NCBI GenBank assembly: GCA_964035545.1
Contig: OZ037767.1
Span: forward strand, 27,420,628 to 27,484,627
Length of the DNA stretch: 64,000 nucleotides
Direction: 5' to 3'
From: Bugula neritina
Lineage: Eukaryota > Animalia > Bryozoa
The notes under the pieces were generated by a model. That model saw only the letters and a list, made by a program, of their open reading frames with translations, searched no databases and was not told where the DNA came from. Below, piece by piece: positions 1 to 64,000 of the stretch. The position numbers were made by a program, and so were the translations under genes. Positions within the stretch are counted from its first letter, which is position 1; every line of letters begins with the position of its first letter.

Positions 1-571
1 ACGACCAACAAAAGGCAAGCTTCAGCTTTTTATTAAACTCAAGTTCCTCTTGGAGTTTTTCTTCCCAAAGATGTCTAATAACTGTTGACTCTGCAAACAT
101 CAAATCTGTAAAAAAATTTCAAAAGAGTGTATTGATTCACAATATAGTATGTATTTCGTATTTAAAACCTAAATATAATACAACAATACAACTTTGGGAG
201 TTTTATAAAATATTCAGTTTTGATATCTCGTTTTAACTTGTGTACCCAGGAAGGCCAGTTAACATGCCAACTTGTACTCACCATGCTAATTTTTGAAGTT
301 TGTCAACTAAATGTTTGCCTGCTAAGCCGATATTCACCTCTAGGCAAGGGCTAAACAGAGATAAAAACTACTAAAATTTTAAAAAATCGAGCAATTGATC
401 AAAAGTACTTCATGTTTGCACTCTAAAAATGCTGTTGGTATTGTTGAACATGTACTCTGAGTGGCCGCTGTGATGTCAGGATTAAACAGTTCCTAGCACC
501 ATGCCATGCACTCTCCAGGCTTACCATATCTTACAGAAGTGTGAATTTATATGCCAGATTAATACTTGTAG

Positions 572-3500
572 AGTTTAGCTCTGGATTGGCTCTCAATGGT
601 ATTCATGTTGGGATACATTCCTCTTATCTTACCAGCCACGTGGCTGCTAGACAGAAAGGGTCTCAGAATTATTGCTATTCTAGGAACGCTTCTCAACTGT
701 TTGGGTAACTCTTATAGCTAATAGCTATATAGTATTTTCACCTTAACTGTATTGATTGCAACAATTTTATAAATAACAAATAAGTTTTCTAGGGGTTTAT
801 TTGAAAGGTTTATTAAAACAAACACTAATTTTTTTCTCCGATGATAAATAAACAATAATAAATCAATAAACCAAAATAAAAGAATAGTTTTCAAATATGC
901 TTCATGTAACTTATTCACAGAATTTTTTTTTGTCAATCGAGTGGTTTTATAAGTTCACGAAACCACATATAATTAACATTATGCTGTGTCAAAGTAATAT
1001 ATGTTTCAATAGACTGATAGGGCAATGGGTAGATATTTCAACCAGCTAAAGTGTTGCAAGAATATGCTATGTGGGTCACAGTTCCAGTTAATGACTGCCT
1101 ATTTTAGGCCATTCATAATTAAATAACTGGTAATAATATCTATATTTAAAACTCATAAAAATAGAATTATAGAATTTCCTATCAGATGTAGAAGCAATCA
1201 TCAAAGTAATTATAGTAACAGCTGTAAGGCAGCATTGTTGAGCTAACATACAGTAAGTATTGTGTAAATATTGCTCTTTTATCTGTTAAAAGGTGCCTGG
1301 ATGAAATGTGCAGCTGTTTCTCCAGATAGATTCATGGTGCTTATGGCAGCCCAAACTGTCTGCTCTATAGCCCAAGTATTCATACTGGGGATGCCTGCAA
1401 GAGTGGCTGCTGTTTGGTTTGGTCCAAGTCAAGTCTCGACTGCAACTTCTTTAGGAGTGTTTGGAAATCAGGTAACTAGAGCCTCTTATTAAATATACTA
1501 GTATCTCTCTCACTGGAGGTTATAGGTGTATTAATGGAGAAATTGAGAAAAGCCTGCGTTCTAAATTAGAAATGATTTTATGTAAAAATGGCACAGGTAA
1601 TAACGGCGCCAGTAATAAGGGCATGAATGAAAAGTAGGAAAAAATGGCACACTGATGTTAAATTTTCCCAAACCCCGAACTCAAACCCTCAACCCTTAAA
1701 TTCCAACCCCAAACTCAAACCCTCATTCCCAAACCTAAACCACCCATTTTAAACACCCAACTCTACCCCAAACCATAATATTGAAAATGTGCCATTTTTA
1801 CCTACTTTGTCATTTGTGCCCTTATTATCTGTGCCATTTTTAACTTGCCATTTTTACCAAACACAAGTTATTGCAATACTTGGATTAACAGACTTCATGT
1901 ATATATTTTGTAGTTAGGTACTGCTGTGGGATTTGTCTTACCTCCTTATCTAGTGAGAATTGATGAAGACTTGAGTGTTACTAGTCGAGGGTTAAACTAT
2001 CTGTTTTATAGTGGAGCTGGCTACACCACTTTTCTCTTTATACTAGTCTTACTATGTACGTACAGCATCTCTAACTGATAGTACTTACTCTTTATATTAG
2101 TATTACTATGTATGTACAACTCTAACTGATAGTACTTACTCTTTATACTAGTCTTACTATGTACGTACAACATGGGTAACTAGTGGTACTTACCATGTGA
2201 ATGCAATATTTCTAACTAGTGGTATACTTACTTTTTAATATAGTCTTACAGTGTGCAGCCTACAACATATATAACTCATAGAGACTTCTTGAGTGAAACT
2301 AATGCTTTTGACTGACACTTGAATAGTTTTATACGCACAGGCATACACACAGTTTCATGAGTTGAAATATTGGCCAATAAGGAGGTGTAGTCAGTTTGAA
2401 AAATAATATATAGCTGTAGTTTATACTAGAATATATTTGAAGGTAGCATTTGAAGAAAAATTTCAAGCTGCACTGCGATATATGTTATAACTGTGGGCTG
2501 ACAATTTCTATCGACATTTGTGTAGCAGCCATAGCTGTGATTCTGTTATTAAACAAATATTTACAGTTTTCTGGAAGGAGCCAATAAAGCCACCAAGTAT
2601 AGCGCAACACAAGATAGTTCAGGCTGCAGCAGAAGAGAACTACTTAGCTTCATTACTTCGTCTTCTGAAAAATTGGCCATTTGGTTTACTGGTCATCAGT
2701 TACGGTGAGACAACTCCCTGCTATATTTCTCTGTTTTGATGAGTCATTGCAGAAGTTCATGATATGCAGTTTTTATGTCTCTGGTAATAACAAAGTATTA
2801 ATTTAGATGTATTAGTAAATTTAAGTTCGTGAATTATTTAATTTACTAAATAGGAGTATATATAATTTGATGGTGCTTAGTATAGCTAATAATACATGCT
2901 AAATAAAAATGTGTTCTGCTTACCAATAATTTATTGCTGATTAAATTTATTCAGTTTACAATAATAAATAACAAAATCAAGCATTTTTAGACAATATTAA
3001 AGTTATAAAATCTACTTCTGCTATATTATAACATACATCTATTTTATAATCTATACATGTTCTATGATCTACATAATATGTTTATGGTATATAATAGTGT
3101 GCTTCAAATATCTACTTGTAACTTATTATGATGCTTTGTATTGAATAATAAAGGTATAATTTCAGAGTTGTCTTACTAAAATTAAACTATAAATATCAAG
3201 CTATAGAATGTTTTGTAGGTCTAAATGTTGGTGTATACTATGCAGTGAGCACATTGCTGAATCCAATCATCTTGGGATTCTACGATGTAAGTGGAACTAT
3301 GATATAATCATGAAATATGCATGTCTTATTCTGCAAGGCAGCTGTGCCCACTTGCTGGATCCATAACAATAGTTCCAGGCACTGAACTGTTTGTTAAATG
3401 AACTATTTGATTACAAGGAAGTATTGGGAGAGAGTTGAATTATGGGAAGCTTTAATTACCAAGAAGTGTTGAGTAACAGAAAGTATTGAATTATGGAAAT

Positions 3501-5358
3501 TGTTAAATAACAGGAAGTTTTGAATTGCAGGAAGCGTTGCATCCCGATATCAATACTGACTGTGGTTGGATTGGGCTGACGTTGGTGATTGCAGGTCTCC
3601 TCGGAGCAGTTATAGCCGGAGTCTGGCTCGACAAAACTAAACTTTTCAAGTAACTCAACACATGTCACCTTTTCTAGTTTTAAATACTATTTTATATATA
3701 TTACAGCCATCTGCAGTATCAATACAATTATTATATTAATTAGACTGGCTAAATGAGAACTTGAAGCTCTTGAAAGTAGTGGTCTTATATGTGTAAAGTA
3801 ATAGCCACTCGATAAACTGTAATTACAAGTATTTGTCAACACTTGTTGCAGGATGACTACTGTTGGAATCTATGCTTTAATACTGGTTAGCACGCTAGTA
3901 TTTACATTTACTCTGTATGTGGATAAAATCTGGGTTGTGTATCTCACATCAGGAATTGTAGGGTAAGTTGATAGCATCTGCATTATATCAACAGTCATTA
4001 AACTTTGTACTTAATTAAATATATTATATATTACTTCTAGAACTACTTGTAAGTTACAGCTTTAGCAGTAAAACATAACAAATAGATAATGAACGTGGTT
4101 TTGTATTTAGGTTTTTCATGGCTGGATATCTTCCTGTTGGTTTTGAGTTTGCTGCCGAGCTGACATACCCGGAGTCAGAGGGCACTTCTTCTGGTCTACT
4201 CAATGCATCTGCACAGGTGATGGTGGTTTCTATTTGTATAAATATGGTAGCTAGTGCACCAGAAACTAATTAGTTCAGCAAAGGGTGTATATTATAGAGT
4301 TTCTATTACAAATTAATGTTGTTATAATGAAACACTTGAAAGAAAAACCATGTAGTGCTGCCTACATTTCTAGTTTTATAATGTGATGGAGTAATTCTCT
4401 TCAGTATTTCTCTCCAAATAAGCTAACAATGCAGATATCAGTAGCATATAATATAGTAGATTCTCACACTCATATTATCCATACTTACAGCTGTTTGGTA
4501 TCGTCTTGACACTAGCCATGGGCGCAATGCTTAGAGCCGACGGTGACAGGAGAAAAAACACCAGGGACTCTCTTCTCTTAGCTAGTGGAATCCTGCTATT
4601 AGGTGGCATATTAACAGGTAATACAACTCCCACTCAAAACAAATGAGTGATCGGAGTTTACCGAAGGCAGTGCTTGCTATTTAGTTCCATCTGAATAAGT
4701 CTATCGTAACTGAGTTTAGTGGTTGTAAGAACAAATCAGTAGGTTCAAGAACTGGAAGTTAACATAATCTTTACTGCAATATATTATGTTGAATGAACCA
4801 TTATAATTGTATAATTTTAGTGGTGATAAAAAATAACTTGTTCAGACAAAGAGCAGAAAACCAGACGGTAAGTTTCTATTAAATATTTCTCCCATCACTA
4901 ACACTCACTGCCATAATTGGTTCAGACATTACTGGTGAAATACTATTAATTTCACTAAACCTCACCATTTTGTTTGTAAAATAATTTAATCCTAACCAAA
5001 ACTTTAAAGTGTAAAAGCTTTAGTGGAAAAGCATGTAGTATTTACAGCTCATTAGATGCACAATGCTGTCACCAGACTTCAGTGTATTATTTGAGTTGAC
5101 AGTTATTGCTGCTGATAAGTTTGTGTGGTAATCTGATTATCACATGGAAAAACTGTAAACTCCGAGCCATGAATGTTACTTAGGCTTGTTGCAGAAAATA
5201 TATGTTTTTCCTAATTTATAAGTAACTTTCTTCGAATTAACATTCATAACTGAATTCCTAGTCACAACAACCACAAATACTGATTCAAGACTCTATTTTA
5301 TTAGGAAGAAGATGGAAAATCTAAGAGCAGTATAGAGACTACAAGTAAAGAAGTTTAG
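572..5358 (+). CDS. FLVCR: FLVCR-family (SLC49) MFS transporter (choline/ethanolamine/heme-type); 5' exons lie upstream of the window
   Basis: GT-AG exons about 572-704, 1293-1471, 1914-2055, 2567-2704, 3219-3286, 3531-3649, 3852-3962, 4111-4216, 4491-4617, 4821-4867, 5305-5358 join in frame. Motifs [76 protein letters not shown] match FLVCR1/2. Stop TAG 5356-5358. Confidence 0.9.
1582..1866. mobile_element. Foldback-like MITE: modular inverted arms (TAAAAATGGCACA / TGTGCCATTTTTA) around a C/A-rich AAACCC-like core
   Basis: Left arm 1582-1652 is the approximate reverse complement of right arm 1788-1857. Core of degenerate aaaccc/aaactc units. A right-arm fragment recurs at 57811-57863. Confidence 0.75.
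2036..2194 (+). repeat. About 53-bp tandem repeat that re-copies the FLVCR splice donor
   Basis: Unit ctttatactagtcttactat|gtacgtaca...ctaactgatagtacttact occurs about 3 times; first copy spans the exon end at 2055. Confidence 0.8.
3405..3539 (+). repeat. Degenerate 17-18-bp tandem repeat ending on a FLVCR splice acceptor
   Basis: Units such as gagtaacagaaagtattg, aaataacaggaagttttg, aattgcag|gaagcgttg; last copy spans the acceptor at 3530/3531. Confidence 0.6.
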
Positions 5359-5489
5359 CATACTACAGAACATTCACCACTCTAGTAGGAAAGATGATAT
5401 AAAAAGTAGTAATGATCGTCATGATAAAATGTAATATATATTTTATAATTTACTAACCAAGGGCTACTCATGGAGCCAGTTTTGCTGTA

Positions 5490-8553
<3,064 letters not shown>

Positions 8554-8689
8554 TACTTCTGTTAGAGTTGCTTTCCCAACTAATTTACAGAAAGGCTGAA
8601 AATACATATGAATTTAACAAGACCATACAACAATAATGATAAACAAATTATTTACCTCTGAAACTCTCACTTAAATTATTATTAGCGAA

Positions 8690-9230
8690 AATAAATGAGC
8701 CAGTACCACCATCACCATGAACATCATCATCATGCATTTGTGAATGCAGTGTTCATGTTGAACTTTCACCATCATAATGATCATAACCATTAAAATTATT
8801 AATAATGATAATGAACTCATTTCTAATTCTATAATAATAATGATAATCATAATGCTCATACTGATGCTTACAATGCCAAAAATCTTTTGCCCAGCAACAA
8901 GTACATCCACAAGCAGTAGTACTCAGTAGCAGCACTAGTAGTAGTAGTATTACTACTCTATTAGTACTAGTAGTACTATCAGTATCACTATGAGTATGAG
9001 TCATACTGTATGAGTACGAGGCATAAGCATGTCTATTGTAGTACCTGTACTAGTAGTAGTTGTACTACTACAACTACAAGTAATACTATCAGTATTAGTA
9101 TTAGTATCACTATTAGTAGAGGCTTCAAGTTGAGTCCCATTTTTGTCATCACCCATCATCATTGTGATTGTCATCATGATCATGTGATTGCGATCCATCA
9201 TTTATCATTATCATTATGATGATGACTTAA
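8690..9230. repeat. Cryptic 3-/6-bp periodic low-complexity tract at the 5' end of SRM copy A
   Basis: ATC/ATG-rich flanks around an AGT/ACT core with cagtat cactat gagtat gagt units; source of several spurious ORFs. Confidence 0.7.
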
Positions 9231-9404
9231 TTTTAAAAGTATGCTTTATAATTATCATTATGATTTCATCAGTAGAGTCATAAATCGAATGCAAATAAGT
9301 CAAGCAGTCATAAATATATGAATGAACTCTTCATATTGTCATATAATGATGAAAGACTATACTTTATAGATACAATATCTATCATTTTGGTTTCAACTCT
9401 TCCA

Positions 9405-9510
9405 CTATTAGTCGCACGTGGTGGAGGGCGAATGCTACAAATGTACTTGTCAAGTACAACGCCAGCGTGATATATGACCTTTAAACCAAGCGAAATAACC
9501 CGCCACAATT
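9405..9510 (-). promoter_or_regulatory. Probable core promoter of SRM copy A: CpG-enriched patch with E-box CACGTG
   Basis: Local CpG cluster in a CpG-poor background; CACGTG at 9415-9420. SRM is an established Myc target in mammals. TSS is inferred only. Confidence 0.35.
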
Positions 9511-10898
9511 AGACAACTCCCACCTGTCTGTATAATAGTTGGTTATAGTGCAGATGCTGGTACACCTCCAAGTTGTAATTATTGCATTGTGCATAGCGTT
9601 TTCTCCAGTCTAAGAAACCAACTCCACTTGGTCAGCAAAGTTTGTTTTTGTTTTTACTGACAATGGTGGGTTTTATGGAGGTTGACCCATATGTTATTTC
9701 TTGGCAATATGACTGTAAATCTCACACCTATAAAGTGATAGCATGTTTGCTGCCACAAACAATGCTACATTCACATGGATATTGAACAAAATATCACTGA
9801 AAGGTTGTTGAAGTTTGTCCAACTTCGAATACTATTCTTAAGCTTATGCCAATAGTAGAAAATATTAGCTGATGTGCAAGAAAACTCCACGAAGCTTACA
9901 ATACTTATGAGATTTATTTAAGACAATACATACAAATTTAACAAAACAAGATTCACACAACTCTGTAAGTACAAGTATATATAGATGATAATGTAATAGA
10001 AATATTAGTAAAAGTAGTACAATGAATAATAAAACCGACTTCTCCAGTTACACAACAATGTGGAGAAGTAAGAGTGGAGAGAGCAATGCTTCAACTCTCT
10101 GGAAAATGCTTTGCTTCCATGATTTTCATATTGATTAAATTTTCGTAAGGCAAGTAGCTGAAAACATTAAATTAATAATGAAATAATAAGAACTTACAAT
10201 AAGGATACAGCAACCAAAAATTAAGCACATACAGCTACTACTGCATTTTTAAAGAGCTCTGTGTATGTTTTTCCTGCCATGAACAGTGGATTGTGGGTAT
10301 TCAAGCAGCACCGCTACAGCCTGCTAACACACTGTCACAATGGTAGCATTTTCATTCAGCGACAAGCATTCTGATCCCAATGTAAATCAAGAAAACTGAT
10401 AAATAGCAGGTTCGCAGCGAAGTATTAGTTTCCCAAGTAGGAGTAGTAGAAGTAGTGAGAGTTTATAGACACAAGATTTATCAGGGGCCACGCCTTACAT
10501 TATCAACGAGTTTACAACTGATGCTGGCTATACGGCTCAAGGCAAGACAGACAACTCCTAGTTGTATTATGAGCTGTTCAGCTATGTGATGACTAGATGC
10601 TTCCTTGAATCAATGACACCATCAAATAATAAGAGAGTAAATAGGTACTAGTGGACTAATTCACTATACTAGTTAGTGTCTAATGCTACAATCAGGTTTG
10701 TGACAGTATAATATAGTATATCCTGTACCTACAGCTTTAGTAGCCGACTAGACAAATATAGTTTAAACTTAAACAATGTGACAGTGTGGGGGGGGGGAAG
10801 GTGTACGTCCCACCAGCCCACCACTTTTAATGTCAGCTGAACTGTTACTAGCAGTAGTAGAATTACAGGCTCTTGTGTACACGTATCAGTTATATAGT

Positions 10899-15340
<4,442 letters not shown>

Positions 15341-17099
15341 TTTAATCAATAAATACTGTAAGCTAGAATATCATCTAATCAAACCACGGACTGAGTAAGC
15401 AAGGCCGGCTCAAGCAGAATGACAAAAGTTTTCCTGCCCTCTACCTGAGCACTGAAACTGCCAATAACCAACCTGTTGGATACAACAGCAGTGACGTATC
15501 AAATACGTACTCATATCAACTTCAAGTGCTAATAATGATAAACTGATAATAATTCAGAGATTAAAAAATTGGCTAGAGCAAACAAGTTTCAACTTGTCTA
15601 AAAAGTTTCTGCTTAGAACATATTTAGGTGACTGTAATTATACTTTACTAAAGGCTGGTATTACATGAATATTATATTGATTGACTAGTCTAGTCTATCA
15701 GTTGAATAGACTTTAACTGGAGCTTTAAATAGACACCACGCATTCTCAGAGAATGAACTTTATTAAACATAATATCAAGAGCTTATAATTATATTTCATT
15801 GCAACTTTTGGGAAACTCAGTATTAAGGTGAATAATCAATAACTGTTAGCAAATTCTTAAAATTTACTTGAATGTAAAATCATTCATTTCAACACATATG
15901 TTCTGTTACAAGTCGGAATTATTTAGCATTGGTAATTCCCAAATATTCTGTCTATGAAATCGAATACTGGTTACAGTTAACACATAAATGAGAAAGATTT
16001 TCCTTTTAACATAAAAGCCAGTTAACTTGCCAAATCACAATGACTATCACCAACTCTTACAGTAACTTGAAGTATTATATATAAGACTTGTTTACTAGAG
16101 CATTATTTTCTGCTATGACTTAGAATATGTGAGTATGCATATAATGCATCAAACCATCGTAATTATCCGTAAACAGATACAAATGTTAATTTGAGTCACA
16201 GTTGCTATTACATCAATAGTATGCTCTATCAAACTACTGGTAGCATTTAGGGAGGATTGTCAGAATGAATATTATCTAAGCACCTTCATTACAATAGTGA
16301 TCAAACAATATCTAAGTTCTAATAAACCCTTAAACATTATTATGATACTCCAAGAATTAGTGATTTAGTCTTATACAATTACTGTCAGAGGGATGTTATA
16401 CAATTGACAATTATTACAAGATTCATCATCGTCAATTTTCATTCCATACCAATTTATCATCTTCATTATTTTTCAAACCACTTGGATTTTATAAATTCAA
16501 GTTTTAGTTTTACAAAACAATAATCAATCGCAACCATCTACTTGGTGACACTGACAGTAATACTAATAGGGGAATATAGTCAGGTTTGATATACAATCAT
16601 TAGTATCACAATGAAATTAAAAAAGGAATTAAATATATTGATATTCATTCCAACTGCAATTTAACATAATTTTGTTTTAATGAAAAAGTAACAACATGAT
16701 TATAGCATTAACAAAAAAAAAACAATTTCAGACTATCAATAAATGTGAAAATTCAACTGCTTTGTCTAATAACTAAATGCCTTAATTATTCAAACCTAAA
16801 GTTATGACTAATGTTTATGCTAAGCCTGAGGCTAATGTTATTTTAATTACAATGAATTAAATAACAATTTTATTTTATTTTTTAAATAAGTACAACTCAT
16901 TTACCATTGTGATTGTCACTGTAACTTCACTTTGAGATATTCAGAACTATAACGCACAATCATAATCATTATGATTATTATATAAATATGAAAACCAATT
17001 TAATTTTAAAATAAATGTGAAAGAAAAAATAGATAACGTAACATCAGTTTTGGGTTACTCGCCGCCTAAATCAACAAAGTCGCAGGAAAATGTAAAATT

Positions 17100-17780
17100 A
17101 AATCAGTGAAAAAGTCAATAAAACAATCTGCCTTCGGCCAACCAGTAACTATAAGTGTAACACTAACTCAAACTGTAAGTCAAAGTGTAATACTATCCCT
17201 AAGACAGTAAGAGTAAGTCTAACAGTAACATTAAGTTTAAGATTACCATTAGACTTACTGATTAGAGTAACTCACTCTTGGACGTAACAATAACAATTAT
17301 AATCCCGATCCGAATGAGCTACACTTAGTCTCACACTTGACTTAAAGTTAAACCAGAGTTACTTTTACTTTTAGTTTTACTCTTACAGTTACTGCTAGAC
17401 TTACACTTACAGTTAGTGTTACTTTCAGTGTTAAACTTAACGTCAGAGTACCGCATTTGGCTTCGCTATCAGTATCACCACCAAGTGATCACACATCAGT
17501 ATTAGTATAGGATTACTATTAGTATTAGTTATAGTTAATTATAGTAATAATCATTATAATCATAATGTTAAAACTAAAGTACTACTCAAAGTGAAAATCC
17601 AGCTCAAACCGAATAACATTAACTATAAGTAAACTGTAACTTTCCACTGTCAGTGTTACTGAAATCCAAAGTGAAAATCATTATCAAAAAGTGAAACTGA
17701 AAATTTCAGCTTCAAGTTCAGGTTTAAAACTATCAAGACAAACTCAAACTAAAACTAAAAGCAACAGAAACTGAAAGCCG
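17100..17780. repeat. 6-bp periodic SWSWWW tract in the GNB1 first (5' UTR) intron
   Basis: gtgtaa cactaa ctcaaa ctgtaa gtcaaa gtgtaa ... cagtaa gagtaa gtctaa cagtaa; later gagtta ctctta cagtta cactta gtgtta. Confidence 0.75.
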
Positions 17781-17944
17781 AAAGGAGTACAATGTAAATA
17801 AATTATCTTAAAACAAACCTTCAGCTATATTAAACTAGTTTTATCAGGAAAAATTTAAGACATTAGATTGCAACAAATCAAATTTTTACTATTAGGGTAT
17901 TGTCTATGACTTTTCAATTTTAAAGTTCAGTAGTTATTATTATT

Positions 17945-18015
17945 GTCGACACCGTTTTAATGCATCTATACGCGGAAGTCAACGGATTACTCTTTGGATA
18001 ACCACTTGCGAGCCC
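17945..18015 (-). promoter_or_regulatory. Probable GNB1 core promoter with ETS-type CGGAAGT
   Basis: CpG-enriched patch just upstream of the inferred non-coding exon 1; CGGAAGT at 17973-17979. Confidence 0.4.
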
Positions 18016-19131
18016 TTCAGAAATAAAAAAATACTTATTCCAATTAACAATGTGTGAAAGAAAAAATATATTGATAAAATTAAATAATTAAATTTGCATG
18101 TATAAATTTTGTTTAAAATTGTTTTTTGTTTAAACAGTTTCAATTTTATGTATTGAGATTATAATATATCACGGGTCGATTGCAAAGTAAAGATAACTCT
18201 AGCTACTTCTCAAATTTTGATCTGAGAAAACAACTCATAAATAATAAAATTAAATTATGAAATCTATTTGTGGTAATATTCTAGTTTTTATAGTTGTAAG
18301 TTGTCACATATATTTTCAAAATGATGTTTTTGACCCGCTAAAGCAAACCAGAAACTGAAGATGTTGCTATTAGGATACAGAATTGAATTAACTTTGGACA
18401 ATAATATGTGCTGTAAATTATCTACACCTTGGATCAGTCAAGTTTGTTTTATAAACTATGTTTTAGTACAATAGATATTGAAAAGTGTAGCAAATAGGCG
18501 GATCTTTAAAGGTTGGTAAGTTCAAGTGACAAGTGTGCATACAGAAGTTTGAAATTATGTGCAGGTGCAGGCCTGTTTTAGTATCAACATCAAACCAGTG
18601 AACCATTTTTGCAATCAACGTTTTTGCCAAGCATCTAAATTAAAACTCTTTGGTTTAACTCAATTTTTATCTAAATTTTAAAAATGCCAAGTATTGATGT
18701 TAAACAGACAAATATTAGCAGGCAGAAAATATTTTCAACAGAACGTTTATATTTAAACACCAAAAACTACATATTTTTGTTATACAAGTACTACAGCACC
18801 TATTTGTTCTGATAAAAGAATATGAATATGCAAAGAACAGTGAATAGTATAGAAAACATGTCCAAAACGGAGTTGTACAGTCAATCTCCTGTCATATCAC
18901 TAGTAAAGTATATTACCACAAATTATTAAATGCCAATAAAGTAAATAAGTTCAGGAGTAGTGTGATATAAGATGATATAAATAGCTATAGATACAACATA
19001 TCCAGTAGAAACCATGCTTTAACAATTTCTCAAAAATTGAGATAAAAATCAACACTTGTAAATTATTGTCTATAGAAACTGTTTCAAGATCCCTTGCTGC
19101 TATGAAAGCAGCATTGTAGAGCAAAGCCTGT

Positions 19132-22100
19132 CTAAGGGTTGACAAACGACACCATGATGTAACGAGTACCCCCAGTGGTGGGTAGCCCTTCATGGAAATG
19201 AGTGAGACGGCCAGGGTGCATCAACATCCAACCCTTCCTCAGGCCAACCAATGTGCAGTTGTATCGAATGAATCGCACGCCGCCACCCTACAGTGCAAAA
19301 CATTAAACCAAATCACATACACAGCAACAATTTGGTAACAGTTCCATTGTTTTAGAGTTATCCTTTTATTCAGCTCAATCACGATAATGCTAAACCTTAA
19401 AACCTACTAATACGCGATTTATTCACTTAAATCCGGATTTGGATCAATGCATGAAATTGCATCACAAATATTTGCAAAATCATCGAGGCCTAAGATCAAA
19501 GTGCTGACACTAAAAGTTGACATTAAAAGTTGACCCTAGGCGCTGCCACTCAACACCACTAAGTATATCTAGGTTAGCAGCTCACTTCAGTCACACTGCT
19601 GTAATCCAGACAAATACAGACACTTGTATATATGAATTCAGGTTACTAGCACCACAACAAGTGCAACAACACAACACAACGCTTAACTGTAACTGCTTAA
19701 TAACTGATGACTACTAGCATTGGAGAGTACATGACTAACTGACAGAAACTTGAATGCTACGAGTCAGTAGAAAACTAGGAGTGCATGCGAGTGTTCTATT
19801 GGGTGGACAATAGCAAAGTTTATACCTCGTAGTCTATGTCTTTGGTGTTGAGAGCCATGTTGACCGTGAAAGTTGATGAGTCATGATGGGGGCGGAGACT
19901 CGGTTGCTCATCAGTTCGATATCGAACCACAAAATTCATAATCGCACTCAACTACAAGGACACGCCGGACTATGAAACACTCACAGTCGGGCAAAGCAAC
20001 AATGACACTACAGTGTATACTACCACATTATATTCTAATATATTACTTTATTTCAAATATAAAATACTTTTTGCTTTATTTGGCAAGTCTTTAGTGGCTA
20101 ATATTTTAATTGATTAAAGTTAAACCAATATATCATGAGTGGTATAACTGTACACAGTAGACTTACAGTGCTATGGTAACCCTCAAACACCTTCAGCTGA
20201 ACAGGGTGCACGTAATCCTTTAATAACTGTATCCAGTGGTCCTCCAGTCCAACCTGGTTCATGTGGATGTCACGGGTTGGGACGTTCTCATACCCTCCCG
20301 ATAATCTCTCATCCTATCGACATAACACAGAACATGCTATCATCATTACACGTCTGCTTGATAGAAGACAAGTTTTAATTATCAACTTATAATTTTGGTT
20401 TTCTCTTTATAAACAACACCAGTAATACATAATAGAAACAATGATAAAAATGCTATAAATTGAAGAAGATCCCTACATCATAGGAAGTACCTGCCTCTAC
20501 CTGTACAATTACAACAAGTAGACACGGCGCATACCTTGTTAGTCCCACCAGACCATTTACCAAAGGTCTCCATTGTGTGTATAAGGTCATCACAGTAGTA
20601 GTCGTTAACAATAGGAAACCAGAAAACATCAGTGCATGGCTGTAAATATAGTAGACCTCAGTGAATGAATTACTTCCTGTATAATACTCGTCAAATATTT
20701 CACACGTGCAAGTTCTCTGACAGTAATCATGTGACCCATTAGTAAAAAAGTATATCAAAATGTGTGCAAGTGAAATAATTTGAATACTTATTATGGTAAT
20801 ATATAAAATATGTAAGTTATGTTCTCCTCACCTGTTCCAACTCGTACGACTCATTGACTGATATTTTATAGAAATCTTCATGCAAGTAATGAAGTTCCCA
20901 GTCTAACTTATTGGTGAACTGCTCATGGAGCTCGGGCGCAGCTCTGCTGGTGTCATACGAGTCTGGGTTGATGAGGTGCCCGTAATGCTCCATGTTTACA
21001 ACATGCATAAACAGTCCCTGTAACATTAAAAAACACAGTCTAAAATAAATTATACGACTAATGGCTCAATAAAGTTCAGGAGAAGTAAGGTTTGAATGAG
21101 AAAGAAACTGCAGATACTCACGTGTTTCCTAGCGTTGTAAGCAAAAGCAACATCATAATCCTGGGGAGGAAACATATCTCCCACCTTGTAGGGATTCTTT
21201 GGTAAAAGACTGAGTTTAGATGCTTTAATAAGTTGCAGGCCGGACGTATAGGGCACGTTCCAAACACCCCTGTTGTATAAACGCTAATTAATGTATACGA
21301 CATTTAGAATTTGGTTGTGTAGTAAAACATTGCTTTAAATCAATTGTTTTCTATAACAAATTTGCAGAGACAAAATTATAGCCGACAAAATAAATTCACC
21401 AAAACAACTATTATTTTTATAATTACAAATATTCAATGGTTGAATTTTAAAATGAAATTCTGTGAATCATGAGCTTCTACCAAAACCTTTGTATTTTACA
21501 GCAAATTTTACATTCTAAGATAATCTTTAAATGAAATAAAATTCCCAACAAATTTCAACAATAATTTTGTGAGCGTAAAAGAATCAATTTCATGAAAGAA
21601 TCAAAATCGACATCAAATGTCTTTCCTAGCAACTAATCAGTGACATAAGGTATGGCAAACATGCGTACTCTAAGCTAATTGAGCAAAAACTGTAACAAAA
21701 ATAATAAATTTTTTTCAAGTGACAAATCAACGAGCATTCTATTAGCCTACACAGACGTAAGTGAACATTGAGGTTAAAGCGGACAGATAGTACAACAAAG
21801 GAAGTATCAGCGTTATACCTGATTGCAACTACAATGTTAGTAGATTGATTATGTAAAATAACAGTGTACATCACGCCCAAACTTTAAGAATATTACTGAG
21901 AATTCTAAACAAGTTTAGAAATAATAAACCAAAAAATAAAATGAGAAGTCGGGTTGTATAGAATATAATTTTGCACCTGAAGTACAGAAAGACAATTTAT
22001 ATAAACTTCAAAATCTCAGTTTTGGAATTATGCCAACATGTGTGTGCATTCACATAAAAACTAGTACAGGTTTGAGCTCATGAAAGGGTGACTGCTGACT

Positions 22101-23010
22101 TATGGACACTTATGATGCATGCGATTGTCACAAAACCACAACTTGTACTCTACATATTATTAGTAAATATCTAGAAACACACTGGGAACTACACAAGCTG
22201 TTAGAATGCAACAAACATGCCCAAAACTCAAGTTTCCTCAAAAGCTCGAAGCTATTTCTTAGATCTCAATAGACACAGCCTCTCATTTAAATAAACACAA
22301 ACTAAATTGAGTTCATTTATTAGTGTATAGGCATTATTAACTCTGTCATCAGCTACAGAAGCATTTTCTACATGAGTTAGAATATTTACATTTCTCCCTA
22401 GTCAGACACAACACAAACATCTCACGGACAACACCAACAGGAAATGGAGGTGGGGAGAGACTTACTGCTTGCTGTTTCCTACAATGTCATGATAATCATC
22501 AGACCGCTCGTAATAGTGAGTCCGCGACACTGAGCCCCAGAATGTGGACCAGAAAAACCCTGGCCTCATCAAAACAGGCGCAATCATGGACCTACAATGG
22601 TTTGTTAATAGCATGCGTGTTAATATGATAAAAACTAACACCTCGAGGTCGGAGGAGGCCGCATACTGACTGGTAGGAGCTGTCAGTATGCAGGGAGGTA
22701 TGTGTGACTACACAACGCCAGACTCACATCATTTCATAAGTAACATGATCTCTATAATTCTCTCCCTGGGCGTAGTAGCCATTTTCATTCTTTTCAGCCC
22801 AAAATGTGCTGAAGAGCAAGCCAGGGCGAACCATCATTGGCGTGATACAAGATCTAAGATACATCATCAGTGCATATGAATGCTATTACGAGCTCAATGT
22901 AAAAAATAAACATATACTTGTTATCCTTAACTATCGAGAAATAGCAATAAATTTAAGATAGGATAAATATGAATATAATGGCACAAATATAGATATGATA
23001 CAACATAATG

Positions 23011-23068
<58 letters not shown>

Positions 23069-26000
23069 TATATATATACAGTATAGTATTATTATAAGCA
23101 TGATATATTATAAACACGATATAATATAAATACGATATAATATATTGTAAGTACGATAATATATTATAAATATGATAAACATGATCAAAACATATAAATA
23201 ATTATTATAGCTGAGTGAACTGACTTGTTTAATGATACGAGATGTTCAAGAAGATCAGGTTTAGTAATCTGGGCTACAGAGTCAATAGAGAGGAGATATT
23301 CACATTTCTCATCAATACATTGTTGTCTGCAAAATAAAACACAAAACAATCAATTTATAATTTGTACACACCAAAAAAAGAATATTTCACAGCAAAGAAA
23401 ATGCACAATAAAAAGGAATTTGATTTATATAAGAACACATTAAAATTTGCTATTATTACAGCACATTATACAAACACAGGCACACACAGAGTGCATACAT
23501 ACATGTATATTTATATATATTCTATATTAAAAATAATAATAAGAAATATTATTTTACAGAGCTTTGTTCTTTCCCTCGGCAGCATTTAGTCCCTCAGCGG
23601 AGCTGATGTACTTCATGGACTTGTATGTATCTTTGTTTTTCTCCACCCAATCAGAGACAAGCTTCTCATGATACGCATGCTATAACACGTTACCAATAAA
23701 CTATGACATTTCCACTAGTAAAACATGGCTGCAGAACCTATGCAACTTTGTTGACTAATATAAAACGATGTAATTTGTATCCAGCAGTGATAGAAGCATT
23801 AAGATAATTGAAAGAAATGAAAAATAAAGTTTCTTCTAACCTGGTTATGTACAAGCACATCTAGCTTATCTTTAGGGTACGTTAATGCGTCTAGCCTATC
23901 AAACCAGTGATATAGAAATGGAGTTGTCTCCTCTATCATCAAAGTCATTAGAAGGGTGGGCAACTCCTTGGCATCACTAACGTCTATTATGTTCTTAGTA
24001 CAAGCATTGCATCCGCTAGTTGGAGTCCATGCATCATTTAGATAGGAGACCATCCTATTCAGCTTGTGCTATAGCATAACATTGAATACAAACTCATACA
24101 GCTGAAAAAGTATATATCCATATTTTCACTAGGATGATTATAAACAAGTCTGCATGCACTTTACCCATCATATTCACTCACACTAAACAAGAGCTCCACT
24201 ATCAACTAGGATATATACTACTTTACATTTTGGTAACATAGTTGTTATAGGCAATGAAGTGCAATAGTTTGAAAGTATTTTTTTCATTTCAAAGCTGCAT
24301 AAAAACGCTTAAAGAATGTGTAGGCAGCAAAATTGAATCAGACAAACACCAAAGTGTCAATTTTTTTTATAAAAATAATCAGTAAGCTTTTTAATTGAAA
24401 ACATATTTTAATTCTAAAATGTTATACTATTCAATACAACACTATAATGGAACTGAAACATCCGGAACTATTTTAGTTGGCTGTAAATTCAAATAAAAAA
24501 TAACACTCAAACTCACTTTGATTGGTCCATTCCCATGGATGACTAGAGGCCTGCTCCCGGTACCCACATTGAACAGATAACTCTTAGCATTCTTGTACTT
24601 TATATCAACTTGATCTAGAAGAATGATAAACCCAAGTGATTGTGAGTAGTACAGATGTTTGTGAACTACTAAGTAATACACATGACTTGTTTGGCACACA
24701 GTACAGGGAACTGAGCTTACCCAGTACGCCGTTCAGTGTTTGAAATATAGTTGATCTCTTGTCAAGCTTGATAGACATCCTGTCAATAGCTTCAGCAGGC
24801 GACAGCTTCGGAGCCTCATTCTGAGAGTACATTGAGCCGCCGTGTAACTAAATAGAACACAACTCTGTTTTATAGCACTTCTAACTTACGACAAAACAAG
24901 ATTAAATAAAGTGCATTTTAGCAAAGAAAATTACATAAAGAAAGGATACTAAAATGAGAATAGTTAATTCTTGACCTAGCAAAGCATATACATAGCCACA
25001 CTGGTTAACAAAACACATGTAACACAATGTTGATCAGAAAAAATAATGTAGAAATTGTTTTAAATGACCTAAAAGAAAGGAAAACCAATAATTAAAGCTC
25101 ACTAAATTAAACCTACATTGCTTTGGCCAGGAAATGATATAAGCAGGAAGTGAAGACGGTACAACTTACCTGCAGCTGATACTCATCAATAAAAAGATTG
25201 GTGAAGTAAAGCTGGTCATCATCCGCGTCAGCAATCTCATGATCAGTGAGCAGCTTGTATATAGAGTCAGCATAGCCCATGTAACCTCCAGAATTTAGAT
25301 ATCTCGACTCGCCTGTTCTAACGGGTGGGTACTTTACCTGCGCAATCATGTTATCATTATTCACCAAAGTACAACTATTTTCATGTAAACTGTGATGGAA
25401 GGTAAAGGGCAACTTACATGATTTCTATATTTTGCATTTCATGTGACTGATAAACCATTTGTTTTGTGAATTCAATACATTAAAGCACTATTTACATTCT
25501 AAACTTATGTCACTAGAAATTTGAAATAACATGTGTCCTTAATGGATCTCAGACAACAGAACTTAAGACAAGCTGCAGAGTTTACTAGTAATTATAAACA
25601 TACAGGCATACATATAACCTCCCCTAGTAACTTTAAATCTACTGCTAACTTTGAATGTGCAAGAATGAATATATATAGATTTATAAACACACACCATACA
25701 CACATATGTTACAACACAACATTTATCCAGGTTTAATTATTACCTGTTACTACAATATTATAAGTCCAAGAGACAGTATAATGTAACTAACTATACTAGC
25801 TATCTTGTAGATGTATTGGTAAACTGTTAGGTATGATCACATTAGCCACTTATAGGAACCTTAAAAGCACTCTAATACAGTGTTAGGTATGATCTTACCG
25901 CTAAAGAGGCGTCTGGCCATATAAATACTTCAGCTGAGAAAACCACAGAAGCTTGGAGATCCATAAATGCATCGATTATATTAGACTGACTTCCGTGCAT

Positions 26001-28673
26001 GATGGCGTCATAACTTGAGATAAAAAATAAATTCATTATTGGAATCATGTATGAAAGAAAAGGTCAATTATTACGTTTATTCAAGTAAATTCACTCAATT
26101 TAAAGCAAGACTGGGCTCAGTGCAAACTGCTTATAAAATTGTAGTTATCTAAAAATACAGCAACTTTTCAAACATGCAAAGTAAGAACTGGACACCAGCT
26201 GAGAACAACCAAAGAAGTAGATGTAAAAGAAAATAAACCATGACGACACATCTCATATTTTATTCACTTGTGTAATTCCTTCATTATTTCAATGCTGCCA
26301 TGAACTAGACATGCTGCCTATACCTGTCAGTGATGAGTAGTGCCAAGTCAGTTCTGTCTTTATACTTTTCAACAGCTTTTTTCAAAAGATTAATTTTCAT
26401 TCCTCCACCAGGCTTAGTTTCTATATCACCACCAGTCCACTCCATGCCAACACCAATTGGCTGCAAATGGCACCACAAATCATGTTAAAGTTGTAGAACA
26501 TTGTGATTAGCACATCTTATTTAACACCTAAGATAACCTGAGCCATGACTGACTGGTATAAAGAGTTCTTATAGTCATAACCAATCAACTGAGCTATATG
26601 ATTCCAACTCACAATGGAAGGAATAGTCACACTTTATGGATCACATCAAAGCGGAAGTATAAAGCTATCAATCATTCACTGCGTATAACAATGTTCACTA
26701 ATGGTGATACAATGAAGCGTCTAAATGTAAAAAACATACGCGGTATTCTGTTAAGTAATAATATATAGGTAATACACAATTTATGAAGCTATATTTCTTA
26801 TATTAGAAACCTTTTTCAATACAAATATCAAAATAACACCATAACACATTTATTTTACATAAAAGATTACATTTTTTAGACTGCTATAGGCATCTTAACT
26901 TCAAGAAAAATACTGTGGTGAAAAATGTATAGCTAAAATACAAAACATGCTGCGTTTTCCTGCTCACATGTGTTTTTCTAACATACCCAAACACTTTAGA
27001 AAATCTCGATTAATTATGTAATACTTCTAGTAGATAACGTATACAATTAGTACATTATTAAACTAAAGAAACCATAAAAAGCTATTACTATCAAATATGC
27101 AGTCACTGAAAAATTAATTAAGGAAGTATTTCCATATTTAATGGGAAAATATCTATTCTCAGTTAATCCTTGTTGTTGTTGTTGGCAAGGGCAGTAATCT
27201 CTAGAAAATATTATTTTACAGATGTCATACTAAGACAACAGAATAACTGAATGTTGCGCAAGTTAAGTTGAGTCAATGAAGCATAACAAATGTCGCTGTA
27301 CTTTTTAGTTGAATTTAAGGTGAAGAACAGGAGAAAGTCACGTCTGCAAAACGAAAACCAATCAAGCTTGACGTTTATTTCCAGAACATTCTTCCGAAGT
27401 AATGAAAAACCGCATTTCAAACCAATAAATCATTATCACTAATGTATTAGTTGGTAGACTAAAATATATCTTTATATCAAAGTTTCTAACATTACCTTTA
27501 AACTTCAAACTAAATTTTAAGTTAAATCTCAACCATTAAGTATCAATCGGAGACATAATCCAACACACTAATAGCCTACAACCTGATTATTTAAATTTCT
27601 ATAGCAAAATCTTCCTTTAATCTCACAAGCCACACCAACTACTGTATTCTTTCTTGACAAATTGAAATGTTACATTAACATTGATTATTTGAAATTATAA
27701 ACAACCAACCTCCAGAGTGAGTTTGTGTTGTATAACGGAGGCGAGAAATTGTTGATAGCCATCATGGTTAGCATCAGTAGCCACCGTCATAACAATCAGC
27801 TCTGCCGAATAGAAACATAGTTTTACTACTTTTAGATACTATACAAGACCCAACAATACAAATAGAATTATAGACAGATTTTAAGTTATTATGTCAAAAG
27901 ATTTGGCTGATTTTTGTTGTTGTAAATGTGGACCAATAAAATAAAACGGTTGCCTTTGCAACCTGTAATCTTTAAAAAAAGGGAGAAGATCTCACAAAAA
28001 ACCGTTGTTATAATTAGTAATGAGCCGTAGTAAGCAAATAAACTCAAAATAACAAGATGATTACTTAACATTAATAAATTGCTTTTTACAGAAAAATTTT
28101 CACTCGTAAAAGGTTGTACACTGTTATATATAAAATGAAATAAATGCGTTCAACAATGAACAACCATATCGCACACCAGTATTAAACAACCATAGAGTTT
28201 TTCAATTAAAAATAAATATACTTATTAGCATAGCTAAAAACTGTACTAGTAATGAAAAATTTTTCTTAATGTAAAAATAGCAAGAAATTTTTCGTATTTT
28301 AAATTAATAAATATACAATATTTAGATTATATATTAATGTTATAAGTAATATAAAAAAGAATATATACGTATTATATGCATATATTATGTATATGCATAT
28401 ATCGAGTTCCCATGCATTCACCCTCCAGGGGTTCTTAGTGGGAAACTCCCCCAAACTGAACTGAACTGAACCAGTGGTAAAAATATTATATCAGCTTGGC
28501 AGCTAAAACAATAACCAGGAGCTAATAACTTACTCATACCTATTGTGTGGCTTACCTTGAGGTCTTGGTCTCGAGGTTAAAACCTCACATGTCGATAGGC
28601 TCACCATCACAATTAGCAAATGATAAGCAAAGAGCACGGTGTAAGTATTTAAAAAGTTCCACGTTTGAGACAT
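19132..28673 (-). CDS. PLOD: Multifunctional procollagen lysyl hydroxylase/glycosyltransferase (PLOD/LH3-like)
   Basis: Signal-peptide-like N-terminus (ATG 28673). GT domain [44 protein letters not shown]; accessory domain; LH domain [24 protein letters not shown] (HxD), [22 protein letters not shown]. About 17 coding exons plus one duplicated exon. Confidence 0.95.
22466..22591 (-). CDS. PLOD: PLOD alternative exon B (candidate mutually exclusive exon; closer to family consensus)
   Basis: ttgtag|G...CA|gtaagt, 126 nt, phase 2-2, open: [41 protein letters not shown](Q). Confidence 0.88.
22728..22853 (-). CDS. PLOD: PLOD alternative exon A (candidate mutually exclusive exon; divergent variant)
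   Basis: cttag|A...AT|gtgagt, 126 nt, phase 2-2, open: [41 protein letters not shown](M). Confidence 0.8.
23012..23078. repeat. (TA)n microsatellite
   Basis: Long TA run in the PLOD intron upstream (in transcript terms) of exon A. Confidence 0.95.
28416..28471 (+). mobile_element. Short dispersed element (about 44 bp) with (AACTG)n tail, copy 1; possibly the 3' end of a 5'-truncated retroelement
   Basis: attcaccctccaggggttcttagtgggaaactcccccaaactga matches the reverse complement of 47900-47945 except for C-run length (5 vs 7). Confidence 0.65.
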
Positions 28674-29369
28674 GGTAATTCAATTAAAAACAATTGACAG
28701 TATAAACTTAGAGTAAACGTTAACCCCTAAAGAAGAGCTGGGCTGCCAATGTAGTGACACGGTCAATTAAAGCAACACTAACTCACAGTGACAGTCACTG
28801 CAAGCCTGACGCGAACAGGAAAATGAAGAGTATCACTAACACTAACACTACAGTAACTCTAAGTCAAAGTGTAACTGAAACGTGATTTACTAGCCGAGTT
28901 TTGATATAGTAAAAAAGCTATAGATGCGCACACCAATTTCACTTTGGTTGTCAGTGGTAAGTTGATGTTATTGCTTTACCAAAGCCTACGTGATGGTAGA
29001 TGCGGCTACTCGTAGTGCCACTACACAGGCCGTAAATGACTATCCCTACGAGCAGTTGTTGTGAAAATTAAAAGGAAATATTGCCACGCAAACAAATGGT
29101 TTCGCTTTGGCCAAATAGCTACACAATTGGCTAATTTTAATTGAAACCATACGCCTGTGTTTGAAAGTTGCATTGTTGAGGTGTTCGTGGTACCCTACTC
29201 TCTGTATATTTGCATATTTTTGGATCTTAGGTGAACAAAATATTAAAGCCTGTGGACTTAAACAGTTTTCTAATCATTTATATTTTATACTTGTACAAGT
29301 AGATTTTTGAAGAAAAGTTCGGAGTCATAACTATTAAAAAACATGCTTCGCCTTCAAGTAACGAATAGC

Positions 29370-29533
29370 TCTATAAGCAGCTCCGAGCTATAATTGAGTT
29401 AGACTGAGTGTAGCAGTTTGTGGTTTGTAAGTTTGGAGTTAGAAATTTGAGTTAAAAGTTGGAACCCCAACTCTAGGTTTGCGAATCCTAAATTATTGCA
29501 TCCAATCACCCCCAACTCGGAGCTGCTTATAGA
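29370..29533. mobile_element. Small MITE with perfect 18-bp terminal inverted repeats, between the divergent PLOD and SRM starts
   Basis: tctataagcagctccgag (29370-29387) / ctcggagctgcttataga (29516-29533). Confidence 0.7.
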
Positions 29534-29937
29534 ATAATTGTAGAATAACCACATGAATAAATGTCATTTTCAGTGACAGCACTTATTTCCATCATATAAA
29601 TTGGCTTTTGCCACCCGTTGACCGCAACCAAACGTTACTTGTATAATATGTTAGTACTTGTGTAACCGGTTTCTGATTGCAAACAACGCGTCATTGTGAT
29701 TCAGTAATACTAATACAGTAATAGTAATAGTAATTAACTAATTAATTTCAAATTGTTCCATTCATTTGACTTTGAGTTTCAGTTTGTTCTGCTACTAGTG
29801 CTAGTAGTTACACTTACTGTTAGTAGTTAGTGTCTGTGTTTCTACTAGTAGCCAGTAGGAATTACTCTTAGTCACTGCCAGTCAACAAATCCATCAAGGT
29901 CAACGCTAACTGTCAGACTCAGTGTCATAAAGTGATA

Positions 29938-36555
<6,618 letters not shown>

Positions 36556-38575
36556 TCACAGAAAGTGCTGGTACAGCAGTTGAACTCAGTATCAACATTA
36601 CAGCTGAAGCCAGTTTCAATCTCACCAGTTTTCTCTTTCTTTGTATCTCCACGTGACATTACAGCAATGTGGCCAGTTTCTGTTTTTGCTAGTCAATATT
36701 ATGTCTAATTTTACAAAATCAGTCTTGCAATTTTTGGCAACAGCTTATATAAGATAGAATAAATATTTGTGATTTCTTTTCTTACAACACTCTCTTATTG
36801 GTAAAGAGGTTCAACATTTTTAATGTCTCTAGAAAGTTTAAGATTCAATAGCAAATGTTTTGTATACTAAAAATATACTCTACAAGTACAATACAGTGTT
36901 GCAGAGATGTATAAATATCATTATTTAGCCTTAGATACTGCATTCATGGAACCCTTATGAATCTTATCCTACTATGCAAAGGAACCTGATTCACAATGCA
37001 AAAACTCAAGCTTTCCAGTAATATAACCAAATGCTTTAAACCTGGCATTTTGGGAAATATCAATTTATTTCAATAACGTGGTATTACTAAAAAGTTGACC
37101 TCAAATACACGTTTTTATAGAAAAAAATTTTGGTGTACAAACATTCTGCATCTAATGTTGAAACATTTTAGTGGCCAATAATTGAAATGCTGAAATCTCC
37201 AAATTAAACAAGTGCAGAATTTTATTTTTCACTTATAGTTTTCATTACACCATGTGATATTCTCTTCTAGATTCTAGACCTGCATAATTATTGTTGTGAA
37301 ATCGAATTTCTAATTTTACAATATTGCAAGAGATTATTTAAATTGCCTCTTTATGTCACCATAATCTTTCACAGTAATGGCAGGTTGCATCATTTAGTGT
37401 ACATCTTTTATAGCTGCAATTACTAATTTCAACCATGTTGATTATTTATATACTGTATTTATTTCAGTTAAGTACATGCTGTTGGATTTTACTTTAATGA
37501 ATTTTTGACCCATTAGCTAATCTTACATCATGATTTTGAATGAATAAAAATGACGCAATCATCCAGTTAAAAGATCCAATAGAGAACTTTTCACTGTAGC
37601 TCAAAACTTGTGAGATTTGTAACGGCTTTCATTAAAAATATTTTAAAACATAGTTTTAGCTGTTCAGAGGTTATACATAATTATGGTCTTGCAGTTTTGA
37701 CAGTTTTGTTAGTTTACTGCATGAAATATTTGAATTGCAATAGTTAATTAGTCATTGGTCAAGTTGCAATATAGCGGCAAAAAAGTGAAAAACCTAAAAT
37801 TTGAAACTTATTTTTAGCTCATTGCAATAAGCAATCATCACAATATATTGACAACTTCTAGTTACCTGCCAACTATTTATAGTGATTTGGTTATCAACAA
37901 AATATGTATATTTTACTTTATTACTAGCTAAGTTGAGTATATCATAGCTTATATTTTAGAGTTGATTTATACTTTGAAATAAATGTAACTGTACTTTTTC
38001 TAAAATACGTTTTTGTCCTTATAACTAGGCACAGATTTACATAATTGCTGCAAGATACTAACATTCATTTTAGATGAATTGCTTAGACTTTAGCATAGTA
38101 GTATTGCATATAACTGCAGCAACCTTTTTTTATAATTTTTGTGTTTATTGCAAACCAAGTTCTTGTGATTTAATGCTTAGTGTTATCATTAGTAGTATAA
38201 TGTATGTAGTTGTATTATTATATAACTACCCATCCGTAAAATTTAAAATATAATATCATTTATTAGGACAATAAATTATTTGACTATTTGAATGCACAAA
38301 AATATTATAATATCAGTTTCCTCAATTCAATACAACAGCTTGATTAAAAAGACCTACCGTATGTAAGAATATTATTTCTCTTATATGTCAACTAAATATA
38401 AAGCAAAAGTTGTAGACTTAGGATAATGCAAAATGTTCAATACAGAAATGCCAAATATAGTCAAAACCTACAACACTTCCTAGAACACGATTATCCATCA
38501 TACAATACTAAAATTAAACTGGTGGGCACAGAGCTTAACCCTCTGGTAGCGATAATTCCATCCTGGTGCAAAAGA

Positions 38576-40333
38576 TTAGGTGACCAGATTTACATCAGAG
38601 TGGGCATGAGAATTGCCTGATGCTTTCTGTTGGCTGCTGTTGCTACTGGTGCTTGTAACAGTTGTAACTTGGTTGTCATGGTGACAGATGCACATAGCTT
38701 TGATGGTGGTAAACAAGTGCTTGTTGAAGAGGGAGTAGACTATAAAGTTGGCTGCCACATTTATCATAAGGAAAAGATGTGCGATTGGTTGAACTTTGCT
38801 GACAATTGGTGGGGGAAGAAACTTCCACAGAAGGCGCGTGATAATATCCGGGAGATTACAAATCATGAAAAGGACACTGACCACAATAATCATCTTGGTC
38901 AATCTCCGTTCTGAAGCCTGCTTAGATTTCAAAGCCGCAGATTTTGCACTTTGAGATTTAATTGGGCTGTTTGAAAACTTGCGAATGATAACAATATTGC
39001 AGGCTATCATGACAATGGTGGGAATACCGTACAAGAAGAGAGTTGCGCTAATGACGGAGTACAGTTGATACTCGCTTCGGTGTCTCACAGGAATGTAAAC
39101 TGATCCGTCGGGTCGAGTAACTTCATTCGGGATGATGTAGTAGCCATTACATGGTAAGATTGTAACAGGTGCATCAAATACTTCATAAACCCAGACACTA
39201 TTGAATGCAAATGAGAGAATGCCTATAGCCAAAGATGATAGGTAAGCTCTCTTAGTAGTGCTCAACTTGGCTGCGTCAAAAGGAAATCGGGTGAGGATGA
39301 GCCTATCTACTGTTAGAGCTACCACCAGCCAGCAAGATGTGGTGGAGAATGCGTTACCAATTCCTGCAACACTTCTAGCTAACTGTCCTGTGAGCGAGAA
39401 GTTGATGATCAGGTTTGGCCAATATTGCAACACATATCTGCCAACAAATAAGTAAAACATGTGTGAAAGTTTTTAGAAACTTTTGCTAAAAACTTGAAAA
39501 TAAATTAAGAAATAAAATCTTCTATTATGGCAATTTTTACATTATAGATGGTTTCCATAATTTATAATAATTATTGTATAATATATAGAAATATTATGCA
39601 AAAATACCATATTGAATGAAATCATAGAATGAGCTGTTGCAATACTGCGGGTTAATCATAATGGCATGCAAATTATTAAACTTTATGGATAACAGCATGA
39701 CAAAATTTTATTTTAGATTAGATAGCAGTAAAAAACGAACACAACACTAAAGCTTGGATAGTTTTTGGAAGTGAAAGTTATAAAAATAGCAATTGGAGCT
39801 ATATAAGATAGGTTCACCCAACATTTCCTCAGCTTAAACTTCATATAATTTTTATTTTACAGGCTCTTTAATTCATGTCAATTTTAACACCAGCTACAAA
39901 TTTGGCTGGTATGGGTCATAAGATTTAACCTTTCAGGACAAATTCAAGCACAATATTACATTGCATAATATGTTAATGATCAATTCAAAAAAGTCTGCAA
40001 TATTTGTATTCAACTTTAAATGTTGTTAACTATTAAATAAAATATAATGCTAAATAATTGACACACTTACCTGTAAGTGTAAAATGGAGCCAGCAGAGCA
40101 TAGAAGAGATCGCTGAAAGCCAGCACGTGTATGTAAATAATCAAAGGTGGTCTCTTTTTCTGAAGGAAGCAAGCTAATATCACAAGACTGTTGCCAACAA
40201 TAGCAAACACGTTGAGAGCAAGAGAAATAACAAAAATAATATTCCACAGAGGGGAAAGTTGCAGACTATCTGTATCATATGGGCATATCATAGTTTTCCC
40301 GCCTCCGATATAAACTGTCTTATTCTCCAGCAT
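38576..40333 (-). CDS. Orphan rhodopsin-class GPCR (FMRFamide/peptide-receptor-like clade)
   Basis: Two exons, 40333-40071 and 39437-38576. GNSLVI (TM1), LAFSDL (TM2), TVDRL (DRY variant), FMICNLP (TM6), NFIVY (NPxxY variant); seven hydrophobic segments. Confidence 0.85.
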
Positions 40334-40437
40334 TTTGGTTTTGTTACTACAGCTCAATCACAGGCACTGAATTATTTAAACCTAATCACTCTAACAACCA
40401 AAATGAAATTGTCTACCAATAAAACAAATCACGCAGC

Positions 40438-40496
40438 TTTATATACTGCTGCATGGCCTCACTAGAGCGGCTTTATGAATACTTTCATTTGATTGG
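40438..40496 (-). promoter_or_regulatory. TATA box plus CCAAT box of the GPCR gene
   Basis: Minus-strand TATATAAA at 40445-40438 and CCAAT at 40496-40492, about 105 and 160 nt upstream of the ATG. Confidence 0.55.
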
Positions 40497-40614
40497 CTGG
40501 TTGCCAGTTTGTCATACTGCAAGTATTGAAAATATTATAATCATAAAACGTTCTATGTATTTTATATTATATTTCCAAACTGAATTAACTTTAACTATAA
40601 TGTATTTAGAAGAA

Positions 40615-40814
40615 GGGAGCAGCTGGAGTGTAGTGGCTACAGTGCTGGTCTAGTATAAACACGGGGTTAGTGGGTTGAGCCCTAACACTTGCAGTGATGT
40701 AAGGAAGAGCATCCAGTAATCATGGCTTCTGTGCTACACCAGACAACGTCTTTAGTCCGCTTTAAAAAACCTTTTACATCAGGGGTTCTCACAGAGATAT
40801 AGCATGAGCTTATA
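40615..40814 (+). mobile_element. tRNA-derived SINE, degraded copy
   Basis: Degenerate tRNA-like head, then gatgtaaggaagagcatccagt...; colinear with the reverse complement of 41567-41771. Confidence 0.7.
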
Positions 40815-41566
40815 ATGCATCTAAGAATAAACGTACATGCAGTTATAATTTATAGAACAATTGCTCTATTGTCATAATTTCAATATTTCATCAGCTGTTA
40901 GAAGTCACAAATTTATAAGTACATTCCTGTAATCAACGATCTTCATCTATTCATTTTTACCAACTTTTGCTATTTTCACAAAATATATAAACAGTATTTG
41001 TGTACAGTATTCCTATTATTATAAGATAAGAAACTTGAACTTCTCTGTTATAAGTTATCAAACCTCACACATTATTCCCTATGAAATAAAGCTTCATGTA
41101 TCAACTTGTAATTTACAAAGGAAACCAATAGTTAGCGTGTTCATGAAAGTTCCTGATATTACATAACTCATTGTTGGAAATCTTTCATCATGATCTTTTG
41201 CTAAATCTTCTTTGGAAATTCAATATTCATAATTAGCACATCAAAGAATTTTGTCATGATGCGATTTTTATATCTTAATATACTAATATCTTTCCAGGTC
41301 AAATTAAACTACAATATATTGACCAACTTCTACTTTGCTTTGAGTAGTTCACAAAGTTGCAACAGGTAGTTTATTTTGTAGTAAGCTTGAGCTTAGCAAA
41401 ACTGTGTGGCCAATATTGCTTTGGGCAGTATATATACTGCTAATTCTATAATTTTCATAGAATTTTACTACTTTGATAGAAAAAAATCTATAAATTTAAA
41501 CCCTGCTGACTGCAGTTATACAAGTCTTTGTTCTTTGCTAAGGAAAGACATAAAAACTCACACAAG

Positions 41567-41771
41567 TTTATAGTTGCCACCCCTGTGACAAGCCCCTGGT
41601 GGAAAGGGTTTTTTGTTAAATCGGGCTAAGCTGGACTTATTCAGATGGGGCACAGGAGCAATTATGACTGGATGCTCTTCTTAACATCACCAACGGTCTC
41701 TGTCGGGGTTCGAACCCATCACTTCGTGTTTACTACACAAACGCTCTAACCCCTAGACCACAACTGCTCTC
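41567..41771 (-). mobile_element. tRNA-derived SINE with intact Pol III boxes
   Basis: Minus strand: A box TGGTCTAGGGG, B box GGTTCGAACCC, then gatgttaagaagagcatccagtc body shared with 40615-40814. Confidence 0.8.
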
Positions 41772-43104
41772 TTACTAAGCAATAACATGCTGGATACAAA
41801 TATCTAGTAGCAACTAATGGCCATGCTCAAACTGCTATGTAAATATTTATGATTTTTCAAATTATATTAATACATTGCACTAGTATTGGCTGCTTTATTT
41901 CTGAATTCATACTTCTTCAAAAAAGATTGACATTAACCAATATGCAAGAGGTCAACACTATTTGGCAGCCATCAACTCCTGAGGAATTTCTCTTTACAAC
42001 ATGTGTTATGATAAAAAAAACTTGTGGTTCCTGAACTGCCAAGAGCTTAAATACCCAAATCGAAACCACGAATTAAATACTTATAATATGATTTAGCTTC
42101 TAACCTGATTAGATATAGTATATTAAAACTAGGGTCAACAAGCAAATGTGATAGTTTGTAATGTATTCTAATGATTTTAAGAGCAGGATGTGCCATGATG
42201 GTAGCCATTTTTAAGATTTTTTGTTGATCTGGATGATGAATTTTTAAAGAGATAGCCAGCTATAATAGGATGTTTAGGTTATAGTTGTTGATCTTGAAAG
42301 CAAGGTTTTGTTACTTGAGTTGTCATGGAAACATGAGCTCCAAAGTAAAGTTCACAGCTTTAATGAATTGTAATGGTGATATCATTTTTGTATTAATCAC
42401 TAAATGTTATCAGGAACATTGCTTCAAATAAGATATAGTATAGCTATAGTAAATGTCTATCTTAATTTGGTGCAGTATAACTATGCAACTCTCTAACCCA
42501 ACAAACCCTTATATCAACTTGTGTTTTACTGGAGTACAATATTTCAGTGTTTATTGTAATATTATTACGCTATATTTCTGACAATCTATCAACAATTAAT
42601 ACCATTTACTTAAAAAATATGCTGGTAATTTATAATTGTAGCATTCATTATAAAGAGAAAGATTTATTGTCAGTATTTCCACAAGCTAGTATCTACATAT
42701 GAGAAGACAACCCTCATCATAGTGTCGCTGTTATAATCTACACTAAAGTAAAGTGTTACGTATGGTTTGTAACGCTTTGAGCTTGGCTTATCATATTTAC
42801 GAAAGTCAGAAATGAATATATTAATCACATTCTTAATAAAAATTGCAAACTGCCTCATTCAAAAATATATATTAAAACAAAACTTTTTGATTGCATAACT
42901 TATGGAGAAACGTCTAGAACCATTTTGAGCACTATTATTTCGCCTAAAATATATTATTATAAGTATAAAACACATAACAAAATAAAAAATATGAATTTGT
43001 ACTTAAAAATGCATTACTTTAAAGTGCATCAATTTTATACAAATGTATTTTTACAATAAGTATTTCAAATAATTATCTAAAAAACTTCAATCTTTGGAAA
43101 ATAC

Positions 43105-46100
43105 TTAAACTGGAGCATCAGACTTCGCTGGCTCTATTGCTAACTTTTCTTTTCTTGATTTAAGATTTTCTATGGCATTAGCTACTCTGACCCAAGGGTC
43201 TTTGGAGGGATCAAGTTTGGCACAACTGCAACTTTCTCGCAACTTTATAGCCTGAAACCACAACAATGATCGCCGTTTATTAGTCATATCTTAATATGAC
43301 TCATCATAGAGGAGATACTCATTATTTTATAATCATTCCAAGTTTGAGAATAAGATATTTCATAAGTCAAACTTTTCAGAAATGTCTACTAATACATTAT
43401 TACAAAAAAAAGAAAAAATATAAACAGAAGCATTTACTAAGCCTACCAAAAATAAAGAAATATTAATCCCACTTTCCATGAAATTATTAAGCAATTTGTC
43501 ATATTGAATCAACGAGAACATGGCAGGTAGGCACCAGCTTTCTATTGATTTTCAGGGATTTTTGCAATCTCAGCTAGGCAACAATCCCTTGCTAAGCGCC
43601 TTCCCTGTCTGATCTTACGATACATACCGCGGGAAGCATGCTTTGCAGAGATTGAGTGCGAGACTCATTAGCTGGATGCGTAGACAAAAGCTCTGGCAAT
43701 CGAACACCTTCATCGGCCAGTTTAACCTTGGCTTCCTGCCACGCCCACAATGCTGGGGCCTCCCTCACATCATAGCAAGCCTGTGAAAAAGTAAACAAGT
43801 CGGAAATATGCACTAGTGGCAAGTATTTTAAATAAATTTGATTTTAAATGTTTGTGCAACATTTAATTCAAAAACTGGATGCCTTGCTTTCCTTGCAACT
43901 GCCTTAAACAAACCTTATTTTCAAGTTATCAGGCAAGCTATTGAATTGAAGCTATAAAATTGAAGGTAATGTTGGAGTTATCTTTCCATAAGTATATTCA
44001 GCAGCCAAAAGTTATTCAACGCAGTGAAAGATTTAGAGCAGCCCCCAACAGCTTTGGAAAACTCTAAATGGGTATTTCATAACTTATGTATAAAATTTTA
44101 GTGTCTGCAAATGTTGTTCTAAATTCATATGACCAAAGTGATGGTGCCACAAAACTCCTCGATTACTTTGAATGAGCACATGCAGACGACATGTTACATC
44201 CATAACTAGAATATAGTGTGATACAGACTAATTAAAGCACCTTAGCTGCCAAAAGTAACCCAACTTTGTCAGCTTCAGTCTCAAGTTCTCTGCTATACGG
44301 TAGCTCCATCATCAGCTAGAAGAAAGTCAAGAAAACTTAGTTAGTTCATGGTAATATGACTACATCACATATTTTAGATACAGTAGTAACACACTCTATA
44401 ATGGCTTTTAGCATATTTTTTATCATATATTGCAAAAGATATAATATATGTACAGTGCTTTTAATCAATAATTTATTATATATAAAATACATGTACAATA
44501 CACATACAATACATGTACAATACAAATACAATACATGTACAATACACATACAATACATGTACAATACAAATATGCGCACACATATAATTTAGTTGGAAGT
44601 ATATACTACATACACAGATTAAAAAACGTACCTTCATAAGTTTATTGTAAAACCATTGAGTGATAACAGCAATACCATCTCCAGGTACAAATGTCCATAT
44701 AGCAGCCAACACAAATATCATAAATACATCAAGGAGTTGCCCTCTACTGACATGCTCTATCTAAAAGATCACATATAAACACATTCAACGTATACAGAGC
44801 ACATGTATGCAGGTAAGATAATGTTATGCAGCATATCTAAACATCACTTAGCACACATATGTATGTATGTATATAATGTAACCTAACTTTCTACATAGCC
44901 TTGTGAGCCAAAGAATGTATCGTCTTTTATTAAAATAAAATGCATTCCAATGTAGACGAGAAGTTTTATTGAAGTAATAAACAACGTAGAAAGAGAAAGT
45001 TAAGATAGAGAACAATATATAAGAGGGAAAAACTTACGGAATGACCCATAATAGCGTGCGCAATTTCATGTCCCATAACAATAGCTAATTGATCGACATT
45101 ATCAACGTCATTGATTAATCCAGTGAAAACAAAGATATGACCATTCTAAAAAAACACCATACCTTATTCTCAAATTATATATTTCCTAAAATGTAAATAA
45201 AACTCATAAATGAAAGCAGATAATATAGCACAAATGAACAGATTAAATCATGACATATATTTGTATACTGAGTCTGGTTTTAAAGTGACTCTGACTATTA
45301 CTTACTGGCAATACGAAGGCGTTGCTGACTGTGACATCATCAACAACTGTAACCTTCCACTGGACGGACTGAATCATCGGTGACTCACTTTTATTAGCAG
45401 CGAGTATATTGCTGGCAACGCCGACAACACCTTTGTATATAGGGTCACTGGGTGTCAGAATTTGGTCTTTATACTGTGTCAGGTACTGCAAATTGTAATA
45501 TTGTCTTTGTAATACAAAATGGGCTAATACATTTATGCGATGGTGAAAACGAAAAGTGCTCTTTTAGAATTTTATGAAAAAATGTAAACTGTTTAAAATA
45601 TAAAGATAAATTTCATTACTTATTAAATTATTAAAAAATATAAATTCTACTTCTAACGACCTACAACTACTGACATCTAAAAAATATATTATGATAATTT
45701 TTCGACATATTCTCTTACAATAAACTAATGTGAAAGAAAAGTCAAAAAACAAGCAAACAAAAAACTGACCAACATTGCCGAGAAATAAGGATTTAGAACT
45801 CAAATAATTATTGATAAAACTTCAAAAAACTGAGCAGCAAACTTCATGTATGATAACTTCACAACTTACACTCTGCTCTTCAAACTCTACAATGCTGGCA
45901 ATCTGATCCTTCGACAAGCTAATAAATCTCAGACGATTTGTCAGAGGATTTCTTTCCAAGTGTATGACATAGTTTATGACAGCTGCAGCAACCATGGCAA
46001 AGACAACTCCAAATATTATTCCTTTCATTCCACCAAACAAGCCTTTGTAATGTGTTCTTTTCTCAACAGGTAAGGCAGTCCACCACCTTCGTATGTACCT

Positions 46101-46892
46101 TGAAAACATATTATAGGCATTTTATCACCCAGTAACTACATATTTATTTATATTTCAACAGCAGATATTGCAAACCTATCTAAATTTGGTAAAAGTTTAT
46201 CAACTTTTATAAAACAATTTTTGTAGAAAAAACATAATTAATAAATGTTTAATAGACAATAATCTTGGAAACTGCAACTTTTATAGAATTGTATGACACA
46301 ATTTTTATAGAATTGTATGTTGTATTTAATAGTAGCAATACTTTCAAATCTGTAATAGAAGCTCTTTGTCAACTACTAACAGAACAAAAACCAAAAAATT
46401 CAGCATATAAAATAATTTTTGGAAATACGACTACTTACAGAAAACTACAAATAATCTACAAATCAAATGAGACTTTGCATAAAACAGATGTAGTGTAATC
46501 GTTGTTATACTTCCTGACTATATAACAGTATGAAAATCTTACCGACCCCAAAGCATGGCCCACAATTTTCCTAATGGCTTGAGAATAGTCCATAAAACAG
46601 GAGGAATATTCAGCCTGCGGGTGGTGTGAAATAAACTAACTTGTGACGGTAATAAAATGTGCCTATAGTGCGCATTTGATTTAAGCAAATGTGTCTGGGA
46701 AAAGTGTTTACGGGCTGCAGCTAGAAATGGTCTGTGATTGCGCTCCTGTCTGGCATATTGAAATTGCTTCGCCTTCTTTCCTCGAGGAGCTACTTGTATT
46801 CCATCTCCACGTAAAATAAGCCCTAACTTTCGCTGTGGCTTGTTGAAATTAATCCAAAATATGCGCCTTATGTTTTGCCACACTAGAGCCAT
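43105..46892 (-). CDS. OMA1: Mitochondrial metalloendopeptidase OMA1 (peptidase M48)
   Basis: Arg/Lys-rich presequence; NAFVLP, MGHEIAH (HExxH), LPYSRELETEADKVG, ACYDVRE, LSTHPANESR, C-terminal CxC; about 8 exons. Confidence 0.92.
44487..44571. repeat. 22-bp minisatellite (atacatgtacaatacacataca) in an OMA1 intron
   Basis: About 4 copies; explains the YMYC-rich ORFs. Confidence 0.85.
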
Positions 46893-47379
46893 AGTTGATT
46901 AGCTGGACCTTTGCTTTTGAAATTATTTCGGTTTATAGATGCATCATCTACAACACGACCAAATTATTTTACAAACTTAACAACTAACTAGTGTGTCAAT
47001 GACTGTGTGTTAGTACTATTATTATTAATTCCATCAGTCTGAGTCTCATCAACAGCTCTGCCAGTGCTGCCGCTAATAAATAAATATGTCTAGTGCCACT
47101 AAAATACCTGCCAGTCCTACTTATAGCTATTGACTTGTCATAACTCCAACTAACTTTGCAAAATATAAACACCAAAAACTATTAAAACTAAAGCTAAAAG
47201 CTAATTCCTAAGATCAATAAGAAAATGTTAAACTAAATGAGTAAAACTAAATATCACGTAAAATGAAAATCCAAGCAAAATTATTTACTAAATAAGTCTT
47301 GGTCATATTGAGACTGTTAATGCCATCTAATAATCATCTACTTCTATACCCATAACTTATAGACATAATGATAAGGCTA

Positions 47380-49050
47380 AGAGTTAAGACTAACTCAAAG
47401 AGTGTCACTGATACTCATACTGCGTATGTCTTATGATATCATATTCATAATCAATATTATAATCAAAAACTTACTCACGTATAAGACTAAGACTAAGACA
47501 GTTACTAAGAGCAAGTGAAACTGAATTTTAATAATCATAACGAAAATGGTATTAATAATCATAGTCATACTCATACTGACTTACTTATACTTGACGTGAT
47601 ACCCATTGGTGATTGGCCATTTGTCATACTCCTACTGATAGTGATACTCATACTCCTTGTGATACTGATTCAGTGATTGAGTGATTGTGATACTGTTACT
47701 GTTAGTCATAGTGATAGCACTTGAAGTTATTACTATTAGTATTAGTATGACTAATGACTAATGTAATGAGTATTACTATTACTATTAGTATTAGTTAATG
47801 ATATTTGATAATTAAATAGGTATAACTTACAGTTATACTTATAGTTGAGTCTTAGATATGAAAAATGAGATACACCAATTATAATAATACTAATAGTAAT
47901 CAGTTTGGGGGGGAGTTTCCCACTAAGAACCCCTGGAGGGTGAATAGTAATAGTAATAGGAATACACGAGTCATAGTGATAGCTATGACGACGATGATGA
48001 CAGCTAGAGGGCGGAAAACTTTTAACAACAGCTACATAATAATATCATTATTATTTGACTGATGAGGGGTAACGCCCGAATATCTAAAATAGAGAAAGTA
48101 ACTCTTTAGATTTTCATGACGCAATAAACATAAATATTCTTTGTAGCGAAACCATTAAAGCACATTTAAACTTATATCCTGTTCGTAATTCGTTTTGCCC
48201 CCGAGTTGTATAATATTTAATTATTAGTATAACTATAAGTAATGTATCAGTAATTACCTTGGAAAAATGTATTAGTTTATTTTTACTTGTGAAAAAGTAG
48301 CTAAGATATTTGAGTCAATATTTTATGTAAATACATAATTATGATTGTGAGCCATGAGGAGATGTATAAGTTCAAGTATAACTATAAGTCTATAAGTTAA
48401 TGTATAAGTATAAGTATAAGTATTAGTAGCTATAACATTACGTTTAACTATAACTATAACATTAACTGTATAACTTAAACTATAACTATAAGTATAAGTA
48501 TTAGTAGCTATAACATTACGTTTAACTATAACTATAACATTAACTGTATAACTTAAACTATAACTATAAGTATAAGTATTAGTATAAGTATAATTTAAAT
48601 TATAGTTATACTATAACTTATAGTTATAGTATAACTATAGTCTATAAGTATAACTATAATAGTATTATTAATAATAAGTAAACATCTACATCTACATTTA
48701 CTATTAAGTTTTACTTTTAGTTTTACATAGATTTAATTGCATTAAATTTAATTAAAATAAAACTTAAAATCAAAATGTTTTAGTTTATGATTATATTGAA
48801 TATCACTATCACTATGAGTATGAGTATCACAGTTAGAGTAAGAGTATCAGTATGAGTATGACTATAGGACTAAGTATAAGTATAAACTTAAACTTAAAGC
48901 ATAACTTGTCTATAAGTAGAACTATTACTTATAGTTGAGTTATAGTTTAAGTTATAGTTATACTAAAATTAAATTACTTATTCAGTTATTGTTATAGTTA
49001 TAATCATACTGATAGTGATACTGATAGAGTAACAAGTTGTAGTTTTAGTT
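47380..49050. promoter_or_regulatory. OMA1/STEEP1 divergent promoter region flanked on both sides by 6-bp periodic tracts
   Basis: CpG-containing core about 47960-48210; gtcata ctccta ctgata gtgata ctcata on the left; gtataa/ctataa and cactat gagtat cagtat on the right; exact 78-bp direct repeat with starts at 48421, 48499 and partially 48577. Confidence 0.6.
47900..47945 (-). mobile_element. Short dispersed element, copy 2 (see 28416-28471)
   Basis: Reverse-complement near-identity to copy 1; flanked by a possible TSD aatagtaat (47892-47900, 47943-47951) in low-complexity context. Confidence 0.65.
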
Positions 49051-49427
49051 TATATGTAATATAAATATACCATCATTAGCCTACCATGAAATGGTTTTCA
49101 CTTTACAACTGCTCTAAAAACAAACTGCGTGTTATTGTATTTATATATGATTTATTTTTGACACTGACTTTGGGAATTGGAGACAAATTAAAATATAAAT
49201 TGTTTTGCTAACAAAAATATATATTGATAAACATGTGTATACTTATTGATATTACCTAAAGTTTCTTAATTTAAATTCTATTTAAAAACTTATTTTCAGC
49301 TAACTAATATAAAAATAAATATACAGTGATTTGATAGCCCAATGTTAATAATAGCTCTCATTATAATTTTAATTTGTTTTTGTAGGAACTTCTATAAAAT
49401 AGATCTTCAACTTTATTAGATTTAAGT

Positions 49428-50766
49428 ATGTCTAAGAAGAATCAGCAAAAGAAGCCTCTTGTTGCAACTGAAGACAACGATGTGCAGGTCAAGAAGGACA
49501 AACCACTCTACATTTATTATTGCATTTGTGGACAGATGAGTTTGATATTAGACTGTCCATTAGAAAAGCTACCTACAAGACCACGAGATGGATCTAAGTG
49601 TATAGATAGTCTGAAACATGCACATAGAATGACTGCAGACACTGATGACGCTGTACATATTCGAAGATCAGGCGGTAAAACTAAAACCTTTGTTTTCATA
49701 CATTTAGCTCTAAAAATAGTAAATTTTTCTCATTAGCTATGAAAGTAATAGGTAAATAATTGTATAACAATTTTTATGGCTTTATCTTGTTATTTCTTTT
49801 AAACAGGTATAGAAAAGCAATTCAGGATGAAATGCAAGAAATGTTCGTTACCGATATTTTACCAGCATCAAGATCCAGTTACTGTGAAAAAGTGTCCAAT
49901 AAAGTTCATTTTACCCGGTGCATTAACAACAACAGGTGATGGGAAATCTAGTATGTATGACCAGGTGAAGGCTAAACGTCAAGACAGGGTGAGTTACTGC
50001 TATTGTTTGGTTTTAGATGGTGTAGTTAGTATCTAAGAATCAGTTTTACTCCCCAAATAGTGCTGAGCTAAAGCTTTTTACTCTGTTTAAGTAATTTAAA
50101 CCAAATCCACCTACTTATCTGCTACATAGACTGAATGTTGCAATACTAAAATAATGAATATAAATGATATAACGTTGACATAAACCAATATTTTCCAATA
50201 GTTTTGAAAATTGAGAAAAAATAGGTGGTGCAAGTGACACTGTTATTGACTTAAAAACTGACAGAAAAGTTAAAATGGGTTGTTTTTAAAAATCATGCTA
50301 CAATTTAGACTGTGTGTAGCTGGCTAGCTGCATTCTCAGAACATATTTTAATGAAAGTATGCTATGCTATTCAACAGGTGGTGGTGAAAAGAAAAACAAA
50401 AGACATGGGGAAGTTTTCTTCAGTTACTGTTTCAACTGTTGAAGAAGAGGAGGACGAACTTGATGACAAGCTCATTGCTGACTCATACGCTGCCAATGCC
50501 AAGGTCATTGCCAAACAAATGGCTAGAAAAGGTCTACTGAAAAGAGAGGTAACCATATATATCACTCTACCTTAATCTCTGCAGTCATAATTTAAACTAA
50601 AACCCGTATTCATCAAATCATTGCAAATAATATTTCATGGAAAAATTGTAAGAGTCATTCACATACTAATATAATTAAGCTAACATAATTTGCTGCATTG
50701 TTTCAGGCCGACGATCAACAAAACCCCATAGAGAAGAGAACCAAAGGTACTTTAATTGATAAGTAA
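49428..50766 (+). CDS. STEEP1: STING ER exit protein / UPF0428 (CXorf56 homolog)
   Basis: [87 protein letters not shown]; four coding exons; 5' UTR acceptor at 49385. Confidence 0.92.
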
Positions 50767-52177
50767 GGGTGGGGAACTTATTTAGATCATAGAAATTTGA
50801 CAGTTTGCCAATGGAGACACTCCAACAGTCAATGTATATATCCAGCACTCAATGATGTAAAGAAATGGGCTAATTTTTAGTAATAGTTTACTACGCTGTA
50901 CTTGCTATTCGATATCCTGGATAAATCATCTTCCACAATCTTAATTGTCTTTTATTTTGTGATATAAAATAAGTGGCATAAAGTTTGTTAACAAATTTCT
51001 TGGCTTATTCTTTCCGAGTTTATAATTGTTAACCTTTAAAGCCATTTAAGTTAAAATTTAGATGAGCTTTTATATTCATGCATTCATCTGCTGCTATGTA
51101 CATAAATTCACAGGTCATCTGTTATATATAATGTGAAATAAAGTAATTGTATTTATGTTTTGTACATTCACCTTTTTTGAATAATGAAAATATGAAATAT
51201 ACTGCATTTTAGTATTATCTTATGTTACTTGTAATAAATACAGTTATATGAGAAGTAATAAATGAATTATTCACTTATTATAGTCTCCAAGTAGTGATGT
51301 TTAAATTTTTTTGGCAGTTGCCCCAAGTTCTGATATACTCAGCCCATTAATTGGTCAGTTATAGTACTCGTTTGCATATATATGCATGTCATATGCATGT
51401 AGTCTTCTGGAATACTTTATTAATAATAGACATGTAGTTTCTAGAATAATCTTAGTATAAGTTTAGCTATTATGGATCATATTTTAGACGAGAAAAGTTG
51501 TTGGCAAAAGAAGTTTTCTACTGCAATACTTGGCGGTCATCTGATATCTTTCATAACCTACATAATAAACACAGCTAGTATACTTTACAACCCATAGGTT
51601 TCCCCAATCTCACATTGGCCATAGACTATTACAGCTAGTGCATTGTGGTATTTTCACGATAATAATATTTTGTTCATGTGGTATCTCACTTATATTATGC
51701 CCTTTGTGACAGTCCCAGTATATATCAGACTAAGCCCTTCCTATATTTCACACAGGTAATCAATTGAAAACTACTATTCTATAATGACAGTAATTCTGTA
51801 TAGGCCTACAGGCTATGTAAACTAAGCTAGAGTTATGTGTCTGTTGATATAGCAATTTGAAAGAGAGCAACAATATCAATGAAGACTTATCCTACCTAAA
51901 GATACGAAATAGGGGACCATATGTTGACGTCTCATCAAACCACATTGTTGATGATAACAAAATGTGTGGAATGCTCAATGCTGAAAAATATAGTCTAAGT
52001 ATTAATAACTAACAGGCAAACTTTATATTTTGTAAATATTTAAAAATTTGTTGCGTGTTATATACAATAAACAGACTGTATCTAAGTTTTCAATGATACA
52101 AGCATTAATCTAAGTTTTGATTCATTCAATACATTGTGATTGCAAGTAAATTCTCATACATTTTCATACCAACGACT

Positions 52178-52224
52178 GGTGGCAACACCCATTGAACTTA
52201 TAGTTTCAGTTCAGTGGCAACACC
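52178..52224. promoter_or_regulatory. Direct repeat of GTGGCAACACC upstream of PSMG1 (RFX half-site / TGGCAAC-type promoter motif)
   Basis: Two identical 11-mers 36 bp apart, where ordinary intergenic DNA changes to the periodic AT-rich tract. Confidence 0.35.
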
Positions 52225-53189
52225 GCTAATGACACTTAACTGACCTTGTAAAGTTTAAACCAAATATAGATGCTAAAGTTTTTATAATTATAATAATTAT
52301 AATCAATAATTATAATCATAATGACAATTATTTTTAAATTTTAGGCTTACCCTCATCTTGGGCCTTGGCCCTTTTGGCCTTAGCCCCTTAGGACTTGAAG
52401 TTGGACTTGAGCACTGCCACATAATGATCATAATGATAATCATAATTATTATAATTATTGATAATAACATTTTCATTTTGTATTAATTATGATTGATATT
52501 CTTATAATTCATTTCATTATGATTATTGTTATAATTACCTGGTCGTGATGTAGCCGTAGGCGTAGCATTTTATTATTTCTCCTTTATTATTTAATAATAA
52601 TTTTATCTATTTTCAATTTATATAAAGTAATAAACTATTAATTATCAAATTCAAGCTTAACAAGAACATAGCTACTGCTAGTAGACGAAGTAGTATTGCA
52701 TTTACTATGGCTATAAATATTAATCATTGATCTCGGTATAGCTAATGCTATTAGTATTAGTATTAATTTAATTATTAAAGAAGAATATCAAAATGGATCA
52801 GTTCCGAGTTTAACTTTAAAAATGTTTTCATTTTTAATTTTAATATTAAAAGATAAAATCATTGGTGTTTTGAACTTAAACTTGAACAAATTACTATTTA
52901 AAATTGATCAAAGCCTGTAGCTCAGAAAGACAATATATACAACTAAAGCTTAAAATGAAGTTTTAGCTCCTGAACAGTAAAATTCAACTATCTAAACCTG
53001 CATTTTGTTTCATCAAGGTGCAGGATGTGTTAATTCAAAAGACTAATTAGGCTAAGGTTTTAGTAGGATTAGTTAATAGTGAGCTAGTAAATCATTAAAG
53101 CAATTTGACAACTTACCTATGTATCTAATTTAAATTGGCCCACTCCGCGCATATAATTATACATATACACTGCTATTACAGTCACTGAA

Positions 53190-56100
53190 ATGTCGGAATT
53201 AGGACCCTCATTCTATGGAGAAGTGCTGCAAGTTACATCCAGGGCAGTAGACGACGAGGAGGACGAAGACGATGCAGACCCTGATATGATCAGGTCAGCC
53301 TGCCTTCGTTATATGATAAGCTGCTGCTGCTGCCTTCGTTATATGATAAGCTGCTGCTGCTGCTTCCGTTATATGATGAGCTGCTGCTGCTGCCTTCGTT
53401 ATATGATAAGCTGCTGCTGCTGCCTTCGTTATATGATAAGCTGCTGCTGCTGCCTTCGTTATATGATAAGCTGCTGCTGCTGCCTTTGTTATATAATGAG
53501 CTGCTGCTGCTGCCTTCGTTATATGATAAGCTGCTGTCTTTCCATATGTCTTTACAAAAAATTACTTGACTTGCTCCGTGCTTGTATAGAATACTGTAGA
53601 GTGTAGACATTCCAACATTTAGATGAACTCAGCTTAGCCTATCTGGTGTTTAGTCTTTAAAGCTCTAATTAATGATAATTTACAATTTGCTATTAGATAA
53701 AATAATAATAATTTATAGACAAAATAGCTAGTATGTTATCTGATCAACTTAATGTGACTTATTACAATTGTCTGAGTGACTGTAAAAGTTCTCTATAGCT
53801 TTTATTGCAACAAAGTTGTGCTATTATCAGCTATATAAAATGTTTATTCACATTTGTGATATTTTGGTGTATGTTAACTAATAATTGATATGTTTCCGGA
53901 AAGTTTGGATTCAGTAAAGATAACTACTCACGTATACCCACCCATTGCAGTGTATTATTGCTATTTTTTACTTTGTTTTTACAGTATTTATTACTTTTGT
54001 AGTTCTGTTGCACTGAGATGGTCTCCAAATATTCATTCTCAGATAAATAAAAAGGGGGAAGTACCATGCAGTGTACTCGTCATAGCTATTGACTCTGTAG
54101 CTACTGGTAAGGGGTTCAGTTTAATATGCTAAAATATATATTATAGTAATATATACTATGTGTAATAAAAATATATTATATATTACTATAAAATATACTA
54201 AAATATATACTGTAATATGTACTGTAAAATACAATAATAGTTATACTACTATATCATATTATTTTGTATGCTATAATAATATAATATAAAATTAACTATA
54301 ATGTCTATATATAAATATATATTACAATATATACTATAATATATTAAAATAATATAATGCTACATTATACAACAGCTACTGCTGTTAAACTTGTGCTCTG
54401 TTATGAGTAGTTGTTTTCTCTTGTACAACAACTATTAGCTGTAAACTAATGAACATTTTATCAAACACCCAATACTTTCACATAAAACACTTATCTATTT
54501 TATAACATCCAAGTTGGTGTGGTTGACTCATCACTCATTATTTTGGTTGTGAAAAGTATGAGACAACTCCTTGCTATTGTCAAAAGTTAGTTGAATTTAT
54601 AATGAATGATGACATTTAAAAGCGTTTACTAAGTCAATTCTAATTAAAAATGACAATGAAAAGTAGCAAAATAGTAACTATATTTATATTAGGTTTATTA
54701 TTCTCTATATACTGCTGTGTACTGTATAGTCTCTATATACGGCTGTGTACTGTATATTCCCTATATACTGCTGTGTACTGTATAGTCTCTATATACTGCT
54801 GTGTACTGTATAGTCCCTATATACTGCTGTGTACTGTATAGTCCCTATATACTGCTGTGTACTGTATAGTCCCTATATACTGCTGTGTACTGTATAGTCC
54901 CTATATACTGCTGTGTACTGTATAGGCTTTGTTCAGACACATTTCCTCCACCAAGATGTTCAGCTGGTCGGAGTTATATGTAGTGGACTAACAAACAGAG
55001 CGGTGAACACTTTTGAACAGCGAGCTTTCACAGATGAGACGTGTTTTATATACAGTTTGGAGAAAGAGCCCTCTATCCTGTTCTGTCAGTGCAACATCAG
55101 AGTACAGCCCGAGCAAGCTTACTCATTCGTTGATCAGGTAGAGCTAGATGGAAGTTATCTGTCCTTTGTTACTACAATATTGAATATTATTTACTGTTGT
55201 AATGTTGCCAGTAGTCTTGTCTGTGTATATTTTTAGGTGTTTTTACAAGAAATGTGAATAAAAAGCCTAAAGTATTGCCTGTTGTTAATATAGTTTTCTA
55301 TATTGTGTACGACTGTCATTACATGTATATTACATGTGGTTGTAATTGTGTGGATAATTTCTATTATAAGACATCTTGCTCTTTTAGTATAGTGTGGCAT
55401 TATGCACTTAGTCTATAATTTTTTAGTTGTGTCAAATGTTATATTTTTAGTTGTTCTCCAAAATAACCTCAGATAATACATACGTGGCTGTTTTGTCCCA
55501 CAAGTCAGTGAATGAATACAAATCTGAAGCACCACCTCATCAGATCTCCGTGAGTCTGTTCTACTTTTAATAGTAGTACTTTACTGGTAATACTATACTT
55601 TACTGGTGGTTGTAGTTTTTTACTATCAGTAGTAGTGATGTGTCGTTAGTACCAGTAATAGTAGTACTAGTTTGTAGTAGTAGTACTAGTTAGTACTTAA
55701 TAGTAGTAATACTAGTTAGTAGTAGTAGTACTAGTTAGTAGTAAGCTGTTGGGTAGTAGTAATCTACTAACTAGTAGTTTACTAACAACTACGGTAAACT
55801 ACTAGTTAGTTTATTACAATTAGTTAGTCGTGGTAGTAGTAATAGTAACACAGGGTTAACACTTGGCCTGTACTATTTCAGGTACCATTCCTAAGAGCTC
55901 TAAAAACAAGTCATTTCCAAGGAACTGCACTCTGTAGCTACTTGGAGCAACCCAACGTTGTTGATGGGCTACCGGCTCAAGGTTTGTACTCAATTAAACT
56001 GACTGCCAAGAATGCATAGCTTAAAGCAATATGCAGTAGCATGCTTCCTTAACGTTTATTGAGGATGTGAATAAAAGTCATTGTCAGTCACTTTCCAGCT

Positions 56101-59100
56101 TGCAGTGTAGATTGCTCAGCACGTCTTATGAATACATTATTATTCAGCTGTAGAAATATTCTTGTTAAGCTATTAAAACATTTTTAGGCATGTAGTCTAA
56201 TGATAGAAGGTAAATGAGAAAATATTGTATAATATGTTGAATATGGCAAAAGTTATTAAAATATCTCATCAAGTTAGTCATATGAGCAATGTAAGCAGAT
56301 TAAGCACTGTATTAATCTCTTAGTTTATTTAACATCTGAGATAAAGCTGCATGTCAACAAGGAGTACCCATACTTTAGAGCCCAGTTGATTAGTCTCAAG
56401 TTATACTTGTGTGGCATTCTTTTACTGCAACACTAAAACACTTGAAAGTTGAATGATGCTTGAATTAGAATAATTGCATCATATTACACTGCAAATGGTT
56501 ATCTTCGTTTCTCAATTTACACTGATGAAATCTGCTGCTACTTAGCTTCATTTTATTTATCAGAGCTGATACTTGAAATCTCTGCATTTACCTCATCATC
56601 AACTACAAGTGTAGGCTGAGTATCATTGTAAGTGTGTTTCAGAACTTCAACAAATTCTCTCATAAATCCCACCATTTTCTAAATTCTAGGAATCTTTTTA
56701 AACTCTAAATATTTCAAGTAACTTTTCACAAGCTCTTTTTTCTATCAACAAATAAATACAAGTAACTCAGGTGCAGGTTGTGACCTGCAGTCTATATATT
56801 ATGTTAGTAGTCAATAATATTCAACGAGTCATAGTGTTACCTCAAGCATGTTATGCCAAAGGCCTATATTAGGTAGCTAGGTGAAAGGTTACTATAGTAA
56901 TAGCTCTACTTATTGTTCAACTAATTTATTTATATGAAAAATGTCTGTAATTCAACTATCAAGCTTCTATTCCTAAGTAGGGGATATATTTTCAACTCAT
57001 TTGTTATGTTGAATGGATGATTGAGCAGCCTAAATTCTGTATCAGATTTCAAAAGCTAAAAGTTGTGAACATATGATCATGGCTGAAAACCAATAAAACT
57101 GTGGAAATGAAAATTAGAAGAATGTTATTGCTTGTTTCACATTTCTACATCTTGAATTTCCATTTTTATAAACAAGACAAGGTTTAACTAAAGTAATTAG
57201 GCTCATGTGTTCTGTTTCAACTATTAATAAAATTGAAACACAAAGGGATGATGGAAATGCAATTACATTTGTTTAGTAAAAGCAATGCAAAGAATGTTAG
57301 CATATAAAATCCTGAAAAAAACATTAGGATTTCATCCAAGTTTCTAAGTAATAAATTCTCCACAGCGCAAGCAATGTTGTATAAACATAACAATGCTCAA
57401 CATGTGTTAAGGTAATTAATGTAATAAACTAAGTTGATGGCCACTGATAAAATGTGTTCCAAATACTTGATGTGATGGATGATGATGTGATGGCAATTCG
57501 ATTAGATTTGTAAAGTAAAAGCAATGCAAAGAATGTGAACAATGTCCTAGAGCAGCCATGCTCAACCTGTGGCCTTTTGACTTTTGGCGACCTTTTGAGC
57601 TGGTAAATGTGGCCTTTTGGTTTTTTAACAGAAATAAAAATTTAGTTCAGTTTTAATCCTTTCTGAATTTTGCTTTTTACCAATTTCCAAGTTTACTATG
57701 CGAGTCATAAATGCTAGCACATATTGATGTGAACATTTATTCTCTCGAATAGAGTATGCCAAAAGCAAATTCAGATTGAGGCTAGCAGACTCCTATCTGG
57801 CCAATATATTACCTGTGCCATTTTTATCGTGCCATTTTACCTGTTCCACTTTTACCGGACACCAATAAATACATATCAAATTCGAAAATATGCTTTAATC
57901 AATAGAGAGTTTTGACAGTGGGATTGACACTGAACTTTCTAGTGGCCTTTTTGGTGGCTCAGGGTTATTTTACGGCCTTTTTCCAAAAAAGGTTGAGCAC
58001 TCCTGTCCCAGAGGCTGTATTCAGCAGATCTGCCCCAGTGCTAGAGCAGATCTGCTGATGGTAGTAGGTGGCATTAAGGATGTCCTACTCATTCATGTCC
58101 TACCCACACCTAACCTTAGTAGCCTCTATTTTATTTTGTTTATTTTCCAAGTATAAACTGATAAATCTTCTCATAATATAATAAATTAACCAGAAATTAT
58201 TGCTGTAGATATTTGTCACTTATGTTCCCATTTATTCCATGCTGTATATCTTTCTACCGTCCTACTAGGCTACTGTTACCAACATCCTGTTCTGTGTAAA
58301 ATGACCCTCTTGTAACCTAACATTGGAGATCATTGTTAGAAGCTGCATAATATTGGAGATCATTGTATTCTAGATTCACTTTAGCTGAGAGCCGATATAA
58401 ACTTAATATCATTCATACTCTGCGCCACTCAATGCCACATTTACTGTTTATATTATTTGGTTATGACTATATTTTAGTGATGAGTTACTGTCAGCTGAGA
58501 GGAATATCTGCCATATTTTATATCTGCTTTACTGAGAATATGTATCTGGATATACAGTCTGTGGCGGAGTTCTCCAAACTCGTCACCTCAACCCCATTCA
58601 AAGATATCTACACTGTTAGTTGTTTCTTCTTATTTCTATATCCATTGTATAATATTTTATGTTATAAATATCCTGCAGGTTGTGCAATGTACTTCAGTAT
58701 AGCTATTAGACAAGTCGGTGTTTATACAATGCAGTCGCTTCTTTCTTGCTCAAGAACTAGCGAGTCCACTTTGTTTTGATTGTACCATGCTGTAATGTAA
58801 TTATAATATATTCTATTACACTAAGTTATAATATATTCTATTACACTAAATTATATTACATTGTATTATATAATGCATTATATTATAATGTTGCATCATT
58901 CAATAAAAAGTAGCACATATTCATTTTAACAAGAGATGAAGCCAACATGTTTTGAATTCATAAATGAAGGAAACTTGACACCGTGTCTTGCCCACTGTGA
59001 TGCACTCAAAAGCCTGCACTTGCACTAAGTTGATCAGCTTGGCATTTCTCCTAATAGTTGCTAAGCATGTTTTGAAATAGTCTTTTGTTTTTCAGCCGAA

Positions 59101-59170
59101 CCCAGACTGTAGTGATGAAATGAGAAAGCTGGTGGAGCACAGCAATACGAGAAACATGCTCTACATGTGA
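53190..59170 (+). CDS. PSMG1: Proteasome assembly chaperone 1 (PAC1)
   Basis: Exons 53190-53293, 54003-54106, 54926-55137, 55451-55549, 55882-55981, 58478-58614, 59096-59170. SFYGEV..SRA.DDEEDE, PFLRALKT, LEQPNVVDGLPAQVMSYCQ; C-terminus ...NMLYM* is an HbYX motif, as expected for PAC1. Confidence 0.88.
53284..53536 (+). repeat. 30-bp minisatellite seeded on the PSMG1 exon-1 donor
   Basis: About 8 copies of atatgataagctgctgctgctgccttcgtt; the junction atatgatcag|gtcagcctgccttcgtt is the first, diverged copy. Confidence 0.9.
54705..54925 (+). repeat. 28-bp minisatellite whose last copy is the PSMG1 exon-3 acceptor
   Basis: 8 copies of ctatatactgctgtgtactgtatagtcc; seven retain TATAG, the last at 54925. 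Confidence 0.9.
55560..55850. repeat. Degenerate (AGT/ACT)n low-complexity intron
   Basis: tagtagtactagttagtag-type units fill most of PSMG1 intron 4. Confidence 0.75.
57553..58005. mobile_element. hAT-type MITE containing a nested foldback-element fragment
   Basis: TIRs cagccatgctcaacc / ggttgagcactcctg; 8-bp TSD tcctagag / tcccagag; nested tgtgccattttta modules at 57811-57863. Confidence 0.8.
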
Positions 59171-59253
59171 TAGAGCACCTCTACATGTGATAGAACACAC
59201 TTCACACGTGATGAAACATGCTCTACATGTGAAGGAACATACTCCACAGGTGA
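59152..59253 (+). repeat. 20-21-bp tandem repeat of the PSMG1 stop-codon region
   Basis: Five copies of aacatgctctacatgtga-like units, the first being the coding ...NMLYM-TGA. Confidence 0.85.
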
Positions 59254-60295
59254 CTGTGCAATCTCATACCCTAGACAGAGCAGTAGCTGCTTTGTGAAAA
59301 CTAAGAATCTGCAGGAAAGATGTTACTTTGGTATAAAGTATATTATTCATCATTTCAGTGTTTTATATGCACACTCTCTGCTTAGTGGTCAGTTTGAAGG
59401 CATTTCTTACGGTTATTTATAGAACCATAGAACTGAATTTGGCTTTTATAAGTTATTAACGGGTGATCAAATAATTGTATCAACAAATCAACTCAATCAC
59501 ATTCATAGTGTGTGACATATTTACTGAGAAATTATCTCAATACATTTCACCATATTGTGAATGGCAAGAAAATAAAACTGGATATTATATTTTTTTATCA
59601 TTCTGACCAAATCATTTGCAACTTGAAATTGATGAGAAGGTATACAAATTCTAATACACTGGAAACCTGTTTTCCTTTGCTTTCTTGTTGGCATATTACT
59701 AGTAAATCAATTACATGCTAGTTGATAGTTCCTGTGACAAATGCTCTTTCAGACCGGATGAGCTGTACGATTGCCTCCTAAACTTAATATATTTAATATA
59801 TATGCTAATTACTTTCTGGATATATAAAATATGTTGTACATCTATGCGTAGGAATAGAGCAACAATGACGGTGTTTGTATTATTTATGAATATTCCCAAA
59901 TTAGTAATTTTGTTGGCTGCCAAATATTTCAGTTTTCTTTCTTAGCTTGTTACGTGCTATTTCAATGGTGTAGCATTTCAAATTGATTTATAGTAAAGTC
60001 AGTGCCAAAATGAAATATAATATAGTGATCACCCCACTATCCACTATGGCACCATTCTCAGAGCAGTTGGCACTGCTGTGCAGATGTTTACGACTATAAA
60101 TACCTCACACAGACACACCTGGATGTCCAAAGGCTGATAATCACAACAAAAATCATCATTAAAATAATATATTTTTGTAACAGGATTAGTGTGTTCAAAT
60201 TAAATAAACAATTTAAATAAAAATAATATTAAAACGTTTGATAAAGTAGAAATTCTCATATTGGAAGTCTACAGTCAACCCAGTGTTAACAGCAC

Positions 60296-62352
60296 TCATA
60301 AATCACTGGTCTGCTGGAAGACAGCTTGAGCTGCGCTTTCCTGCTCTGCGACGGTTGTAGGAAAATTCCTAACTGTTGACAAAGATACTGGAATGATGTC
60401 TCGCACTCGCAACCTCCTGTCTTCAACCAGTTGTTTAACTGCCCAGGATACAGGAACTGCGAGATAAATGGTCGATTCCATGGCATGAGATCCAATTAAT
60501 AGCCCAAATCTTTGTAGTTTGTGCTCATCTTCCTCACTCACAAGATATACTTGCAAACCGCAATCTCCTTTTTCCAACCTGCAACAAAAACTATTAAATA
60601 ATAAAACGTAAAACTATGGGCTTTCATCACAACTTTTTATATAATTGAAAAAATTAGCAGACAATATTAGGTAATTAATTTCCATTTATTAGATTTTCAC
60701 AAAGAATTAGCAGACTGTCATGTGTTTAACTGCCAGTATCAAGCGCTTGTTCATGAAGTAATGTGTTTTGTAGTTGAAACTATAATTCATAGCACTGTTT
60801 TTTGGCATTTTAAAAGAAACAGAAGGGAGTCTTAAACATTACTGACATCATGAAAAACTGCACTTCAATTTCTACTTTTGCAGCTCTGAACTACCTAATT
60901 TGATAATGTAATTGCCAAAAGTTTATATACAGGTATGTATCATATCAGGTATTCATTTAGATACAACACATCATTACTTACGATTCACTGCCCTCCAGAG
61001 TAAACGCAATCGAAGAGCCAACTCTTTGTCCATTTAGTTCTGCAGCCATTTGGGGTTCAATCCGGCCTTTTTTGTTTCCACACAGAACTTTTCTACCAAC
61101 GTAGTGGTGGAGCTGATTGTGATCCATGATATTTACTGTAGGCTCTTCAATTTTATAGTTGTCACCAAAGGTTTCAAACTGACAATGAGAAGAAGCCTGT
61201 AACTCATTTTCCAAATTTTGTTTATCAATTTTACAAATGGCTGCATCGCATGCAATAGTTTCTTCTTGGTTCAAGTATTTGATCGCGGGCAATGGTCGTT
61301 CAACAATCTTCACAACCAAGCCATGTGGGCTTAAGATACGTGGTGTATTGTGCCATCTCTCCTTTCCCATTCCTTCAAATATCGATTCACTATTTCCATT
61401 TCTAAGTAACTGTTCGTGCTCAGTTCCTTCCAGAAAGACATGTGCTGGAACCATGACATAGAGATTCACATCATTATGCTTTTCATCCACAGCGGAGACC
61501 AGCAGTTCAACTTTCGAGATAATTGAATTGTCTCGCCAGACATTGTATGGCTGCAACCAATTTATAAAAAGTTCTAGGTTATTATGGGTGGAACTCTTGA
61601 TATCAAATGTCGATACAGAAAATTTATGATAGTCAGATTTGCTTGACAACATTTTAGTTAGTTTTCTTTTTGCCTTCGAGACTTCTTTTCCACAAACCAT
61701 AATCTTGGAATGGTTTTTAGGTTGATGGTAGATGGTGAATATGCGCACACCTTTAGATCGAAGACACCTTCAATACAAATATAATATTTTATACACTAAA
61801 ACTTCAATCGACTCATTGCGCTTCAAGAAGCTAACTGCATGTGTCTGATATATTTTGAGTTTCAAAAGCTTATTGCATCTGGAAATATTTAGATTAGAAA
61901 AATAAATAAGTTATATAGATTTCTTCATCTTATCTACTAAAGGGAACCACATTTAAAGTCGCAAGATTACACATTATTATTATTGTAATGCACTTTCTTT
62001 CACTATTTACGATATGCCTTACACAATGAGAACTGCAGCAGTAAACTAACAAAGATTATAATATACACAAAAATGTTTTGTTTATAAAACAAAAAATCAC
62101 ACTCTAAACTTGACACCAGACATAAAAACTTTGACTAACAGGAGAATTCAAATTCCCATGACCTCTAACCAGGTGCGATAGGAGTTCAAATTTACTACAA
62201 GCTAAAATTTTTTAGTGTATTTAAATTATTTAGAGCTTCCACTCAACTTACATCTTGACATCATTGAGTAGCCTTTCGGGAATAATTAGGCTTTGATTTT
62301 CTAATTCACTGGCCAACTCTAAAACCATTAAATAAATTAGGTCAAATCTTTC
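60296..62352 (-). CDS. Uncharacterised trypsin-fold (PA clan, Nal1/Ssy5-like) peptidase with a Cys nucleophile motif; 5' end uncertain
   Basis: Exons about 62352-62252, 61767-60982, 60578-60296 join in frame (both junctions phase 2). Motifs YVMVPAHVF, ACDAAICKI, VGRKVLCG..KGRI, LEKGDCGLQV, FGLLIGS, YLAVPVSWAVKQL. Confidence 0.65.
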
Positions 62353-64000
62353 CTGATGTTAACTAATCATACGATGGTCTGATGCGCAGGTACATGCACA
62401 GATACAGAGTGCTCACACAAAATTTCAGATTCGAATAATTTATGCCATACTTTAGCCAAAATAACGATATATGTTGACATATTCATTCAAATGAATGAAT
62501 CCTGAAGATTTAGGAGCAATTGTGAAATTTCAAAAAAGTAAAAATAAGTAGGTACAGAAAGTGAGACATTTCGTAAAACCTGTGTTCTAGATAACGAATA
62601 TTGCATTCTAAACCTAAATTCATATAGACAATTAAAGAAGTGTGTTTTCATGATTGCGCCTGAATAAAATCATCAACAAACACAGTTTCGGTTGCTATTC
62701 AAGTGCATTGAATTCCCTACGTATAATTGTTTATAAATATTAGCTTGGCATGTGATCAGTTGTCAAACTAATCTCAAAAATGACGAATGAACATGAATGT
62801 GTAGAAATGTTATCTACTGCCTCAACAATACTTTTAATTCAGAAACATTTGCCACAAATCCAGCTATTGATTGTATATACTCAAGCATGATGATTAGTGC
62901 ACAATAAAATTAAGGTGATACAATATGATATTTTACTTAAAAAAAACTGTAATGCAAAGCATTTTAATGATGAAAGGCAATGTGTGATTGGCCTTGCAGT
63001 GACTTCAATGCAGAAAAGAAGTAATCAGAGTAGCATGCTAATACTTAAACTACATTCACTTGGCTGCCACTGACCATTAGTTTGCATACCAATAGAGACT
63101 ATGCATGAGTATAAAAAGGTGTGAAAATTAACTTGCCCTACATGGCCTACAGCATTCACCAACTTAGTCGAAACGGTTAGAGTTATGCTACATGTGAGAA
63201 AACTATTTTCAAGCAAACAATCCACTATGAGAAGTTGAAAACAGAAAAATCCACAATAAATGTTTTCATAGAAAAAATTGCCAATACTGCATTTCATCAT
63301 CCTCAAATTCCATGCACTGTTTTGCCTCAAATAGCAGATCATCTTACAATCAGCAATCTTTTGTTATACGAAATCAAATTAGTGCAACAAATGATATTGA
63401 AGAATAGAATATGGACACATACTGCCATTCTCTATAATAGGTTTCAGTATCAAAAATTAGAAAACCAATACATTGGGTATCAATGAGATTGTCCTTAAAG
63501 CCTCTTTGTTAAAGTAATTCCCCTTCATTCCAAGATGGATGAACTGTGATTTTGTCAGCGCATTCATTAACAGATGTTAAGGAAATTTTTGAGCTGATTG
63601 AATACAAACGTCAATTATGATGATCATCAACTGTTAATACTATAATCTATATTACTTCTAGTTTCTTACTACATAATACTCTATAATTATGATTATTATT
63701 TCACCATGATATATTCCATTAAATTGCACTATACTACATTAAATGATATTATTTTACATTAAATCATATTAGATCATGCTGCCCTTTTGAGTTTATAAAA
63801 TAAAATGCGCTCTATTTATGTAATTCTGCAACATAAAATATTCATTTTGTTGAAAAGCTACTCAGATATATATCCGAATTGAATTGACTAACATGCCACC
63901 TAACATACATTGAATCAACTTGTTCACAATTATTGTAATAAAGTGTTTAATAACATTAACAATTTATACCAGAAGTATATAATTACAAGATGCATACCTG

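Follow-up and report, generated by a model that had tools for sequence, protein, structure and literature searches.

The locus analysed here raises the question of whether the lysyl hydroxylase (PLOD/LH) gene of Bugula neritina can, by using one or the other of two duplicated exons, make two proteins that differ in a single segment of the accessory (AC) domain and, if it does, what this exchange changes in the enzyme and how the exon is chosen. [quoted passage not shown] The window (the whole stretch of DNA that was analysed, 64 kb) is part of chromosome 3 of Bugula neritina, which measures 32.42 Mb in the 216.00-Mb assembly tzBugNeri2.1 (PMC11480708).

Two homologous exons of a single PLOD gene and their transcripts

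The preliminary description of this DNA had proposed two tandem minus-strand exons, A (22853-22728) and B (22591-22466), both of 126 nt, in phase 2-2, with AG/GT ends and free of stops, either of which would join position 23225 to position 21269 in frame. Coordinates and translations were confirmed, and the models joined via A and via B each encode 766 aa with canonical splice sites throughout. The features of the gene around the pair are given below, residues being numbered after human LH3 (exon position n corresponds to LH3 residue 411+n, and the swapped segment to human LH3 412-453):

19132..28673, minus strand: PLOD/LH gene, 17 coding exons per isoform, from ATG to stop, 766 aa (local translation and profile matches)
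23225..23326, minus strand: upstream constitutive exon (coding exon 10), with the broken accessory-domain DxD (D-S-V)
22728..22853, minus strand: exon A (11a), 126 nt, derived class (F/Y for W425, A/S for G430)
22592..22727, minus strand: A-B intron, 136 nt, 47% GC, structured, better conserved than the next intron
22466..22591, minus strand: exon B (11b), 126 nt, ancestral-like class (W425, G430, Lys at LH3 452)
21270..22465, minus strand: B-to-downstream intron, 1196 nt, with low-depth RNA contig coverage
21122..21269, minus strand: downstream constitutive exon (coding exon 12), starting with GVWNVPY

Aligned without gaps, A and B are identical at 15 of 41 amino acids (37%) and at 60 of 126 nucleotides. 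The 2 kb between the flanking exons contain 10 AG-126-GT stretches, among which only A and B are open in the required phase. In human LH3, residues 413-449 are matched by both exons, with E=9e-8 for B and E=0.005 for A, and a search of the genome with either exon retrieves only that exon and the other. The segment motif, previously said to occur also in COLGALT-type enzymes, was indeed found in COLGALT1 and in mimivirus R699. These homology searches were run with single exons, one at a time, and the joined model was translated locally. Long bacterial matches to exon A (P0001, P0003, P0010 and P0011) are spurious, the two that were checked being SdrD-type repeat proteins, and a search of the ESM Atlas with exon A gave nothing useful.

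A genome search identified this gene as the sole PLOD gene of Bugula neritina, which removes a second PLOD gene as a source of isoforms. All three domains are present: (i) an N-terminal GT domain (PF25342 matches) whose DxxD and His metal site is intact (DSYD at 115-118 and HGNG at 279), (ii) a central non-catalytic AC domain, whose exons match LH3 413-452 and whose DxD is broken, and (iii) a C-terminal Fe/2-oxoglutarate hydroxylase that retains HxD...H and Arg (H695, D697, H747 and R757 in the local model) and whose exons are 62-72% identical to those of bee PLOD. Judged by these domain features, the Bugula PLOD is LH3-like. It shares the GT-AC-LH layout and the catalytic motifs with human LH3/PLOD3, including in the LH3-COLGALT1 (KOGG) complex (PMC6082870, PMC11897130), but differs from the human situation by the presence of one PLOD gene instead of three and by its broken AC DxD. 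No alternative duplicate of the segment in the human gene is described in the LH3 structural papers (PMC6082870, PMC11897130). Elsewhere in the gene, the start of coding exon 6 (window 24847-24780) encodes about 22 extra GT-domain residues compared to bee PLOD, and the in-frame internal AGs of this exon (24820, 24814, 24805 and 24766) are possible alternative acceptors.

Transcripts were examined in four public RNA runs, taken as contigs over positions 20800-22990; the contigs of the species come from three studies. Since this interval ends before the (TA)n tract near 23010-23083 and the upstream exon lies outside it, upstream junctions were read from the consensus of loose contig ends. Contigs can drop rare forms, their depth is a rough measure, and the sample types are coded. 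At 22853 as well as at 22591, the consensus of the loose ends reads as the 3' end of coding exon 10, at the start of A in four runs and at the start of B in three. The joint of A to the downstream exon is present in all four runs (contig depths of 1058, 578, 248 and 3.9), and B is joined to the downstream exon in X4 (depth 105) and shows loose ends on both sides in X1. All four single-exon junctions that the preliminary description had proposed to count are thus present, and its claim that one invertebrate PLOD could make two isoforms is borne out. No A-to-B joint was found in the contigs of the four runs, though low-depth unspliced contigs span the A-B intron. Each exon is spliced singly to both flanks, and the pair has the length, phase, splice sites and conservation of tandem-duplicated exons.

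By rough per-contig depth and across coded sample types, the A:B balance looks very different between X1, where B looks comparable to A, X2, where a single contig of 896 nt and depth 578 includes A and B pieces lie near 4, and X4, where the ratio of the A to the B joint is about 2.4 to 1. The A path is dominant in at least two of the four runs. Exon A, earlier treated as the doubtful copy, is a major form and not a relic, and the A/B balance seems to vary. Gene models including only the canonical-looking exon B would miss what is possibly the main isoform. A run with another organism label (X14, low depth) shares its variants with the Bugula runs and was therefore not taken as evidence from a further species.

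The A-B and B-downstream introns (window 21270-22727) are covered at low depth whereas neighbouring introns are uncovered. This coverage probably corresponds to unspliced intermediates and suggests that the region is spliced slowly and last, and is possibly detained; DNA or strain divergence is a possible alternative cause. When samples are compared to the reference, the A-B intron shows at most 4 changes and no gaps, whereas over 486 positions of the next intron there are 41 changes together with 33 gap letters (p=0.025 for substitutions). More generally, the divergence of the public RNA runs labelled as this species from the reference amounts to about 3% in constitutive exons and, in the long intron, to about 8% in addition to gaps, a level that fits a cryptic species complex.

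Conservation and origin of the exon pair

When exon A was searched against protein representatives, A-type fragments from other animals were found. Four lineages besides Bugula (L005/L012, L008/L013, L009 and L010/L011/L014) have A followed by B as in Bugula, with the donors GTGAGT for A and GTAAGT for B. Mean identity across lineages reaches 52% between A exons and 59% between B exons, compared to 38% between A and B. The A copies form one group in the tree (support 87/94), and the B copies lie nearer to the single exons of other animals. The comparison of L008 with L013 gives a dN/dS of 0.06/1.32 in exon A and of 0.13/0.53 in exon B; on these values, both copies are under purifying selection. 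The old duplication with selection on both copies that had been proposed from the Bugula exons alone is upheld by the pairs, the tree and the dN/dS values. An assembly artefact or a pseudo-exon is excluded by the RNA junctions, the orthologous pairs and the dN/dS values.

The downstream exons of three pair-carrying lineages are 65-92% identical to those of Bugula, and a tree of these exons groups the three lineages with Bugula (100/98) apart from bee, two other animals and viruses. The other pair-carrying lineages are therefore, to judge from these exons, probably bryozoans. Two animals (L018 and L019) have a single 126-nt exon with the same boundaries and the same phase, which indicates that the exon is old and that its duplication is lineage-specific. 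The homologue searches returned no full-length lophotrochozoan PLOD, and molluscs, annelids, brachiopods and phoronids lie outside the comparison. Overall, we consider it almost certain that Bugula neritina has a single PLOD with a tandem-duplicated AC-domain exon pair, that its transcripts carry either A or B, that the pair predates the split of the five lineages and that both copies are under purifying selection.

Old, conserved and same-length tandem duplicated exons that retune one protein surface, as the Bugula pair might do, are known from NALCN and Cacophony; the main text of the tandem-exon survey that deals with them mentions neither PLOD nor COLGALT (PMC9741552). Another case occurs in the bee Andrena cerasifolii, whose PLOD isoforms X1 and X2 (XP_076684470.1 and XP_076684472.1) are both 734 aa long and differ only at about 593-640. 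Like those of Bugula, these isoforms are of equal length and differ in one homologous segment, which looks like a second mutually exclusive pair. However, the bee swap lies in the hydroxylase domain and the bee AC segment is constant, whereas the equivalent exon of Bugula (20313-20167) is single copy. The two events are apparently independent, and substitution splicing therefore seems to have arisen in PLOD at least twice. Taken together, the bee and Bugula isoforms suggest that invertebrates diversify PLOD by exon duplication and vertebrates by gene duplication.

Other changes were seen around this part of the gene. Coding exon 12 (window 21122-21269) is 71-82% identical among pair-carrying lineages but only 35-40% identical to that of other animals, and has DYDVAFA where LH3 has the DPDMAFC motif; on these comparisons, the accessory domain is remodelled in the pair-carrying clade. 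In an unrelated animal (L006:395-495), the acceptor and the first ~46 nt of the same PLOD exon are tandemly repeated just upstream, i.e., the exon homologous to A/B is partially duplicated. The animal contig L019 carries two PLOD copies, the second of them partial and situated some 4 kb downstream (L019:11137-11622).

Consequences of the exchange for the protein

The accessory domain of bee PLOD was modelled (mean pLDDT 62), with LH3 as the best match of the model; the segment is predicted to start with a strand of the core, continued by a hairpin, then by a short helix and a loop. W425 and G430 are kept in every B exon, and W425, G430 and a basic residue at 452 in single-exon animals, bee, human and viral homologues. 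In all A copies, W425 is replaced by F or Y and G430 by A or S, position 452 is M, L or Q and thus never basic, and Tyr at 450 and Met at 453 are shared. The replacement of the conserved W, G and RS by A, first noticed in Bugula, is therefore found again in the alignment. Position 452 is K or R in B of four of the five lineages and basic in all single-exon animals, bee and human; it is L or V, non-basic, in B of the L008/L013 lineage. Bugula B has both an acidic residue at 446 (D) and a basic one at 452 (K), and B of L009 has Ser at 446.

The role of the PLOD accessory domain has been called unclear in structural work (PMC11897130). [quoted passage not shown] In mimivirus R699, a homologue with GT and AC domains, the head-to-head dimer contact V395/R396 is required for activity (PMC12279948); these residues align to positions 41-42 of the Bugula exon, its last two. 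Bugula possesses a full COLGALT-like gene (G000:C8:6011000-6020500), which encodes a strongly acidic N-terminal loop before the first strand, the sequence of this loop being unlike the human one. On these alignments, B would retain the ancestral contact surface and A would expose another surface with a conservation of its own (Tyr-x-x-Met and absence of a basic residue). Switching between A and B would change the docking of a galactosyltransferase or the oligomerisation of PLOD, and the degree of hydroxylysine glycosylation would then differ between cells while both catalytic sites stay the same, a reading to which we give about even chances. The PLOD-COLGALT complex is known for human proteins only, from which we infer docking in Bugula; furthermore, viral PLOD homologues likewise retain the basic residue at 452, which may therefore be structural, and the differences between A and B span the whole exon, beyond the docking helix.

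This wide distribution of the differences leaves some room, though clearly a minor share, for isoforms that differ not in docking but in collagen-chain recognition or in the stability of the AC domain, F/Y425, A/S430 and the acidic hairpin reshaping a vestigial acceptor cleft. The columns that best separate the two classes, in which every B has W425, G430 and E at 439, belong to the strand and hairpin and not to 446-453; in addition, A generally has more acidic character than B, and the AC domain has been proposed to help collagen recognition (PMC6082870). However, literature searches found no published substrate-binding role for residues of the segment, whose only functionally mapped residues are the COLGALT1 contacts.

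Both exons drift similarly and fairly fast (52% and 59% identity across lineages versus 71-92% for most downstream exons), and both retain R-P, S-x-F-W, Y-Y and the helix Tyr, as would be the case if the isoforms were biochemically near-equivalent and each exon had simply become the only one spliced in some cell type. This is improbable, since A carries fixed changes at three positions that are nearly invariant from giant viruses to human, and its own invariant Tyr 450 and Met 453 in every lineage.

Among the functions suggested in the preliminary description, partner binding is strengthened by the location of E446 and R452 in the segment, and sugar-nucleotide binding comes out weakest. The N-terminal domain of COLGALT1, to which the segment is homologous, binds UDP-Gal, and an accessory-domain loop of LH2b alters UDP-glucose binding (PMC8055892), which could mean that isoform B has kept nucleotide-sugar binding or catalysis in its AC domain and that A switches this off. 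However, the DxD is broken (D-S-V) in Bugula and its relatives, the COLGALT1 UDP-Gal contacts (R61, Y126, K133, W135, V143, R147, D166, D168, H235 and D265) are unmatched to the exon, and the human AC domain binds no metal and no nucleotide-sugar donor (PMC6082870, PMC11897130). Such a catalytic switch is therefore very unlikely.

To return to docking or oligomerisation, the nearest precedent by analogy is the cassette exon 13A of LH2/PLOD2 (LH2a/LH2b), where splicing in the AC domain tunes glucosyltransferase behaviour and dimerisation (PMC8055892, PMC12279948). Exon 13A is a 21-aa insertion elsewhere in the domain, whereas the Bugula event is a homologous substitution of 42 codons by tandem duplication. 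The Bugula pair offers a matched natural pair of proteins in which 42 AC residues differ, in which the difference has long been kept and in which it spans the mapped COLGALT1 contact, i.e., a test case for the AC domain as a partner-docking versus a collagen-binding module.

Other GT25 sequences were encountered. The Bugula genome contains two tandem GT25 genes at G000:C3:21278000-21289000, and no N-terminal GT1 motifs were seen in the stretch of this pair that was scanned. A viral ORF of 859 aa (L025:1330-3909) fuses a GT25 (COLGALT-like) domain to a full PLOD.

Choice between exons A and B

The candidate elements for the choice between the two exons are the following:

22612..22616, minus strand: candidate RBFOX site GCATG, shortly before exon B, with a branch-point-like motif on either side
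22604..22609, minus strand: branch-point-like TTAAC, with its A at -14 from the B acceptor (-14/-15 also in L008, L013 and L009)
22659..22693, minus strand: 12-bp hairpin in the A-B intron, -18 kcal/mol, which buries a branch-point-like TACTGAC
21314..21323, minus strand: 10-nt stretch complementary to 22707-22716, possible docking site, unsupported in other lineages

GCAUG is the binding site of RBFOX (PMC2777236). GCATG is present in all seven A-B introns, where it is the only 5-mer common to the five lineages, and absent from four upstream introns. In the other lineages, it lies 8-30 nt past the A donor or at both ends of the intron, positions ranging overall from +8 to +112 and to near the acceptor. 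Its frequency elsewhere in these loci is 1.3-2.3 per kb, and shuffling gives it a probability of 0.05-0.25 in each intron; by our estimate, chance alone would make about 0.1 of all 5-mers common to the lineages, and the weight of GCATG therefore comes from its being a known splicing motif. An RBFOX gene was found in the genome through its RRM exons (G000:C1:17.14 Mb), a genome search for the Fox-1_C domain being blank. By analogy with the known RBFOX rules, GCATG near the A donor or near the B acceptor would favour A over B. FGFR2 IIIb/IIIc and C. elegans egl-15 5A/5B are, like the Bugula pair, tandem homologous in-frame exons with (U)GCAUG upstream of the repressed exon (PMC2777236, PMC2880598); unlike in these systems, RBFOX control in Bugula is only inferred and the position of the motif varies between lineages.

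The B acceptor has a poor pyrimidine tract. Between L005 and L012, the ends of the A-B intron are invariant and its middle is variable (0/177 versus 26/172 changes, p=4e-9). The folding of this intron is stabler than that of shuffled sequences in the window, in L005/L012 and in L009, weakly so in L010 and L013, and not in L008. In the mechanism that we propose, RBFOX bound to GCAUG in the A-B intron would promote A and repress the weak B acceptor, as in FGFR2 IIIb/IIIc, and the structure of the intron would assist this choice; we regard the arguments for and against this mechanism as evenly balanced.

Three other means of exclusion find no support. Inclusion of both exons (808 aa) and skipping of both (724 aa) are, like the two single-exon forms, in frame by local translation; therefore, the reading frame and nonsense-mediated decay (NMD) cannot enforce exclusion. 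Steric exclusion, for which the donor-to-branch distance, linear or folded, should be under ~50 nt, does not fit introns of 136-842 nt with a branch motif near the acceptor, in which the folded distance is not shorter than in shuffles. Pairing of a docking site with selectors gave significant duplex energies in scattered single cases, never for both selectors in one lineage. Although A+B and double-skip transcripts are in frame, the 136-nt intron with its branch motif at -14 is long enough for splicing and neither a steric nor a docking mechanism is supported, it is very improbable that such transcripts occur at meaningful levels, since the A-B joint is absent from the four runs despite low-depth unspliced contigs over this intron and since a doubled or deleted core strand should, on the model, break the fold.

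Joining RBFOX control to the docking reading, we tentatively suggest, with low confidence, that an RBFOX-controlled swap could turn the assembly of a lysyl hydroxylase-galactosyltransferase complex on or off, one gene then giving a coupled and an uncoupled enzyme. LH2 exon 13A is promoted by FOX2/RBFOX2 and raises glucosyltransferase activity (PMC8055892). If true, the RBFOX swap of Bugula would be an independent parallel to this RBFOX2-controlled exon and would give a regulated role to the 'silent' accessory domain.

Two further observations concern the surroundings of the pair. The intron upstream of exon A contains a (TA)n tract of ~70 nt (window 23010-23083). Two spermidine-synthase-like genes on opposite strands, recognised from ORF fragments (window 5490-8600 and 29900-36000), flank the PLOD gene and G-protein beta genes.

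Follow-up and report, generated by a model that had tools for sequence, protein, structure and literature searches.

To our knowledge, the recognised cysteine peptidase families with a chymotrypsin fold are all viral, while cellular members use serine (MEROPS clan PA). A GxCG nucleophile elbow on this fold is the hallmark of the viral 3C proteases. A gene of the bryozoan Bugula neritina, located on the minus strand at 60296-62352 of a 64,000-nt stretch of genomic DNA (the window), carries such an elbow, and raises the question of whether a cell-encoded peptidase of this kind exists, where it would come from and whether it would be active. A first-pass annotation, made from the sequence alone, had described a cellular, intron-containing peptidase with a His-Asp-Cys triad in PA-clan order, resembling Nal1 and Ssy5, and had read the cysteine either as the mark of an independently evolved 3C-like protease or as a recent, attenuating change.

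The positions of the features identified are reported in Table 1. Two ORFs, of 256 and 93 codons in the ORF list, supply the main exon (exon A) and the last coding exon (exon B). Exon A ends with GAATC/GTAAGT (donor GT at 60981-60980), and exon B opens, after the acceptor AG at 60580-60579, with G TTG GAA AAA GGA GAT TGC GGT. Downstream of EKGDCG, the frame continues with FGLLIGSH and then YLAVPVSWAVKQL. Splicing was analyzed by mapping Logan contigs, from four runs belonging to four studies, to window positions 59700-63700; the run type 'RNA' is a guess on the record, and the contig lineage is 5-6% diverged from the window. The intron separating the two exons is skipped in all four runs, and the one upstream of exon A in two of them. 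Both the motifs of the triad and the TC/G splice were thus found, in the sequence and in the contigs of the four studies, where the annotation had placed them. Since each exon corresponds to a single locus in the genome, mRNA is the best explanation of the spliced contigs, and these do not stem from a retrocopy.

The extent first given for the gene had to be corrected: a small ORF at 62251-62358 turned out to be an internal exon of 67 nt, encoding a helix ahead of the first strand and homologous to the paralog segment IIPDKLMDLI, and more exons lie 5' of it. Of the roughly 443 nt by which the spliced contigs extend 5', the first 30 letters coincide, with one mismatch, with L022:5000-5029, within a 46-nt exon at window 63998-64043 (L022:4998-5043, GFVERHEEKLGINQA), which is bordered by AG and GT and is in frame. 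Contigs of the presumed RNA runs (RNA data had been proposed as a source of the 5' exons) placed the 67-nt and the 46-nt exon; about 400 nt of contig sequence beyond the latter were not located in the genome. At least two further exons therefore lie 5' of exon A, the N-terminus is not recovered, and what lies in the window is the 3' two-thirds of a gene that is transcribed and composed of several exons. A start codon within the recovered part was considered and rejected, as the ATG at 62328-62326 is intronic and the methionine of MVCGKE is internal to a conserved strand. A candidate further 5' exon with good splice signals is predicted at window 65361-65551.

Table 1. Features of the cysteine-type peptidase gene, in window positions (exons are named as in the text).
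Feature	Position	Strand	Content	Evidence
Last coding exon (exon B)	60296..60578	-	G of the split Ser codon, LEKGDCG..., nucleophile elbow, remainder of second beta-barrel, C-terminal helix	sequence, ORF list, paralog profile A2 (E 1e-22), spliced contigs
Stop TGA of exon B	60298-60296	-		sequence
Cys codon TGC	60560..60562	-	nucleophile position of the G-D-C-G elbow; within EKGDCG (S-LEKGDCG), read 60562-60560	sequence; paralog alignment
403-nt GT..AG intron	60579..60981	-	just before the elbow	joint 60578/60982 in X1, X2, X3 and X8 (4/4 runs); paralog layout identical
Main exon (exon A)	60982..61767	-	NAL1-ABD-like alpha/beta module, first beta-barrel with His and Asp, first half of second barrel	profile A1 (E 4e-62); AlphaFold pLDDT 82.3; PA-fold structural matches
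Asp codon GAT in CDAAI	61245..61247	-	triad acid, 65 residues past His and 94 ahead of Cys; within IACDAAICKID, read 61247-61245	sequence
His codon CAT in VPAHV	61440..61442	-	general base; within VMVPAHVFLEG, read 61442-61440	sequence; 'AH' invariant in A1
484-nt GT..AG intron	61768..62251	-		joint 61767/62252 in X1 and X8 (2 runs)
67-nt internal exon	62252..62318	-	..ELASELENQSLIIPERLLNDVK..	contig pieces 62250-62320; paralog upstream exons
46-nt exon, last 3 nt in window	63998..64000	-		loose end of spliced contigs

The cysteine might in principle be a sequencing or assembly error, or a variant private to one individual, as TGC is a single substitution away from AGC. This explanation was rejected, its probability being negligible: Cys is also encoded in a metagenome contig that was obtained independently, from a diverged lineage, contigs of runs X1, X2 and X3 cover the site (that of X8, which starts at 60383, spans it too) and none of them differs there among the variants listed, and thirteen further paralogs carry Cys at the aligned position.

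In order to evaluate selective constraint, the gene was compared with its ortholog, represented by the spliced contigs and by two JGI metagenome contigs of a sibling lineage, 5-6% distant from the window. The two share 87% of their residues, including LEKGDCG, VPAHV and CDAAI; the His codon shows a synonymous change, from CAT to CAC. Nucleotide differences amount to 48/768 in exon A and 9/279 in exon B, with dN/dS ratios of 0.65 and 0.37, respectively, and of 0.60 when the exons are summed. The 1,047 coding nt contain neither an indel nor a stop, against 16 gap columns in the 403-nt intron, which is 5.1% divergent. The comparison indicates that the gene is under constraint, though weak.

A rival reading bears directly on these figures. 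The window gene could be a non-catalytic or decaying copy, either a pseudo-protease scaffold or a relaxed gene, in which Cys was tolerated as catalysis lost importance. The summed dN/dS would fit such a copy, and so would an exon divergence (about 6%) as high as that of the intron (about 5%). Against such a copy stand an uninterrupted reading frame next to a gapped intron, and a triad whose three residues and flanking motifs are the same in both orthologs, whereas exon A differs between them at 31 other residues. The gene is, moreover, spliced and found in RNA-type assemblies of four studies.

Relatives within the genome supply further evidence on this point. A whole-genome search (216 Mb), performed with a weakly similar paralog, identified 16 loci, and a search with the exon-B profile at least 29. 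Their layout is uniform: a long exon ending just ahead of the elbow, a short intron, and an exon starting with x-L-x-x-G-D-S/C-G. Both exons were recovered for 25 loci, i.e. the window gene and 24 paralogs, which is a lower bound on the size of the family. Because of the scores of the paralog profiles on the window exons (E 4e-62 for exon A and 1e-22 for exon B) and of the identical layout of at least 25 loci, the two-exon match is far beyond chance. In the exon-A alignment (A1, 17 family sequences) the 'AH' pair is invariant and the Asp nearly so (at least 90%). The two glycines of the elbow do not vary in the alignment of exon B (A2).

The nucleophile itself is of two types. Cysteine is found at 14 of the 25 loci (TGT in 10, TGC in 4), one of them reading GHCG, and serine at the remaining 11 (AGT in 8, AGC in 3), within GDSG, GHSG or GQSG. 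The two states, TGY and AGY, are always one A/T transversion apart. A maximum-likelihood tree was built from exon A only, leaving out the exon that carries the Ser/Cys trait. Ser and Cys are clustered on this tree, requiring 4 changes against a mean of 11.9 for shuffled states, with a 14-member clade of Ser forms only and several Cys clades. By these comparisons, Cys arose inside a family of Ser proteases by a single step, from AGY to TGY or the reverse. The Cys state is also old, neither private nor recent, because it is present in the ortholog, in 13 other paralogs and in a homolog from Watersipora. The recent, attenuating change of the first-pass annotation is therefore not borne out, nor is its alternative that all relatives might have Ser and the Cys be private, given 14 Cys against 11 Ser loci and a GDCG ortholog; the collection of paralogs and orthologs that it had suggested did reveal Cys clades, with the two states grouped on the tree.

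No other member of the family is as divergent as the window gene, which has 14-22% identity to its paralogs; the branch leading to it and its ortholog is very long, at 2.9 substitutions per site, and of unsure placement, and the gene has lost a Cys/His-rich insert, located between His and Asp, which most paralogs conserve. Such features would also fit a decaying copy. So would the high cost of laboratory swaps of the nucleophile, which for TEV protease is reported to be about 10^4-fold in activity (PMC4576821). Cys is nevertheless kept in 14 paralogs (the window gene included) with intact His and Asp, and loss of catalysis is regarded as a rather unlikely, though not a marginal, explanation of the window gene.

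Known families were sought at the sequence level. In Pfam scans at E up to 10 neither exon matched a family, and the paralog exons matched no protease family. Ten full-length homologs, scanned at E up to 1, did not match a protease family either. Nal1_C (PF25819) and Peptidase_S64 (PF08192) are among the families without a match in these scans. Sequence and profile searches of the PDB with exon A, A1, A2 and A3 produced nothing significant; a single profile match was suggestive, to the GDSGS elbow of Pet, a SPATE protease (E 0.4). A word-index protein search with exon A returned the ortholog only. PF25819 found nothing in the whole genome, and was equally silent in control genomes, so that this result is uninformative.

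The fold was predicted by using AlphaFold. A Cys-type, full-length homolog from Watersipora (P0020, 452 aa) was folded as a stand-in for the family, from an alignment of 125 rows, and gave a model with pLDDT 82.3 and pTM 0.81, in which residues 1-48 are disordered. Several hundred PA proteases, whose fold consists of two six-stranded beta-barrels, align with the model at Z of at least 8; in the model, His190 follows a strand, Asp274 opens one, and Cys370 lies in a loop ahead of a strand, which are the canonical places. In the window gene, VPAHV, CDAAI and GDCG follow the PA-clan order of His, Asp and nucleophile with a G-x-S/C-G elbow. In a Foldseek comparison with the PDB, the best match is rice NARROW LEAF 1 (NAL1; PDB 8hau, 8pmg, 8pmm and 7y77), at E 6e-7 to 4e-6 and TM 0.4-0.5; factor B/C2, elastase and tryptase come next. 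VIA-align superposes model residues 59-437 on NAL1 92-456 with Z 15.6-16.2 over 272-286 residues. This alignment takes in a small module of four strands and one helix, ahead of the protease domain and placed relative to it as in NAL1.

Streptogrisins, alpha-lytic protease, HtrA/DegS and FAM111A, which have Ser as nucleophile and other accessory domains, form a second tier of generic PA-fold matches, limited to the barrels (Z 11-12.5, 165-190 residues), four Z units below NAL1. FAM111A and HtrA were considered as the closest family and rejected, since their match is confined to the barrels and reaches Z about 12, whereas NAL1 reaches 16. In an ESM Atlas shape search, P0020 matched hypothetical clusters from molluscs at TM 0.50-0.55, bacterial Nal1_C at 0.44 and viral Peptidase_C3 at 0.37. 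The neighbours by language-model features are Ascomycota hypotheticals, Nal1_C and Peptidase_S64 (S64 feature score 0.93).

Exon A of the window gene was also folded alone, as a truncated domain, from an alignment of 120 rows (pLDDT 82.3, pTM 0.68). Against 48,161 PDB representatives, the top 50 matches of this model are all PA-fold proteases, at Z 4.5-6.6; the scores are modest because the domain is truncated. Among these 50, NAL1 alone spans residues 1-261, aligned to NAL1 107-377, and NAL1 is also the best Foldseek match (E 0.028). Both models thus agree with the double beta-barrel that the first-pass annotation had proposed to look for by structure prediction, and the likeness to Nal1 and Ssy5 that it had noticed is borne out by the best structural match and by the Nal1_C and Peptidase_S64 neighbours. 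The window protein is very probably a member of this fold and family. Spliced contigs, models and alignments together agree with the description of a cellular, intron-containing, chymotrypsin-fold protein with His, Asp and Cys in PA-clan order.

NAL1 is a plant protease, with ATP-Mg binding and a hexameric cage. Its ATP-binding domain covers residues 89-172 and its serine protease domain residues 184-458, with the triad H234, D291 and S385 (PMC12012508). Triad order is identical in the Bugula family, which, like NAL1, would be intracellular and without signal peptide (the N-terminus of the window gene lying in the unrecovered part). The spacing from His to Asp and from Asp to the nucleophile is 65/94 in the window gene and 57/94 in NAL1 (PMC12012508). 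The two proteins differ in that Ser385 is replaced by Cys in the window gene and 13 paralogs, while 11 paralogs have Ser. Sequence similarity is undetectable: residues aligned by structure are about 12% identical, and Pfam Nal1_C is not matched. The animal family has dozens of copies and domain fusions, unlike its plant counterpart.

Yeast Ssy5 (Peptidase S64) and Nal1_C-type proteins, regulatory intracellular endoproteases of clan PA with a Ser nucleophile, include the nearest named clusters: yeast Ssy5/S64 and bacterial or fungal Nal1_C-type proteins, by language-model features and Atlas shape. The window family differs from them in lacking any Pfam match at E up to 1-10 and in using Cys in many copies.

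With viral 3C and 3C-like proteases (MEROPS PA(C): picornain, NIa and coronavirus Mpro), the window gene shares the chymotrypsin fold, the Cys in a G-x-C-G elbow and the His base. A protease domain of 3C type, captured from a picorna-like virus and then domesticated, would account for the viral hallmark in its elbow, with Cys as the ancestral and Ser as the derived state. Two results would fit such a capture: in a Foldseek comparison with predicted viral structures, the E-values of picorna-like polyproteins (2e-6 to 1e-5) resemble that of NAL1, and the best matches of the exon A model include coronavirus main proteases (Z 6.5-6.6). By E-values alone, the protease barrels could be linked to 3C-type enzymes. 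The viral matches cover the barrels only, however, at TM 0.2-0.29. Cellular, NAL1-like ancestry is favoured over a viral origin, because the N-terminal module is shared with NAL1, which scores higher (Z 16 versus about 12); because S1, HtrA and FAM111A domains score better on the full P0020 model than the solved 3C structures, none of which is in its top 50; because the feature neighbours are cellular Nal1_C and S64 clusters, none of them viral; and because introns are conserved and the domains fused to the protease are cellular. No neighbouring viral genes were found for the family, and Cys forms are not basal on the exon-A tree. The family is further set apart from viral 3C proteases by being spliced and multi-copy, with dozens of chromosomal paralogs and no polyprotein, and by having Ser-type sisters one nucleotide away. 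Viral capture is accordingly considered very improbable, and of the 3C-like character first proposed only the Cys nucleophile is retained, the domain layout being that of the two domains of NAL1 and not that of viral 3C.

The reading that we favour, with a probability of about 0.6 and catalytic activity included, is that the window gene encodes a regulated, intracellular Cys-His-Asp endopeptidase of a divergent, bryozoan NAL1-like family. The plan of the family protein, as predicted from the model, comprises a disordered N-terminus, a small alpha/beta module that can be superposed on the NAL1 ATP-binding domain, and a double beta-barrel protease domain. The data show how the gene is built, that it is transcribed, to which family and fold its protein belongs, that the three residues are conserved and that the Cys state is old; its activity as an enzyme, ATP binding, state of oligomerisation, substrates and role in the animal are inferred. 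His, oriented by Asp, would activate the Cys thiol, which would attack the peptide bond to give a thioester acyl-enzyme, and backbone NH groups of the G-D-C-G elbow would stabilise the intermediate. The parallel with NAL1 and Ssy5 and the fusions seen in relatives make site-specific, regulated cuts in cytosolic or nuclear targets the most likely function, perhaps in defence or signalling.

The taxonomic range of the family was evaluated by an exhaustive HMM search with the exon-A profile, which retrieved 215 proteins at E up to 1e-3, 58 of which reach E up to 1e-30. All named relatives are 'hypothetical' or 'uncharacterized' proteins of Bugula neritina or Watersipora subatra. Both types are present in Watersipora, with GDCG in P0020 and GDSG, GESG or GHSG in others; as judged from these sequences, the Cys state either predates the two cheilostome genera or recurs across them. 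These proteins make up a large, bryozoan-expanded and hitherto undescribed family of intracellular trypsin-fold proteases. A literature search for cellular Cys-type PA proteases, animal NAL1 homologs and Bugula protease expansions found nothing relevant, which does not prove the absence of a publication. With this family, regulatory proteases of the NAL1/Ssy5 type are now seen in animals as well. As about half of some 25 paralogs carry Cys and half Ser, a single AGY/TGY step apart, and both states are kept across two bryozoan genera, the family offers a natural series for the study of nucleophile exchange.

Several relatives carry the protease fused to other domains. Ankyrin repeats are found with it in a B. 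neritina protein of 1,071 aa (Ank_2, E 9.5e-75), leucine-rich repeats in one of 623 aa (LRR_8, E 5.5e-10), and a GBP GTPase in a Watersipora protein of 955 aa (E 4e-7, above the Pfam cut-off). Such fusions point to a possible protease arm of invertebrate innate immunity; together with lineage-specific expansion and fast evolution, they constitute circumstantial evidence for an immune or cell-death role. Tentatively, and with more doubt than confidence, the family may, as far as we know, be the first in animals to consist of chymotrypsin-fold cysteine peptidases encoded by the cell itself. Ser and Cys forms would both have stayed catalytically active for a long time, and the Cys-type domains would act as effectors or processing units within an intracellular defence system that has expanded and evolves fast. 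Among the named relatives, KAF6034933.1, which is of the Cys type, is nearly identical to the genome locus L064.

Among the database relatives of the NAL1-like protease, the protease domain is found joined to parts that look like attached sensor or scaffold modules: a GBP-type GTPase in P0061 (Watersipora, 955 aa), a long ankyrin array in P0151 (B. neritina, 1,071 aa) and C-terminal LRRs in P0147 (623 aa). Inside the domain, a variable insert lies between the His and the Asp of most paralogs (loci L013-L021), at columns of about 360-435 in the exon-A alignment of 17 family sequences (A1). At the end of the insert stands a conserved pattern rich in Cys and His (C..C ... C.H directly before ND), which might form a metal site. 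In the same alignment, the window gene is without this Cys/His-rich insert.

Some family copies are altered in the triad or lack parts of the gene, as reported in the table below. The paralog at L007 retains its His and the GDSG elbow despite Asn at the triad Asp position, and is possibly a pseudo-protease inside the Ser clade. Three exon-B copies, accompanied by a truncated exon A or by none within 4 kb, are probably fragmentary or pseudogenised members of the family. Several paralogs are flanked by long microsatellites, of the (TA)n and (TATG)n type, and next to paralogs lie two long open frames, one gag-like and one with a translation that resembles a reverse transcriptase of the LINE type.

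Features around the window gene and its paralogs (G000, genome; C1, C6, C7 and C8, its sequences; L022, stretch passing the window end).
Feature	Position	Strand	Remarks
Open frame, 88 codons	L022:9736-9999, 4.7-5.0 kb past window end	-	upstream of the gene, same strand
Candidate further 5' exon (VDKKDVSEKLDNAKL...QRVKK)	window numbering 65361-65551 = L022:6361-6551	-	predicted from splice signals
Paralog with Asn for triad Asp (YLNNLVLL)	L007:1486-2418 = G000:C7:12426681-12427589	+	from sequence
Gag-like open frame, 294 codons	L007:2927-3809	-	adjoins paralog
Reverse transcriptase-like (LINE-type) open frame, 521 codons	L024:2266-3828	+	adjoins paralog
Exon-B copy (L063)	G000:C6:8.74 Mb
Exon-B copy (L067)	C1:14.04 Mb
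Exon-B copy (L068)	C8:8.81 Mb

On the 5' side of the window gene, the candidate exon has a good acceptor, a donor (AAG|GTAAGC) and a phase compatible with the 46-nt exon at 63998-64043; its peptide is basic and probably disordered. The 88-codon frame, which matches CAP-Gly (PF01302) weakly and partially (E 0.002, below the cut-off), may belong either to the transcript of the protease gene or to a neighbouring gene.

On the 3' side, positions 59700-59833 correspond to the end of a contig from run X8 (1,269 nt) with a much higher word depth (70.9), so that a further transcript, apparently well expressed, is placed immediately 3' of the protease gene. In a comparison of 59700-62320 with contigs L001 and L002 and with runs X1-X8, all of the public RNA-type contigs and the JGI "metagenome" contigs diverge from the window by 5-6%, and an exact copy is present in one DNA run. 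Within the B. neritina complex, the reference individual thus seems to represent a lineage other than that of most public transcriptomes.
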